Below, piece after piece: positions 1-64,000 of a DNA stretch of 64,000 bases. The position numbers were made by a program, and so were the translations under genes. The notes beneath the pieces were generated by a model. It ran no database searches, was not told the DNA's origin, and worked only from the letters and a program-made list of their open reading frames with translations. Numbering within the stretch: the stretch's first letter is position 1; every line of letters starts with the position of its first letter. The DNA comes from Actinomycetes bacterium (GTDB lineage Bacteria > Actinomycetota > Acidimicrobiia > Acidimicrobiales > Bog-793). Location: contig JAKBPI010000001.1 in assembly GCA_021829645.1 (NCBI GenBank), forward strand, positions 136,796-200,795, read 5' to 3'.

Positions 1-198
1 TTAAATAAAGTTCTCTTATTTCTACCTCCGGATTTAGTAAATCATATTATGCTACATGAATTATGTCATATTAAAGAGATGAATCACTCTAAAAGATTTT
101 GGGAATTGCTAGCGGCAGAAGACCGAAATGCACAACTGGCCAAATCACGGTTAAAAAAAGGCTGGCAGCTCGTGCCCCCTTGGGCTATTGGCAGCTAG
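1..198 (+). CDS. C-terminal fragment of a YgjP/DUF45-type (M48-like) zinc hydrolase; 5' end lies off-window
   Basis: Frame 1 is open from base 1 to TAG at 196-198. The translation ...IMLHELCHIKEMNHSKRFWELL... has HExxH followed by NHS..FW, typical of DUF45/YgjP hydrolases. Confidence 0.6.
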   Translation, partial: LNKVLLFLPPDLVNHIMLHELCHIKEMNHSKRFWELLAAEDRNAQLAKSRLKKGWQLVPPWAIGS

Positions 199-328
199 TA
201 GCGAACAACTTTTTGCCTATTTTTGAGATGTTATTCGTGCTATCGTATGAAGTTGCTTATATTTACCGGACTGACCTACAAAAAGCCGCTCTTTTGATTA
301 TCATAGATAGAGCCATGGAGAAACCCAA

Positions 329-1018
329 ATGACCGACAACCCTGCATCCGGCCAAAATGGACCTGATTTTGGTTTTTTAACCAATTCACCAGTCGAATCC
401 TCAATTCTCCAACATGAGCCTACGATGCAGCAATCGGCCAGTAATACGACCATAGCCGGCAATAGTCCCGCCAAAAAAAAGAGACGTCTGGGTAGGGGTC
501 TTGCAGAATGGCTACTAGTTATTGTCATAGCTGCCCTAATAGCTTTTCTCACAAGGACTTTTGCCCTTCAAACATTTTTTATCCCTTCCGGGTCGATGAG
601 CCCTACTTTGCAAGTCGGAGACCGCATTTTAGTCAACAAAGTTTACGGAACCATCCATACGGGAGACATTGTAGTATTTCGAAGAGCTGCTGCGGACCCT
701 CAGGTGCAATACCAAGATTTAGTGAAGAGAGTGATAGGGCTGCCGGGTCAAAGGGTTACTTGGCAAGGAAATAATATCTTGATCAACGGTCAACAACTAC
801 CCCAACCTTGGCTTCCCACCCTAACAGGCGTATGTGCTGAAGTTCCCAGGACTTCTGGCTCTTTAGTGGTGCCCAAAAACGAATACTTTGTGATGGGTGA
901 CTGCAGAGGTGACTCTTATGACTCACGTTATTGGGGACCTGTTCCGTCCTCTCACATTATCGGTAAAGTTATTGCCATTGTTTGGCGGCACGGCTCTCCG
1001 GATTTTCACTGGTTTTAA
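329..1018 (+). CDS. lepB: Signal peptidase I (S26 family)
   Basis: 229 aa with an N-terminal TM segment. S26 boxes are present: IPSGSMSPTL (catalytic Ser), VKRVIGLPG (Lys box) and GDCRGDSYDSRYWGPV. GGAGA lies upstream of the ATG. Confidence 0.9.
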   Translation: MTDNPASGQNGPDFGFLTNSPVESSILQHEPTMQQSASNTTIAGNSPAKKKRRLGRGLAEWLLVIVIAALIAFLTRTFALQTFFIPSGSMSPTLQVGDRILVNKVYGTIHTGDIVVFRRAAADPQVQYQDLVKRVIGLPGQRVTWQGNNILINGQQLPQPWLPTLTGVCAEVPRTSGSLVVPKNEYFVMGDCRGDSYDSRYWGPVPSSHIIGKVIAIVWRHGSPDFHWF

Positions 1019-1087
1019 TATTTTTTATTGCCCGCAATTGCAAAATCTAAAAAAAATGGCAAACTGGTATCTGGGAAGGAGAAAACA

Positions 1088-2389
1088 ATGCCCAGAAATA
1101 CTTCCATATATAAAACATCCGGCAGCATCCTCAAAATATTCTCGGCAATTATTGTCCTTGGAGCGGGTGCTTTCGTAGCTGTTGCCGTATTGACCAAACA
1201 CAACTCATCCACAACAAACCGTTTGCAAACCGCAACCCAAGCTTCCCGGACTTCCGGCAATCTTGTGACGGCAACTACATTGACCAATACAGGCCGACCT
1301 AAGGCTAAAAAAAATAGCAGTGTTTCTAAAGCTATCGAACCCCACAACTCATCCACACAGAAACAAAAGAAACCTTCGGGAACGCTCGGCAGCAACAAAC
1401 TTTATGTTGTATCCGTTACTCCCCGGCAGGGCTCTGTCAACATTAGTCCCATGACACAAATAGCAATTACATTTTCACAGCCCTTGGCAAGCAATTCTCC
1501 GACTCCGTCTCTTACCCCCTCCACACCCGGCTCTTGGCAAATTGTGGGTAATAAAGCCATTTTCACTCCCACCGTACCGTTTATACCTCTGAGTGACATA
1601 ACAGTGTCCGTTAAAAATGGCCTGTCACCTATTGTATCTTCGACGGGAAACACTCTTTCGTCCGCTTATACTTCTGCTTTTAAGATCAAAACGGGTTCCG
1701 TACTTCGCATACAGGAATTACTGTCACTGCTGAAGTACTCCCCGCTCTCCTTTTCTTCCAGTGGCACCTCTGTCAGTCCGACAGACACAGCCGCCCAAAT
1801 AGAGGCTTTTTACAACCCTCCCAAAGGCAAATTCACCTGGAATCAGACCACATGGCCGGAAAACCTTACGCAACTGTGGCAACCCAATACTTATAACGTT
1901 ATGACCAGAGGATTGGTAATGGAGTTTCAAGCCGACCATGCGCTGCTTGTCAACGGCAAAGAAACCGCCGGTCTTTTTAACGACCTGCTGCAAGCCGTTA
2001 CCAACAACGACATCAACACCGGTGGTTACAACTACGCTTTTGTCAATAAAACACCTCCGGAAAGCTTAACCGTTTACCACAACGGCCAAGTTGTCATCAA
2101 AACAGAAGCCAATACCGGGATAGCTTCTGATCCTACATCGGACGGCACCTATCCTGTATTTGCCAAATACCGCTATCAGGTTATGCACGGCACCAACCCC
2201 GACGGAACCCACTACTCGGATCCGGTGCAGTTTGTTTCCTATTTCAACGGAGGACAGGCCGTGCACTACATGCCGCGGGCATATTACGGTATTCCGCAAA
2301 GTTTAGGGTGTGTAGAGCTTCCCCTGTCATCGGCATCACAAGTATGGCCTTGGCTCGCTTATGGAACGCTGGTAACTATCATCAATTAA
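1088..2389 (+). CDS. Membrane-anchored L,D-transpeptidase family protein (YkuD-like C-terminal domain)
   Basis: The track ORF starts at 1028, but ATG 1088 is preceded by GGAAGGAG. The protein has a TM anchor, an S/T/K-rich linker and an Ig-like segment. The C-terminus AVHYMPRAYYGIPQSLGCVELP matches the His...S-x-G-C catalytic motif of YkuD transpeptidases. Confidence 0.6.
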   Translation: MPRNTSIYKTSGSILKIFSAIIVLGAGAFVAVAVLTKHNSSTTNRLQTATQASRTSGNLVTATTLTNTGRPKAKKNSSVSKAIEPHNSSTQKQKKPSGTLGSNKLYVVSVTPRQGSVNISPMTQIAITFSQPLASNSPTPSLTPSTPGSWQIVGNKAIFTPTVPFIPLSDITVSVKNGLSPIVSSTGNTLSSAYTSAFKIKTGSVLRIQELLSLLKYSPLSFSSSGTSVSPTDTAAQIEAFYNPPKGKFTWNQTTWPENLTQLWQPNTYNVMTRGLVMEFQADHALLVNGKETAGLFNDLLQAVTNNDINTGGYNYAFVNKTPPESLTVYHNGQVVIKTEANTGIASDPTSDGTYPVFAKYRYQVMHGTNPDGTHYSDPVQFVSYFNGGQAVHYMPRAYYGIPQSLGCVELPLSSASQVWPWLAYGTLVTIIN

Positions 2390-2400
2390 AACAGCGGTAA

Positions 2401-3777
2401 TTATATTTTTGCGATATTACCAAAGCGCGCGTGGTTGGGGGCAAACGAAAGTTCCACGGTACCCGTAGGACCGTTTCTGTGCTTGGCAACAATGACTTCC
2501 GCCATGCCTTTATCAATTGAGTCGGGGTGATAAACCTCATCACGGTAGATGAACATTACAACGTCGGCATCCTGTTCAATTGCGCCGGATTCCCTGAGGT
2601 CAGAAAGCATGGGTCGCTTATCATTACGAGCTTCCAAATTTCTTGACAACTGACTTAAGGCTACTACGGGAATGTTCAACTCTCGAGCTAAGATTTTTAA
2701 ACCTCTGCTGATCTCTGATATTTCCACCTGCCTGTTTTCTGCGTTATTTCTTCCGGTCATCAACTGGAGATAGTCCACTATCACCAGAGAAAGATCAGAT
2801 CTGGACTTTATCCTTCTGGCTTTAGCACGTATGTCCATGATCGTCACATTAGGATTATCATCTATATACAGCGGAGCTTCACCTAAACGCCCGATTGCCT
2901 GATTAATTTTTCCAAAGTCATCCTGTGTCAAGCGCCCACTTCGCATACGCCCGGCGTCGACCCTTGCTTCCGCAGCCAAAACTCTCTGTGCAATTTCCAA
3001 GTGGCTCATTTCAAGCGAGAAAAATAGCACTTTTTCGCCCTTTATGGCTGCGTGGGCGGCTATGCCGAGTGCAAAAGCTGTCTTTCCCATGGAAGGTCTG
3101 GCCCCAACAACTACTAAGTTAGAAGCCTGTAAGCCGGCTAAATGTTCGTCTAAATCGATGTAACCGGTGGGTATCCCTGTGATGGCTTCTGTTCTTCCGG
3201 CCAGTTCTTCCAGACGGTCCAAGCTTCTGCTAAGCAATTCATTTAAATCTACTATCGTATCTGTTGAACGCCTCTCGGCTACATTGAAAACCAGTGACTC
3301 CGCTTTGTCCAGGGCTTGGGCAACGTCAGTCGGCAGACTATAGCCCATATCGGCAATTTCGTTGGCAACCCCTATCAGTCTTCTCAATAAGGCGTTTTCT
3401 TCTACGATTTTGGCATAATAAGGAGCTGAAGAAATGGCCGGAACAGCTGCCTGTAAAGAAATAATCTCTGCCTGCCCACCTGCTTCTTCTAGTAAATTAT
3501 TTCGTCTCAGTTCTTCGGCAACAGTGATGGCATCTGCCGGATCGCCTTTTGCGTAAAGAGAAGTTATGGCTTCAAAAATTAACTTATGGGAAGGCTTATA
3601 AAAATCGACAGCGGAGCAAAGTTCCAAAGCTGCCGCCGTCGCGTCTCTGGACAGCAGCATAGCCCCCAAAAGAGATTCTTCTGCATCCAAATTATAAGGA
3701 GGAACTCTCGTAGTTGAAAGATCGGATTGTCCCATATCATCTGATCTCATTGGGAATTCCTTGGCTGATTGCGGCAT
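2401..3777 (-). CDS. dnaB: Replicative DNA helicase DnaB (no intein)
   Basis: 458 aa with N-terminal PPYNLDAEESLLGAML, Walker A GARPSMGKTAFAL and the motifs DYLQLM and SQLSR. It sits downstream of rplI, as in Actinobacteria. Confidence 0.95.
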   Translation of the reverse strand: MPQSAKEFPMRSDDMGQSDLSTTRVPPYNLDAEESLLGAMLLSRDATAAALELCSAVDFYKPSHKLIFEAITSLYAKGDPADAITVAEELRRNNLLEEAGGQAEIISLQAAVPAISSAPYYAKIVEENALLRRLIGVANEIADMGYSLPTDVAQALDKAESLVFNVAERRSTDTIVDLNELLSRSLDRLEELAGRTEAITGIPTGYIDLDEHLAGLQASNLVVVGARPSMGKTAFALGIAAHAAIKGEKVLFFSLEMSHLEIAQRVLAAEARVDAGRMRSGRLTQDDFGKINQAIGRLGEAPLYIDDNPNVTIMDIRAKARRIKSRSDLSLVIVDYLQLMTGRNNAENRQVEISEISRGLKILARELNIPVVALSQLSRNLEARNDKRPMLSDLRESGAIEQDADVVMFIYRDEVYHPDSIDKGMAEVIVAKHRNGPTGTVELSFAPNHARFGNIAKI

Positions 3778-3827
3778 AGAAATATTCTATAGCTCTTTCT
3801 GAGAATACAAATTATTCAAAGAGACAT

Positions 3828-3868
3828 TATTTGCCGACAAAGAAAACTTGCCTCTTTGTCGGCAAATA
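3828..3868 (-). terminator. Strong hairpin between rplI and dnaB (possible attenuator or terminator)
   Basis: TATTTGCCGACAAAG (3828-3842) pairs with CTTTGTCGGCAAATA (3854-3868), a perfect 15-bp stem with an 11-nt loop. There is no clear U-tract on the minus strand. Confidence 0.35.
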
Positions 3869-3911
3869 TAGTTCAGGAGTATTGGACTCTATAAAATTTG
3901 ATACTAAAACT

Positions 3912-4358
3912 TTACTCTGACTCTACAGCCACGGTGATCGGGAATTCGACATCAGGATGCAAGCGAACCTGTATCTGATGATTTCCCAATGTTTTAATTG
4001 GCTCCGAAGGCAGTACCTTATGCCTGTCAATATCAATTCCTGTCTGCGCCAAAACAGCTTCAAGGATGTCGTGGTGTGTGACAGATCCGAAAAGACGCCC
4101 CTCCGTACCGGAACGGGCTTTTACGACAATTACCTTTGGCACCAATTCCTGAGCAACGACTTCTGCTGCTCCCCTGTCCTTGTGATCTTTTAAATCTCTG
4201 CTTTTGCGCATGGCTGCTGCCTGTGCAGTAATCCCATCGGTGGCTTTCAAAGCACTTTTGTGAGGGAGTAAATAATTTCTGGCATAGCCGTCCGGAACGT
4301 CGACAATATCGCCGCGCTTACCTATACCTGACAGATCTTTACGTAAAACTACCTTCAT
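3912..4358 (-). CDS. rplI: 50S ribosomal protein L9
   Basis: The N-terminus [32 protein letters not shown] is the canonical L9 start. Its ATG overlaps the rpsR stop (ATGA). Confidence 0.95.
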
Positions 4359-4783
4359 TCTTCATCACCTATAGCATCAGCTTCAGCTGTAACTGAAGTC
4401 AATATTTCTTCTATTTCCACTTCGGCTTCTTCATTTTCTACCAAAGCCCACTTATCAACATTTTCATCGCGCGATGAGGATCTATTGTTTGAACGCTCAT
4501 TAGTTGTACGCTGAGTATAAGGCAAAAGAGCCAGTTCTCTGGAAAGTTTGATAGCCATTGCTACCTCTCGTTGATGCTGGGTGCAATTACCGGAAACGCG
4601 TCTGGAACGTATTTTTCCTCTATCGGATATAAACTTACGCAGTAAGTTAACTGCTTTGTAGTCTATGTAGCTTATGTTTTCTTTACAGAAAGCACAAACC
4701 TTTTTACGCATTTTGCGGGGATTTTCTTTTGGCGCCCGCTTGGTAGAGGTACTACTGCGGTCTCTGTCGTTGTTTCTTGCCAC
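4355..4783 (-). CDS. rpsR: 30S ribosomal protein S18 with long N- and C-terminal extensions
   Basis: The S18 core is [60 protein letters not shown]. The 142-aa ORF adds about 53 residues after LLPY, ending in an acidic tail. Confidence 0.9.
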
Positions 4784-4785
4784 TT

Positions 4786-5250
4786 TTAAAACGGCTCCTC
4801 TTCTTCTGTGTAGGCTGGCGGTTCTGAATCAGGTCGGTACTTATTTTCCGCCTGTCCAGCAGAGGCATAGTCTCCCCCCGCACCCCTTCTTTCATTTTTT
4901 ACAATTTGGCAGGTAGCCCAGCGCAGGCTCGGTCCGAGTTCGTCGGCTATCACCTCTACTCGTGACCGCTTTTCGCCTTCCGGAGTCTCCCATGTACGCT
5001 GTTCGAGACGACCTGTCACAATGACACGTGCTCCACGGGAAAGTGTTTCACTGACGTTTTCTGCCATTTCACGCCAGCATACAACATCAAAAAAAGAGGC
5101 CGCTTCTTCCCACTCTTGCGTCTGACGATTTTGCCAACGTCTGTTTACCGCCAAACCAAAGGTTGCCGTAGCTTGACCGCTTGGGGTAAATCTAAGTTCT
5201 GGATCTCTCGTTACATTGCCAACCAAAACAACAGTGTTACCGTTTGTCAT
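4786..5250 (-). CDS. ssb: Single-stranded DNA-binding protein
   Basis: OB-fold N-terminus [34 protein letters not shown], a Gly-rich linker and an acidic C-terminal tip EEEEPF. Confidence 0.95.
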
Positions 5251-5277
5251 TGCAGCCCCTTTACCTGTTGATCTCTC

Positions 5278-5622
5278 TTAGCTCTTAGCTTTTGCCGTAG
5301 TTTTTTTAGCTTTAATGGCGGTCTGTAAAGTTTTGTTCTCGGGCTGTTTTACTATTCTGTGTCTGATAACGACATCAGAGAGACCGAGCATTCTATCTAC
5401 TTCCGCCACTAAGGATGGGTCGGCACTAAACTCGATAAATACATAGATACCTTCTGTTTGGTGGTTGATTTCATAAGCGAATTGCTTACGTCCCCAGGTA
5501 TCGATTTGGCCGGTTGTGCCGCCTTTGTCTTTTATCATGTCTGTTATGCGGTCGACAAAAGCTTTGACTTCGTCTTCATTTAACGACACATTAAAAATAG
5601 TTGCAATTTCATAAGGCCGCAT
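5278..5622 (-). CDS. rpsF: 30S ribosomal protein S6
   Basis: MRPYEIATIF... and WGRKQFAYEI motifs; it is the first gene of the rpsF-ssb-rpsR-rplI cluster. Confidence 0.95.
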   Translation of the reverse strand: MRPYEIATIFNVSLNEDEVKAFVDRITDMIKDKGGTTGQIDTWGRKQFAYEINHQTEGIYVFIEFSADPSLVAEVDRMLGLSDVVIRHRIVKQPENKTLQTAIKAKKTTAKAKS

Positions 5623-5807
5623 TCGGCATTCCTCCTCTGGACCCTTAAAAATTTAAGGGACCCCTTTTTATCGGGGCAGGCTAGATTTCAGACACATTAT
5701 AACCCAAAATTCCGTCTCTTGGCAGAAAACATATAAAAACATGCGCTCATGTATAGCAAGAACTTATACGATCCACATACCGTTTAAAAAGAGAGCAATA
5801 AAGAGGT

Positions 5808-6239
5808 TTACGATTTACTGTGTTGTCTCTTTTTATGCTTCAGAGCTGCGCCTTCAAAAGTTCTCATCAAGAAATTCCAATTGCAGCCAGTACAGATTTC
5901 GACTTCATAAAAGTTTGCATCAGGCCTTGCTTTCATCATGGACAAGAGTTCAAAACCCGGTGCCACCGGCTTACCGCTGCGCGGCAACTGGGGGCCGAAC
6001 ATGAAGTAAACCAGCACTACTTGATTGTTTTTGCAAATTGGACACTTCTCTCCGTTGGATTGACCTATGTGGTGTGCCAATCTCAACAGTTCAGGTTGTG
6101 CGTCACAAATATCGGCTTTGGATATCCTGCCCTTTTCAAAATCCCTTACCAGAATTTCTCTGGACAACCTGTATTCAATCCAAGCCGCGTTGGTATCAGT
6201 CACCCTGTCTAGAAACGACCTGCCGGATGCTTTTTCCAT
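5808..6239 (-). CDS. Small zinc-ribbon protein, probably the DUF5318 family found next to PadR/ino1 in Actinobacteria
   Basis: 143 aa with paired Cys motifs CPICKNN and CTGCNWNF. Its position, divergent from PadR-ino1, matches what I recall of actinobacterial synteny. The family assignment is from memory only. Confidence 0.5.
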   Translation of the reverse strand: MEKASGRSFLDRVTDTNAAWIEYRLSREILVRDFEKGRISKADICDAQPELLRLAHHIGQSNGEKCPICKNNQVVLVYFMFGPQLPRSGKPVAPGFELLSMMKARPDANFYEVEICTGCNWNFLMRTFEGAALKHKKRQHSKS

Positions 6240-6395
6240 ATCTAAAAAGGGTACATGAGATTTTCTGCAAGCAGTTCACACGGCGATAAAAATCTTTGCT
6301 CTCAATCAAATTTCACTTTTTTCAAAAATTAATCACTTTTTAGATATATCGATACGATATGTCATTCATACATAATTTAAGCTATACTATCCTTC

Positions 6396-7142
6396 ATGAT
6401 CGAACTCGCCATACTTGGACTTCTAAAAGAAAGACCCATGCACGGTTACGATCTACGTAAGCGTTTAAAAAATGACTTTGGCCCATTGTCCAACATTTCC
6501 TATGGCGCTCTCTATCCGGCTTTAGAAAGATTAGAAAAAGCCGGTGCTATAACCCCGATAGGCCGTGCCAGCCAAAATGTGGCTGCACCTATGTTTACAA
6601 CTGGATCTTTGGAAGGTGAAAAAGCTTCCTTCATGGCCAAGATGACCACGACAAAGGCTGTGGCCGCTATTAGTAATCACAGTACGCGGGCTAAAAAGAT
6701 TTTTACCATAACGGAAAAGGGTAATTTACTATTCGAAGAATTACTTGAAGACCCCGTCAGCAGAGATGACCCGAGGGGTTTCAATTTACGTCTGGGCTTT
6801 GCCAAACATCTGAGTCCGGCCGCCAGAATTAGGATGCTGGAGCGCAGACGTCTCCAACTCATAGACAGGTTTGAAGTCAGCAAAAAAAACTTGGCTCAAC
6901 CTCACCGTATTTTAGACGAATACGAACTCGCCATAGCAAAACATTCTCTGGAAATCGTCGCTCTCGATCTTGCTTGGGTCGAATCTCTTCTCGAACAAGA
7001 AAATTTGAGGGTATCTGCCATTCAAAGGCAGACTGATAAAAACGATCTGTCCAAAGATACACCAACTCTAGAAAACAACGTTTCACTTGTAGGAAAACCC
7101 CCAGAAACTTTTTCCCACCCACAGGTCGAAACACCTGTTTGA
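6396..7142 (+). CDS. PadR-family transcriptional regulator
   Basis: N-terminal winged helix: LLKERPMHGYDLRKRL...SYGALYPALERLEKAGAI. A long C-terminal domain follows, as in PadR subfamily 1. Confidence 0.85.
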   Translation: MIELAILGLLKERPMHGYDLRKRLKNDFGPLSNISYGALYPALERLEKAGAITPIGRASQNVAAPMFTTGSLEGEKASFMAKMTTTKAVAAISNHSTRAKKIFTITEKGNLLFEELLEDPVSRDDPRGFNLRLGFAKHLSPAARIRMLERRRLQLIDRFEVSKKNLAQPHRILDEYELAIAKHSLEIVALDLAWVESLLEQENLRVSAIQRQTDKNDLSKDTPTLENNVSLVGKPPETFSHPQVETPV

Positions 7143-7163
7143 GTAACAAAAAGAAAGGAAATT

Positions 7164-8249
7164 ATGGAAACAAACCAGAAAAAGATAAAGGTCGCCATAG
7201 CCGGCGTCGGAAACTGTGCCAGTGCGCTTATCCAAGGAGTCCACTATTATGCCGGCGCTAACGCCGACGAACAAGTGCCGGGGCTCATGAATGTGGTACT
7301 GGGCAATTACCATGTCTCTGATATCGAATTTGTAGCTGCTTTTGATGTAGATTCGACAAAAGTGGGTATAGACCTCTCGAAAGCGATTTCCGCCGGTGAG
7401 AATAATACTATTCGCTTCAGTGACGTCCCGGAGTTGTCCGTGGACGTGAGCAGGGGACCCACATTGGACGGTTTAGGTAAGTATTACTCACAAACCATCG
7501 AAGAATCCCCCTTGGAGCCCGTCGATGTAGCTGAAGTGTTGCGTTCATCACAGGCAGACGTACTCGTAGCTTACCTGCCTGTAGGATCTGAAAACGCACA
7601 AAAATATTACGCACAGGCAGCTTTGGAGGCAAAAGTAGCTTTTGTAAACGCCATACCCGTATTTATAGCAAGCGATCCGGTTTGGGCAAAGAAATTTACA
7701 GATGCCGGCGTTCCTATCATAGGGGACGACATAAAAAGCCAGGTAGGTGCCACGATACTACACAGAATTTTGGCAAGGCTTTTTGAAGACCGCGGCACTG
7801 TACTGGATCGCACGTATCAGCTAAACGTAGGCGGCAATATGGACTTCATGAATATGCTGGAAAGAGAGCGTTTGGAGTCCAAAAAAATATCCAAAACCCA
7901 AGCCGTTACCAGCCAAGTGGATCACGAACTGAAAGCCAAAGACGTCCACATAGGTCCTTCCGATCACGTGCCTTGGTTGGAAGACAGAAAATGGGCTTAC
8001 ATCAGAATGGAGGGACGTAACTTTGGTGATGTGCCTCTCAACATAGAGGTAAAGCTTGAAGTGTGGGACTCTCCTAACTCGGCAGGGGTTATCATTGATG
8101 CAGTACGCTGTGCAAAGATAGCTCTGGACAGAAAAATAGGAGGTCCGCTTGTGGGTCCTTCGGCTTATTTCATGAAATCACCACCCGTCCAGTACCATGA
8201 CGACATCGCCAGACAAATGGTTCAGGACTTTGCCAACGACATAGACTGA
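7164..8249 (+). CDS. ino1: myo-Inositol-1-phosphate (inositol-3-phosphate) synthase
   Basis: 361 aa with Rossmann start [18 protein letters not shown] plus the motifs [12 protein letters not shown] and NVGGNMDF, typical of the bacterial/actinobacterial MIPS. Confidence 0.9.
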
Positions 8250-8261
8250 TCTATATAAAAT

Positions 8262-8300
8262 GGGGCGAAACCAATACGGCTTTCGCCCCATTTTTATTTT
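8262..8300. terminator. Bidirectional rho-independent terminator between ino1 and cca
   Basis: GGGGCGAAA (8262-8270) pairs with TTTCGCCCC (8281-8289). A T-run follows and an A-run precedes it, and the flanking genes are convergent. Confidence 0.75.
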
Positions 8301-9700
8301 TCGGTAATCTGATTCACTCTATACCAGTCTCTCAACCTGGCCCTTGCCTCATCTTTACCGAGAAGGCCTTCTTCTAAACGTATCTCAAGCAAATAAGACA
8401 TGGCTTTCCCCACCATCGGGCCAGGGGTAAGAGCCAACTCGGCCATAACCTCTATACCGTCCAACTCGGGTCTGATGGCATCCAATTCTTCTCTGGCTTT
8501 CAGTTCCCCGTAACGATCTTCAAACTCGTCAATACTGGCCATCAGAGCATCGGCCTTGGCTTTGTTGCGAGTCGTACAATCTGCTCTAGTTAAAGCATTG
8601 AGTTTTTCCAGGAGATCTCCTGCATCCCGTGCATATCTGCGTATAGCGGACTCGGTCCATCCCATTTTATAAGTGTGGAACCTTAAATGCAGAGCTATCA
8701 GTTTATATACCTGTTCAATCTGATCGTTGGAATACCGCAAAGCTTCCAAGCGCTTTCTGGCCATTTTTGCCCCCACAATATCGTGGTGATGAAAACTGAC
8801 TCCGCTCTGTGAAATAGACCTTGTTTTGGGTTTCCCTATGTCATGTAGGAGAGCGGCTAACCGCAAAACCAAATCTGGGGGTGTTTTTGCAACAACGGCA
8901 ACCGTGTGACTCAACACATCTTTATGTTTATGTATCGGATCTTGCTCCAGAGACAAGGCCGGCAATTCAGGGAGAAATACTTCTGCCAATTTGTTTTTTA
9001 AAATAAACCACAGACCCAACTGGGGATCCGGCAAAGTGATGAGAAGGTTGAATTCGTCTCTTATTCTCTCGGCGGAAACGATTTTCAGCCTTTCATACAT
9101 ACCCTGCACCGCTTCAATAAGGTCATCGACGGGTGTTAACTTATATCCGCAAGAAAATCTGGCAGCGCGCAACATACGCAAAGGATCATCGGAAAAAGAC
9201 TCACCGGCGTCAATAGGTGTTTTGAGGATCTTGTGCTGCAGCAGGTCTTCCAAGCCACCAAAAGGATCTATAAGCTTGATTTCAGGTAATTTAATGGCCA
9301 TGGCGTTCACCGTAAAATCACGTCTGGCCAAATCCTCTTCTATGTCATTACCGAAAGCTACGTTCGGATGCCGAGAAGCCGAAGAGTAGCTTTCGCTGCG
9401 GTGAGTGGTGATTTCAAACTTTTGACCGTTGTGAAGAGCTCCTATGGTGCCAAATCGCTTACCTTGAGACCACATGGCGTCGGCAAATTTGGATAAAATC
9501 CTCTCTGTGTCTTCCGGTTTGGCATTTGTAGTGAGATCTATGTCGGGTGCTTGGGTGTTTTCCCCGTAAGGTCGCTTCACAAACCCATCTCTGACAGGAC
9601 CTCCCACAATGTATATGTCATAACCGGCATCGGTGAATTGCACGGCTAGAAACATTGTTTTGTCGATGACAGATTGAAAATTTTTGGGGATTGTGCTCAC
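8294..9700 (-). CDS. cca: CCA-adding tRNA nucleotidyltransferase / poly(A) polymerase family with HD domain
   Basis: Motifs YIVGGPVRDG and DIDLTT (nucleotidyltransferase) and LLHDIGKP (HD). The track ORF extends to 9841, but the conserved N-terminus begins near the GTG at 9700-9698. The start is uncertain. Confidence 0.85.
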   Translation of the reverse strand: MSTIPKNFQSVIDKTMFLAVQFTDAGYDIYIVGGPVRDGFVKRPYGENTQAPDIDLTTNAKPEDTERILSKFADAMWSQGKRFGTIGALHNGQKFEITTHRSESYSSASRHPNVAFGNDIEEDLARRDFTVNAMAIKLPEIKLIDPFGGLEDLLQHKILKTPIDAGESFSDDPLRMLRAARFSCGYKLTPVDDLIEAVQGMYERLKIVSAERIRDEFNLLITLPDPQLGLWFILKNKLAEVFLPELPALSLEQDPIHKHKDVLSHTVAVVAKTPPDLVLRLAALLHDIGKPKTRSISQSGVSFHHHDIVGAKMARKRLEALRYSNDQIEQVYKLIALHLRFHTYKMGWTESAIRRYARDAGDLLEKLNALTRADCTTRNKAKADALMASIDEFEDRYGELKAREELDAIRPELDGIEVMAELALTPGPMVGKAMSYLLEIRLEEGLLGKDEARARLRDWYRVNQITEK

Positions 9701-9790
9701 AAAAATACCTAAACATAAAACGTTACCGCCTCGTCTTTCGAAGCGCCGCTTACTTACTTTATAGCCTATAGCCAAACTGTATGGAGAGTT

Positions 9791-12091
9791 TTGGCTATAG
9801 CGGATCCCATAACAATTATCAGCGATTCTACAGACTGGCACCTATGGCAAATAAGGGCACTACAAATTGCCAATCTGGACAAAGTACTCCTTGATTTGAG
9901 ATATTGTTTTTTAGTGTTTCTTTTACCGTTTGAAGACTTTACTAATCAAAAAAGGTCCGCTTCGGTTTTTTCCCGTATCAAATACCAATTTTGCCAAAAA
10001 ACACATCGCAAAACCTTACTACCGTCTCTGGTAACACTTATTTTGTCTGTACTAATGGGTTTTCCTGTCACAGCAAGTGCTGCTACGAAAAGTCGCCATG
10101 TGAGCCCTCGTACAACGATAGTTTTAGCCAACCAGACTGAGTGGATAAAGCGTCAGGGACAAAGCTTTACAGTCAGTTTTTTATTATCATCTCCTCTTGC
10201 CAAACAAAATCTCGGATTACAATTCGTGCTCTATTCCAAACTAACGTCTCGTTACGCATATGCCGCTTCTGCTGAGAACCAAGAGTCGGGTCAAAGTGCA
10301 ATTACCACATCCAATATCATTCCGATCAACCGACTCAGAACAGTAGACCTAAGTAAAAACCAATTTCGACCAAGTATAAGCTTTCCTATCTCCCTAGCAA
10401 GCCCCCAACCGGAAACGAAAAAAGTTCCCATCCTATATTTAAACTGTAACCAGAGCGCCTGTGACGGAGTATATCCTCTGCAAGCCAACTTAATCGACAT
10501 TGCCACCGGCAAACAACTGGGTACCTTGACAACCCATATCATTTATACTGCGTTCGAAAGAAGCAACCTCCCTCTGGAGGTAGGCCTCATTATCCCTATA
10601 GGGGAAAACAACTACATTAAACCAAACGGCACAACAGACGTACCGTCCCAATCGATATCCTCACTCCGATCGGTTCTGTCACTTTTGACGGCATACAAAA
10701 AAGATGCCGTCACACTCAATATAAGTCCCCAACTACTATACGCATTGGATCTTAGTAAGAATAAAAATGCCGAAGCTATCTTGCCTGAAATACGTCATCT
10801 GATAAATATCAAATTTAAATTGAAAAACTTGCAAATATTAGGACAAACTTTTAGTAACATCAACGCCACTCAACTAGTAAAAGCTCATTTAGCTTCTCAA
10901 ATCAAGACACAATTCCAATACGGGCAATCCATTGATACCAATTACTTAAAAATTTCCACGCGAGCAAGTCCTTACTTATCTTCCGCAAACATCTCACCAA
11001 AAGCTCTCAACGTACTGACAGTCAATCACATCAATAGAATGGTTCTACCCGAAAAAAATATTGCGTTGAACTATAACAGCACCATAACAGCGCCTTTACG
11101 GATATCAGAAAACAGCATACCATTACCGAACAAACACTCAACTCAATCTCCGGAGGTACTCTTAGCTGACCAGGGATTGGCAAACAGGTTTAACGACGAC
11201 ACCGGCGATCCCCAATTGGAAGCAAGTACCATCTTAGGTGAACTTGCACAGATATACTTCGATGCACCTGACGCCCTCAGTAACAGATGTATCGTAATAA
11301 GTCCTTCTTCGTGGGGTGGTAAATACCTCATGAAGCCCCTACTGGCAGGATTACTGTCTTCAAACATTTTACAATCAAAAACAATAAATCAAATTTTTGC
11401 CACCGTGCGTACCGGTACAAACGGCTCTCCCACAGAAGCAAAACTTGACAATTACGGCACCGGATCACAAAAGCTTCACCTCAAAGAAATCACCGCATTG
11501 ACTAAAGGTTACAACTATCTGAGGATACTGGAGTCAATCCTTGGCACAAAAGAACCTTTGGCACAATCCCAAAATTTACTGGCAAGTGCATCGATATTGG
11601 AGGGAGAAACCAACAATCTATCTTCGGCAATGGAAAAAGCTTATTTTTTGACACCTTATAACATGATCAAAAAAATAGAACCGGCGCTTTCGCTGAACGG
11701 AAACAAGGCGATTACCCTCACTTCTTCCACAGGGAAAGTACCCGTTACGGTTAGTTCCGATTACCCTATTCCGCTAAACGTGGAACTTAGCGTAAACTCG
11801 AGCGAAGTCATAGTACAAACTAAACCTAAACTTCTCTCGCTCCGTCATTTACAGCCGGTTTATTTTCAGGTCACAACCAGAACATCCGGAAGGTTTATTC
11901 TCAAAGTACAGGTTTTTTCGCCAACCGGGCATTTGCTTTTGCTAAATGAAAATTATGTGGTATCTTCAACAGCAATTTCACTGGAATCTCTATTACTCAC
12001 GGCACTGGCGCTTTTTATACTGATCGCTTGGTGGATCAAGTCTTTTTTGAAGTCACGCAAAAATAAACTTCTCCCGAGTGAGCGCCACTAA
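9791..12091 (+). CDS. Large secreted/membrane-anchored conserved protein, equivalent by position to Rv3909 / DUF6049
   Basis: 766 aa with a signal-like segment LVTLILSVLMGFPVTASA and a C-terminal TM LLLTALALFILIAWWI. It lies between cca and murJ, as the DUF6049 protein does in Actinobacteria. The assignment rests on synteny and architecture only. Confidence 0.5.
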   Translation: MAIADPITIISDSTDWHLWQIRALQIANLDKVLLDLRYCFLVFLLPFEDFTNQKRSASVFSRIKYQFCQKTHRKTLLPSLVTLILSVLMGFPVTASAATKSRHVSPRTTIVLANQTEWIKRQGQSFTVSFLLSSPLAKQNLGLQFVLYSKLTSRYAYAASAENQESGQSAITTSNIIPINRLRTVDLSKNQFRPSISFPISLASPQPETKKVPILYLNCNQSACDGVYPLQANLIDIATGKQLGTLTTHIIYTAFERSNLPLEVGLIIPIGENNYIKPNGTTDVPSQSISSLRSVLSLLTAYKKDAVTLNISPQLLYALDLSKNKNAEAILPEIRHLINIKFKLKNLQILGQTFSNINATQLVKAHLASQIKTQFQYGQSIDTNYLKISTRASPYLSSANISPKALNVLTVNHINRMVLPEKNIALNYNSTITAPLRISENSIPLPNKHSTQSPEVLLADQGLANRFNDDTGDPQLEASTILGELAQIYFDAPDALSNRCIVISPSSWGGKYLMKPLLAGLLSSNILQSKTINQIFATVRTGTNGSPTEAKLDNYGTGSQKLHLKEITALTKGYNYLRILESILGTKEPLAQSQNLLASASILEGETNNLSSAMEKAYFLTPYNMIKKIEPALSLNGNKAITLTSSTGKVPVTVSSDYPIPLNVELSVNSSEVIVQTKPKLLSLRHLQPVYFQVTTRTSGRFILKVQVFSPTGHLLLLNENYVVSSTAISLESLLLTALALFILIAWWIKSFLKSRKNKLLPSERH

Positions 12092-13736
12092 AATGCCTGA
12101 TACATCCAAAACACATAATAAAAATTCCAAAAATGACACCATACACTTTATAACTGGAGAAAATCGTAAATCTCAACTAAACAGGGCTTCGCTAAAAACC
12201 GCCGGTGGCACTATGTTGTCACGCGTCACCGGACTGCTGAGACTTATTGTTTTAGCTTACGCCATAGGTGGTTCTAGATTAGCTGACGCGTTTAACCTGG
12301 CTAACAATACTCCCAATATGATCCACGATCTTGTTTTGGGTGGAATTATGGCTGCGACATTTGTACCTGCCATTGTGAAAAGAATGTCCGGTGCTTCGGA
12401 ACAAGAATTTAGGCAGTCCATATCGGCCATAGTTTCTTTGTCGATACTGATATTGATAGTTTCCACTGTAATTTTTGAGTTGTTAGCACCTGAAATAGTC
12501 AACCTCTATACGTTTGGGGCACATATCTCTGCTCAGGAAAGATCGATTGCGGTAGAGCTATTGAGATTTTTTGCTCCACAAGTGCTCTGTTATGGTTTTT
12601 TTGGTCTTATTGCTTCCCTGTTGGCCACGAGAGACGAGTTCGCCATTGTCGGTATTGCCCCGGTTAGCAATAACATTGTCGGCATCATAGTTTTGCTTGT
12701 TTTTTCTTTTATGACAAGCAAAACAAACATGAAACACCTCGCTTTGTCGCAACCCGAACTTATCTTACTGGGTGCCGGCACAACCCTGGCGGTTGCCTCG
12801 CAAGTGTTTATAATCCTCCCTGCCCTAAGAAGACAGAAATTCAGATTCAAACTTTCTTTTAGTTTGCGAGATCCCGCCATCCGGATGATTATGTCTCTTT
12901 CGTCATGGACTCTTGGTTTTGTACTGGCAAACCAGCTGGCCCTCTTTTTCATCATGGCCCTTGAAGTTAGATCCGGTGTCGGAGGAGTAAGCGCGTACAC
13001 TTACGCTTTTACTTTTTTCCAACTCCCATTCGGCGTCGTCACTGTATCTATAGCAAACGTTGTTACACCTGACTTTGCAAGGCTGTATGCGGCCAACAAA
13101 CCAAGACAATTTGCCAATAGATTTTCTTACGGCGTGCGTCAGATAATGGCTCTTGTTATTCCGGCAGCCGCGGCCTATTTGGTGCTGGCTAGACCTATGG
13201 TAGAAGTCTTAATAGGCCACGGACGAGAATCGATGACTGCTGTAAATCTGACTGCAGCCACCTTGGTCATGTTCGCACTGGGTCTGCCCGGTTTTTGTGT
13301 GTTCTTTTTGGCTATCAGGGCCTTCCAGGCCATGCACGACACAAAAACTGCTTTTGTGTTATACGTCATTGAAAACGGGATCAATATTATTGCTGCTATT
13401 TTCCTATACCGACATTTTGGAGTCAAAGGTTTGGCACTTTCTTACTCCATAGCCTACAGTGTCGCCATGCTTGTGGCCTTACTGCTCCTCAGAGAACGCC
13501 TGGGTAGCATCAGTGGAAGAAAAATTGCCTTACGCTCCCTTGCAGCGTTGGGGTATTCCGTTGTGATGGTATTCGCAGTTGCCTTTATCGGTGCTCTTTT
13601 CCCTCACGAAACAGGCGCCTACGAAATACTCATCCTCCTACTCCAAATCGCCGGTGGATTATTAGTTTACTTAGGAATTCTAAATATAGCACGCAGTGTG
13701 ATAGTGTGGAAAAATAAAGCTAATCCCCGTTTATAG
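12078..13736 (+). CDS. murJ: Lipid II flippase MurJ (MviN)
   Basis: A polytopic membrane protein of about 550 aa with the MviN-like N-terminus GGTMLSRVTGLLRLIVLAYAIG...ADAFNLANNTPN. An alternative ATG lies at 12093. It lacks the C-terminal pseudokinase extension. Confidence 0.85.
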   Translation: MSATKMPDTSKTHNKNSKNDTIHFITGENRKSQLNRASLKTAGGTMLSRVTGLLRLIVLAYAIGGSRLADAFNLANNTPNMIHDLVLGGIMAATFVPAIVKRMSGASEQEFRQSISAIVSLSILILIVSTVIFELLAPEIVNLYTFGAHISAQERSIAVELLRFFAPQVLCYGFFGLIASLLATRDEFAIVGIAPVSNNIVGIIVLLVFSFMTSKTNMKHLALSQPELILLGAGTTLAVASQVFIILPALRRQKFRFKLSFSLRDPAIRMIMSLSSWTLGFVLANQLALFFIMALEVRSGVGGVSAYTYAFTFFQLPFGVVTVSIANVVTPDFARLYAANKPRQFANRFSYGVRQIMALVIPAAAAYLVLARPMVEVLIGHGRESMTAVNLTAATLVMFALGLPGFCVFFLAIRAFQAMHDTKTAFVLYVIENGINIIAAIFLYRHFGVKGLALSYSIAYSVAMLVALLLLRERLGSISGRKIALRSLAALGYSVVMVFAVAFIGALFPHETGAYEILILLLQIAGGLLVYLGILNIARSVIVWKNKANPRL

Positions 13737-13769
13737 TAAAGCCCTGAATATATTTAATGTGAGGTTCAA

Positions 13770-14597
13770 ATGATTAAAATTATCACCGATACCGCCGCAG
13801 ATATCCCTCCTGAAATTTTAAGTGAAAAAAACATAGTCGCCGTGCCACTCGGAGTCTATTTTTACAAAAACAATACCGAGATGAGCATCGACTCTGTCGA
13901 AGAATTTTGGAAAACCATGGCCGCAGATACTTTTCTACCAAAAACTTCTGCTCCTTCTCCGGGTAGTTTCGCTGAATCGTTTGCCACAGCGCAATCCGAA
14001 GGCTATGAAGGTGTTATATGTATCACTCTTGCCTCTGAATTATCCGGAACATACGAAGCCGCTTTGGTTGGAGCACAAGAAGTGAAGAACTTTCCAATTG
14101 AAGTCATTGATTCCAAATCAGTTACCCTCGGAGAGGGTTTACTAGTACTATTTGCATCTGAACTGGCAAATAATGGGCTTTCTTTTCAAGAAATTGTAGA
14201 TGCTACTTGCAAAAAACGTGAGAAAATTAAGATTTTGGCCCTTCTGGATACTTTAGAGTACCTAAAGTTAGGAGGACGCATTGGCGCTCTTTCTTCCATG
14301 ATAGGAACACTACTTTCCGTAAAGCCAATTATTGAAATCAAATTCGGTGCTTTATCAACCGTCAGTAAACAAAGAACCAGATCGAGAGGAATCGATTTTC
14401 TGACCGACTTACTCAAAACCTACACCAACCTAGAAAAGGTTGCCGTAGTTCACTCCATGGCGCCAGACATAGACAGCATCACTGAATCCGTTACGGGCAT
14501 CCTTGGAACCGAGGATGTTCTTACCTCCTATATAGGTCCCATAGTGGGCACTTATTCCGGTCCGGGCACAATCGGGTTTTGCCTTATGGAAAAATAG
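13770..14597 (+). CDS. DegV-family fatty-acid-binding protein
   Basis: MIKIITDTAADIP..., TSAPSPG and DSKSVTLGEG are DegV hallmarks; 275 aa. Confidence 0.9.
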   Translation: MIKIITDTAADIPPEILSEKNIVAVPLGVYFYKNNTEMSIDSVEEFWKTMAADTFLPKTSAPSPGSFAESFATAQSEGYEGVICITLASELSGTYEAALVGAQEVKNFPIEVIDSKSVTLGEGLLVLFASELANNGLSFQEIVDATCKKREKIKILALLDTLEYLKLGGRIGALSSMIGTLLSVKPIIEIKFGALSTVSKQRTRSRGIDFLTDLLKTYTNLEKVAVVHSMAPDIDSITESVTGILGTEDVLTSYIGPIVGTYSGPGTIGFCLMEK

Positions 14598-14658
14598 TCG
14601 CCTGTTTTATTGGATATATATTCTGCCGTTACATAGTGATTAGTAGTAATATGTTGGC

Positions 14659-14991
14659 ATGCAAGCACCTTCCGAGACAGAGACTGGCGCAGATAAAAAG
14701 GATTTGGCTGCTAAATTAACCGCTTATCTTGAAACAGCGGTTGATATGGTTAGGGATAAATCGACGAAGCCTCTTGCCGGTATCATCAATACGGTTTTCA
14801 TTGTAGTAATGCTGTTATTGGGAGTTTCTTTTCTGTCGGTTATTTTTACTCTGGGCGTGTTTAGACTGCTTAATGACTTGGTCTTTTCCGGCCGCGTCTG
14901 GGCCACTTACCTTTTAGTTGGCGGAATATTTTTTCTTATTGGCTTGTTTCTCATAAGGAAGATAGGAAAAGAAAGGTCCCACATTGTCTGA
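14659..14991 (+). CDS. Small two-TM membrane protein of unknown function
   Basis: 110 aa with two clear hydrophobic helices. Its stop overlaps the trxB start by 8 nt, which suggests co-transcription. No family is recognised with confidence. Confidence 0.4.
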   Translation: MQAPSETETGADKKDLAAKLTAYLETAVDMVRDKSTKPLAGIINTVFIVVMLLLGVSFLSVIFTLGVFRLLNDLVFSGRVWATYLLVGGIFFLIGLFLIRKIGKERSHIV

Positions 14992-15937
14992 GGCTAACAT
15001 CCATGACGTAGTTATACTTGGTTCCGGGCCGGCCGGCTTGACGGCTGCCATTTACACGGCCAGAGGTAACCTTAAGCCTTTACTGCTTGAAGGAGAACCC
15101 TCTTCCACAGGTGACCAACCCGGAGGCCAGTTGATGCTGACAACAGAGGTGGAAAACTTTCCCGGCTTTCCTCAAGGTATTTTAGGTCCGGAGCTGATGG
15201 CAAGTCTGAAAGAGCAGGCCATTAAATTCGGTACCACCATCAGTACGGCAAAAGCCTTAAAGGTAGACTTTTCGGCTTCGCCTTTTTCCATCCGGACATC
15301 GGTATCAAACGAGCCGATTCAGACCCGTTCCGTTATTATAGCGACAGGAGCACAGGCTCTTATGCTCAACGTAGAAGGCGAAGAGAGATTGCTCGGGCAT
15401 GGAGTTTCTGCGTGTGCAACGTGTGATGGTTTTTTCTTTAGAGACCAAAAAGTGATCGTAGTGGGAGGTGGAGACTCTGCGTTGGAAGAAGCCGGTTTTT
15501 TGTCAAAATTCGCCTCTTCTGTTACGGTAGTACATCGCAGAAAAGAATTGCGGGCCTCTAAAATTATGCAAGAAAGAGCGATGAAAAATCCAAAAATTTC
15601 TTTTCGTTACAACGCTATAGTTAAAGAACTTACAGGCGAAAATAAGTTGGAATTTGTGAGAATAGAGGATGTAGAAACGTCGCTTGTTGAAGACGTAGAA
15701 GCTCAGGGTCTTTTCGTGGCAATAGGTCACGCGCCCAATACAGAGCTTTTTAAAGGTCAAATCGAGCTCGATCAAAAAGGCTATGTTCTGACACGTAACG
15801 GCACCGAGACTTCTGTACCCGGTGTATTCGCCGCCGGCGATGTACAAGACTCCAAATACCGTCAAGCAATAACGGCAGCCGGATCAGGATGTATGGCCGC
15901 ATTGGATGTAGAACACTATTTGGAATCATCACACTAA
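14984..15937 (+). CDS. trxB: Thioredoxin-disulfide reductase
   Basis: GSGPAG FAD motif, redox-active CATCDG and GGGDSALEEA NADPH motif; TTG start. Confidence 0.95.
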   Translation: MSEANIHDVVILGSGPAGLTAAIYTARGNLKPLLLEGEPSSTGDQPGGQLMLTTEVENFPGFPQGILGPELMASLKEQAIKFGTTISTAKALKVDFSASPFSIRTSVSNEPIQTRSVIIATGAQALMLNVEGEERLLGHGVSACATCDGFFFRDQKVIVVGGGDSALEEAGFLSKFASSVTVVHRRKELRASKIMQERAMKNPKISFRYNAIVKELTGENKLEFVRIEDVETSLVEDVEAQGLFVAIGHAPNTELFKGQIELDQKGYVLTRNGTETSVPGVFAAGDVQDSKYRQAITAAGSGCMAALDVEHYLESSH

Positions 15938-15954
15938 AACAAGGAGACTGATAA

Positions 15955-16281
15955 ATGTCAGGTAGCACAGTAACAATTAACGATTCTAATTTTAACGAAG
16001 CCGTAATAGCTTCTGATACACCTGTTTTGGTTGACTTTTGGGCAGAGTGGTGTGGTCCTTGCAAAATAATCGCACCTATTTTGGATGAAATAGCCGCAGA
16101 ACACGAAGGCAAAATTATTATAGGTAAGCTCAACACAGACGATAACATCGAAACAGCGAGACGGTTTGAAGTAATGAGCATACCTACTTTAATTTTATTC
16201 AAAGACGGAGAAGCTCAAATAAGGATCGTAGGAGCTCAACCTAAATCTGCCCTTGTAAACAAAATAAGCCAGTTTCTCTGA
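15955..16281 (+). CDS. trxA: Thioredoxin
   Basis: 108 aa with the WAEWCGPCK active site and the IPTLILFKDGE motif. Confidence 0.95.
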   Translation: MSGSTVTINDSNFNEAVIASDTPVLVDFWAEWCGPCKIIAPILDEIAAEHEGKIIIGKLNTDDNIETARRFEVMSIPTLILFKDGEAQIRIVGAQPKSALVNKISQFL

Positions 16282-16391
16282 AATCTATCAGCACAAATTA
16301 CATATTTGTAATAATTACTGCCATGCTAATTTCTTGAGATAGTTATAACAAATACCGACATTAAACTCAATATCGACCTATCATTGAATAA

Positions 16392-17432
16392 ATGGTTCAA
16401 AACGAGCTGAAGCTGCAAAACTCAAGTACCCATAACACAGAAATTGTGGGTGACTCAATTTTGCCGTTAAAGCTTGGTGACCACAATCTGGCCGTCAAAG
16501 ACCTCCAAAGACGTCTAAATGCACTCGGCATGGAAACCGATGATACCTACGGATATTTTGGTTTATCCACACAAAAGGCCGTATCGGAATTTCAAGCCGT
16601 CAGAGGTTTGATAGCCACCGGAGAATGCAGTCGACAAACTTGGGATACTTTGGTTGAATCAGGCTGGAAGTTAGGCGATCGTATGTTGTACCGCCGCACT
16701 CCTATGTTTAAAGGAGATGACGTAGCTCAACTGCAACGAAACTTGAGCGCTTACGGCTTTGACCCGGGTAGAATCGACGGCATTTTTGGCAATGACACAG
16801 ACTTTGCACTGCGTGATTTTCAACGCAACTGCGGACTGTTGGTAGATGGTATCTGCGGTCAACGAACCATCCACGAATTGAACAGATTGCGTCCCGCTAA
16901 CGGTGGTACGGCTTTGGTCTCACCTCTGCGCGAGCGCTGGACGTTGATTTCAAAACGAGAAACAGGATTAGCCGGCAAAAAAATAGTTGTTTGCGAACCG
17001 GGCGGATTCGACAAAGCGACGACAGCCCTAAAAAGGTTTTTTGGAAGAAGCGGTGCGAATGTTTTTGTCCTTCCCAATATCAATCCTTCCACTACCGCAG
17101 CAGAAGCCAACCAGTTGGCCGCAGAACTTGTTATTTCGCTCAATTTAGAGCCCGCAACACAAGAGTGCTCTATCCATTACTATAAAGGTTACCGTTACGA
17201 ATCAGAAGCAAGCAGACAGTTGGCTGAGCTTATTGAGGCAGAATTGTCGGCTTCTTTTAATTTTGAAGCAACCTCCGTAATTGGCATGGCGACACCTATC
17301 TTAAGAGAAACAAGAATGCCGGCGGTTGAACTTTATCTAGGCAACGTCAAAGAAGTAGTAAAGCAAATTACCTCTTTGGCCTCTACAATAATCACGGCCA
17401 CGACACAGTGGATAGAACACGACTGGGAATAA
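16392..17432 (+). CDS. cwlM: CwlM-like protein: two peptidoglycan-binding domains plus a degenerate Amidase_3 domain
   Basis: Two PG_binding_1 repeats (GDHNLAVKDLQRRLNALG...YFGLSTQKAVSEFQ and GDDVAQLQRNLSAYGF...IFGNDTDFALRDFQ). In the C-terminal amidase-like domain the expected DPGHGG and S-I-H-x-N read EPGGFD and ISLNLE. It follows trxA, as cwlM does in mycobacteria. Confidence 0.75.
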   Translation: MVQNELKLQNSSTHNTEIVGDSILPLKLGDHNLAVKDLQRRLNALGMETDDTYGYFGLSTQKAVSEFQAVRGLIATGECSRQTWDTLVESGWKLGDRMLYRRTPMFKGDDVAQLQRNLSAYGFDPGRIDGIFGNDTDFALRDFQRNCGLLVDGICGQRTIHELNRLRPANGGTALVSPLRERWTLISKRETGLAGKKIVVCEPGGFDKATTALKRFFGRSGANVFVLPNINPSTTAAEANQLAAELVISLNLEPATQECSIHYYKGYRYESEASRQLAELIEAELSASFNFEATSVIGMATPILRETRMPAVELYLGNVKEVVKQITSLASTIITATTQWIEHDWE

Positions 17433-17527
17433 AAACTTCTTTGCGGCCTCGTTAAACCTGGTAAACGCGAGGAAAACCTATTTCTCAGGTTGAAACTCAA
17501 CACTAAAGCTATTCTTGATGTAATCAT

Positions 17528-17560
17528 AAATCCACAAGGTTGTCCACAACTTGTGGATAA
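17528..17560. promoter_or_regulatory. Cluster of three DnaA boxes outside oriC
   Basis: AAATCCACA (17528-36, 7/9), TTGTCCACA (17540-48, perfect actinobacterial consensus) and TGTGGATAA (17552-60, the reverse complement of TTATCCACA, perfect). They lie in the gap between convergent cwlM and parB. Confidence 0.6.
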
Positions 17561-17695
17561 CCTTCAAGTTATGGTTTATATACATTGTGTTCACCTAAAG
17601 TAGGCAATTTGAATAAGTTTTGAAATATTCTTCTAGGTGGTAGCTGATATTTGACATTAAAGTGTATCAACGTCAAGTTGAGATTGAGTAACGCC

Positions 17696-18664
17696 CTACG
17701 AACGCCCCACCATTGCTTTATAAATACGCTCCAAGTCTTCAAGAGTAGCAAAATCAATAACAATTTTGCCGTGCTTGGAGCCCATTTCAACTTTTACTCT
17801 GGTGTCGAGATGTTCACTCAATAAGTCTTCTAACTCTAAAAATCCCGGGGGCCTTAATTGTTTAGAGGTAACGTTCCCCAAACGTTGGGCTTCTGTATTA
17901 AAAGGATTCGTGACAGCAGTATTTTCTAAATCTGCTCTGTTTTGAATTAGAGCTTGGCTGCCAGCCGCACCGGGTAATTCGGATTCATCTGCTGTGGTGG
18001 TCAGGCGTCTGACTGCCTCTTCCAAACTACGTACTGACAGTTTTAATTCCACCGCTTCTTTAGCTAAACGCTCTTGTATTTGACGATCCGGTGTTGCCAG
18101 TAAGACTTTAGCATGCCCACTAGTCAACGAACCCTCTTGCAGCATAACCTGAATAATTGGAGGAAGTTGTAATAGTCGCAGTATATTAGAAACAGCGGCT
18201 CTGCTTTTACCCACCCTGATAGCCAATTCCTCATGCGTTAAGCCAAATTCTTCTATGAGTTGTCTATAAGCTGAGCCTTCTTCTATGGGGTTTAAGTCAC
18301 TTCTGTGTAGATTTTCTACTAAAGCTTTTTCTAAGCTAAGTTTATCGTCGGCTGATTGCACCAATACCGGTATTGTCTGCAGACCGGCTCTTTTGGAAGC
18401 GCGCCAACGTCGTTCTCCGGCAATTAACTCAAAATTACCCGGCTCGGTTTCGCGAACTAAAACCGGTTGCAATAAACCCAATGCCTTAATGGAATCAGAG
18501 AGTTCCGCCAGAGATTCTTCATCAAAGCTTTTTCGAGGCTGATATGGATTTGGGTATATGGAAGTTATAGGTACTTCACGCAGTACACTTGTAGACCCCC
18601 CGGCAGTTTGATTTGGTATTAAAGCACTCAAACCGCGACCGAGACCAGTAGTCTTACTTGCCAT
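17696..18664 (-). CDS. parB: Chromosome partitioning protein ParB (Spo0J)
   Basis: 322 aa with the ParB box LIAGERRWRASKRAG and an HTH region. Its start overlaps the 3' end of parA. Confidence 0.95.
   Translation of the reverse strand: MASKTTGLGRGLSALIPNQTAGGSTSVLREVPITSIYPNPYQPRKSFDEESLAELSDSIKALGLLQPVLVRETEPGNFELIAGERRWRASKRAGLQTIPVLVQSADDKLSLEKALVENLHRSDLNPIEEGSAYRQLIEEFGLTHEELAIRVGKSRAAVSNILRLLQLPPIIQVMLQEGSLTSGHAKVLLATPDRQIQERLAKEAVELKLSVRSLEEAVRRLTTTADESELPGAAGSQALIQNRADLENTAVTNPFNTEAQRLGNVTSKQLRPPGFLELEDLLSEHLDTRVKVEMGSKHGKIVIDFATLEDLERIYKAMVGRS
17711..18150. repeat. Left arm of an inverted repeat (the 3' half of parB); its partner is 19782-20200
   Basis: The reverse complement aligns by eye with 19782-20200. 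I count 6 substitutions plus four indels of 1, 6, 8 and 6 bp. Confidence 0.9.
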
Positions 18665-19451
18665 TATGCAGTATCTCCTTAGCTAATTCTCTGTATGCTA
18701 TAGCACCCCTTGAAGATGGGTCGTGTAGTGTTACAGGTTGTCCAAAAGAAGGTGCTTCAGAAACACGAACGGAGCGGGGTATAACGGTGTCGCAAACTTT
18801 TGTACTAATAGATTGTTCAAAATGACTTTTAACGTCTTTAACAACTTGATCTGCTAATTTTGTCCTGGCGTCATACATAGTCAAGACGATGGTGCTGACC
18901 ACTAAAGTCGGATTAAGACTTGTCCTGACTAACTCCACATTATTGAGTAATTGGCTTAGACCTTCCAATGCATAATATTCGCACTGTATAGGTACGAGAA
19001 CTTCGGTAGCTGCCGTCAAAGCGTTGACTGTCAATAATCCCAACGAAGGCGGGCAGTCAATAAAAATAAAATCAAAATCTTCGCTTAGTTGCTCAATGGC
19101 TCTCTTTAGGCGCATTTCCCGACTAAAAGAAGTAACCAGCTCAATTTCTGCTCCTGCTAAGCTCAAGGTAGCGGGGGTCAGAAATAAATTCTTTATGCTA
19201 GTAGGCTCAATTGAATCTTCTATATCTACATTGTGGAGTAATACGTCGTAAATTGAATTGTCAAAGTTTCGAGCGTGCACCCCCAAGCCAGAACTTGCAT
19301 TACCTTGCGGATCTAAGTCAATTACCAGAACTTTATTGCCTAAATCAGCAAGAGACGCTCCTAAGTTGACTGTAGTAGTAGTTTTTCCAACGCCGCCTTT
19401 TTGGTTGGCTATAGCAAACGTCCGACATTGCTGGTCTTGTATATGTGCCAC
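18654..19451 (-). CDS. parA: Chromosome partitioning ATPase ParA (Soj)
   Basis: Deviant Walker A NQKGGVGKTTTT, DLDPQGN and IFIDCPPSLG motifs. Confidence 0.95.
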   Translation of the reverse strand: MAHIQDQQCRTFAIANQKGGVGKTTTTVNLGASLADLGNKVLVIDLDPQGNASSGLGVHARNFDNSIYDVLLHNVDIEDSIEPTSIKNLFLTPATLSLAGAEIELVTSFSREMRLKRAIEQLSEDFDFIFIDCPPSLGLLTVNALTAATEVLVPIQCEYYALEGLSQLLNNVELVRTSLNPTLVVSTIVLTMYDARTKLADQVVKDVKSHFEQSISTKVCDTVIPRSVRVSEAPSFGQPVTLHDPSSRGAIAYRELAKEILHNGK

Positions 19452-19558
19452 GCTTAAATACCTTTGATATTAAAAATTTCTTTGAGTAAAAATATAGCAT
19501 ACCGAGAACATTTAGCAATAGTAGCCGGTCAATAAAAGCTGCTTTTCTGCAATATAAA

Positions 19559-19574
19559 TGTTCCACGTGGAACA
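19559..19574. promoter_or_regulatory. parS site 1 (perfect 16-bp palindrome)
   Basis: TGTTCCACGTGGAACA compared with the canonical parS tGTTNCACGTGAAACa. It sits inside a larger near-perfect palindrome at 19547-19586 (CTGCAATATAAATGTTCCAC/GTGGAACACTTATATTGCAG). Confidence 0.8.
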
Positions 19575-19748
19575 CTTATATTGCAGAAGCTTATCCTATT
19601 CATTCCTTCCAATTGAAATACAGAGTAGTGACTCCTATTTTGAGATTCCCACCAAATTGGGAATTTTCTATCACCTTAAATAGGATTCCTTTTGTTATAA
19701 CAATACGCTTATTGAATCTTTTGATTCTCTTCTGTCATACCACATACT

Positions 19749-19764
19749 TGTTCCACGTGGAACA
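19749..19764. promoter_or_regulatory. parS site 2 (identical 16-bp palindrome)
   Basis: TGTTCCACGTGGAACA again, 17 bp before the start of the parB-fragment copy. Confidence 0.8.
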
Positions 19765-19781
19765 GATGGAATGTGCTCCAT

Positions 19782-20200
19782 AGGTTATGCTGCAAGAGGG
19801 TTCGTTACTAGTGGGCATGCTAAAGTCTTGCTGGCAACACCGGATCGTCAAATACAAGAGTGTTTAGCTAAAGAAGCAGTGGAATTAAAACTGTCAGTAC
19901 GTAGTTTGGAAGAGGCAGTCAGACGCCTGACCACCACAGCAGATGAATCCGAATTACCCGGTGGCAGCCAAGCTCTAATTCAAAACAGAGCAGATTTAGA
20001 AAATACTGCTGTTACGAATCCTTTTAATACAGAAGCCCAACGTTTAGGAAACGTTACCTCTAAGGCCCCCGGGATTTTTAGAAGACTTATTGAGTGAACA
20101 TCTCGACACCAGAGTAAAAGTTGAAATGGGCTCCAAGCACGGCAAAATTGTTATTGATTTTGCTACTCTTGAAGACTTGGAGCGTATTTATAAAGCAATG
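19782..20200 (+). pseudogene. Inverted, frameshifted duplicate of the 3' half of parB
   Basis: Track ORF 19771-20097 translates to ...TSGHAKVLLATPDRQIQECLAKEAVELKLSVRSLEEAVRRLTTTADESELPG..., nearly identical to ParB residues about 172-318. After an 8-bp deletion the homology continues out of frame to ...LEDLERIYKAM at 20200. Confidence 0.9.
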
Positions 20201-20303
20201 TACATCTCAAAGGTTGGTGGATTTAAAAACCGAAACTGACGTGTCAACAAGCAGCGCTTTTGAAACGGACTCAGAATAAATATATTTACCAACGGATAAC
20301 GAT

Positions 20304-20927
20304 TTAAAATATTGGTCTTTTAGTGGGAATACCGACACGCCTAGGGTATTCATCAGGGCAAAGGTTTATCATTCGCAATTTAACAAAAGTGTGTGTACTC
20401 TTAATGGATTGCTCAGGCACTAAGGATACTTTGGCACAACCGGTCTTTGGCCAGCGTATGGCAATGTCACTCTCTGGTGGCTCAGAAACTATCAAGACCC
20501 CATCTTTTTGCAAAAACGGGGCTCCGCACTCGGCCGTAATGGGAGGTTGAGCGAAACTTCTCGCCACCACTGTTGAAAAAGCACCTCTTAATAAAGAACT
20601 TCTGCCGGCGACTTCTGCTCTTTCACATATCACTTCGACGCGATGATCTAATTCTAAAGTTGTTACCGTTTTTTTGAGAAATGCACATCTTTTTACGCTT
20701 GCATCTAAAAGCGATATCCGGGCATCTGGCAGCGCTAGAGCAAGAAAAAGCCCGGGAATTCCACCCCCTGTGCCCAAATCTAAAATATCCTTTGGGGTAG
20801 GCTTGCTTTCTTCGATAATATCCAAGAAACCGGCACTATGACGCAGGTGGGCTTCAATCGGCCCAGGACCCAAAAATCCCAGTTGTTGGGATTCAGATAA
20901 AACTGAAATTAGCTTGGAACTATCCAT
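20304..20927 (-). CDS. rsmG: 16S rRNA (guanine527-N7)-methyltransferase RsmG (GidB)
   Basis: SAM motif ILDLGTGGGIPGL; 207 aa; located in the parA-rsmG-jag synteny. Confidence 0.9.
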   Translation of the reverse strand: MDSSKLISVLSESQQLGFLGPGPIEAHLRHSAGFLDIIEESKPTPKDILDLGTGGGIPGLFLALALPDARISLLDASVKRCAFLKKTVTTLELDHRVEVICERAEVAGRSSLLRGAFSTVVARSFAQPPITAECGAPFLQKDGVLIVSEPPESDIAIRWPKTGCAKVSLVPEQSIKSTHTFVKLRMINLCPDEYPRRVGIPTKRPIF

Positions 20928-20941
20928 GTTCCGAAAAGTTG

Positions 20942-21967
20942 TTATTTGGAAAACACCTCTGAATCAACAGCATCTGTTGCTTTGTATACAACAACACGGC
21001 GTCTTGGTTCAAATCCTTCTGACCTTGTTTTGAGTCCCTCTATAGAGGAAATTGTGTCATGGACCACTTTCCTATCAGGTGAGTTCATGGGCTCTAATTT
21101 TTTGGTTACCCCTGTCTCGATAACCTCTTGACCTATTTTTTGTACAAATGTTGCCAGGGCGTTTGCTCTTTTTTGCCTGTAACGCGATACGTCAATAATT
21201 AATTTGGTTCTTTCCTCGATCCCCTCATTGCGTTGTATGATGGTCCTGGTAATTTCTTGAATAGCATCCAATGTAGAGCCTTTTGGACCCACTAAAATAC
21301 CCAATTCCGGTCCGTCTATATTTATTAGTATTTGCGGACTATTGATCGAGACTTCGACTTTCGCGTCAAAGTCAAACTTAGTCAATAATTCCTGAAGAAA
21401 ACTGGTGGCTAGTTTAGCTTTCTCTTCTATATCCATATCATTTACCTCTTTCTGAAGAGTATTGCTTGCTTCTACTACTGGTTTGGCATCTGTTTTATAC
21501 CTTTGTGGTCTACTTGTCTGAGAAGCAGTAGTAGGCTTATTCGGCTTAGCTGTTTCGTTGTTTAGTGATTCTACGGTATTTGTTTGGTTGCTTCTATACT
21601 TCTTTTGTCTATTAAACTGAGTGCTTTTGTCTTTTGCTGTTTCACCTGTTGGGTTATTTGCAGAATTAGCACTTTTTTGTTGATTGGCAAGTGTTTGATT
21701 ACCTGATTGTGATGCTGTGTTTTTATAAGGTCTTCTTTCGTCTCTATTGGCGTAAGAGTTCCTTTTTTTATACTGCTTCTTCTGGGGAAGGGATTGCGGT
21801 TTGATACGCACTCTCACTCTGGCTTGCTTTGATGCAATACCAAAAATACCCTTTTTTGCAGAAGATACTATAACAACTTCGGCATCTCTATACTCTATAC
21901 CAAGCGCTTCCAGCGCTTCCTGTATAGCTAATTCATCAGTTACACCGGTAGTCTCTACCCATTCCAC
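20942..21967 (-). CDS. jag: Jag/KhpB RNA-binding protein (Jag_N, KH, R3H) with a long disordered insert
   Basis: N-terminal Jag_N (GVTDELAIQEALEALG), C-terminal KH (GILVGPKGSTLDAIQ) and R3H (MNSPDRKVVHDTI). A linker of about 120 aa rich in K/Q/N/S/T lies between them. Confidence 0.8.
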   Translation of the reverse strand: MEWVETTGVTDELAIQEALEALGIEYRDAEVVIVSSAKKGIFGIASKQARVRVRIKPQSLPQKKQYKKRNSYANRDERRPYKNTASQSGNQTLANQQKSANSANNPTGETAKDKSTQFNRQKKYRSNQTNTVESLNNETAKPNKPTTASQTSRPQRYKTDAKPVVEASNTLQKEVNDMDIEEKAKLATSFLQELLTKFDFDAKVEVSINSPQILINIDGPELGILVGPKGSTLDAIQEITRTIIQRNEGIEERTKLIIDVSRYRQKRANALATFVQKIGQEVIETGVTKKLEPMNSPDRKVVHDTISSIEGLKTRSEGFEPRRRVVVYKATDAVDSEVFSK

Positions 21968-21971
21968 TTAT

Positions 21972-23030
21972 CTACCGCCTTTTCTTGGAGGATCTGTTTG
22001 AGGTTTTGTTTTTCTGTAAACTTCCTTTAGGTGGCGTATATCCTTTGGAAGAAGTGTTTGTCTTTGAGACTTCATTTGAAGCTAAAGAGGATCTGTCTGA
22101 AACCGCCTCTAGTAACGCTCGAAAACCTTTTGGTTTGTCTTCGCCTACAAGGCTTTTCGTTTTCGCATGATCTTCTGCTTGTAGTTTTAATTTGGCAAAA
22201 GACTCTTTTATATGCGGGTCGTGTCTGTACATATACTCTTGTTGAAGCACCCTAAAAAGGCTGGACACAATAAAATATATACTTACACCGGCCGGGAGTT
22301 CTATGTAAAGTATGGCATAGACTAAAGGAAATATTTTTTGCATTGACTGCATTTGCTTCATTTGAGGGTTAGCCTGTGCCATAACGTTGCGCCCACTCAT
22401 CTGTTTTATTTGAATATATTGCAAAATAATAGCAATAATTATCAATATAATATAAGGAGTTCTTGCTCCCCATGAGTGAAATGAACGAATAGATGCCGCT
22501 AAGTTAAGCCCAAAAGAGGGCAAAGACCCATGAGCAGCAATAATAGCGTGATACATTTTGGAGGTATGAGAAATGTAGTCCGGAGAAGGCACAATAAGTT
22601 TTTTTCCGTGCTTAATCACAGTTTTGGTAGCCGTAAGACCTCGTATGGTGTCATAAAGTATAATAAAGATAGGTATCTGTAGCAGCATAGGGAGGCAGCC
22701 GCCGGTGGGACTGACGTTATTTTCTTTGTAGAACGCCATCATCTCCTGGTTTTGGCGTTGTCTGATATCCTGCTTTTCTGCAACCGTAGCATTGGGTGGC
22801 ACTTTATAACGACTTTGTAATTTCTTTAACTCCGGTGACAGGAGTTGCATACGCATCATTGATCTGGTGCTGCGGCGTGTAATAGGGAAGGTAACAACCA
22901 TGGTTACCAAAGTCAGTAGCCCTATAGCAACGGCATAATTTGGAATAAGTGCGTAAAACTCAGCTACCAGCCAAGCAAATCCGTCAAATATGGGCTTAAA
23001 AATTTGACCGAGTGTTGATGCTAAAACCAC
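21972..23030 (-). CDS. yidC: Membrane protein insertase YidC
   Basis: Polytopic protein with the conserved GGCLPMLLQIPIFI segment and a basic C-terminal tail. It lies in the yidD-yidC-jag order. Confidence 0.9.
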   Translation of the reverse strand: MVLASTLGQIFKPIFDGFAWLVAEFYALIPNYAVAIGLLTLVTMVVTFPITRRSTRSMMRMQLLSPELKKLQSRYKVPPNATVAEKQDIRQRQNQEMMAFYKENNVSPTGGCLPMLLQIPIFIILYDTIRGLTATKTVIKHGKKLIVPSPDYISHTSKMYHAIIAAHGSLPSFGLNLAASIRSFHSWGARTPYIILIIIAIILQYIQIKQMSGRNVMAQANPQMKQMQSMQKIFPLVYAILYIELPAGVSIYFIVSSLFRVLQQEYMYRHDPHIKESFAKLKLQAEDHAKTKSLVGEDKPKGFRALLEAVSDRSSLASNEVSKTNTSSKGYTPPKGSLQKNKTSNRSSKKRR

Positions 23031-23056
23031 AGGAGGTCCTTTTTATCTTAGTAACG

Positions 23057-23347
23057 TTATAAGTGCTTTACTTTATACGTTTGTTTGTTAAACATTTTTT
23101 TATGAGATTTTTTTGAATCAAGTTCTTCCTTGGTAGGTATTGGGTCAACGCCAAATCCACCATGGGGACGGCACCGGAATATTCTTTTTGCTCCGAGTAC
23201 AATCCCTGTATACGCACCATGTTCAGTTATGGCCTCTGCCATATATTCTGAACAGGAAGGTGTAAAGCGACATGGAGACAATTTTCCTTGCCTGGATACT
23301 TGGTAGACCTTAATTAGCGCCAAAGCTACTTTTTGGGTAAATCTCAC
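23057..23347 (-). CDS. yidD: Membrane protein insertion efficiency factor YidD
   Basis: LIKVYQVSRQGKLSPCRFTPSCSEYMAEAI and HGGFGVDP motifs; it overlaps the rnpA stop. Confidence 0.9.
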   Translation of the reverse strand: MRFTQKVALALIKVYQVSRQGKLSPCRFTPSCSEYMAEAITEHGAYTGIVLGAKRIFRCRPHGGFGVDPIPTKEELDSKKSHKKMFNKQTYKVKHL

Positions 23348-23772
23348 TTTAAACTCGTTTTTTGCATTTTTAAAACTTCACTTTGTACAGCTGTGAGTAA
23401 ATCTTGGTAATTCAATTTAGCAGCATTTGGTTTCATTATTATTAGATAGTCGCCAGGTATCATAAAAGGGGATATTTCTTTAGCAATTTCCCTTAGTCTT
23501 CTTTTACAAAGATTCCTTTTTACCGCATTGCCATACTTTTTATTTACCGCAAATGCTGTTCTTATGTTTTTTTCTGAGGCATCTTGCTGATAAAACAGCA
23601 CTGTAATATACTTACTGGATTTTTTGAGCCCAAATTTATATAAGTTGATAAACGAGTTACGCCCTTTTACCGCTAATGTTTTTTTAGGCTGAAATATTTG
23701 TTCTTCCGCGTCTTCTTCTGGCTGCAAGGATTTCTCTGCCTGCTCGTGTGGCCATTCTATGTCTGAAACCAT
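23344..23772 (-). CDS. rnpA: RNase P protein component
   Basis: Conserved core [10 protein letters not shown]...[22 protein letters not shown]. The only in-frame canonical starts upstream of the conserved N-terminus are ATG 23772 and TTG 23727, and both lie inside rpmH. Confidence 0.8.
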
Positions 23773-23818
23773 GTTTTTTTGAGCGTTTTCTCTGATTTGG
23801 TTGGTATGTCCGCTTCAC
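23684..23818 (-). CDS. rpmH: 50S ribosomal protein L34 (absent from the ORF track because it is under 60 aa)
   Basis: The reverse strand reads GTG AAG CGG ACA TAC CAA..., giving (M)[50 protein letters not shown] sits 6 nt upstream. The position is the expected one, divergent from dnaA. Confidence 0.9.
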
Positions 23819-23986
23819 AACTTCTCCTTAAGTATTAAAATAGGCTTTTAAAAAATACCACCTATAGAATAGCTTGTTTTGCCAGATATGAAAGTTCAAG
23901 AAGGAATTACTTAATGATTAAATACTATACGTAGCCCTTCGAACGCACATATTATAAGAAAGTGTTTTATGTGTTTTATCTGCAAT

Positions 23987-24019
23987 TTGTCCACAAGTTG
24001 TGGATTGAGCTGTGGACAA
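23987..24019. promoter_or_regulatory. Three DnaA boxes immediately upstream of dnaA
   Basis: TTGTCCACA (23987-95), TTGTGGATT (23998-24006, the reverse complement of AATCCACAA) and TGTGGACAA (24011-19, the reverse complement of TTGTCCACA). They end 20 bp before the dnaA start. Confidence 0.7.
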
Positions 24020-24038
24020 AAAATGAAAGGCTGCAAAA

Positions 24039-25430
24039 GTGATAGACCCCCAGCAGCTCTGGAGTGAGTGCTCAAAAGTAATTAAAACACAGGTATCGGA
24101 AGCCACGTGGAAGACTTGGTTTTCATCAATAATACCTGTTGAAGTGGTAGAGAGTACTTTTGTGCTCTCCGTACCAAATGATTTAGTAAAAGGACGACTT
24201 CAGAGTAGATTTAACGGCATCCTGGCTGAATGTGTATCTGAAATACTAGGGAGTTCGTTTGAGGTGGAACTCCATATTTCACCATCCAATACACATAGCC
24301 AGCAAAGTCTTCTTGGCGAGGATGATTTTTTCAATGTCGAATATCAAAAAAAAGAAACTCAAAATAATGGTTTGGGACCTAAAAAGAACTCTGACAGTAA
24401 CGTTACGGCGTTCGATTACAGGCAGAGTAAATACAGTTTTGAAACTTTCGTAATAGGTCAGTCTAATAGGTTCGCCCATGCCGCAGCGCTTTCTGTTGCC
24501 GAAACACCCGGAAGGGCTTATAACCCTCTCTTTATTATAGGTGACGTGGGGTTAGGAAAAACACATCTTCTGCAAGCCATCAGGAACTATACAAACGAAC
24601 ACTTTAGTAAAATGAGTGTTTTATATATTTCTGCAGAAACCTTTATGAATGAGTTTATTGACGCTATAAGAAACAACTCCACTAACTCATTCAAAAAAAA
24701 ATATAGAGCCTGTGATGTGCTACTTATTGATGACATTCAATTTATTGAGGGCAAAGAATCTCTGCAAGAAGAATTTTTCCACACATTTAATTCACTCTAT
24801 GAAGCCTCTAAACAGGTTGTATTGACTTCAGACAGACCGCCGGGATCTATGAAAACTTTGGAAAGCAGACTTAGAAGCAGGTTTTTATCCGGGTTAATTG
24901 CAGATATTCAACCACCTGAATTTGAGACTAGACTTGCTATTTTACGTACAAAATCCGAGCATGAGCACTTAAATATCCCTGATGAAGTACTTGAATTTAT
25001 AGCTGAAAACGTAAAGCACAATATTAGGGAATTAGAAGGGGCTCTCATTAGAGTACACGCTTACGCTTCTCTCAATAAGTTACCTTTGAATAAAAGCTTA
25101 GCTGAGGAAATTCTCTCCGATATAAAACGTCAACCAAAAGGAATTACTGTAAAAGATATTGTGAGCATCACGGCCAAAAAATTTGACTTTACAGAAGAAG
25201 AGATACGAGGCCCTTCCCGTCAAAAAGCTATTGTTTTAGCACGTCAGATAGCTATGTACGTCATTAGAGAGCTTACTGATTTTAGTTATCCGTCAATAGC
25301 TAAGGAATTTGGTGGAAGAGATCATACGACAGTAATGCATGCTGTTGATAGGATCTCTAAAATTATGAGTGAGCAAAAAAATATTTACGATTTGGTTACA
25401 GAATTAATTACAAAAATAAAAGAAGAGTAG
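24039..25430 (+). CDS. dnaA: Chromosomal replication initiator DnaA
   Basis: Walker A GDVGLGKTHLL, Walker B LLIDDIQF, IRELEGAL, and the C-terminal DNA-binding motif GRDHTTVMHA; GTG start. Confidence 0.97.
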   Translation: MIDPQQLWSECSKVIKTQVSEATWKTWFSSIIPVEVVESTFVLSVPNDLVKGRLQSRFNGILAECVSEILGSSFEVELHISPSNTHSQQSLLGEDDFFNVEYQKKETQNNGLGPKKNSDSNVTAFDYRQSKYSFETFVIGQSNRFAHAAALSVAETPGRAYNPLFIIGDVGLGKTHLLQAIRNYTNEHFSKMSVLYISAETFMNEFIDAIRNNSTNSFKKKYRACDVLLIDDIQFIEGKESLQEEFFHTFNSLYEASKQVVLTSDRPPGSMKTLESRLRSRFLSGLIADIQPPEFETRLAILRTKSEHEHLNIPDEVLEFIAENVKHNIRELEGALIRVHAYASLNKLPLNKSLAEEILSDIKRQPKGITVKDIVSITAKKFDFTEEEIRGPSRQKAIVLARQIAMYVIRELTDFSYPSIAKEFGGRDHTTVMHAVDRISKIMSEQKNIYDLVTELITKIKEE

Positions 25431-25664
25431 TTTTATGTGGATAGCTTGTTGGTAAGTTTGTGTTTAGCTTGTTGATTTTTTGTTGAAAACCAAGCAAGCT
25501 AAAAAAACCAAAAGTGTAGTTTTTGAACGTTGTGGAAATATAAAAATTGCTGTGGATTAAATAATGGGTAATAACTAGGAATTTATATTTGAAATTCACA
25601 ATTCACAAAGACTACTATTATTATGTTTTAAATAAAAAATATTTTAAGAATAGGTGGATAACAA
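25431..25664. other. Probable oriC (dnaA-dnaN intergenic region)
   Basis: DnaA-box-like 9-mers: TGTGGATAG (25436-44), TGTGGAAAT (25531-39), TGTGGATTA (25551-59) and GGTGGATAA (25653-61). A very AT-rich stretch spans 25561-25650, including the trinucleotide-periodic ACTACTATTATTAT (25611-24). Confidence 0.7.
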
Positions 25665-26780
25665 TTGAAATTCACAACAGAGAGAGATTCAATAGTAGAA
25701 GCTTTGAATGGACCGGTAAGAGCTGCTACTTCAAAAGGAACCTCTTATAACATTCCAAGTCTAAAACTAAAACTAAAAAATAATAACTTAGAAATAATAG
25801 GTTCCGATCCGGACTTAGTGATATCAACCAGAACTGATGTGCATGGGGAGCAAGACGGAGATATGATTGTTCCGGCGAAGCTCTTCCAAGATATTGTAAG
25901 AGCTCTCGATCAGGGTGCGGTTCATGTCTTATCTAACGACGAAGAGATCACCATTACTTCCGGAAAAGCAGAATTTAAAGTTCGCGAACCTGTAGGCGGG
26001 GAATTAACGCTTTTCACAAAAGCAACCGGTGATGGTTCATTACTACCAACAAAAATTTTGGCAGAATCTCTAAACCAGGTAGTGAGAGCCGCTCTTACTG
26101 ACAATTCAAGGGCTCCGCAACTCTCGGCTGTTCTCTTTGCTACTACTGAAGACGGAATAAGAATGGTAGCTACAGACTCATATCGCTTAGCATATAAAGA
26201 CATTAAAGGTATATCAATTAAAGAAGATACGGAAGATGTTCTAATACCTGCTAAAACATTAGAAGAGCTACAAAAGATTATTTTGGCGAACCAAAATGAA
26301 AAAGAAATAAATTTCTCATATAGCGACACAGACGCTGTTTTCAATATTGGGGATTCAAAACTGGCTACCAGGCTTATAAAAGGTCCTTTTCCCGATTATC
26401 AAAGATTACTACCGAATAGTTACGAGAACTACGCCATTATTGAAAAAGAACCGTTCATCAATGTAATAAACAGAATAAAGCTGCTTATTAGAGATTCAAA
26501 AGACGCTTCGTCACCGGTCAAGTTGAATTTTTCTTCTTCTCATGTTGAGGTAAGTGTAAGCACACCGGAGAGTGGAAGTGCTGTTGAGATAATTGAAGCA
26601 GAATACTCAGGTGAAGAAACACAAGTGGCTTTTAATCCCAATTACTTACTTGATGGAGTAAAAGCGATTAATTCAGAGAATATAGTCATTAATATAATTG
26701 ACAGTTCCAAACCTGCAACTATAGAGCCAGAAGACGAAAAAGATTACCATTACTTATTAATGCCGGTGAGAATATCCTGA
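25665..26780 (+). CDS. dnaN: DNA polymerase III beta sliding clamp
   Basis: 371 aa with a TTG start. MKFTTERDSIVEAL..., ATDSYRLA and the C-terminal YLLMPVRI are typical DnaN. Confidence 0.95.
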   Translation: MKFTTERDSIVEALNGPVRAATSKGTSYNIPSLKLKLKNNNLEIIGSDPDLVISTRTDVHGEQDGDMIVPAKLFQDIVRALDQGAVHVLSNDEEITITSGKAEFKVREPVGGELTLFTKATGDGSLLPTKILAESLNQVVRAALTDNSRAPQLSAVLFATTEDGIRMVATDSYRLAYKDIKGISIKEDTEDVLIPAKTLEELQKIILANQNEKEINFSYSDTDAVFNIGDSKLATRLIKGPFPDYQRLLPNSYENYAIIEKEPFINVINRIKLLIRDSKDASSPVKLNFSSSHVEVSVSTPESGSAVEIIEAEYSGEETQVAFNPNYLLDGVKAINSENIVINIIDSSKPATIEPEDEKDYHYLLMPVRIS

Positions 26781-27853
26781 GTGTAATAAAAGATATTGAA
26801 GTAAGTAACTTTAGGAATATCCTAAATACAAAATTTACACCTGCTGAAAAAGGTGTAACTTTGTTAATAGGTCCTAATGGTTCTGGAAAAACATCAATCC
26901 TTGAAGCTATTGCGTACTCTTCTGTTTTAAAGTCAATTAAAAATGATTCTAAAAACTCAATTATTAAAAATGATAAAGATTTATCAAAAATAAAAACAAA
27001 CATTATAAACAATGGAAGAAACTCTACAATAGACATAACACTAAGCAAGCTAAATAGAGATACTGTATTTATTAATGATGTAAAAGCAAGTAAATCTTCA
27101 CAACTACTAGAAGAATTTACATTCACATTATTTACACCAGAAGATCTCAATTTAATAAAAGGCGGACCAAATCTAAGACGCGATTACTTAGATGAAATAC
27201 TGTCTAATCTATCCACATATAACCTTAATTCTATTAGGCAATTTGAAAAGTCTTTAAGGCAAAGAAATATACTACTCAAACAAATAACATTAAAAAATTA
27301 CATGAATTATATAGATACATTAAATGTATGGGACGAGCAAATTGTAAAATACAGTACAATTTTAGTCAACTTAAGAAAAAACCTAATTAGTGAACTTACT
27401 CCATATATACAAAAAGAGTTTATGAGGATAACAAACATTAAAAGAGATATAAATATAAGTTACATCTCTTCAGTTAAAGACGATATTGTTTTAGAACTAG
27501 CTGATAAAAGAACAGAGGATATAGTAAGGAAAACTACAACAATAGGTGCCCATCGAGATGATATAGAGATCACATTAGGAAGTCTTGATTCAAGAAGACA
27601 ACTTTCACAAGGACAGCAACGTTCTTTAGCAATATCTCTCAAGTTAGCTATGCATCATATACTGATTGATAAAAAAAATAAAATACCGGTCATACTTCTG
27701 GATGATGTCTTTTCAGAATTAGATGAAGAAGTGAGTAATAATCTGCTTGAGCAAATTTACGATTATCAAGCAATAGTAACATCAGCCACCAAACCACTTA
27801 AAAAAATATCTATCGAAAAAGAAGTTAGAATGCTAAACGGCGAATGTGAGTAA
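26777..27853 (+). CDS. recF: DNA replication and repair protein RecF
   Basis: Walker A GPNGSGKTS, signature LSQGQQRSLAISLKLA and Walker B VILLDDVFSELD. The track starts at TTG 26861, but the conserved N-terminus (IKDIEVSNFRNI) is in frame upstream. That implies a CTG (26777) or other non-canonical start overlapping the dnaN stop. Confidence 0.85.
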   Translation: MSVIKDIEVSNFRNILNTKFTPAEKGVTLLIGPNGSGKTSILEAIAYSSVLKSIKNDSKNSIIKNDKDLSKIKTNIINNGRNSTIDITLSKLNRDTVFINDVKASKSSQLLEEFTFTLFTPEDLNLIKGGPNLRRDYLDEILSNLSTYNLNSIRQFEKSLRQRNILLKQITLKNYMNYIDTLNVWDEQIVKYSTILVNLRKNLISELTPYIQKEFMRITNIKRDINISYISSVKDDIVLELADKRTEDIVRKTTTIGAHRDDIEITLGSLDSRRQLSQGQQRSLAISLKLAMHHILIDKKNKIPVILLDDVFSELDEEVSNNLLEQIYDYQAIVTSATKPLKKISIEKEVRMLNGECE

Positions 27854-27885
27854 ATGAGTATTCTTATTGAGTACTTTATTAAAAA

Positions 27886-28257
27886 GTGTATTTTATGATG
27901 GATGAAGAGCACAAAATATATTTTTCATGCCAAGAGTACTTGGAAAAAATAGGTCACCCAGAGTTGATCCTGTTGTCAAAAATTCAGGCAGTTTGGGAAG
28001 AGGTCGTAGGGGAAAATATCAACAAAAACGTCTTCCCTGTAAAAATTATCGAAGACACCTTACTGGTATCGATATCAAATCCTGCTTGGGATACTCAAGT
28101 TAATTTTTTTGCCAAAGATATCTTAAGTAAGCTTCGAAAAAGAATAGACGAATATGGAGTACCGCCAAACACAGCTGCTGACAGTAGAATGTCAGAGCAT
28201 GTCAAAACAGATCAAAGTACTTTTCCTCTCAGAATGAAAACCTTCTTAAAACACTAA
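27886..28257 (+). CDS. dciA: DUF721/DciA-family protein (candidate helicase-operating factor)
   Basis: About 120 aa between recF and gyrB, the position of Rv0004/DciA in mycobacteria. The W..VVGE.I...V.P......L.V.....AW...L pattern matches my memory of DUF721. The true start may be ATG 27895. Confidence 0.6.
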   Translation: MYFMMDEEHKIYFSCQEYLEKIGHPELILLSKIQAVWEEVVGENINKNVFPVKIIEDTLLVSISNPAWDTQVNFFAKDILSKLRKRIDEYGVPPNTAADSRMSEHVKTDQSTFPLRMKTFLKH

Positions 28258-28314
28258 TTTCCAACCGAGAGCGTCTAAAATAAGACTGTATTGAATGATG
28301 TATAGGCGGAGATA

Positions 28315-30240
28315 GTGAGCGAACAAGCAGTATTAACTTATGAAGCGGACGATATAGAAATTCTGGAAGGGCTGCAACCTGTCCGCAAGCGGCCCGGTAT
28401 GTTTATAGGTTCTACTTCCACAACTGGCCTCCATCACTTAATTTGGGAAGTTGTAGATAACTCTGTAGATGAAGCTATGCAGGGTTTTTGTACAAAAATA
28501 ACAGTCACTCTATTAAAAGATGGCGGTTGTCGCGTAGAGGATAACGGTAGGGGTATTCCGGTAGATCCTCACCCCAGTGACCCTAGTAAATCAGCAGCGG
28601 AGATAGTTTTAACAGTCCTGCATGCCGGCGGTAAGTTTGGTGGATCCGGCTATAAAGTATCGGGTGGACTCCACGGAGTCGGGGTTTCTGTTGTTAACGC
28701 CCTTTCAAAGAGGTTGGAGCTAGAAATCGATAGGGGCGGTAAGCGTTATGAAATGACATTTACCGACGGCGGTACACCGGTATCTAAATTAAAGCCGGTG
28801 GGCGACTCACCCCGGAAGAGAACAGGTACTACTGTAGCATTTTGGCCGGATCAAACGATTTTTGACGATGTAGAGTTTCGTGCTCAAACCGTCATGGAAC
28901 GCTTACAAATAATGGCGTTTCTAAATAAAAGTTTGGAAATCGTTTTCATTGACGAAAGACAAGACCCTGTTCTCAAAGAAATTTACAAATATAACGGCGG
29001 TATACAGGACTTTGTTAGACATCTAAATATATCCAAGGAATCTCTGTTTAAAAAAATATGTTTTTATGAAGGTGTTGAGACAGAACAAGAAGTAGAAATA
29101 GCTTTGCAGTGGAATACGACATATTACGAAAGTATCCACTCTTTTGCTAACGGCATCTCTACTCTTGAAGGCGGTATGCATGAAGAAGGTTTTAAAAAAG
29201 CCCTAACAAACGTCATTAATAAATATGCCAGAGCTCGCAAATTACTCAAAGAAAACGAGGTAAACCTGGATGGTAAAGATATTAGAGAGGGCTTAACCGG
29301 CATTATTTCCGTACGGCTGCGTGAACCACAGTTTGAAGGACAGACTAAGTCAAAACTAGGTAACGTTACCATCAGGTCTTTGGTTGAGAAAACGACAAAC
29401 GAAAAACTGAGCCAATGGTTGGAAGAGAATCCCAGAGAGGCTTCCCAAATTATTCAAAAGGCAATTCTGGCAAGTCGCGCCAGACAGGCAGCAGCTAATG
29501 CCAGGGATCTCACACGCAGAAAAAGCGCCATGGGTGGGGCAGGTTTACCAGGTAAACTGATTGACTGTTCTTCGAAAAACGCAGAAATATCTGAAATTTT
29601 TATTGTGGAAGGTAATTCGGCCGGTGGTTCTGCCAAAGACGCAAGAGATCCACATACACAAGCCATTTTACCAATCAGGGGTAAAATCCTCAATGTTGAA
29701 AAATCGCGTATGGACAAGATGTTAAAAAATACCGAGATACAAGCCCTGATTATGGCAATTGGTGGTGGTGTGGGTGATGATTTTGATATATCAAAAGTTC
29801 GTTACCACAAAATAATTATCCTGGCCGATGCAGATGTGGACGGATCCCACATTAGAACCCTTCTATTGACGTTCTTTCTGCGCCAAATGAAGCCTTTGAT
29901 AGAAAACGGATTTGTGTATGCGGCACAACCCCCTCTGTATTCCACACTGATTGGTAATGCAAAAACATACTTAAAGGATGATCAAGCAAAAGCCGAGTTC
30001 TTAGCTGCTCATCCAAATCACAAAAATGAATTTCAGAGGTTGAAGGGTCTTGGAGAAATGGACTTCCATGAGCTAGAAGCTACGACTATGAGTCCCTCAA
30101 AAAGATCCCTGCTACAAATAAATATGGAGCAAGCGAGTATTGCCGATGAGGTTTGCTCAATCCTTATGGGCGACGATGTGGAAGTGCGTAGAAAATTTAT
30201 TCAGCAAAACGCCAAAGACGTGAGGTTCTTGGATGTCTAA
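28315..30240 (+). CDS. gyrB: DNA gyrase subunit B
   Basis: GHKL ATPase motifs HHLIWEVVDNSVDEA and GGLHGVG; Toprim motifs EGNSAGGSAK, PIRGKILNVE and ILADADVDGSHI. Confidence 0.97.
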   Translation: MSEQAVLTYEADDIEILEGLQPVRKRPGMFIGSTSTTGLHHLIWEVVDNSVDEAMQGFCTKITVTLLKDGGCRVEDNGRGIPVDPHPSDPSKSAAEIVLTVLHAGGKFGGSGYKVSGGLHGVGVSVVNALSKRLELEIDRGGKRYEMTFTDGGTPVSKLKPVGDSPRKRTGTTVAFWPDQTIFDDVEFRAQTVMERLQIMAFLNKSLEIVFIDERQDPVLKEIYKYNGGIQDFVRHLNISKESLFKKICFYEGVETEQEVEIALQWNTTYYESIHSFANGISTLEGGMHEEGFKKALTNVINKYARARKLLKENEVNLDGKDIREGLTGIISVRLREPQFEGQTKSKLGNVTIRSLVEKTTNEKLSQWLEENPREASQIIQKAILASRARQAAANARDLTRRKSAMGGAGLPGKLIDCSSKNAEISEIFIVEGNSAGGSAKDARDPHTQAILPIRGKILNVEKSRMDKMLKNTEIQALIMAIGGGVGDDFDISKVRYHKIIILADADVDGSHIRTLLLTFFLRQMKPLIENGFVYAAQPPLYSTLIGNAKTYLKDDQAKAEFLAAHPNHKNEFQRLKGLGEMDFHELEATTMSPSKRSLLQINMEQASIADEVCSILMGDDVEVRRKFIQQNAKDVRFLDV

Positions 30241-32716
30241 AAATAATAAAGGCACGTCTTCACCTACTGAAGACGAAGAAGCTATAGGCACCATTGAGCC
30301 TATAGAGATTCAACTCGAGATGGAAAGATCTTTCCTCGAGTACTCAATGTCAGTGATTATCTCACGGGCACTGCCTGACGTCAGAGATGGTCTAAAACCG
30401 GTCCATAGGCGTATCCTATACGGTATGTGGGACAATGGACATCGTCCCGACAGACCACATGTCAAATGTGCAAAAGTTGTCGGCGATGTCATGGGTCGTT
30501 TCCACCCACACGGTGACGCCGCTATTTATGATGCCTTGGCCAGAATGGTGCAGGACTTTAGCTTAAGGCATCCGTTGATTGACGGGCACGGTAATTTTGG
30601 TGCACCTGGTCCAAACGCTGGTCCTGCGGCAATGAGATACACAGAAGCCAGGTTATCCCAGCTCGCAATGAGTTTATTGGAAGATATCAATGAGCAGACT
30701 GTTGATTTTGTTCCAAACTACGATGGGTCTGACGAAGAACCGGTGGTACTTCCTGGACGTTTTCCAAACCTTTTAGTAAACGGTTCACAGGGTATTGCTG
30801 TGGGTATGGCGACCAATATACCACCACATAACCTCGGAGAGGTTATTGATGCCACCAAATATCTTATAGACAACCCAGAGGCTACCTCGGATGATCTAAT
30901 GAGATTTGTTAAAGGTCCGGATTTTCCGACAGGTGCAACAATACTCGGTCGACAAGGTATTATTGACGCATATAGAACAGGAAGAGGTTCTATTAAGCTC
31001 AGGTCAACGGCCGAAATTATAGAAGGGCGAGGCGGGATCTCTCAAATAGTAGTTACAGAGATTCCCTACCAGGCTTCGGTGGAAGTTATAGCGGAGCGCA
31101 TCGCCGATTTAGTGGAGAATGGCGAGCTAAGCGGAATTTCTGACATACAAGACGCATCTTCAGGCGGTAAACCAAAATTGGTGATTACCTGCAAAAGGGA
31201 TGCCAATCCAAACGTGTTATTAAATAACCTATACAAGCAAACCCCTCTACAAAGCTCATTCGGTATACACATGTTGGCTTTGGTGGATGGAGTACCGCGC
31301 CTATTGAATTTAAGCAATGCTCTAAGTGCTTATATACGACACCAAATCGAAGTAGTTACCAGACGTTCTGAATATAGATTAAATAAAGCAAAGGCAAGAG
31401 CCCATATAGTAGAGGGACTACTCAAAGCTCTCGACATCTTAGACGAGGTTATAGCCGCTATTCGCTCTTCCGCGGACCGCCAAGATGCTAAGACAAAACT
31501 TATGGCTGAGCCATTTTCGTTTTCCGATGAACAGGCGACTCATATTTTAGATATGACCCTTAGTCGTCTTACCAGATTGGGGCGACGGGAGTTAGAAGAC
31601 GAAATGGCCCAACTAAAAGCGCTTATTTTGGATTTGGAATCCATTTTGAACGATGATGGACGTCTTCGTTCGGTTATATCGGAAGAACTGGAAGTCATTA
31701 AGAAAAAATTTGCTACTCCGAGAAAAACCACAATCGGTCATGATGCCGGGGAAATCAATACGGAAGATTTAATTGATGACGAAGAAGTTGTGGTTACTCT
31801 CACCAAAGCCGGGTATATAAAAGCCGTACAGACAGATTCTTACAAAACACAGTCACGCGGCGGTAAGGGGGTGAGGGCAGCTAAATTAAAAGAAGAAGAC
31901 ATAGTAGAAGAAATTATTCATACCACAACCCATGCTTACCTACTACTGTTTTCCAACAAAGGCAAAGTTTATCGTTTGCGCGCTTACGAAGTACCGATGA
32001 AAGAAAGAACTGCTAAAGGCACGGCGATAGTTAACCTTATTCCTCTGGCTCCAGAAGAGAAGATTGAGGAAATAGTTGCTACTAAAGATTTTGATACCGA
32101 TAAATTTCTCTTGTTTGTTACCAAAAATGGACAAGTCAAAAAAACTTCTCTAACTGAATACGATAAAACAAGAAGAGAAGGATTTATTGCCATTAACTTA
32201 CATAACGATGACGAGTTAGTCAGGGTGTTTAGTATCGGGAACGGTGAAGATGTCATTATGGTTTCTAAAAACGGGATGGCAATTAGATTCTCTGAAGAAG
32301 ACATCAGAGCAGTTAGTAGAGCTGCAGCTGGCGTAAGGGGGATGAAACTAAAAGAGGGAGACGAGGTGGTTTCCAGTTTGGTCACCAAAGACGACTCATC
32401 TCTCCTGGTGATTACTCTAAACGGATATGGCAAGAGAATTAAGCTCGATAGTTTCCACCGCCAGGCACGTGGGGGCCAAGGTGTTAGGTGTATACGACTT
32501 ACTCAATCAAAAGGTTATGTGGTTTCAGGTTTGATGGCAGAAGACGATGACGAAGTTCTTATATCCTCTTCAACAGGCATTTTAATCAGGACTTCCGTAA
32601 AGCAAATTACTTCTCAAGGAAGAACAGCAACAGGCGTAAGAGTTATGAATCTGGGCGACGATCAATGTGTTGCAGCTGTGGCTTTAGTAAAGAACCAGGA
32701 TCAAGAATACGAATAA
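30233..32716 (+). CDS. gyrA: DNA gyrase subunit A
   Basis: DGLKPVHRRILY, the active-site region AAMRYTEARL, and C-terminal beta-pinwheel repeats. It overlaps the gyrB stop by 8 nt. Confidence 0.97.
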   Translation: MSKNNKGTSSPTEDEEAIGTIEPIEIQLEMERSFLEYSMSVIISRALPDVRDGLKPVHRRILYGMWDNGHRPDRPHVKCAKVVGDVMGRFHPHGDAAIYDALARMVQDFSLRHPLIDGHGNFGAPGPNAGPAAMRYTEARLSQLAMSLLEDINEQTVDFVPNYDGSDEEPVVLPGRFPNLLVNGSQGIAVGMATNIPPHNLGEVIDATKYLIDNPEATSDDLMRFVKGPDFPTGATILGRQGIIDAYRTGRGSIKLRSTAEIIEGRGGISQIVVTEIPYQASVEVIAERIADLVENGELSGISDIQDASSGGKPKLVITCKRDANPNVLLNNLYKQTPLQSSFGIHMLALVDGVPRLLNLSNALSAYIRHQIEVVTRRSEYRLNKAKARAHIVEGLLKALDILDEVIAAIRSSADRQDAKTKLMAEPFSFSDEQATHILDMTLSRLTRLGRRELEDEMAQLKALILDLESILNDDGRLRSVISEELEVIKKKFATPRKTTIGHDAGEINTEDLIDDEEVVVTLTKAGYIKAVQTDSYKTQSRGGKGVRAAKLKEEDIVEEIIHTTTHAYLLLFSNKGKVYRLRAYEVPMKERTAKGTAIVNLIPLAPEEKIEEIVATKDFDTDKFLLFVTKNGQVKKTSLTEYDKTRREGFIAINLHNDDELVRVFSIGNGEDVIMVSKNGMAIRFSEEDIRAVSRAAAGVRGMKLKEGDEVVSSLVTKDDSSLLVITLNGYGKRIKLDSFHRQARGGQGVRCIRLTQSKGYVVSGLMAEDDDEVLISSSTGILIRTSVKQITSQGRTATGVRVMNLGDDQCVAAVALVKNQDQEYE

Positions 32717-32770
32717 ATTGGTAGTTTTCCCAATGGAGGATCCAACGGACTATAAACTGTTATAGGAAGC

Positions 32771-32847
32771 GGGGCTATAGCTCAGTCGGTTAGAGCGCAG
32801 CACTGATAATGCTGAGGTCGCAAGTTCGATTCTTGCTAGCCCCACCA
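32771..32847 (+). tRNA. tRNA-Ile (anticodon GAU), CCA encoded
   Basis: Cloverleaf by eye: acceptor GGGGCTA/TAGCCCC, D arm GCTC/GAGC, anticodon arm CAGCA-CTGATAA-TGCTG, T arm GCAAG-TTCGATT-CTTGC, then ACCA. Confidence 0.9.
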
Positions 32848-32903
32848 AACCATCAATACCTAACCTTCTGGGTTCGGTTATTGACGTATACTTTTGTCAT
32901 TAT

Positions 32904-35900
32904 TTAGTGACTATATCTTTTTAATAGCTTATTTGCTTCCGTAGTACGACCCACTTGTTGGTAGGAAAAAGCCAGATTGTCTCGCGCAGTCAATGTATTA
33001 GGGTGATCTTTTCCTAATATCCGCTCATAATCTGCTAAGACCTTTTCCCCTATTTCTATAGCTTTATCAATACGACCCACTTGTTGGTAGGAAGAAGCGA
33101 GGTTGCTTCGCGTAATCAAAGTATAAGGATACTCCGGACCCAATAGCCGCTCACAATCTACTAAGACTTTTTCCTCGATTTCTATAGCTTCATGAGTACG
33201 ACCCACTTGTTGGTAGGAAGAAGCCAGATTGCCTCGCGCAGTCAATGTATTAGGGTGATCTTTTCCTAATATCCGCTCACAATCTACTAAGACTTTTTCC
33301 TCGATTTCTATAGCTTCATGAGTACGACCCAGTTGTTGGTAGGAAGAAGCGAGGTTGCTTCGCACAGTCAATGTATTAGGGTGATCTTTTCCTAATATCC
33401 GCTCACAATCTACTAAGACTTTTTCCTCGATTTCTATAGCTTCATGAGTACGACCCAGTTGTTGGTAGGAAGAAGCCAGGTTGCTTCGCACAGTCAATGT
33501 ATTAGGGTGATCTTTTCCTAATATCCGCTCACAATCTGCCAAGACCTTTTCCTGGATTTCTATCGCTTCCGTAGTACGACCTGCTTGTTGGTAGGAAGAA
33601 GCCAGATTGCCTCGCGCAGTCAATGTATCAGGGTGATCCGGACCTAATATCCGCTCACGATCTGCCAAGACCTTTTCCTGGATTTCTATCGCTTCATGAG
33701 TACGACCCACTTGTTGGTAGGAAGAAGCCAGATTGCTTCGCGCAGTCAATGTATTAGGGTGATCCGGACCTAATATCCGCTCACGATCTGCCAAGACCTT
33801 TTCCTGGATTTCTATCGCTTCATGAGTACGACCCACTTGTTGGTAGGAAGAAGCCAGATTGCTTCGCACAGTCAATGTATTAGGGTGATCTTTTCCTAAT
33901 ATCCGCTCACAATCTGTCAAGATTTTTTTACTGATTTCTATAGCTTCATGAGTACGACCCACTTGTTGGTAAGAAAAAGCCAGGTTGCCTCGCACAGTCA
34001 ATGTATCAGGGTGATCCGGACCTAATATTCGCTCACAATCTGTCAAGATTTTTTTACTGATTTCTATAGCTTCATGAGTACGACCCACTTGTTGGTAAGA
34101 AAAAGCCAGGTGATTTAACGCAACAAGGGTGTCGTAATGCTTTTCCTCAGGAAGGCTTTTTAGTGTAGCGACAGCACTTTCCCAAATAATTGGGATTTTA
34201 GTCAGTTGTCCCGTTCGAACAGCTACCGCAGATTTAGCATGAGTAAAGGTTAAATATAGTTCGGGTGGAACCTTATTACTAATAGTTTCGAGTAGAGGTT
34301 GTGCTATTTCAGGGGCACCAACACGTATCAATTCTGATGCTACTCGGATAACACGTTCGGGAAGAAGAGGGTTGTTGTCTTTGGTTATCGCCTCGGTGGT
34401 GATAGATAGCAACAGATCTAGTGACATAGATGGTTTCTTTAGGTCAGCTGTTAAGATTGCAACTAGCAAAAAAGAAGCTCTATCAGTATCCGCGACATTA
34501 ACCAATAGGCTGTCGGCTCGCTCAGCCCAACTAGTTCTGTCATTTATGGCAGCCAACATAAACAATTCAAATCGTATATCAGCAATAGATAATGTCTGTA
34601 GTTTGTGTTCTATAAGACGGCTAATTGCTGAGGGTTGTTTTAATAAAGAAAGTGGATTTCCTGTGTCAAGAGCTGCACACGCATCGTCAAGTTCTTTTAG
34701 TTTTGTGAGTAATGCCGGATTAGCTGACTCTTGATGCCGAGGTGCAAACATTCCGGTCGTTGGATCGATAAAAGGTGAGGCGACTAACGCTCCGGTAAGG
34801 CTAAAAGTAGAGTCTTTGACTAGGTGTAGTGCTTGCTGGAGGTAATTCGCAACTATAGGTTGACTTGAGTTGATTTTGGAAAGTTCATCTTGTTCAAACC
34901 AAGAGAGAAGAAAATCAAGCACCAATTGGATGGGCTTACCTCTCGAGTCTTTGAGTTGGAAAGCAAGACGTGCTAAAGGTTCTGCTAATTCATAAAAACT
35001 CAAACGACGATCAGCGCGATCAACCAGTAAACCTGTACGAAGTTGAACCCAACCACGATTTTTTAGATCACTCATTGTTTTAGCTAGGCTTTTTTGTTCA
35101 ACTCCAATTGTTGTGGCCAGTTCGTTTACTGTTATAGCTCGATCGGCATCCGCCAGAGTTCTTACGACAAGTCGTTCTTGTGGCGATAGTCGTAATAATT
35201 GTTCTTGGTAGAAAGGAGTTAGATCATCAAATCTTTCTATGAGAACTTTAGTCAATTCGTCCAGATCGGAAGTCTTAAGACCGGTGGCAAAAAGTGCCCA
35301 CATACGCGGTTGTCCACCGGCGAGATGTTCTATAGCAGTGAGGCGTGCTTGTGATGTGGGATCGTTGAGCCGGTTTTCTAAAGGAAGGTCTCTTTCAAAT
35401 TTTGCTATAGCTTTTAACATTTCTATCGCCTGGGAAGCGGTGAATGGAGGAAGTTGGGTTGTATCAAAAAATCCATAAAATGTATCTGTTTGGTTTAATA
35501 GGTAGTCAGTAAGGCGAGTAGCCGTGGCAATCACGAGAAACGGTCGTTTGTTTTCGAGAAACGCCCGCAAACGGCGTTGCCCTGCTGTCTGCAGATTATC
35601 AAGGATCCAGTCAAGGTTTTCTGTGAGTAGCACAATCGGACCATATGTATCAACTTCATTCATGACAGCTGTTTCCAATTCCTCGTCTGTCATGTGTCGG
35701 TCTAATTTACCTTGGTAATTATCAGCGATTGGTGTCTCAATGTGTTCAAGGACACAACGCAGTAGATCACTATAAGAATTGATGGTCCAAGGGTCTTCTG
35801 GCAGCCAACTGATGCTGAAAGGCAAGCCGTCTTTTTGAAGGTGACGCAGTTTATGATACGCAAGACTGATTAGATGCGTCTTACCCGCACCACGAGGACC

Positions 35901-36047
35901 TACTAATAGCCTATGTGAGCGTTCATTTGTTTGAGTAGCACGTTTAGTACGAGCTATGATGTCTTCCAATAGGTCATGACGGTGAACAAACAGAGCGTTG
36001 AGGGTGTCTTCGTCAAGCAAACTTGGTGTAAATCGTGCCAGTGTCAT
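32904..36047 (-). CDS. STAND-like P-loop NTPase with winged helix and ten C-terminal TPR units
   Basis: Walker A LLVGPRGAGKTHL, Walker B-like IVLLTENLD and a MarR-like wHTH (SPQERLVVRTLADADRAITVNELATTIG). A helical region of about 250 aa is followed by 10 x 42-aa TPR units (consensus HPNTLTxRSNLASSYQQVGRTHEAIEIxEKVLxDCERILGKD). ATG 36047 forms an ATGA overlap with the upstream stop; the track start at 36095 is probably an over-extension. Confidence 0.75.
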   Translation of the reverse strand: MTLARFTPSLLDEDTLNALFVHRHDLLEDIIARTKRATQTNERSHRLLVGPRGAGKTHLISLAYHKLRHLQKDGLPFSISWLPEDPWTINSYSDLLRCVLEHIETPIADNYQGKLDRHMTDEELETAVMNEVDTYGPIVLLTENLDWILDNLQTAGQRRLRAFLENKRPFLVIATATRLTDYLLNQTDTFYGFFDTTQLPPFTASQAIEMLKAIAKFERDLPLENRLNDPTSQARLTAIEHLAGGQPRMWALFATGLKTSDLDELTKVLIERFDDLTPFYQEQLLRLSPQERLVVRTLADADRAITVNELATTIGVEQKSLAKTMSDLKNRGWVQLRTGLLVDRADRRLSFYELAEPLARLAFQLKDSRGKPIQLVLDFLLSWFEQDELSKINSSQPIVANYLQQALHLVKDSTFSLTGALVASPFIDPTTGMFAPRHQESANPALLTKLKELDDACAALDTGNPLSLLKQPSAISRLIEHKLQTLSIADIRFELFMLAAINDRTSWAERADSLLVNVADTDRASFLLVAILTADLKKPSMSLDLLLSITTEAITKDNNPLLPERVIRVASELIRVGAPEIAQPLLETISNKVPPELYLTFTHAKSAVAVRTGQLTKIPIIWESAVATLKSLPEEKHYDTLVALNHLAFSYQQVGRTHEAIEISKKILTDCERILGPDHPDTLTVRGNLAFSYQQVGRTHEAIEISKKILTDCERILGKDHPNTLTVRSNLASSYQQVGRTHEAIEIQEKVLADRERILGPDHPNTLTARSNLASSYQQVGRTHEAIEIQEKVLADRERILGPDHPDTLTARGNLASSYQQAGRTTEAIEIQEKVLADCERILGKDHPNTLTVRSNLASSYQQLGRTHEAIEIEEKVLVDCERILGKDHPNTLTVRSNLASSYQQLGRTHEAIEIEEKVLVDCERILGKDHPNTLTARGNLASSYQQVGRTHEAIEIEEKVLVDCERLLGPEYPYTLITRSNLASSYQQVGRIDKAIEIGEKVLADYERILGKDHPNTLTARDNLAFSYQQVGRTTEANKLLKRYSH
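32907..34139. repeat. Tandem array of about ten 126-bp units, in frame, encoding the TPR units
   Basis: The anchor GTACGACCCACTTGTTGGTAGGAAGAAGCCAG recurs every 126 bp, near 32944, 33070, 33196, 33322, 33448, 33574, 33700, 33826, 33952 and 34078. Some neighbouring units encode identical 42-aa peptides. Confidence 0.9.
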
Positions 36048-37309
36048 GATGCCCGCCTTATTTCCCAAATCCGTGCCAGCGACCGGTATTTCCAACTGAT
36101 ATCACCATCAGGGGTTCGCTTTAGGTAGTGGTCGCGGATTAACAAATCAACAATTCTCTTCAAGTTTTTTTCTGGTTGTCCATTAGTGCAGCTCAGGGCT
36201 TCTTGTAATGTAGGTCTTTTGTTAGGTCCATGTTGAGCTAGTTCGTCAAGTATACTCCCGGCAAGCAGACAATCATCGGGGTTATAGTATCGATCAAGCC
36301 TTGTTAAGAGGGAGGTGCTTTGGTGAGAAACATCTAAGTCGGCAGCAGCCCGATCAAACAAAGAGGCCACATTGTTACCGCCAAGCGTTTCTTTTTGATC
36401 TCTTGCGTATGCAACTACTAAATGTTCCAGATAGGGAATTCCATCTGTGATTCTAACTATTTCTGTTGATGTATCAGGGTCGTATTTAACGTCATTTCCA
36501 CGTAGCAGACAATCAGCCAGGTATTTAGCCCAAGATGCTTCAAGAGCCCCTAGTTCGTAATAAATCAGATCATTGGTGAGATCATCGCCTGCTCCTATTT
36601 GAGACATAACATGATGCATACCTACCGAGCCGGTAAGTATCCAACAAAGTGAAGGGTTATTTTCACGAAGTCTTCGCAAGATTGCCAGAGTTTTTCTTGC
36701 CTCATCCGGTCCTTCTTTATCCTTAATACTCAAAAGCATGTCAGGAACTTCATCGCATGCCAGTAGCAGAAAGCGCTTTTCTTCATTCAGTACTTTTGAT
36801 ATCTCTATGAGTGCGGTCTCCAGTGTTGCCAATGGGTCGTACTTATAAGCTTGTTTGAGGGCAATTTTTACAGGTCCTGCGGATACCTCAAACCCAGTGA
36901 ACAGTTTTTTTAGATTATTTATTACACGTTTTGACAGTGTTTGAAAGGTATATAGATCTTTGATGATTGTTTCACATAATTTGGTGGTGGTGTCCACACC
37001 CTGTAAACTAATTTTTATACATTTAGACTCCCGATTTGTTTCGGCAGCCATTTTACTCAGCACACTTGACTTTCCCAATCTTCGGATGTCGGTGAGTAAA
37101 ATTGAAGATGATTCACTAGCTTTCCATAATTTTTTGATTAACTCATCACGCCCTATCACAAAACCTACATTTGATTGCCCTCCAGGGACTGCCGGTATTC
37201 TTATTGGCTCGGGTAGTTCTTTAATCACAGCCGCTCCTTTTATCTGGTTTCTTAGAATACAGAAACTCTCACGTATAATAATACGGGAAATTTCCCGTAC
37301 TGTCAACAC
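36044..37309 (-). CDS. ATPase of the PF01637/ORC-Cdc6-like (DEXX-box 'archaeal ATPase') type with a C-terminal winged-helix-like tail
   Basis: FVIGRDELIKKL...DIRRLGKSSVL (family-typical Walker A), Walker B FLLLACDEVPD, ILTGSVGMHHVM, and the C-terminal IVDLLIRDHYLKRTPDGDISWKY. Its stop overlaps the ATG of the TPR NTPase (ATGA). The family call rests on motif resemblance only. Confidence 0.6.
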   Translation of the reverse strand: MLTVREISRIIIRESFCILRNQIKGAAVIKELPEPIRIPAVPGGQSNVGFVIGRDELIKKLWKASESSSILLTDIRRLGKSSVLSKMAAETNRESKCIKISLQGVDTTTKLCETIIKDLYTFQTLSKRVINNLKKLFTGFEVSAGPVKIALKQAYKYDPLATLETALIEISKVLNEEKRFLLLACDEVPDMLLSIKDKEGPDEARKTLAILRRLRENNPSLCWILTGSVGMHHVMSQIGAGDDLTNDLIYYELGALEASWAKYLADCLLRGNDVKYDPDTSTEIVRITDGIPYLEHLVVAYARDQKETLGGNNVASLFDRAAADLDVSHQSTSLLTRLDRYYNPDDCLLAGSILDELAQHGPNKRPTLQEALSCTNGQPEKNLKRIVDLLIRDHYLKRTPDGDISWKYRSLARIWEIRRAS

Positions 37310-37538
37310 ATTAAATATGAATTAAAATTTTTCTTCGTTATTCTATAAAGGACGTCGATAACTCCTAACCATAGGGTCTTTTTGCTGACTTAGAAAATAA
37401 AAGATTAGAGAACGAGGTTTTCATAGAGTTATTTTTAGGACTTCTAAAAGCGTGCAGCGCTTAAAGATAAAAAAATTTGACTTTGAAGGTTTTAGTTAGG
37501 TAATGGCGGCTTTGACCAAATGTTGAGGTTGTGGCTAA

Positions 37539-38549
37539 TCAGTCGTTCCAGTCATACGGGTTTTGATTGGCCTTTTGTAGTGTTTCTACATAGCCGAATC
37601 GGTAATAATCGTGTCTGCTGCCGAGGGGATAAGAGAGCGTTCCTCTGATATCGTCCAAATTGTTACAGCCCCTGCTTTGTAACCAAGCGGATAGGTCATC
37701 TAACAGTTTTGTGACGTAACCAAGTCCGTTTCGCAAAATGGCAGAAGTTGTCATGACGGTATTAGCACCTACTAAAAGGTATTTAATAATTTCGTCAACA
37801 CTTTCCACCCCAGTTGTGGCTGCTATATGAGCTTTAATTTGATTTCTTACCAAAGCTATGACAGCCAATGGGAGTCTCACCTCGCGCTTGTCAGATAAAT
37901 TGATGGTTGGTAAGACCTCTAGCATATTGAGATCGATGTCCGGATAGAGGTATCTGTTGAACAACACCAAAGCATCGACACCAAGTGAGTCAAATCTTTT
38001 TATCACATTAGATAAGGATGTGTACATAGGGGACAGTTTGACTGCCACAGGTATACTTACCTCTTTTTTGACGGAACGAAAGATATCGAAATGCAATTGC
38101 TCTATATCTGTTCCAGCCATTTCGAGATCACTTATCGGTTGATATAAGTTTAGTTCGATTCCCGATGCCCCGGCATCTTGCATGTTTTTGGCATAAGCTA
38201 CCCAACTGCCTAATGTGGATCCGTTGAGACTGGCAATAATAGGTGTGTCTATTTTGGAACAGATAAGTTCAAGGGTTCTTAGGTATGGTAAAGGACCGGG
38301 AGAGTCTAAGGGCGTCTGCGGAAAGTAGGAAAGTGACTCAAGGAAGCTTTCTGCATAATTTTCCAAAATGGATGCTTTCCGGTTTTCCTCATGGTTAATC
38401 TGTTCTTCAAACAAAGAGTGCAGCACAACAGCACCTACACCGGAGTCAGCCAAAGCCTGAATTTGATCTACGGTTTGAGAAAGCGGAGACGGGGAAGCGA
38501 CAATAGGGTTTTGTAGTTGCAGTCCCATATAATTTGTTGTCAGATTCAT
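37539..38549 (-). CDS. Dihydroorotate dehydrogenase-like / PreA-like FMN TIM-barrel protein lacking the canonical catalytic residue
   Basis: N-terminus GLQLQNPIVASPSP plus VKLSP and ATTGVESVDEIIKYLLVGANTVMTTSA resemble class-1 DHOD/DPD. The N-L-S-C-P-N active-site motif reads ELNLYQPI. It is the last gene of the PFOR operon. Confidence 0.65.
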   Translation of the reverse strand: MNLTTNYMGLQLQNPIVASPSPLSQTVDQIQALADSGVGAVVLHSLFEEQINHEENRKASILENYAESFLESLSYFPQTPLDSPGPLPYLRTLELICSKIDTPIIASLNGSTLGSWVAYAKNMQDAGASGIELNLYQPISDLEMAGTDIEQLHFDIFRSVKKEVSIPVAVKLSPMYTSLSNVIKRFDSLGVDALVLFNRYLYPDIDLNMLEVLPTINLSDKREVRLPLAVIALVRNQIKAHIAATTGVESVDEIIKYLLVGANTVMTTSAILRNGLGYVTKLLDDLSAWLQSRGCNNLDDIRGTLSYPLGSRHDYYRFGYVETLQKANQNPYDWND

Positions 38550-38566
38550 TGAAATCCTCTGCTTTC

Positions 38567-41500
38567 TTATCTGTTACTGGGATAAGCTTTGGCCGGTTTG
38601 GCAGCCATTTCTTCGTATTGCTGCCACTTTCTGTCTATGGCTTCTTCGGCCAATTTGAGTAAAATTTCTGATTCTTCCGGGTTGCTGCGATTTAAAGCGC
38701 TATAACGAATTTCCTGTAGGGCATACTTCTTGAAGGGGATTCGCTTTCTTGGAGAGTCGAGGAGAAAAGGTTTTTCTCCTTTTGCCTGCAACACAGGATC
38801 ATATCTAAAAAGGGGCCAGTATCCGCTGGCTGTCGCCCTATATTGCTGTTCTAAGCCGTAACGCATATCAATGCCGTGGGCAATACAGTGACTGTAAGCA
38901 ATGATCAACGAAGGTCCAGGGTAAGCTTCTGCTTCTCTAAAGGCAAGCAACGTCTGTTTTTTGTCGGCACCCATGGCAACTTTTGCCACATATACGTTGC
39001 CGTAAGAGATGGCTTGCAGTGCCAGGTCCTTCTTTTCCAACTTCTTGCCGGATGCCGCAAACTTGGCTATCGAACCAAGAGGTGTAGATTTACTCATCTG
39101 TCCGCCGGTGTTGGAATAAACTTCAGTATCGAGTACAAGAATATTGACATTTCTACCGGAAGCCAGTACGTGATCTAGTCCCCCGGATCCGATGTCATAA
39201 GCCCAACCATCACCACCGACGATCCAAATACTTTTCTGTAGTAAAGCGTCTGCAACGCTGTCTAGGTCTTTAGCGACAACCGAGTCAATCTCTGCCAACT
39301 TTTCCCGTAATGTAGCTATGCGTTGTCGTTGCAATTCCAATTCGGACTCTGTTGCTTGAGGCGAAGAGAGAATTTCTGCAACCAAGTCTTCACCCAAAAC
39401 CTCTGATAAATCTTGTAGGTGCTGCACGGCTATGTTGTGCTGCTGGTCAACAGCGAGCCTGATGCCTAAACCAAATTCAGCGTTATCTTCAAAAAGAGAG
39501 TTGGACCAAGCCGGTCCCCGACCAAACTTATTGGTGGTCCAAGGCGTGGTGGGTAAGTTGCCTCCGTAGATTGAAGAACAACCGGTGGCGTTGGCAATAA
39601 TGGCTCTGTCGCCAAAGAGTTGTGATACAAGCTTTAAATACGGCGTTTCGCCGCACCCACTACAGGCGCCGGAAAACTCAAATAAGGGTTGGAGATATTG
39701 AGTACCGCGTACTGTTGAGAAATCAATCCTTTCTCTTTGTGGGTAATCTAATGTTTCAAAAAACGCCGCATTCTCTTTTTCTGTCGTGAGGATTGGTTCT
39801 TTGTCAACTAAGTTGATCGCTTTGCGATTTCCGGTGGCACTAGCAGGACAGGCCTCGACGCACAGCCCACAACCAGTGCAGTCTTCGGGATAAATCTGGA
39901 GAGTATAGGATATATCAGGTAAGCCGCGTTCGATAAGGGGTGCTGATTTAAATTTTGCCGGGGCGTCGACGACTACTTCACTGCTGTAATATTTGCTCCT
40001 GATTACAGAGTGAGGGCAGACAAAACTGCAGTTGCCACACTGTATACAGATACCGGGATCCCATTCGGCTATTATATCCGAGATATTTCTTTTCTCAAGA
40101 CAAGCTGTTCCGGTTGGCCAAGTACCGTCTGCGGGCAGTAGTGAAACCGGTAAGTCTTCACCCTCTCCTCTAATCAGTTTAAAAGTAACGTTGCTTATAA
40201 AATCGTCATCACTTATTACATGAGAAATGTTATCAGGGTCGGAAATGTTTTCAATTGGCGGTATTTCTACTTTTTCCAAATTCTTAAAAGCAGCTTCTAT
40301 TGCTGCCAGATTCGCATCTACGACTTTTTGTCCTCTCTTAGAGTAAGTCTTAATAATAGATTCCACAATTTTTTTCTTGGCAGTATCTCGGTCGATGATA
40401 TTTGAGATAGCAAAAAAACTTGTTTGCAGAATTATATTAATTCTTGACCCCAGTCCAAGATCTCTTGCAATTTTTGTGGCATTTATTACATATAAAGATA
40501 TGGCTTTTTCTCGTATTGTTTTTCTTACGTTCTCACCTAAATTTGTCCAAACTTCCGTGGCTGAATAAGGTGAGTTGAGAAGTAGAGTGGCTGATTTGTC
40601 AGCACGCTCCAAAATCTCTTTACTGTTAAGCAGGTTAAATTGGTGACAGCCGACAAAAGAAGCACGCTCAATCAAATAAGGCGCTTTTATGGGGGATTTT
40701 CCGAAGCGTAAGTGTGATGCAGTTTGTGAACCTGATTTTTTTGAGTCGTAAACAAAGTACCCCTGTGCCCAGTAGCCCAAAGACCCCAGGATTTTAATGG
40801 TGTTTTTATTAGCTCCTACGGTGCCGTCTGATCCTAAACCGTAAAAAACGGCCTCTATGGTGTCGGCAGTCTTTATTTCAAAGTCTTTACTATAGTCCAA
40901 ACTTGAAAATGTTATGTCGTCTTTGATGCCGACAGTGAATCTGCGTTTTGGGGATTCTGCATCCAACTCATCAAAGACAGCTTTTACCATCCCGGGAGTA
41001 AACTCTTTTGAGGAAAGACCGTAGCGTCCCCCTATAACCATGGGTTTAGTTGTGAATTTGTGATTTGACTCACTCAAAAGCGCCTCAATATCCAAAAAGA
41101 GTGGTTCTCCAAGAGAACCCGGCTCTTTTGTCCTATCCAAGACCGCTATTTTTGTAACGCTTGGCGGTAAAGCTTGGATGATTTGTGATCCCGGGAATGG
41201 TCTGTAAAGTCGAATTGCTAAAACTCCAGTTTTATAACCCAACTGATTGTTTAAGTGCTTTACGGTTGTGGAAATAGTCTCAATGGAAGATCCCATGGCA
41301 ACAATAACTTTTGTTGCCATGGGATCTCCAAAGTAATCTACCAAGTGGTATGACCGATTTGTCAGTTCGGCAAAGCTATCCATTGCTTTTTGGGCAATTT
41401 CTGGGGTTTTTTCGTAAAAAATGTTTACGGCTTCTCGTGTTTGAAAAAAGACGTCGGGATTTTGCGATGTTCCTCTGATAATAGGATGTTCCGGGGATAG

Positions 41501-42112
41501 GGCACGCTTCCTGTTTTGGTGAACCAACTCAATAGGAACAAACTCCCTTAGGATCTTGTCTTCCACATATTCAATGGTGTTTAGTTCGTGTGAAGTCCTA
41601 AAACCGTCAAAAAAATGCAGAAAAGGAATTTTTGATTTCAACGTTGCGAGTTGAGCAATTGCAGCAAAATCATGAGCTTCCTGTACGGATGCCGATGCCA
41701 GCATGGCTATTCCGGTTTGTCGCAACGCCATCACGTCTGAGTGATCTCCAAAAATTGATAAAGCCGAAGTAGCTAAAGAGCGGGCCGCCACGTGTATCAC
41801 GGTTGAGGAGAGCTCTCCTGTGATTTTGTAAATATCAGGGATCATCAGCAATAGACCTTGAGATGCAGTAAAGGTCGTTCCCAGAGATCCGCCTTGCAGG
41901 ATGCCGTGCAAGGCTCCCGCCGCACCTCCTTCGCTTTGCATTTCGCTGACTTGGGGTATGCTTCCGTAGACATTTTTCTTTTTTTGCGTGGACCATTCGT
42001 CTGCCAATTCAGCCATAGGTGAAGAAGGCGTGATGGGGTAAATAGCACAAAGTTCGTTGAGTCTATACGCTACCGAAGCTGCCGCCTCATTTCCGTCTAC
42101 CGTTATTTGCAT
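38567..42112 (-). CDS. nifJ: Pyruvate:ferredoxin (flavodoxin) oxidoreductase, single-polypeptide NifJ type
   Basis: 1181 aa. Internal 2x[4Fe-4S] motifs CIQCGNCSFVCP and CTGCGLCVEACP, the TPP-binding region GGDGWAYDIG, and the GACSGCGETPY motif. Confidence 0.9.
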   Translation of the reverse strand: MQITVDGNEAAASVAYRLNELCAIYPITPSSPMAELADEWSTQKKKNVYGSIPQVSEMQSEGGAAGALHGILQGGSLGTTFTASQGLLLMIPDIYKITGELSSTVIHVAARSLATSALSIFGDHSDVMALRQTGIAMLASASVQEAHDFAAIAQLATLKSKIPFLHFFDGFRTSHELNTIEYVEDKILREFVPIELVHQNRKRALSPEHPIIRGTSQNPDVFFQTREAVNIFYEKTPEIAQKAMDSFAELTNRSYHLVDYFGDPMATKVIVAMGSSIETISTTVKHLNNQLGYKTGVLAIRLYRPFPGSQIIQALPPSVTKIAVLDRTKEPGSLGEPLFLDIEALLSESNHKFTTKPMVIGGRYGLSSKEFTPGMVKAVFDELDAESPKRRFTVGIKDDITFSSLDYSKDFEIKTADTIEAVFYGLGSDGTVGANKNTIKILGSLGYWAQGYFVYDSKKSGSQTASHLRFGKSPIKAPYLIERASFVGCHQFNLLNSKEILERADKSATLLLNSPYSATEVWTNLGENVRKTIREKAISLYVINATKIARDLGLGSRINIILQTSFFAISNIIDRDTAKKKIVESIIKTYSKRGQKVVDANLAAIEAAFKNLEKVEIPPIENISDPDNISHVISDDDFISNVTFKLIRGEGEDLPVSLLPADGTWPTGTACLEKRNISDIIAEWDPGICIQCGNCSFVCPHSVIRSKYYSSEVVVDAPAKFKSAPLIERGLPDISYTLQIYPEDCTGCGLCVEACPASATGNRKAINLVDKEPILTTEKENAAFFETLDYPQRERIDFSTVRGTQYLQPLFEFSGACSGCGETPYLKLVSQLFGDRAIIANATGCSSIYGGNLPTTPWTTNKFGRGPAWSNSLFEDNAEFGLGIRLAVDQQHNIAVQHLQDLSEVLGEDLVAEILSSPQATESELELQRQRIATLREKLAEIDSVVAKDLDSVADALLQKSIWIVGGDGWAYDIGSGGLDHVLASGRNVNILVLDTEVYSNTGGQMSKSTPLGSIAKFAASGKKLEKKDLALQAISYGNVYVAKVAMGADKKQTLLAFREAEAYPGPSLIIAYSHCIAHGIDMRYGLEQQYRATASGYWPLFRYDPVLQAKGEKPFLLDSPRKRIPFKKYALQEIRYSALNRSNPEESEILLKLAEEAIDRKWQQYEEMAAKPAKAYPSNR

Positions 42113-42115
42113 AAC

Positions 42116-43753
42116 CTAACCTTTCACATCCTCTACCATTTCAATGGCGTGTACCGGGCACTGCTCAAAACAAGCCCTGCAGCCGGTACATAAGTTGTAA
42201 TCAAATTTGTAGCGGTTTCCTTTGCCGAGTTTGATAACCGCCTGTTCGGGGCATGCACCAAAACAGCCGTCGCATTCAAAACAGTTGCCGCATGACAGAC
42301 AGCGCGCCGCTTCAAAGTGGGCCTCTATTTCCGAAAACGTAGCCACAACCTCTTCAAAGTTTTTAACTCTTTCCTGCGGGGATTTGTGCTCCGGCTGTTC
42401 GGCGAGGAGGTCTTTGAAATACCAAAGATTTAAATCTGACAAGTGGACAACATCGTGTTTTTGAGGCGGCGTAAATTCGCTGTTCGATAACCAAGTGTTG
42501 ATATTTTTTGCCGCTTTTTTGCCGTGTCCCATGGCGACCGTGACTGTCTTTTCCGCAGGTATCATATCGCCTCCGGCAAAAATACCCGGATAACCGGTCA
42601 TCATCTGGTGATTAACTGCAACAGTGCCGTCGCTTTTGAATTCTATGCCTGGGACCGGAGATAAAAAGTCTGTCTCACTCTCTTGGCCTAAGGCAAGAAT
42701 GATACTGTCGGCAGATATCACTTCTTTCTTTCCGGTGGATTGCGGCCTGCCGTTTTCATCGAGTTCCATCATTTCCAACTCGAGACCCTTTTCTCCAAAA
42801 GCGGTTATGGTTCTCAACCAATGGATCTTAACTCCCTCCAGGAGTGCCTCGTCCGCTTCTTCTTCATGGGCCGGCATTTGTTCTCTTGTTCTTCTATAGA
42901 CAATCACACTCTCTTCTGCACCAAGCCGTTTTGCTGTGCGGGCTGCATCCATGGCCGTATTACCGCCACCGTAAACGGCAACCCTTCGTCCTATGAGAGG
43001 TTTTTCACCTTCTGCGACATGGTGTAAGAATTGGATAGCATCTACTATTTTGCCGGCATCTTGAGTGGGGATGTTGACACGCTTTGCCAAGTGTGCTCCT
43101 ACTGCCACGAAAACGGCGTCAAAACCGCCGCCCTCTTTTTCTTCCAAGATGTTGCTGACTTTATGGTTGAGACGGAAAGTAACGCCTAAGTCTGCCAATC
43201 TGGCGATTTCGGCATCGAGAATTTCTCTAGGTAAGCGATATGCCGGAATTCCATAGCGCATCATGCCCCCGGGCTCTTTGCCGGCGTCTCTGATTTCCAC
43301 TTGGTGACCAAGTAGGGTTAAGTGATAGGCGGCGGACAGTCCGGATGGACCGGCGCCTATCACTAAAATTCTTTTACCTGAATTCTTTTTTGGTTTGGCA
43401 AAAGCAAGGTTTTCTCTTAAGGCAAAATCGCCCACAAATCTTTCTACATTGTGAATACTTATCGAGGAGTCCAAATCTTTGCGATTGCAGGCATCCTCGC
43501 ATGGGTGGTAGCAAACCCTGCCGTGTATAGCAGGGAAAGGATTGTCTTTGGTGATTATTTCCCAAGCCTTTTTATAATTGCGCTGCTCTACTTCGTAAAG
43601 CCAAGCCTGGATGTTTTCACCTGTCGGACAACCCTGGTTGCACGGTGGCAGCAAGTCAAGGTAAACAGGTTTAAAAGCCCTGACAGGGCCGCTTCTGTAG
43701 TGTTGTTCGGATAGGTCGGGTACGGTTGTGATATCAAATGGCATTTCTGGCAC
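42116..43753 (-). CDS. GltD/PreT-like NAD(P)H-dependent flavoprotein with a C-terminal 2x[4Fe-4S] ferredoxin domain
   Basis: N-terminal Fe-S region CNQGCPTGENI...GRVCYHPCEDACNR, FAD motif VIGAGPSGLSAAYHL and NAD(P)H motif VYGGGNTAMDAART. The C-terminus has CLSCGNCFECDGCFGACP and CTGCRACFEQCP. Its stop lies 3 nt before the nifJ start. Confidence 0.75.
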   Translation of the reverse strand: MPEMPFDITTVPDLSEQHYRSGPVRAFKPVYLDLLPPCNQGCPTGENIQAWLYEVEQRNYKKAWEIITKDNPFPAIHGRVCYHPCEDACNRKDLDSSISIHNVERFVGDFALRENLAFAKPKKNSGKRILVIGAGPSGLSAAYHLTLLGHQVEIRDAGKEPGGMMRYGIPAYRLPREILDAEIARLADLGVTFRLNHKVSNILEEKEGGGFDAVFVAVGAHLAKRVNIPTQDAGKIVDAIQFLHHVAEGEKPLIGRRVAVYGGGNTAMDAARTAKRLGAEESVIVYRRTREQMPAHEEEADEALLEGVKIHWLRTITAFGEKGLELEMMELDENGRPQSTGKKEVISADSIILALGQESETDFLSPVPGIEFKSDGTVAVNHQMMTGYPGIFAGGDMIPAEKTVTVAMGHGKKAAKNINTWLSNSEFTPPQKHDVVHLSDLNLWYFKDLLAEQPEHKSPQERVKNFEEVVATFSEIEAHFEAARCLSCGNCFECDGCFGACPEQAVIKLGKGNRYKFDYNLCTGCRACFEQCPVHAIEMVEDVKG

Positions 43754-44015
43754 ATAATCAATTTTGTCAACGCCTGCTCTGGTTCAATAGGGTCTAATGG
43801 CATAAAGACTATCCGGTAATGCCCAAAAGGGTCAAAGAAACATCATTTATAAAAATCCGGATGACGGGTGTAAAAGAATAGCGGGAGCTTACGAGGCTAT
43901 TTTGCGTCAAAACTTACTGACAGTACTTGTCTCAGATAAGTATTTTTATCAAGATATTTATTTAACCGATACAAAAGATCGCCTTTATTGACCGATGTTT
44001 TGTCTGTAGAAAACA

Positions 44016-44978
44016 TTGCCTCTATTATGGGTGGAGGTGAAAAAAATCGTAGTATCAAAAAGACTGTTTACCAATCTGTCGCTGGCCGTCGCTATATGCT
44101 ACGCGTTATTAATAGCGACGGGTGGAGCCGTACGCCTTACCGGCTCCGGGTTGGGTTGTGCGGACTGGCCGACATGTTCGGCGGGACACCTCATTGCTTC
44201 TGACTCTTTTCATCCCTTGGTAGAGTTTTCCAACCGTATGGTGACGGTTGCCGTGAGCATAGTAACGGTAGTTACGTTTTTGGCTTCTTTTTACAGAAAT
44301 CCCCGCTCGCGCAAACTCATTATTTTGGCAGGAGTGATTTTTGTCGGTCTGGCCGGACAGGTTGTTTTGGGCGGTATGTTAGTACTTACAAAGCTAAACC
44401 CTTACTTGGTTGCCCTGCACTTTATTTTTACCATAGCCATTTTGGTTGCAGCCGTTATCTTGTTTTATTTTTCTCGTCAAGCGGAAAACTACAACAAGTC
44501 ACCTCTGGTGACAAGAGAAATTCTTCATTTGACTCGTCTACTGCTCGTAGTCCTGACGGCTGTTACCGCTGCCGGTACGATGGTCACCGGTTCCGGTCCA
44601 CATGCAGGAGGTCCGGGAGCAAAGCGCGTTCCCGTTGCTTTCCGGGATATGGCAGAACTGCATGCCGATCTGGTGCTTTTTTTGTTGGGCTTGACGGTAG
44701 CGCTATGGTTTTTGGTAAAGCAGGCACACGTAAAGAGCTCTATCCAGAAAGGTTCTATGCGGTTGGTGGAGATTATGGGTCTTCAAGGGGTAATAGGTTA
44801 CACTCAATACTTTTTACATGACCAAGTCGGCTTGGTGGAGTTACACATGATAGGTGTCGCATCTTTATGGGTTTTTCTGGTTTTCTTTTATTTGAGTCTG
44901 TATTCATATCAAGACTCATCACTCAGCGTGCCTGCTGCAGGCGGGGCAGTAGTGGGAGCAAATTACGGAATCAATTGA
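44016..44978 (+). CDS. ctaA: Heme A synthase (COX15/CtaA family)
   Basis: Polytopic membrane protein with VRLTGSGLGCADWPTC, conserved His-containing helices and GSGPHAGG. The start is uncertain (in-frame GTGs at 44031 and 44037). Confidence 0.8.
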   Translation: MPLLWVEVKKIVVSKRLFTNLSLAVAICYALLIATGGAVRLTGSGLGCADWPTCSAGHLIASDSFHPLVEFSNRMVTVAVSIVTVVTFLASFYRNPRSRKLIILAGVIFVGLAGQVVLGGMLVLTKLNPYLVALHFIFTIAILVAAVILFYFSRQAENYNKSPLVTREILHLTRLLLVVLTAVTAAGTMVTGSGPHAGGPGAKRVPVAFRDMAELHADLVLFLLGLTVALWFLVKQAHVKSSIQKGSMRLVEIMGLQGVIGYTQYFLHDQVGLVELHMIGVASLWVFLVFFYLSLYSYQDSSLSVPAAGGAVVGANYGIN

Positions 44979-45336
44979 AGATTTCCGTTATGCCCCTAAT
45001 ATTTTGATGCGACAGGAGTTGTAAACTCTATCTTGTATACATAAAAATGTATGTTGATTTGGTCTCTGATTTTGACACCTAAATCCGCTAAGATCTCACG
45101 TAATTCCTTGTAGGTTAGGTAATTTTTTCAGTATTGAGATACTTATACGACCAATACTTCTTTACAGATCCTAAGTGCTTGAATGCCGGCTTCTAAGGGA
45201 TTTCTGTTCAAAACAATGCTTAGTAGTGTCTACCTGTCTCAAATAACTGCACCTACTAATTGGCGGCACACTTGGTAATTTGCTATGGCTCCATACCAAT
45301 TGGCTAAGGGTAAAGTCTTTAGTAAAATCTCTAATA

Positions 45337-46299
45337 TTATTTAGACGAAACAAAACGCCAACGGCCATTTTTTAGTATCGCAACAAAGTTGTTATACCCA
45401 TATGTACCAGTCGCCTCACATCTTTGCGGTGTAGAACACTGCATTGTGTTAAAGGATGTGCTATTGGATCCGTTATAGTCGCCAAGAGGCTTGGCTATTT
45501 GCCAAATACCGTTTTTTTCAGAATCTGTATAAAGTTGAGTATTGCCGCTATTATCAGTGTAAGTTCCACCTATTTCACATGTCCCTACGGACAAACAGGT
45601 ACCTACTTCAAGATCAGCACCGTCTCCTTGGTTGAGCGCATGTACCCCGGGTACAGCTATGGCCCCATACCATTTGCCTTTTACCTCGTTGACGACAAAT
45701 GCATTAGTGTAACACGATTCACAAATAGCGTTTAGGTTGTCGTTGTAACTGCCGCCTACACTACAATAACCTTTGGCAGGACAATCCACCCAGGTCGCAT
45801 CGGAATAGTCGTCACCTTGAAGATAAGATGAGAAGTTTGCAGTTGTCGGAACAAGGAACGCCTGTCCCCACTGACCATTGGTTTCCTGGGCAAGAAATGC
45901 CGTATTCCCCCCACCTAATGGGCCAAAGTAATAAGCACCACCGATGACACAGTTACCTACAGACCAACACGATATTTCGTTAATTTGACCCCCACTGCTA
46001 CCGCCGCTATTAGCTCCAATAGCAGTCAGGTTAAGTTTTTCCATGAGCACATTAAGAGAAGCTTCCGGACTTGCGGTGGTAGGCGGTTTTGGCTTTTTAC
46101 TTGGCGTATGGACGGTATTCAAAACACTTGGGGTGGCAGATATGGCGCTATTTGAGTTTGAGAGATCGTAATTGATGCCCGTAATATGGATTACCCATAT
46201 ACTGAAGACAATTATGCTGCAAAAGCGAATGAAACGAGATAACTTACTTTTCTTCATTAGACCATCCTTTCTACACAATTTACAAAATTGATGTAACAC
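45337..46299 (-). CDS. Secreted/anchored hypothetical protein with four Cys-x-x-G-G-x-Y repeats
   Basis: N-terminal TM/signal FCSIIVFSIWVI. Four units of about 45 aa: CVIGGAYYF..ETNGQWGQAFLVP, CSVGGSYND..EVKGKWYGAIAVPG, CEIGGTYTD..EKNGIWQIAKPLG and CEATGTYGY..LKNGRWRF. No family name is recalled. Confidence 0.45.
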   Translation of the reverse strand: MLHQFCKLCRKDGLMKKSKLSRFIRFCSIIVFSIWVIHITGINYDLSNSNSAISATPSVLNTVHTPSKKPKPPTTASPEASLNVLMEKLNLTAIGANSGGSSGGQINEISCWSVGNCVIGGAYYFGPLGGGNTAFLAQETNGQWGQAFLVPTTANFSSYLQGDDYSDATWVDCPAKGYCSVGGSYNDNLNAICESCYTNAFVVNEVKGKWYGAIAVPGVHALNQGDGADLEVGTCLSVGTCEIGGTYTDNSGNTQLYTDSEKNGIWQIAKPLGDYNGSNSTSFNTMQCSTPQRCEATGTYGYNNFVAILKNGRWRFVSSK

Positions 46300-46645
46300 A
46301 CTTTTTATGCGGAGGGTTTGGTATATATGATCCGCATGCGGCCAACGCGATAGTTTTCATTGTTCCCGGCAATGCCGCAGTAGTCATGGAGTACGCCTTT
46401 GTGGGTAGATGACGCGAGTAGCATTATGCAGATATTTTCATTGGTCTCACTACTCAAATCGGAAAGCTGCCGGCAGGGCATTTGCGAGGTCGGTATAAAA
46501 GCATTAGATGTTAAAAGTATCTCAATGACTGTACCTACAAGGAGTAAGTGAGATAAGGTGTCCCGATTGTCAAAGTTAGGATGAAAATTCAAATGCTATT
46601 TATTCCATATAGCAGCGCGTGTCGGTTAAAACTGATTAAATTGAG

Positions 46646-46942
46646 GTGATGAGTTTTGATAAAACGGCTTTGCCGGATTTAGAAGCAACCACAGATCAAT
46701 TGGGGTCAAGCTTCGTATGGATAGTGATAGTTTGGAACGACCCAATAAATTTAATGAGCTATGTAACGTATGTCTTCCAAAAATTATTTGGTTATTCACA
46801 AGCCAAAGCCCAAAAACTCATGCTTGACGTCCATAACAAAGGCAGAGCTGTAGTTTCTAGAGGGACTCGGGAAAAAGCTGAATTGGACGTGTCGCGACTA
46901 CACAGTTACGGCCTATGGGCTACACTTGAAAAATCAGCGTGA
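46646..46942 (+). CDS. clpS: ATP-dependent Clp protease adaptor ClpS
   Basis: [25 protein letters not shown]...[14 protein letters not shown] is the ClpS core; 98 aa. Confidence 0.9.
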
Positions 46943-47640
46943 TGAAAAAAAGATTTAAGCAGTTGCCCGACGGAAAGTATGCCGTTAGATTGCCAACAGA
47001 AGAGCGCGTCTTGCTAAAAATATTGCCTAACCAGCTACTTGATTCTCTCAATACGCTATCAGCAGCGCTTTCCGGTAAGACAGAAGAGGAATATACCGGA
47101 GATAGTACTCCTGAGTATGGTCCGCTTGAGGAAGACCCCATTGCATACCAAGAGGGCTTTTATACCATTGACGACTTTGAAATTCCGGAAGCCATTAAGC
47201 GACTTTTGCCAAAAGCTTACCTACTTGATGAAGCTGCCCAAAATGATTTTTCAACTTTGACGTCTGTAAACTTATTGAAAGAGCATATTGATAATTTAAA
47301 TCTGCTCATGTCAAGCATCTCCAACCAATACCTTACCGTAGATGAACTTCACAGATGGATGATGGCGCTAAACAACTTACGGCTTGTTATAGGCACCGTA
47401 ATAGGTGTGACGGAAAACTCTTCAATGCCGGATTTTGACGACCCCATTGTTCCTCAGTGGATTGCCTATGGTTATCTGACGGAATTGGTTGAGGACATAG
47501 TATCTGTACTTTTTAATGAACTGCCGGATGTAGCAGAAGACGACGACCCGTTTTTACCGGAAGATCCTTGGGGCGAACCGCCGGGAGGTATGCGCTGGGA
47601 CGGCACCACCAAACCCGAGGGTCCGTTTTTACAAAATTAA
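46939..47640 (+). CDS. DUF2017-family protein (the usual neighbour of clpS in Actinobacteria)
   Basis: It overlaps the clpS stop by 4 nt. [32 protein letters not shown] resembles the DUF2017 core as I recall it. Confidence 0.55.
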
Positions 47641-47742
47641 ATATTTAATAAGTCATATTAAGTTTTTTGGTAACTAAAGTGGGTATGTAAAGTGGTCAAG
47701 ATTTTATTCAACAATTTTTCTTTTGGGTAAACATTAAATATT

Positions 47743-49074
47743 ATGACTCAAGCTCGTATTTTGGCACTGATGGGTTCGGGAGAAACCGCTCCCAGATTAG
47801 TAAAAACCCACAGAGAAATCCTTACCAAGTTCACCGATCCAAAAGTTACTTTGATCGCCACTCCGTACAGGTTTCAAGAGAATGTAAGCGAATTGTCAGA
47901 CAAAATTATCGAATTTTTTCGGGTTAGTTTATTGTCTGAAGTGATACCGGCTGATTTGCCTGAAAAAAAAGACGGTCCATATGATGATGTGGTCCCAGGG
48001 CTAAATGACGATTTGCAGTACAACAGGCTCTTGAGAGAAGCCGACGTCATATTTTCAGGTCCGGGAAGTCCCAGTTATGCTTTACACAGGTGGGAAAGCA
48101 GCTTAACAAAAGATTTGCTGAAGGAAAAGCTACAAAACGGTGGGGCCCTTGTCTTTTCAAGTGCCGCAGCGTTGACTTTGGGGGCTTACAGTATTCCGGT
48201 TTATGAAATTTATAAAGTCGGACAAGTGCCCAGATGGCTAACCGGGTTGAATGTTTTAGAGGCAATAGGGCTTAATACAGCCATTATTCCTCACTACAAT
48301 AATGCCGAAGGCGGAACGCACGACACCAGATTTTGTTATCTGGGAGAGCGTCGTCTCACTTTTTTGGAATCCCAATTACCCCAAGATGTGTCCATCATCG
48401 GTATTGACGAGCACACCTGCTTTCTGATAGATCTGAATGAATCTCTCGTCAAGGTAAGCGGCTTAGGTAACGTCACCGTCAGGCATAGGGGAAAATCACA
48501 CATTATCAAGACAGGTACAACTTTGGAGTTCGAGGCCTTACTCGAAGCTATTTCTGAACTTAAAGCCGAAGGCAATGAAGCCGGAAATTCTAAGGGGGCC
48601 GCGTTCCATGGGGAATCTTACCCTCTGAAAGATGTACAAAGCCCTGACACCAAAGGAAGTTCGGTTACCGATTTGCAAGAAAAATTGGGTCATCTCGAAA
48701 AAGAATTTACCCGTCTTGTGGATGAAAAGGATGCCGAACAGCTTTTCCCCGTGCTAAGCGAAGCTTTAAATTTATTGTTGGACGCCTGTATTACTATGGA
48801 CCCTCTTTCTGACGGGGATATAAAGTCAGGTTTAGAAAAGTTGAAAAGCAGGTATTTATTACTTGTCGGAGACTTGATAGATCACGCAAAACAGGGATTT
48901 ATTGACAAGAAAGCTCTTTACTCTCCACTGGTGGAAGCTTTGATTCAAATGCGCAACGAGGCACGAGATGCCAACCGCTATCAAGAAGCCGACAGACTGA
49001 GAGACGTTCTGGTAACGGTAGGAATTCAAATACAAGATAAAGCTGATTCTACGGGATGGGATTTTAAAGACTGA
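47743..49074 (+). CDS. Hypothetical two-domain protein: N-terminal S51/class-I-glutamine-amidotransferase-like region (tentative) plus a CysRS-C-terminal-like tail
   Basis: N-terminus ILALMGSGETAP...VIFSGPGSPSYAL...VFSSAAALTLG. The last 60 aa or so, RNEARDANRYQEADRLRDVLVTVGIQIQDKADSTGWDF, resemble the C-terminal domain of cysteinyl-tRNA synthetases. Confidence 0.35.
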   Translation: MTQARILALMGSGETAPRLVKTHREILTKFTDPKVTLIATPYRFQENVSELSDKIIEFFRVSLLSEVIPADLPEKKDGPYDDVVPGLNDDLQYNRLLREADVIFSGPGSPSYALHRWESSLTKDLLKEKLQNGGALVFSSAAALTLGAYSIPVYEIYKVGQVPRWLTGLNVLEAIGLNTAIIPHYNNAEGGTHDTRFCYLGERRLTFLESQLPQDVSIIGIDEHTCFLIDLNESLVKVSGLGNVTVRHRGKSHIIKTGTTLEFEALLEAISELKAEGNEAGNSKGAAFHGESYPLKDVQSPDTKGSSVTDLQEKLGHLEKEFTRLVDEKDAEQLFPVLSEALNLLLDACITMDPLSDGDIKSGLEKLKSRYLLLVGDLIDHAKQGFIDKKALYSPLVEALIQMRNEARDANRYQEADRLRDVLVTVGIQIQDKADSTGWDFKD

Positions 49075-49192
49075 CATAAGGCATTGCAATTCTGTCCAAA
49101 AATACGCAGTGCTACAGGATTAGTAGCTAAATTAAGCCGTCTAAGAAAATCAATACGGTTTAAACTGCTAATCTCTATTTAGTCATTAATCG

Positions 49193-49265
49193 GCCCCCAT
49201 CGTCTAGAGGCCTAGGACGTCGCCCTTTCAAGGCGGAAGCACGGGTCCGAATCCCGTTGGGGGTG
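49193..49265 (+). tRNA. tRNA-Glu (anticodon UUC), no encoded CCA, atypical T-loop
   Basis: It aligns with E. coli tRNA-Glu as I recall it: GCCCCCATCGTCTAGAGGCCTAGGAC..CCCTTTCAAGGCGG... The T arm is ACGGG-TCCGAAT-CCCGT, with C at position 55. Confidence 0.8.
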
Positions 49266-49780
49266 CTAACCAAGCGCTTTACGAGATCAGAAATAGTTCT
49301 TCTTGGTGTCGTAAAGTGGCAGTTTCGGTTACATTATGTTCTCATAAACAGTCAGTAGTTGTTTTTCAAGAACATGCACTTTCTAGTCTAATTTGTGCCA
49401 TGTCGCACCGGGCGCAATGTATTGAAATCAAAAACCACTCCCGAATAAGCCAAAATTTCCCTGCTGTTTGGATGGCAGGTAAGTACGGCTTGGTCGTAGC
49501 ACAAAGACGGTATTCCCGTTTTCTGTATGAGTCAATGTAAAGTACTCCATAGGAGTGGACTTATCCATTTGCGGTCATCAAGGTCGTGTCATAATACCTT
49601 GTAAAAGAGTCTCGGGGAACAGAGGGGCTGTTTACCTGTGAGGGGGTTCCCGGAGAGGGTGAACTTAGCTTTAAGGGCTTTTTATTTTTGATTGTCAAAA
49701 ATGTAAAAAATGACTTTTTAAGGTGCTACTTTTAAACAACAGGTTTAGGGAATACTTACCAGTATCCCTAAAAAAGGTAA

Positions 49781-49858
49781 GGACCTGTGGTGCAGCTCGG
49801 AGTGCACGCCGGCCTGTCAAGCCGGAGGTCGCGGGTTCAAATCCCGTCAGGTCCGCCA
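49781..49858 (+). tRNA. tRNA-Asp (anticodon GUC), CCA encoded
   Basis: Acceptor GGACCTG/CAGGTCC, anticodon arm CCGGC-CTGTCAA-GCCGG, T arm GCGGG-TTCAAAT-CCCGT, then GCCA. Confidence 0.9.
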
Positions 49859-49895
49859 CAACTTTGCTGGACGAGTGTTTCATGTCCACAAGTAT

Positions 49896-49971
49896 GGTCG
49901 GGTAGCTCAGTTGGCAGAGCGCGCGCCTGAAAAGCGTGAGGTCACCGGATCGACGCCGGTCCCGACCACCA
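49896..49971 (+). tRNA. tRNA-Phe (anticodon GAA), CCA encoded, atypical T-loop
   Basis: Acceptor GGTCGGG/CCCGACC, D arm GCTC/GAGC, anticodon arm CGCGC-CTGAAAA-GCGTG. The T arm is ACCGG-ATCGACG-CCGGT, with A at position 54. Confidence 0.85.
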
Positions 49972-50168
49972 TTTTTATGTCTTCTTACTAAAACGGCCGT
50001 TTGTAATGCACAGAATGTGAATATTGACACGGATGACATTTTGATTACAACATACCCGTATCGGCAATAATCATCCCGCCCGCTATTGACGACCTATTTT
50101 TTCTGGGGTAGAAGTTTATTGCTTTGGAAACGCCAAGGCTTTACCATCATTCCAATAGGGGAGGCAAT

Positions 50169-51551
50169 ATGATAGGTGTGAAAATAAAGCAGGTTTTGCA
50201 AATTGCAAAAAAGCATATCTTGGTAAGTACCCTCTTTGTATCAGGTATGACGGCAGTAGCGGGAGGTGTTGCGGCGGCCAATGTAGGTTCTGTGGCACCC
50301 GCATCTTCTGTCACCTCGATCAAGTCTTCATATCACCGGTATAAACCGGGTCGTCGAATCGGACAAAGAACAGGCTTTGGCAATTCTATGGGCGGATGTA
50401 CGTATGAAAACCATCTCATTTCTTGCACCACGGGGAGAGGGCGTAAAAATTGGCCCTTTAACCCGGGGCATCCCAATATGCCAGTCTCACCCACTCCTAC
50501 AACCTGCCAAGTGGCTTCTTCCGGCGACACAGTGCCGACGGGTCCTGTTACCGTATCTGTAAAAATGACACAGTATGGACCGGTTTTGGTAGTAGGAAGC
50601 GGATCCAGTGTCAATTGTGCTCTGTATATGCTGACAGCAGACAACACTGCTGCTTTACCGGCAACTTACGGTTGTACTGATTCCCCGGTGGTGCCAAACT
50701 TAGGTTCTTGTGCCCAAAACATTTGGCCAGCCTTGCTTTCCGGCGGCACACCCATAGCCGGAAGAGGAGTAAACCCCCATCTGCTCGGAGTCGTCAAAAG
50801 AACGGATGTGATCAGCGGACAAACGGTTGATCAGGTAACTTATAATGGTCATCCCCTCTATCAGTTCTTCCTCGACAAGACTTCTAATGAACTGAACGGT
50901 GCCGGTCTGAATGACGGTTTGGCCGGAGGTATTTGGTATCTGATGTCTCCAAGGGGTATACCGGCTTCAGGGCATGCCACTTTGACGCTTGAGGGGACCA
51001 CAAACGACGGTGTGGTGTTGTCTGCTTTGATGAACACCGGATCTGGTTACAAAGAATATCCGGTCTACACATTCAGCGGAGATACAAACAATAAAGTTGC
51101 TTGCACAGGAAAATGCGCTCAAATTTGGCCTCCTGTTTTGACTTCGGAATTTCCGATAGCCACAAATGGCGTGGATCAAAGATCCTTGGGTGTTATTAGG
51201 GACGCCGGCGGCAGTCTGCAAGTAACTTACGACGGCCATCCGCTGTATCTCTTCATCAAAGACGCAGGCGCCAGTGCTGCGGGCGAAGCTACAGGTAACG
51301 GCTTGGGGTCTTTGTTTGGCGGTACATTTGAGACAGTCAACCCTGCTGCTCCTATGACATCCACCACCACCACGATGGCACCTACCACCACGATGGCACC
51401 CACTACCACGATGGCGCCTACCACCACCACTATGACGTCCACGACTACGATGGCGCCTACCACCACCACGATGGCACCCACTACCACGATGGCGCCTACC
51501 ACCACCACGGCGGCGCCTACCACCACCACGGCATCAAATATATATGGGTAG
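50169..51551 (+). CDS. Secreted protein with two Lipoprotein_15-type repeats (Y-x-[FWY]-x-x-D) and a Thr/Pro-rich tail
   Basis: ATG 50169 follows GGGGAGG, whereas the track start is 50124. It has a signal/TM segment. TYNGHPLYQFFLDK and TYDGHPLYLFIKD match the COG4315/PF03640 repeat. The C-terminus is (T)TTTMAP repeated. Confidence 0.65.
   Translation: MIGVKIKQVLQIAKKHILVSTLFVSGMTAVAGGVAAANVGSVAPASSVTSIKSSYHRYKPGRRIGQRTGFGNSMGGCTYENHLISCTTGRGRKNWPFNPGHPNMPVSPTPTTCQVASSGDTVPTGPVTVSVKMTQYGPVLVVGSGSSVNCALYMLTADNTAALPATYGCTDSPVVPNLGSCAQNIWPALLSGGTPIAGRGVNPHLLGVVKRTDVISGQTVDQVTYNGHPLYQFFLDKTSNELNGAGLNDGLAGGIWYLMSPRGIPASGHATLTLEGTTNDGVVLSALMNTGSGYKEYPVYTFSGDTNNKVACTGKCAQIWPPVLTSEFPIATNGVDQRSLGVIRDAGGSLQVTYDGHPLYLFIKDAGASAAGEATGNGLGSLFGGTFETVNPAAPMTSTTTTMAPTTTMAPTTTMAPTTTTMTSTTTMAPTTTTMAPTTTMAPTTTTAAPTTTTASNIYG
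51353..51532. repeat. Coding tandem repeat (18-21 bp period) encoding TTTMAP/TTTTMAP units
   Basis: ACCACCACGATGGCACCT-type units recur about 9 times. The antisense ORF 51227-51529 (VVVG repeats) is its shadow. Confidence 0.85.
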
Positions 51552-51598
51552 CGTTAGTTCGTAGCTGATAATTTTTGGCAAGCAGTAACAGACAGAAG

Positions 51599-51634
51599 GG
51601 ACCGACTGATTATTCAGTCGGTCCTTTTGTTTTG
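51599..51634. terminator. Rho-independent terminator between convergent genes
   Basis: GGACCGACTGA (51599-609) pairs with TCAGTCGGTCC (51614-624) around the 4-nt loop TTAT, followed by TTTTGTTTTG. The stem also contains the stop codon of the minus-strand kinase gene. Confidence 0.75.
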
Positions 51635-52695
51635 ATGTTTAGAGAAGATTTCCAAAGATTGTAAGACGTTTCATTTTCTTGCAGAAATTCCGTAACGGAA
51701 TGAGGCCACTCACCGTTTAATTTAGCCGCCACTAAAAGCCCTCCAATACAAGAGGGAGTTGAGGGTGCTTTGATTGTAGCCCCCGGAAGGTATTTGTGGA
51801 TGTAGTTTTGGAACAGAGGACTTTTATCAACAAAGCCGCCTATGAGGCCCAAGTTAAACTTATTTTGATCTAGACCCAAATTGTTTATTGCACAGATTAC
51901 TAATGATCTGATCTCTTTTGCCGCTTCGTCAAAAACCTCCATAGCCATTTCGTCGTTTTCTAAAGCCGCTGTTTCTACCGCAGGTCCAAAGCCCGCTATG
52001 TCGGCTTTACTAAAAGGTCGATGGTAGGCTGCTTTTGCTAAGTGCAGGACAGAGGGTACGTCGTAGTGTCGGAGAGCCATCTCGGACAAGCTAGTAGCTT
52101 TACCTCTGCCATCGCGCCACTGAAATACTTTTTTGAGGCCGTTCAGTCCGATCAGGTAGCCGCTTCCCTCGTCGGCAAACAGGTGTCCCCACCCTCCGAC
52201 ACGCCAAGCTTGCCCTTCGTTATTAACGCCGAAACAGTTACTGCCGGTGCCGGAAATCACTACCACTCCTTCCTGGCATAGTAGTGAAGTGGACCAAGCG
52301 CTTACCACATCGTTCATAATCAATACAGACGTTTTGTCCACGGCATTACTGATGACGTTTTCCATTGCGATTATTTCATTACGCTCGTCTATTCCTGATA
52401 TACCGCCAAAACTTGCTTTTATAACAAAGTCACGTTCGTGGTCGTTGTATGCCTGTGAGAGGACTTCACGGATGCTCTCTAAAATGTTGACAGTGGCGGT
52501 CTCGGTGCCGTAAGCTTCAGGGTTACCCGGCCCCGTCCTGGCAAAATAAATTTTTTTGTTTGGAAGATATAGCGCTGTTTCTGTTTTTGTACCCCCCCCG
52601 TCTATCGAAAGATAGGCGTAGTTGATCCCGGATGCCGCCTTCATATTGGGAGCAAGTGGGGGAGGTATGGCTATAAGGGGTTCTTGAACAGTCAT
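51610..52695 (-). CDS. BadF/BadG/BcrA/BcrD-type ATPase (N-acetylglucosamine kinase-like)
   Basis: LSIDGGGTKTETAL phosphate-1 motif, VVVISGTGSNCFG and DEGSGYLIG motifs. Confidence 0.75.
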   Translation of the reverse strand: MTVQEPLIAIPPPLAPNMKAASGINYAYLSIDGGGTKTETALYLPNKKIYFARTGPGNPEAYGTETATVNILESIREVLSQAYNDHERDFVIKASFGGISGIDERNEIIAMENVISNAVDKTSVLIMNDVVSAWSTSLLCQEGVVVISGTGSNCFGVNNEGQAWRVGGWGHLFADEGSGYLIGLNGLKKVFQWRDGRGKATSLSEMALRHYDVPSVLHLAKAAYHRPFSKADIAGFGPAVETAALENDEMAMEVFDEAAKEIRSLVICAINNLGLDQNKFNLGLIGGFVDKSPLFQNYIHKYLPGATIKAPSTPSCIGGLLVAAKLNGEWPHSVTEFLQENETSYNLWKSSLNIKTKGPTE

Positions 52696-53018
52696 TAGCT
52701 ACATAATAGTTATGAAGTGAAGAAAAAAAAACTTTTTGATTATAAAAAAACTCAAATGCTTGGCATAAAGTCAAAATTGGCCAAGGAGCATCAGCTGATA
52801 AGTGCCGGACTTCTAAGAGGTCAGACTTGTGGGGTTAGTACTTAATAGTTTTTGGATGAAAATTCTAAAAAATGTATATCAAGATACTTAAATTTTTTCA
52901 TATCGGATAAACTGCTTACTTACTTATTAATCAAAGCCGATAAAGCAATTATCACAGAAAGAAAATACTTTTTTGCAACACTGGAATTGTTTGTAATCCT
53001 ATATTAAATGGTTGATTT

Positions 53019-54734
53019 ATGTTCTCTAAGATAAAAGCAGTTTTACCAAGGCGTATTTTCTATGCGGTGTTGCCACTGTTGTCGGTCGTGGCTTTTGTAT
53101 ATCCGTCTTTTACCACTCCCGCATTAGCATCGTACTTTTCTCCCCAAGCGGTTATTAATCAGCCCAAAATTACCAGACTGAGTCCACCGTCCGGAGCTTC
53201 GGGTACGCAGGTAACCGTTATCGGAAGTGGTTTTGGTGCTGATACAACTGTTTCGATAGGCGGTATTGTCGTTTCAGCAACGGTTAAGCCAAATGACAGG
53301 GCATTGGTGTTTACGGTTCCTAATCTGCGGGTAGGAAGTGCCACCATTATTGTGAATAACCCCGGTACCATAGAAGCAAGTACTGTCTTTCAAGTACTGC
53401 CATCCCTTGTCTTTACTCCCCCCACTATTCCGCAGGTGGAAGCGGGACAAAGTCTTTCAGTGCAGTTAGCAGCGACGGGAGGGAAATCCCCTTACACTTT
53501 TTCTACTGTGGGTGCTTTGCCGTCCGGTGTTAGCCTATCTTCAACCGGTCTGATAAATGGCAGCCCCACTCAATCCGGCGATTTTACCGCTACGTTGGTG
53601 GCAACAGATAACAATCATTTGAGTGTACAAACCAAAGTAACTTTTATTGTAACGCCAGGACCTACGATAACCACACAGACACTTCCACTCGTTGTACAAG
53701 GAGAAAACTTTTCAGACATCCTGTCGGCATCGGGAGGAACCCCACCTTATAGTTGGTATATTGCCAAGGGGGCTATTCCGGGCGGCCTTTTGTTGACTTC
53801 AAATGGTATTTTACAAGGACGACCCGGAGTTCCCGGAGTCTATGCTATCGATGTAAAAGTCGTCGATTCTATCGGGGCATCCTCGACATTGACCTTTTCT
53901 TTTACGGTCAAAGCGCCTCCTCCCCCTCCGCAAAGTGTTCTACTTGTGAGTAGGGGAGGTAGATTTGGGTCTTATGCTTCCTCTACGGCCGTTCCGCTGC
54001 AAGTGCCTACCAATGGTCACTTGCCGGGCATTACCGTAGGGATAGCCGAGTTGGCAGGGTCATCCGGTTATTTCGCGGCCAATTCCGTGGGTCGGGTTAC
54101 CACTTTTGATGCCAACTCGGCTCTCAGATCCGTGCCGAGAAGAAAATTGCAAGGTCGTATCATTGCTTTGGCTTCCGACCCTTCAGCTGCCGGATACTGG
54201 CTTTTGAGCAACAAAGGCATCATTTACAGAGGCGGGAAAGCCAAGTTTTATAAAACTTATTTGTCCAATGCACCTATAAAGGTCAAACACTCAATTCCCG
54301 GGACACCACTGGCGCATCAACATTTGGTGGGCATAGCAAGTGCACCCCATGGCAGCGGCTATTGGGTGGTTGGTTCCAATGGTTCACTATGGGGTTTCGG
54401 TGCGGCAAAACGATTGGTACCTTTCTATTTGCGTACAACCGTTAGGGCGAACCACAGTCGGGTGGTGGCCATAGCATCAGCTAAAGTGGGTATAGGATTC
54501 TATTTACTGCTTGCCGACGGAGAGGTTTTGTCATTTGGTTCGGCTGTAAACTACGGAAGCCCGGCTACTCGTCTCGCCGGTGCCACAAATATCATCATTG
54601 CTCCCGGTGGCAAAGGGTATTGGTTGTTGACCGGAACAGGTCAACTTCTTCCTTTTGGTCAAGCCACAAGCCTTACGTTTGTAAGCGGAGATAACTTAAA
54701 TAATTCCGTAATCGGCGGATTGTCAGAACGGTAG
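53019..54734 (+). CDS. Secreted multidomain protein: IPT/TIG, two Ig-like 'PYTF/PYSW' domains, a poly-Pro hinge and GYW-type repeats
   Basis: Signal peptide ...TTPALA. ITRLSPPSGASGTQVTVIGSGFG (IPT/TIG). GGKSPYTFS...LPSGVSLSSTGLINGSPT and GGTPPYSWY...LTSNGILQGRPG (putative Ig domains). PPPPPQ, then repeats containing GYWLL/GYWVV...G..FG. Confidence 0.55.
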   Translation: MFSKIKAVLPRRIFYAVLPLLSVVAFVYPSFTTPALASYFSPQAVINQPKITRLSPPSGASGTQVTVIGSGFGADTTVSIGGIVVSATVKPNDRALVFTVPNLRVGSATIIVNNPGTIEASTVFQVLPSLVFTPPTIPQVEAGQSLSVQLAATGGKSPYTFSTVGALPSGVSLSSTGLINGSPTQSGDFTATLVATDNNHLSVQTKVTFIVTPGPTITTQTLPLVVQGENFSDILSASGGTPPYSWYIAKGAIPGGLLLTSNGILQGRPGVPGVYAIDVKVVDSIGASSTLTFSFTVKAPPPPPQSVLLVSRGGRFGSYASSTAVPLQVPTNGHLPGITVGIAELAGSSGYFAANSVGRVTTFDANSALRSVPRRKLQGRIIALASDPSAAGYWLLSNKGIIYRGGKAKFYKTYLSNAPIKVKHSIPGTPLAHQHLVGIASAPHGSGYWVVGSNGSLWGFGAAKRLVPFYLRTTVRANHSRVVAIASAKVGIGFYLLLADGEVLSFGSAVNYGSPATRLAGATNIIIAPGGKGYWLLTGTGQLLPFGQATSLTFVSGDNLNNSVIGGLSER

Positions 54735-54740
54735 ATAACC

Positions 54741-55586
54741 CTAAAGCTCCGGTTTGGCAGCGATAAGCTTTTCCAATACCCCGTCTGCTATAGCCAAATC
54801 TCCTTCTCCGGTGCCTATGGAGAGTTCCGGTTTGTATTTACCATGGAAGTCAGATCCGCCGGTTGGGATAAAACCATACTGTTCGGCTAAGGCTGCAAGT
54901 TTTAACCTTGTGCCGGGACTGTATTTTCCGTAGTGGCACTCTATGCCCACGATACCCAACTCTCTCAGAGGAATTAAATTTTGTTCCAGTTGGTCGAAAC
55001 TAAAACTACCCGATAAAGGATGTGCCAGTGAAGTAACGCCTCCGGAAAGTTTGACGGCCGATACTAACTCTCTCAGTTCTGTGCGCTCCTTCGGTATGTA
55101 TGCTTTTCCTTTGTTTCCGAGCCAGACGTTAAAAGCATTCTCAAGAGAGCCGGCTATTTTGCGATTTACAAGAACTTGGGCAAAGTGAGGTCTCCCGATA
55201 AGTCCGCCGCCGGCCTCCTTTTCAACTTCATCCAGAGAAATGTCCGCTCCAAGTTCATTTAATCTAGTCACAAGCCTTTCATTTCTTGAAATCCGGTCTT
55301 GTCTCAGAGTCGCTAGGTAGAGCCCTAGCGGGCTTTTGGAGTCGGAAACGAAATAGCATAAAACGTGGACAGAGGTATTTTGGTTATATAAAGAACTGAC
55401 TTCACATCCGGGTATCAGGGGCACTCCAAGTTCTTCTGCTTTTGTGGCCGCCCGTTCTAATCCGTCAAAAGTATCGTGATCAGTTAAGGCAATCGCCGAT
55501 AGACCTATTTTTTTGGCCGTCTCGATAATCGATTCAGGAGTTTCAGAACCGTCGGAAAAGTTGGAATGGGTATGGAGATCTATCAC
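54741..55586 (-). CDS. PHP-domain phosphoesterase (TrpH/YciV-like)
   Basis: MIDLHTHSNFSDGS, ALTDHDT and GGSDFHG motifs. Confidence 0.8.
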   Translation of the reverse strand: MIDLHTHSNFSDGSETPESIIETAKKIGLSAIALTDHDTFDGLERAATKAEELGVPLIPGCEVSSLYNQNTSVHVLCYFVSDSKSPLGLYLATLRQDRISRNERLVTRLNELGADISLDEVEKEAGGGLIGRPHFAQVLVNRKIAGSLENAFNVWLGNKGKAYIPKERTELRELVSAVKLSGGVTSLAHPLSGSFSFDQLEQNLIPLRELGIVGIECHYGKYSPGTRLKLAALAEQYGFIPTGGSDFHGKYKPELSIGTGEGDLAIADGVLEKLIAAKPEL

Positions 55587-55725
55587 AACAAAAAGATACT
55601 AGCTTTGCCGGCATCAAGGCAACTAAATTGTGAAAGACGGGAAAGCAAAAAAGTCTTCCGAACTATAGGTGGTTGATCTCACTTTTAGGCACGAAACCGA
55701 GCCTGATAATGGCATAATGTATTAA

Positions 55726-57192
55726 GTGGAAGAAGCTTGTGGAGTTTTTGGTATCTACGCACCCGGCGTAGAAGTGGCATCCTTGGTATTTGACGGAATT
55801 TTTGCCTTGCAACACAGAGGACAGGAATCCGCCGGTATCGCAGTGAGTGACAATGTTTCAATAACAGTTGTCAAAGATTTAGGTCTTGTGACAAGGGTTT
55901 TTGATAAAAATACCCTGCAATCTCTTTCCGGCTGCATTGGTCTTGGACACGTCAGGTATTCAACAGCAGGTAAAAAAGACTGGATGAGTGCCCAACCGGC
56001 TTACAGGTCGGCTGGCGAGGTGGGTTTTGCGCTTGGACATAACGGCAATTTGACCAATGTAGAAGAGTTAGCTTCTTTGGCCAATATGTTACCGGGAGTT
56101 TTTACAAGTGATTCTGACATAGTGGCCGAGTTGATCAGTCAAAGAATCAATTTTTTACAGTCTCAACAGGTTCCGGATACCAAAGATTCTTTTGAGAGTA
56201 ACGATACGACTTGTGTACCGGAGGAAAACGATAAAAATAATTTACTCTTGGCTGCTCTGTTTGATATCCTTCCCCGCACACAGGGGGCTTTTTCTTTTGG
56301 CTTGATAGACGCCAATCAACTGATAGCGATACGGGATCCCAACGGTTTTAGACCGCTTTGCTTAGGAAAGCTACCTTCCGGAAATAACTCACCCACGTCT
56401 TATGCAATTGCTTCAGAAAGTCCCGCACTGGATATTGTAGGTGCTGATTTTATACGAGAAATCCAGCCCGGCGAAGTTTTGGTGATTGACGAAGCAGGGC
56501 TACGCAGCTATTTTCCTTTTCCAAAAGAACAAATAAAGCCGAGTTTATGTCTATTCGAATTTGTTTACTTTGCCAGACCGGATGCTGTTTTGTGCGGATC
56601 AGAAGTGCATGCCACCAGATTGCGTATGGGGATGCATTTGGCGATGCAGGCACCGGCTGATGCAGATCTAGTGATAGGCGTTCCCGACTCCGGAGTACCG
56701 GCGGCAGAGGGGTTTGCCATGCAAAGCGGTATCCCTTACGGACAGGGGTTGGTGAAGAACCGCTATATAGGCAGAACGTTCATTACCCCCAATCAGAAAG
56801 CCAGAACGGATGCCGTAAGGAGAAAGCTAAATCCTTTGAAGGAAAACGTCAAAGGTAAAAGACTTGTAGTAGTGGACGACTCAATTGTAAGAGGGACTAC
56901 CATTAGACAAATAGTTTCTATTTTGCGTGACGTAGGAGCAACAGAAGTTCACCTCAGGGTCTCCTCACCTCCTTTTAAGTGGCCTTGTTTTTATGGTATC
57001 GATACCCCTTCGAGAGAAGAACTTCTGGCGGCAAAATACACAGAAGAGGAAATGATGGATATTTTGGACGTGGACTCCATCTCTTACCTGAGCCTGGAAA
57101 GTCTTTTTGCCGCTGTCAACGTTGGAAGAAACGGATTTTGCGATGCTTGTCTGACCGGAAACTATCCGACAAAAATTCCTGTAACCCTCTGA
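55726..57192 (+). CDS. purF: Amidophosphoribosyltransferase
   Basis: GTG start, short propeptide, then the Ntn Cys in CGVFGI. LQHRGQESAGI, PRTase motif VVVDDSIVRGTT, and C-terminal Cys ligands (CFYGIDTP, CDAC). Confidence 0.92.
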   Translation: MEEACGVFGIYAPGVEVASLVFDGIFALQHRGQESAGIAVSDNVSITVVKDLGLVTRVFDKNTLQSLSGCIGLGHVRYSTAGKKDWMSAQPAYRSAGEVGFALGHNGNLTNVEELASLANMLPGVFTSDSDIVAELISQRINFLQSQQVPDTKDSFESNDTTCVPEENDKNNLLLAALFDILPRTQGAFSFGLIDANQLIAIRDPNGFRPLCLGKLPSGNNSPTSYAIASESPALDIVGADFIREIQPGEVLVIDEAGLRSYFPFPKEQIKPSLCLFEFVYFARPDAVLCGSEVHATRLRMGMHLAMQAPADADLVIGVPDSGVPAAEGFAMQSGIPYGQGLVKNRYIGRTFITPNQKARTDAVRRKLNPLKENVKGKRLVVVDDSIVRGTTIRQIVSILRDVGATEVHLRVSSPPFKWPCFYGIDTPSREELLAAKYTEEEMMDILDVDSISYLSLESLFAAVNVGRNGFCDACLTGNYPTKIPVTL

Positions 57193-57492
57193 CGGATTTT
57201 AGAAAGCCTAACAGGGTATAGCGGCGATTTAGCCCCAGGCTATAGTATCTGATCCCAAATATTTTTGACAATGCTAGCCATTAGGTATTTTACTGCTTAT
57301 GTAGAAAGTTTTTTATCACATATGCCAAAACAGTTTTTAGATACTAATGACAAAAAGCATGCTAAATATGACTTAGAAGGGCTTGAATTGGTTGTATTAT
57401 TAAATTATACAATAATGCGCGCCTAGATTGTTCGTTGGGCCCTCTAACTATGAGTTTGATGAAAAGTTTACTGATCAGATTTGGAGTATTAG

Positions 57493-58321
57493 TTGCTGAC
57501 TAAGTCGCTTCCTATAAATGTAGTTTTAGACTTATTCGGTCTCTTGTTTGTAGTTTGGATTGGCGTCCGTGCTCACGTTAGGAAGTTAGTTAGTGCCCAA
57601 AGTGAGGCATTGAAAAAACTGGAAGATATCAATCAAGATTTTCCGGACCTTTTACGAAAGCCGATAGCTTTTTCCAAAACTTTTCAAACCTCGGTTACCT
57701 CAAAGGCCAAATTTGACAAATTTGATTTTGATGACTATGCCAATGAGTGTATAACGCTGGAAAAACATAACTTTGAAAAAGTATTTTTAGATCTGGGGCA
57801 AAGAAAAACTAACTACAACGCTTATTTGGCAAAGTATGAAAAACTGATCAGCACAGAATTAGGCAAGGCCGGTTCAGAAAAAATAGCCCAAGACCGTTTC
57901 AACAAGGTTGAGCAACAACTCTTTAAAAAAGAGGAAACTAAGAGAGCAGCTAAATAGAGTACACATTTTTTTCATTGTGACCTACACCAGCCCGAAAGGT
58001 CGAAACCACTACAAGAAAAAAGCTGTTTGGAATGACGTAAAGCTAGCGCAGGGCTTTTCCGAAGCGATTAAAAGAGCGGAAAAGCGGAGTTCCGAAGAGT
58101 TCCAGAGATCTTTGGAACGAAATAAAATGACTTCTGCCTTACGCTATAAAATTATCAAAAGAGACGGAAAGCGTTGCAGGCATTGCGGGCGCAGTCCTCA
58201 AGATGGCATAACTTTACATGTCGACCACATCGTACCCATCAGTAAGGGTGGGAGAACAGTGGAAAACAATCTACAGACTCTGTGCGCTGACTGCAATTTA
58301 GGTAAAAGCGACCGATATTAG
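57493..58321 (+). pseudogene. TM/coiled-coil protein with a C-terminal HNH nuclease, split by a +1 frame change (two track ORFs)
   Basis: ORF 57493-57957 has an N-terminal TM and a K/E-rich region. ORF 57908-58321 ends in CRHCGRSPQDGITLHVDHIVPISKGGRTVENNLQTLCADCNLGKSDRY (HNH). Removing one base at the TAG (57955-57), or a shift at the A6 run (57925-30), joins them into one frame of about 275 aa. Confidence 0.6.
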
Positions 58322-58556
58322 GATACCCGGAAAGTACGCGAGCGCCGGGCACATTTAAAGTGGCAATTGTCTGGGCAGTCACTTTCGGAAAGTCATTGCT
58401 TCATTTTCTGCTTGTCAATTTCTCCAAATGGATTGGATGGAATAATTCTGTATCTATAAAAGTTATATTTAACATAAATAATAACTGTTGGACAGATAAC
58501 TAGGAATTTGGGAAACTGAATTTGAGTTAGAGAGCTAACTTAAGGAGGCAAAAAGT

Positions 58557-58976
58557 ATGAGTAAGTTCAAGCTTCTTGAGCAAACAGATGATTGGTATAT
58601 TTCCAGAACGGCAGATCTTAGCGACAAGGGATTGTCTTTACTGCAACAGGGAAAGACAATTGTCGGCAGGCATGGGAGTGTGTTGACTATACTTTCCTCT
58701 GAGGAAAATACGCAATCACTCAACGCAGGAGAGGATGTTGCTCCTGTGAAAGTGTACAAAGCAACACTAAGCCATGCCGGAAGACTGTCATTTACTCACC
58801 CAGTAGAGTTGGAAGTAAAGCCGATAGCTCCAGGAAAAGTCGAATTAGGGCTGGCAGTGGCGAAAGGTAAACCGCACAGGTTTATATCGCCTCAGCGCTA
58901 TTTCACATCAGCTTGGTCAGTTTTGGACGAACTTTACGATCAATTGGGAAAAAGTAAAAAGTCGAGAGCCGCTTAA
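58557..58976 (+). CDS. Hypothetical protein (139 aa), no recognisable family
   Basis: A strong SD (TAAGGAGG) lies 8 nt upstream of the ATG, and a long palindrome follows. No motif is recognised. Confidence 0.45.
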   Translation: MSKFKLLEQTDDWYISRTADLSDKGLSLLQQGKTIVGRHGSVLTILSSEENTQSLNAGEDVAPVKVYKATLSHAGRLSFTHPVELEVKPIAPGKVELGLAVAKGKPHRFISPQRYFTSAWSVLDELYDQLGKSKKSRAA

Positions 58977-59001
58977 TCTCAAATAGGGTTCATGTGTACC
59001 C

Positions 59002-59034
59002 GGATGCTATATCGGCAATGCCGATATAGCATCC
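59002..59034. terminator. 15-bp perfect-stem hairpin downstream of the hypothetical gene (possible terminator)
   Basis: GGATGCTATATCGGC (59002-16) pairs with GCCGATATAGCATCC (59020-34) around a 3-nt loop. No T-tract follows, so its function is uncertain. Confidence 0.4.
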
Positions 59035-59097
59035 TATGCGGAAATTATAAAAAGATATCTCTAGACAAATCGCTTTATTTCTAGTTGAATCGGTTAG

Positions 59098-60384
59098 GTG
59101 ACAGATAGCAATCCTCAAAACAGTTCAAGCTGGAGATCTGTCGGGATATTTGCCATAGCTATTGTGGCCTTGGCTTCCGGGTTTGGGCAATTCGGAGTAG
59201 TCTCAGCCTTGGGTGATGTTGCCAAATCGTTTGGACATATCAAAACTCAAGGTACCACGCTGGCTGATGAGGCTGGCTTATCTGGTACGTTGCTGGGCAT
59301 AGGGCTGGCAATTTTACGACTCTCGTCTATGCTGGGCATGCCGCTCGCGTCTTTGGCAGATCGTTTTGGAAGAAGAATAATTCTAATCGTCACCTGTGCT
59401 ATAGGACTGTGTCTTACCGTTTTGGCAGCTTTTAGTCCGAGCTACTGGTATTTCGTGGCCATTTTTGCTCTTGGCAGGCCATTTTTGAGCGCCACTAATG
59501 CCATTGCCCAAGTAGGTGCGGCAGAAGAAACAGATTCACATAACAGGGCTAAAGCGGTTGCCTTAGTAGTAGCCGGCTACGGCATCGGAGCAGGTCTAAC
59601 AGCTGTTATTAACGGTTTAGCGGAAAAAGTATTGGGTTTTCGCGGCTTGTTTGCTTTAGCCTTCGTCCCTTTCTTACTGGTGATCTTTATTGCTCCGAAG
59701 GTACCCGAAACCCGTCTGTTTATGCATGAAGCGGAAGAACAAAGAACGCGTCCCAAGTTCGCCTCTGTCCCCAAAGGCCTCGGTAAAAGACTTCTTTTAG
59801 TCAATGTCATAGTTTGGGGTGTATCAATAGTAACGGGTCCCGCCAACAGTTTTGTTTTTTTGTACGCTCAAAATATATTAAAAATTTCCGGCAAAATAAC
59901 AGCCCTCATGGTGGTTATTGCCGGGTTAACCGGTCTGTTGGGATTGATCATAGGGCGTTATTTGGCTGATAGATTTGGGCGCAGACAGGCAAGTTATCTA
60001 GCCATGACAGGTGTCATATTGACTGCTTTGTTGACATATTCGGGTGGGAAAATAGGCTTGTTTGTCGGTTACGAACTGGAAATATTTGCCACAGCTGCTT
60101 TTGGTCCGGCGGGAGGGGCATTTTCTAACGAGTTGTTTCCCACAAGCGCCAGGGCAGCCGTGGCCGGGTGGAGCATCATAGCCAGTGTGCTGGGTGCGGT
60201 AATGGGCCTGTTACTTTTCGGTGCTTTAGCCGATGTGGGAGGAAAGTTTTCCTTGGGAGCAGAGTTGACTTTTCTGCCCATGCTCTTGGTCGCTCTGCTG
60301 TTGTTTTTCTTACCCGAGACAAAAGGACGGGAATTGATAGAATTATGGCCTGATATAAAAGAAGCATCACTCGAAGTTTCCTGA
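59098..60384 (+). CDS. MFS transporter
   Basis: About 12 predicted TM helices. The loop motif LADRFGRR occurs twice (after TM2 and after TM8); GTG start. Confidence 0.8.
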   Translation: MTDSNPQNSSSWRSVGIFAIAIVALASGFGQFGVVSALGDVAKSFGHIKTQGTTLADEAGLSGTLLGIGLAILRLSSMLGMPLASLADRFGRRIILIVTCAIGLCLTVLAAFSPSYWYFVAIFALGRPFLSATNAIAQVGAAEETDSHNRAKAVALVVAGYGIGAGLTAVINGLAEKVLGFRGLFALAFVPFLLVIFIAPKVPETRLFMHEAEEQRTRPKFASVPKGLGKRLLLVNVIVWGVSIVTGPANSFVFLYAQNILKISGKITALMVVIAGLTGLLGLIIGRYLADRFGRRQASYLAMTGVILTALLTYSGGKIGLFVGYELEIFATAAFGPAGGAFSNELFPTSARAAVAGWSIIASVLGAVMGLLLFGALADVGGKFSLGAELTFLPMLLVALLLFFLPETKGRELIELWPDIKEASLEVS

Positions 60385-60580
60385 AAACCCATAGAACGGC
60401 AAAAATTGAGAGTTTATTTGCTGCAAAAAAATACCAAAATTACAAGTGCGCTGATTTGTATGAAGTATCTATTAGCTATCTACTGAAAATGAAAGCAGTA
60501 GTTTTTATGATTTAGTGATAAAGGGTTTTTTCATTCTAAATGCGATGCTATCCATGAATTATCAACTAATCTAAACTAGT

Positions 60581-62899
60581 GTGTTGTGGTTTCAGCCTTC
60601 TAGCTTCAGTACTTTATCCAAAAAGTCGAAATCTATAAATAAAACTTTGCGATTAGCGGGCTTTGTATTCATTCTGCTTTCTGCTTTTGCGCCCTCTGCT
60701 TTTGCCTCCGGTAGTCACAAGACTCAAGCATCAGTTAGAATACAGCCCTATTCTTTGACAACTGCACAGTCAAGGATGCTGATAGTCGGGCCTATTTATC
60801 ACTCAAAGCCTCTCCCGAGTACACTCGGTTCCGGTCATCAATTGGTACCGCTGTTGATCAAGACTAACTCTAATAACTTTGTGGGCAGTACTTCTTGTTC
60901 ACCTATTCCAGCTCAGTCAAGTACTTCTCCGTTATATCGAAAGAAATCAGACAAACCACAAAGAGCTCTTCTTGTGACAGGTCACCTCTTGTCCTTACAG
61001 GCCACAACCACTACATTACCGATCAATCCGGCTTTGACGACAACCACTTCGACCGTCACTACTACAACCTCTGCCACCACCACCACTGTGACAAATGCTA
61101 CTGTGACAACCACCTCGACCACAACCACCTCGACTACCACTACGACAACTGCCCCGACTACTACTGCGGTTGTGCAGATGAGTTCTCTGACGGAAGCTAA
61201 TCTGCCTGTCATTCCCACCACAACTTCTGCCAATCTAGACACCGCAACCCCTGCTTCTTCTGGGGTTTATGACATGTTTTTGTCGAACGGGGCTATACAC
61301 AATTTGGGCGGAGCTAATTTTTATGGTTCTCCGATACACAAAAAGACCAAGTCGCCGATAGTTGCGATGACTTCCACCTCTTACGGAACGGGGTACCTGC
61401 TTACAACCGCTGTCGGTAACATTTACAATTATGGCAATGCCAACTTTTATGGTTCTCCGATACACAAAAAACTGAGAAAACCTCTCATCTCCATCAATGC
61501 GACTCCGGACGGAAAAGGCTACTGGGTCGTTGATGCTAACGGTGCTGTCTATAACTATGGCGACGCTCCGTTTTGCGGTTCGTTGGTGCATACCAAATTG
61601 TCGTCGCCGGTTGTCTCTATGGCCGTAACGCCGGACGGAAAAGGTTACTGGCTGGTAACGGGGAACGGCGATGTTTATAGTTTCGGAGATGCTTTGAACT
61701 TAAAATCCCAGGCTCCTCTCCGTTTGCCCTCTCCGGTTGTCTCGATGGCCGTAACGCCGGACGGAAAAGGTTACTGGCTGCTAACAGCCAAAGGCGATAT
61801 TTATAATACCGGCGACGCCAAGTTTTATGGCTCTCCCATTCACAAGCACTTCACAAGACCGGCGGTGTCCATAGCGACATCTCCGGACGGTAAAGGCTAT
61901 TTGGTGACGTCAGCTAAAGGGCAGGTATTCAATTACGGCGACGCCAAGTTTCACGGTTCTTTAGTACATAAAAGATTTGGTCGCAAAATTATTACTGCGG
62001 GTCTGGTTATCCAAGGGACACCACCTCCCCCGGCCCCTCCTCCCGTCAAGTCGCTTGGTCCGGCCCCTTTTGCCGGGGGATTGATCGGTAATGATATAAG
62101 CAATTTCCAGTGTTCCACGCCGGGCTCTTCTACTTTGAGCAATCAGTTACCGGCTAAATCCCCAATTACCATTATTGAAGCAGCCGGTTGGTTGGACAAC
62201 GCTGACAATCCCTGCCTGCAGGCCGAGGCTACGTGGGCTACATCGGCACAGGGTAGTTCAGGCACTCCGTATAGCCTGTATCTCTTTATGAATGCCATCG
62301 AGGATTCGTCAGGCGTTATAGCTTCGGCTGAGAGCGGACCGGGAGGCAATTGCCCCTCTTTGACAGCCGGTTCCCGCCCTTATTGTATTGCTTATAATTA
62401 CGGCTACAATGGTGCAGAACAGGCGTTTAATTATGCGGCGAGTCAAGGTGCCAAGGCAGCCGTATGGTGGTTAGATATAGAAAATGCACAATTGTCAAGC
62501 AATAACTATTCCAATTTTCCAACCAACTATTGGTCAAAGTCTCAAAAGTTGAACGATGAAACTATTCAGGGTGCAATCGATGCTTTGCGAAGCAATAACA
62601 TAACTGTGGGTATTTACAGTACCAGCGTGCAATACTCGACGATAACGGGAAATTACATTCCCTCTGCTCCCCAAATTCCGCTCTGGGTTGCCGGTGCACC
62701 TTGGACCTCCCCTCCGTATGGTGAATCAGGTTTGCCGAATACCTCGGTATTGCAAAATTGGTGTCAGGGCACGGCTACCTATCAGATGCCAAAAGTGACT
62801 TATCCGGAATTGTTTGCCGGCGGTACGCCTTGGGTTTTACAAGAGACGCCCGGAACAGAAGTATCTCCGTATAATTTGGATCCCGATTTTACCTGTTAG
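60581..62899 (+). CDS. Secreted protein: Thr-rich linker, six ~42-aa GYW repeats, a poly-Pro hinge and a C-terminal glycoside-hydrolase-like domain (GH25/Rv2525c-like, tentative)
   Basis: Signal peptide ...APSAFA-SG, then a T-rich tract (TTTTSTVTTTTSATTTT...). Six units of the type PDGKGYWVVDANGAVYNYGDAPFCGSLVH, then PPPPAPPP. The C-terminus has GNDISNFQC...AAVWWLDIEN... Confidence 0.5.
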   Translation: MLWFQPSSFSTLSKKSKSINKTLRLAGFVFILLSAFAPSAFASGSHKTQASVRIQPYSLTTAQSRMLIVGPIYHSKPLPSTLGSGHQLVPLLIKTNSNNFVGSTSCSPIPAQSSTSPLYRKKSDKPQRALLVTGHLLSLQATTTTLPINPALTTTTSTVTTTTSATTTTVTNATVTTTSTTTTSTTTTTTAPTTTAVVQMSSLTEANLPVIPTTTSANLDTATPASSGVYDMFLSNGAIHNLGGANFYGSPIHKKTKSPIVAMTSTSYGTGYLLTTAVGNIYNYGNANFYGSPIHKKLRKPLISINATPDGKGYWVVDANGAVYNYGDAPFCGSLVHTKLSSPVVSMAVTPDGKGYWLVTGNGDVYSFGDALNLKSQAPLRLPSPVVSMAVTPDGKGYWLLTAKGDIYNTGDAKFYGSPIHKHFTRPAVSIATSPDGKGYLVTSAKGQVFNYGDAKFHGSLVHKRFGRKIITAGLVIQGTPPPPAPPPVKSLGPAPFAGGLIGNDISNFQCSTPGSSTLSNQLPAKSPITIIEAAGWLDNADNPCLQAEATWATSAQGSSGTPYSLYLFMNAIEDSSGVIASAESGPGGNCPSLTAGSRPYCIAYNYGYNGAEQAFNYAASQGAKAAVWWLDIENAQLSSNNYSNFPTNYWSKSQKLNDETIQGAIDALRSNNITVGIYSTSVQYSTITGNYIPSAPQIPLWVAGAPWTSPPYGESGLPNTSVLQNWCQGTATYQMPKVTYPELFAGGTPWVLQETPGTEVSPYNLDPDFTC

Positions 62900-62913
62900 A
62901 GACAGTTTAGACG

Positions 62914-63261
62914 TTATAAAGTTTCCTTTAGTATCCATTTTAGGTAAGTATCGCTTCCTCCGATGATAGGGGTGACGATAACGGAGGGTTCTTGGTAGGG
63001 GTGTTCCCGTTTAACCGCCTCTATAATTTTGTCGGACAGAGAAGTCAACGTATGAATTCTGGCCCTGGATTCTTCTTCCTCGTGAATCTGATTTTCCCAC
63101 CTGTAAACGGAATGTATATTCCGGTCGATATTGGCGCAAGCACATAGTCGTTTTTCTACTAAATTTCGGCAAAATTCATTAATCCAATTGGTAGGCGGAG
63201 CTGTTATGGTTATTTCACAAAATTGATTATTTTGAGTATAGGATGTAGTCATAAAAATCAA
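62914..63261 (-). CDS. cutA: Divalent-cation tolerance protein CutA
   Basis: LVEKRLCACANI...SVYRWENQIHEEEE...KREHPYQEPSVIVTPI matches the CutA1 family. Confidence 0.85.
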   Translation of the reverse strand: MIFMTTSYTQNNQFCEITITAPPTNWINEFCRNLVEKRLCACANIDRNIHSVYRWENQIHEEEESRARIHTLTSLSDKIIEAVKREHPYQEPSVIVTPIIGGSDTYLKWILKETL

Positions 63262-63363
63262 TTATTGCATTTTAAGGGGAAAATTAACTCAATTATTGGT
63301 CCTCAAAAAATATAAATGCCCGGAAAAAGGTATTTCACGTCCTTATTTCGGTTACTGTAGAAT

Positions 63364-64000
63364 GTGGACTTAGAAGAATCAAATAATATATCTTTCGCCG
63401 ATCTCGGCTTGTGTGACGAATTACAGAAGTCTTTGATAGATCTTGGTTATGAAGAACCAACCCCCATACAGGCAGTCGCCATTCCGTCGATGATCGAAGG
63501 CTCTGATGTACTGGGACAAGCCGCTACCGGTACTGGGAAAACAGCGGCGTTTGCTCTGCCGATTTTACAGAGACTATCTCTGAAGAACAAAAAAAGCAAC
63601 AAGCCTATGGCTCTGGTGCTGGCTCCTACGAGGGAATTGGCGGTTCAGGTTTCGGAGGCAACGCACCGTTACGGTAAGTTTTTAAATGCCAGGGTTGTTC
63701 CCGTTTACGGTGGACAGGCAATATCTCGACAACTCAAGTCTCTTTCGATGGGCGTAGACGTTGTTGTAGGAACTCCCGGAAGAATTTTGGATCATTTGAA
63801 ACGCAATTCATTGAGTTTGAATGACCTAGAAACAGTTGTTTTGGACGAAGCAGATGAAATGCTCGATATGGGCTTTGCCGAGGAAATAGACGCCATACTG
63901 GCAAAACTGCCTCCAAAGTGCCAAGTGGTGTTGTTTTCGGCAACTTTGCCTGACAAAATACAAGGTCTTATCAGCGGCTATATCAAAAATCCTGTTCGTT
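63364..64000 (+). CDS. DEAD-box ATP-dependent RNA helicase, 3' end off-window
   Basis: GTG at 63364. Q-motif F..LGL...L...L...GYEEPTPIQ, motif I AATGTGKT, motif Ia PTRELA and motif II VLDEADEM. The frame is open to the window end. Confidence 0.9.
   Translation, partial: MDLEESNNISFADLGLCDELQKSLIDLGYEEPTPIQAVAIPSMIEGSDVLGQAATGTGKTAAFALPILQRLSLKNKKSNKPMALVLAPTRELAVQVSEATHRYGKFLNARVVPVYGGQAISRQLKSLSMGVDVVVGTPGRILDHLKRNSLSLNDLETVVLDEADEMLDMGFAEEIDAILAKLPPKCQVVLFSATLPDKIQGLISGYIKNPVR

Follow-up and report, generated by a model that had tools for sequence, protein, structure and literature searches.

The parABS locus of this uncultured actinobacterial species holds a second, disabled piece of its own parB gene: an inverted copy of most of the 3' half, inserted between rsmG and the pair of parS sites. 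In the window, i.e., the whole 64-kb stretch of DNA that was analysed, positions 19782-20200 are the reverse complement of positions 17711-18150, differing by six substitutions and four gaps (repeat search, MAFFT alignment and a separate parse). The fragment is probably a pseudogene remnant of recent origin, confined to this lineage and now decaying, that acts as a passive recombination substrate. Among the options raised in the initial annotation, that of a relic is the best supported.

The source gene, parB (17696..18664, minus strand), was found intact in the ORF list; a Pfam scan of its 322-aa product placed ParB_N at residues 28-120, HTH_ParB at 123-222 and ParB_C at 275-315. It adjoins parA (18654..19451, minus strand), which lies within the bracketed segment, starts with GTG and encodes 265 aa with Pfam matches to ParA/AAA_31/CbiA. 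A motif search recovered two identical, perfect 16-bp palindromes, TGTTCCACGTGGAACA, designated parS1 (19559-19574) and parS2 (19749-19764, separated by 17 bp from the fragment's inner end), as the only matches at three or fewer mismatches in the 64 kb. Both are related to TGTTNCACGTGAAACA, lie upstream of parAB and are kept in relatives, and they are assigned as parS on these grounds; L010, L011 and L090 carry a pair of the same or near-identical sites upstream of parA, and the canonical parS TGTTTCACGTGAAACA was found in L012 and L013. Between parS1 and the start of parA lies a promoter-like site (19491..19518, minus strand; TTGCTA, a 16-nt spacer, TG and TATATT), which is a consensus match only; the numbers of sites returned for the region by the promoter and terminator scans were not above shuffled expectation, so that these sites give weak context only. 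On the far side of the fragment, rsmG (gidB; 20304..20927, minus strand) reads towards it. The genes within ~10 kb are gyrB, dciA, recF, dnaN, dnaA (~4 kb from the fragment locus), rnpA, yidD, yidC, jag, rsmG, parA, parB, a cwlM-like gene, trxA, trxB, degV, murJ, a DUF6049 gene and the gene for a CCA-adding enzyme.

Arm 1, the source copy (17711..18150, minus strand), corresponds to parB nucleotides 515-954 (codons ~172-318), that is, the last ~146 codons of the gene apart from its stop and the four sense codons before it. Arm 2, the partial copy (19782..20200, plus strand), is cut off at both ends. The repeat search resolved the pairing into inverted blocks at 17711-17833/20078-20200 (123 nt, 100%), 17835-17856/20061-20082 (22 nt, 100%), 17862-17963/19962-20063 (97%), 17968-18124/19807-19963 (98%) and 18126-18150/19782-19806 (25 nt, 100%). 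The 1631 bp between the arms (18151-19781) contain the 5' half of parB, parA and both palindromes. Identity is 98.6% over aligned bases, and a 419-bp match at this level excludes chance as the origin of the similarity. All six substitutions are transitions, and at each of the four gaps it is the copy that lacks bases present in intact parB: 1 bp is missing after 19806, 6 bp at 19962, 8 bp at 20061 and a further 6 bp at 20078. Two of these deletions, those of 1 bp and 8 bp, break the frame. Realignment thus confirmed the inverted parB 3' copy as first described, including its arms, its six substitutions, its indels of 1, 6, 8 and 6 bp and its 1.63-kb spacer. The limits of the arms are sharp, and a longer duplication was rejected, as the outside flanks are no more similar to each other than shuffled sequence, and the 64-kb window contains no other inverted repeat of at least 40 nt.

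Judged by its reading frames, the fragment encodes no functional ParB. The copy starts at parB codon ~172, and ParB_N (PF02195) was missing in a Pfam scan both from the 108-aa ORF that lies on the fragment (19771..20097, plus strand) and from the 152-aa chimera considered below. ParB residues 123-177 are missing from the copy as well, and an HTH_3 match (134-163) places the helix-turn-helix there. The dimerisation domain (PF23552) is out of frame owing to the 8-bp deletion and the ORF stop at 20097, and is readable in another frame only. With clear homology to the resident parB, disabling lesions and no conservation in related species, the fragment is probably a pseudogene. The gene listed as "ParB-like / HTH_ParB" in public MAG records (e.g., MCL5047707.1) corresponds to this fragment, and it would be wrong to count it as another ParB.

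The same structure recurs in independent ENA, JGI, NCBI and Logan assemblies, on 13 long contigs as well as several short ones. Contigs with these exact ParA and ParB sequences number 16-17, with 17 for ParB; 13 are between 50 kb and 1 Mb long. The neighbouring genes are the same on these contigs, and the 108-aa ORF is among them. In L001, L002, L006 and L007, the fragment is present and identical, its nucleotide identity having been checked in ENA, JGI and NCBI contigs. The initial annotation had allowed that the duplicate might prove to be an artefact or be missing from sister strains; it is reproducible, every sampled strain of the species carries it, and only sister species lack it. Across ~160 related loci examined with tblastn and self-blastn, the second parB copy is restricted to contigs of this species, with no second parB-like segment in L010, L011, L012, L013, L090 or the remainder. 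The closest species, whose ParB proteins are 78% and 68% identical, have kept the parS pair and lack the fragment. The spacer between rsmG and parA measures 333 bp in the sister species L010/L011, which retain the parS pair, vs. 809 bp here, a difference of roughly the length of the fragment. Neither a genome scan, a metagenome scan, tblastn nor self-blastn of all loci found the structure in other organisms; the metagenome scan returned no intermediate relatives (best identity 68%), and a search for literature on parB inverted duplications or truncated parB pseudogenes found nothing relevant.

From these observations, a simple history can be proposed. A stretch of the resident parB, nucleotides 515-954, or the matching part of a nearly identical allele would have been copied once and in inverted orientation into the spacer between rsmG and parS, landing 17 bp from parS2; ectopic templated repair or a template switch is the probable route, a step that we infer. 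The insertion would then have become fixed in the species, and the copy would afterwards have lost 21 bp through four small deletions. The fragment is presumed to have no dedicated role. Via the 0.42-kb inverted repeat, the 1.63-kb parA-parS cassette could now and then be inverted by homologous recombination of the RecA type, and such flips would be rare or counter-selected. Like other bacterial pseudogene remnants, the fragment reproduces part of a resident gene, is truncated at both ends, carries small frame-breaking deletions and occurs in one lineage only, with no orthologous counterpart in sister species. Unlike the usual remnants, it is inverted, lies only 1.6 kb from its source and brackets the parS pair together with parA. 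It offers a clean natural case of a young inverted ectopic duplication adjoining a centromere-like site, which may be of interest for studies of templated insertions at protein-bound DNA. Beyond annotation, the fragment as found matters little.

The substitutions carry two kinds of signal. Five differences are common to all fragment alleles, and all five are synonymous third-position transitions (P ~0.007 if transitions fell at random) within the region where the ParB frame remains open; they fall at 18101, 18053, 17912, 17879 and 17876. Such a pattern, which is also unlike that of the usual drifting remnant, would argue against free drift of the copy. These fixed changes may stem either from a functional parB or from the 108-aa ORF, had it been temporarily under purifying selection; in the former case, the source would be either the resident gene after copying or a diverged donor allele. 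Conversely, both strain-variable substitutions in the fragment, R199C, carried by the window lineage, and A201T, carried by L171, are non-synonymous and strike residues that are invariant in orthologues, which would argue for relaxed constraint. In five of the six differences, G/C in the gene is replaced by A/T in the fragment, a direction partly supported by the outgroup; this fits an unconstrained copy because the usual bacterial mutation bias gives such changes. Outgroup polarisation of the five synonymous differences favoured a change in the fragment for two and in the gene for one, with two uninformative. The identity of the outer arm had been taken to suggest recent duplication or ongoing gene conversion; for gene conversion, the statistics are unconvincing: the chance of zero substitutions in the outer ~140 bp is ~0.09 and that of none of the 10 differences falling in the outer 123 bp is ~0.03, both tests having been picked after the data were seen.

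It is unlikely that the 108-aa ORF is translated and acts on ParB or DNA, e.g., as a modulator made up of the latter half of the DNA-binding domain plus the linker. This ORF is called by every annotation pipeline. Its ParB-frame part holds all six substitutions, of which five are synonymous (P ~0.03 for at least five of six and ~0.007 for the five fixed ones), together with one 6-bp deletion that keeps the frame. However, only residues ~12-98 correspond in frame to ParB, namely to residues 181-267; the first 11 derive from the flank and a shifted frame, and the remainder is a frameshifted tail. Peptides unique to the ORF are, for example, MCSIGYAAR at its N-terminus and APGIFR in the tail. The ORF begins mid-domain, matching the HTH_ParB model (PF17762; 102 positions) at positions 56-101 only and lacking the first half of that domain. 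Its ATG is flank-derived and directly follows parS2, with no well-spaced Shine-Dalgarno sequence by inspection. Furthermore, both strain-specific changes alter residues invariant in orthologues, and the ORF has no counterpart in any relative.

A cis-acting role at the RNA level is quite unlikely. Transcripts reading through from rsmG would carry ~420 nt complementary to the parB 3' region in the parA leader, and a long intramolecular duplex could then form that would expose the parAB mRNA to RNase III or block parB translation. The complementarity follows directly from the copy being inverted; rsmG reads towards the fragment, and a terminator scan of the minus strand found no terminator-like hairpin between its stop codon and the fragment. 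Such antisense regulation is nevertheless purely inferential, the deletions erode the would-be duplex, and the fragment is unconserved beyond the species. The promoter-like site for parA lies downstream of the fragment, so most parAB mRNA would be without this leader. A known RNA element was ruled out, as no Rfam family matched at E ≤1 across 17000-21000.

The arrangement also resembles recombinational switches that exchange a 3' cassette. Known examples are the type I restriction hsdS inversion loci, the R64 shufflon and the phage Mu Gin and P1 Cin tail-fibre systems, in which, as here, the 3' part of an expressed gene is repeated in inverted orientation nearby, so that inversion would exchange the C-terminal coding sequence. 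Under such a scheme, homologous recombination between the arms would flip the cassette of parA, parS and the 5' part of parB and alter the ParB C-terminus, yielding, depending on the crossover point, a 330-aa protein with a new tail or a 276-278-aa protein without the dimerisation domain, and hence heterogeneity in chromosome segregation. The initial annotation had held that inversion would truncate ParB. This is predicted to be correct for crossovers further in, which would give 199-278-aa products without the C-terminal domain, but not for those in the outer 123-bp block, the longest identical one, or the adjacent 17-bp block, from which a ParB of 330 or 328 aa would arise with its dimerisation domain intact and a new 12-residue tail.

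A single contig speaks for the inverted form. L170 (ERZ27237304 k141_755068, 1.36 kb) shows the expected junction, with the crossover within a 51-bp identity block; its order is the parA 5' end, parS1, parS2, the inner fragment, the outer parB, the parB 3' flank and the cwlM-like gene, and it encodes the 152-aa chimera P0002. However, L170 ends in a second inverted junction, in which 6 bp of microhomology link 17229 to 17612-17661, and the contig is suspect because such a fold-back end is what chimeric library molecules or assembly at low coverage typically give. Against this one short contig stand the 13 long ones, all in the canonical orientation. The reciprocal ParB chimeras (199, 276, 278, 328 and 330 aa) and other reciprocal ORFs were absent from 15 billion proteins; P0002 is the only inversion-product protein that exists there, and nine other predicted chimeras are absent. 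Among the called genes and Pfam annotations within ~10 kb on either side of the locus, there is no invertase, tyrosine recombinase or other recombinase gene. Unlike the known 3'-end switches, the locus thus has no dedicated recombinase gene near its arms, and it has no short specific crossover sites; its silent cassette is frameshifted by the 1-bp and 8-bp deletions, and the inverted-repeat structure is missing from all relatives. A recombinational switch is very doubtful in light of these findings, and the invertible-switch option first put forward is unsupported given the lack of a recombinase, the single orientation of all long contigs, the lack of chimeric ParB and the suspect nature of L170.

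A related reading, in which the fragment makes the cassette invertible by RecA and subpopulations toggle between normal, 330-aa tail-swapped and 276-278-aa forms of ParB, is highly improbable. RecA-mediated inversions near oriC are known between long inverted repeats such as rRNA operons or IS copies. The parB arms likewise provide hundreds of bp of near-identical inverted DNA, and recombination of this type would account for the L170 junction; unlike in those cases, the segment involved is 1.6 kb rather than replichore-scale or origin-symmetric, and what is repeated is a gene and a piece of that gene, not a multicopy element. If RecA did drive inversion, the parAB operon would also be reversed relative to replication, the locus would have a built-in source of heterogeneity in segregation, and L170 would be a first glimpse of the flipped state. 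Inversion of the cassette in vivo, or a functional small ORF, would amount to an unusual modulation of ParABS; current evidence favours neither.

A further proposal, that the copied DNA provides a ParB decoy or an extra loading sequence, was rejected. In Bacillus subtilis, parS lies inside the coding sequence of parB/spo0J, which sets a precedent for copied parB DNA acting as an additional loading site. The locus differs from that of B. subtilis: no match to the local parS at three or fewer mismatches lies in the 3' half of parB or in the fragment, and no such sequence was found beyond the two known sites.

Finally, misjoining or collapse of reads near the origin has next to no probability as the source of the structure: five short Logan contigs (L003, L004, L174, L175 and L178) do stop ~30 nt into the arms, where assemblers treat them as a repeat, but the identical arrangement and the same 10 inter-arm differences were assembled independently from many samples by different pipelines, and a collapsed repeat would not create such differences. 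An artefact was rejected accordingly, and the genuine repeat itself explains the breaks around parAB in the short-read assemblies of this species.

The parB gene (17696..18664, minus strand; a 322-aa ORF) is accompanied by a real, reproducible and species-specific inverted partial copy of itself. An inverted-repeat search of 16500-21500 recovered five collinear inverted blocks that together link 17711-18150 with 19782-20200. MAFFT alignment of the two arms, with which a separate parse agreed, placed 6 substitutions and four gaps (1, 6, 8 and 6 bp) between them, confirming the manual alignment of the initial annotation; each gap reflects bases deleted from 19782-20200 and still present in the intact gene. 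From the position of parB, the first arm corresponds to nucleotides 515-954 of the gene (codons ~172-318), and the final four sense codons lie outside it. Homology breaks off sharply at both arm ends, with flank similarity no higher than that of shuffled sequence. The 1631-bp spacer (18151-19781) contains the parB 5′ half, parA (18654..19451, minus strand) and a parS pair of two perfect palindromes, TGTTCCACGTGGAACA (19559-19574 and 19749-19764), which are the sole matches at ≤3 mismatches across the whole window. No further inverted repeat of at least 40 nt was found in the 64 kb.

The duplicate is fixed in this species. When ParA, ParB, RsmG and the cwlM-like protein were each looked up by exact sequence, 15-17 contigs were returned per protein, 13-14 of which span 50 kb to 1 Mb and carry the same neighbouring proteins, including a 108-aa ORF called on the fragment. 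Contigs from ENA, JGI and NCBI are 99.9-100% identical to the window in nucleotide sequence across the locus and have the same ten arm differences; this agreement among long contigs rules out an assembly artefact, for which the initial annotation had allowed. Short Logan contigs end ~30 nt inside the arms, where a k=31 graph would break at a repeat, and are uninformative on orientation. A divergent strain of the same species (L171) shows 5 differences in 666 bp and has all four deletions; the fragment is therefore older than the sampled diversity of the species.

Among 160 loci gathered by genome and metagenome scans with ParB, tblastn with ParB and self-blastn of every locus confined the second, inverted parB segment to contigs of this species. 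The absence considered earlier is thus borne out for sister species but not within the species itself, all sampled strains of which carry the fragment. rsmG and parA are 333 bp apart in the nearest species (L010/L011, ParB 78% identical), compared with 809 bp in the window, and the spacer there keeps a parS pair (5015 and 5062); a further relative (L090, 68% identical) has the parS pair (2875 and 2970) and lacks the fragment. The simplest history is that a single insertion of some 0.42-0.48 kb occurred between rsmG and the second parS site. The parS variant of this clade, TGTTCCACGT(G/A)GAACA, occurs as a pair upstream of parA, 47, 95 or 190 bp apart, and more distant Acidimicrobiales relatives have one canonical TGTTTCACGTGAAACA in the stretch examined (L012, 4143; L013, 2863).

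The surrounding gene order is trxB, trxA, cwlM-like, parB, parA, parS pair, fragment, rsmG, jag, yidC, yidD, rnpA, dnaA, dnaN, recF, dciA, gyrB, the classic arrangement of the actinobacterial origin region. In the cwlM-like product, PG_binding_1 occurs twice and Amidase_3 matches weakly. dnaA lies ~4 kb from the fragment, and no recombinase gene was found within ~10 kb on either side of it. The NCBI MAG GCA_023475605.1 (MCL5047707.1, MCL5047709.1) is labelled "Firmicutes/Bacillota bacterium"; both origin-region synteny and the nearest ParB sequences (from MAGs named as Actinomycetes or Acidimicrobiales) point to an actinobacterium, and the label is probably wrong. Two contigs carry foreign DNA nearby. 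In L002 (ena:ERZ27233564:k141_1188068), positions 1-1871 (35.6% GC; window, 43.6%), with a 592-aa ORF that looks IS transposase-like by eye, meet the window at 20337, abutting the last 33 bp of rsmG and replacing the rest of that gene, jag and yidC; either one population carries an IS insertion here or the contig is chimeric. In L008 (jgi:3300039716 Ga0438459_0095339), 424 bp at 1463-1886 (35% GC), with a methyltransferase-like ORF bearing an SPPY motif, join at 17302 inside the cwlM-like gene and replace its remainder, and may represent another chimeric or mobile-DNA junction near the parAB module.

The best explanation of the duplicate, and a probable one, is a young pseudogene fragment: one ectopic inverted insertion beside the second parS site would have left a partial parB copy. 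Of the origins first proposed, a relic is the best supported; the copy is lineage-specific and disabled. Literature searches found no published description of such a structure, which represents a new instance of a known feature type, the duplicated pseudogene fragment. In the 108-aa ORF annotated by gene callers (19771..20097, plus strand), the flank and a frame-shifted stretch supply the ATG and first 11 residues; past the 1-bp deletion, the ORF follows the ParB frame over residues 181-267, less the 6 bp deleted in frame, until the 8-bp deletion shifts the frame and a stop follows 10 codons later. The Pfam match is restricted to positions 56-101 of HTH_ParB, a model of 102 positions; in the copy, ParB_N and the N-terminal half of the HTH domain are missing and ParB_C is out of frame, ruling out a functional ParB paralogue. 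The fragment contains no parS-like sequence at ≤3 mismatches and matches no Rfam family.

The five substitutions common to all fragment alleles (gene 18101, 18053, 17912, 17879 and 17876; fragment 19830, 19878, 20013, 20046 and 20049) are synonymous third-position transitions in ParB codons 188, 204, 251, 262 and 263; for transitions falling at random here, the synonymous share would be 37% (P ~0.007 for 5/5 fixed; P ~0.03 for at least 5/6). The sixth, R199C, was seen in the window lineage only. This pattern points to fixed differences that are allelic or that accumulated under coding constraint. Possibly, the copy was made from a parB allele diverged by roughly 1%, or such an allele has since replaced the resident gene; between-strain divergence in this region reaches 0.75%. 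The changes may instead have arisen in the constrained resident gene after copying; outgroup polarisation is weak, with two sites favoring a fragment change, one a gene change and two uninformative. It is also possible that the 108-aa ORF was temporarily under purifying selection, but R199C and A201T, the two strain-specific changes, are both non-synonymous and alter residues that do not vary among the orthologues, and a small-protein role seems highly improbable. Gene conversion, previously suggested by the identical outer 123 bp, was not significant (P 0.03-0.09, in tests chosen post hoc).

An invertible switch is likewise very unlikely. When a crossover was modelled in each identity block, the outer 123 bp (the longest) or the adjacent 17 bp gave a predicted ParB of 330 or 328 aa, with the dimerisation domain intact and a 12-residue tail replacing the last four residues; blocks further in gave 276-278 aa without the C-terminal domain, and the innermost 25 bp gave 199 aa. 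The proposed truncation of ParB by inversion would therefore follow from inner-block crossovers but not from the two outer blocks. A 152-aa protein (P0002), which clusters with the 108-aa ORF at 90% identity, is encoded on contig L170 (ena:ERZ27237304:k141_755068, 1-1363; 1363 bp), where window 19378-20200 is joined to 18150-17229 and then to 17612-17661. This contig starts with the parA 5′ end, both parS sites and a fragment-type inner arm (1-bp and 6-bp deletions, three SNPs), and continues, after a switch inside a 51-bp block, with a gene-type outer arm, the authentic parB stop and 3′ flank and the cwlM-like 3′ end. The junction is that predicted for an inverted parA-parS cassette, and the contig may derive from a genuinely rearranged minority genome or be a library or assembly chimera. 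Against inversion, a further inverted join lies at the end of the contig, linking 17229 to 17612-17661 at the microhomology AATAAG (6 bp), and such a fold-back is a hallmark of chimeric library molecules; moreover, iterative-k assembly at low coverage may wrongly cross the 51-bp shared block, and every long contig has the canonical orientation. For none of the nine other predicted inversion products, among them the 330-aa form and the reciprocal 278-aa ParB, was an exact match found in ~15 billion proteins. L170 thus constitutes weak, unconfirmed evidence for occasional recombination or an in-vitro chimera.

An antisense role has a similarly slight probability: transcription of rsmG runs towards the fragment, with no terminator-like hairpin found between the two on the minus strand, so that read-through transcripts are predicted to carry, ahead of parA, ~420 nt of antisense sequence to the parB 3′ half, and a long-range RNA duplex within them is conceivable.

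Elsewhere in the window, a 1063-aa protein (32904-36095, minus strand), STAND/AAA-type ATPase-like by eye, has at its C-terminus at least nine tandem 126-bp units (32935-34242) encoding TPR-looking 42-residue repeats, and a second set of 126-bp units (61299-61974) lies within a 772-aa ORF (60581-62899). Tandem repeats of 18/21 bp (51331-51535) at the 3′ end of ORF 50124-51551 would encode a Thr/Met/Ala/Pro-rich tract.
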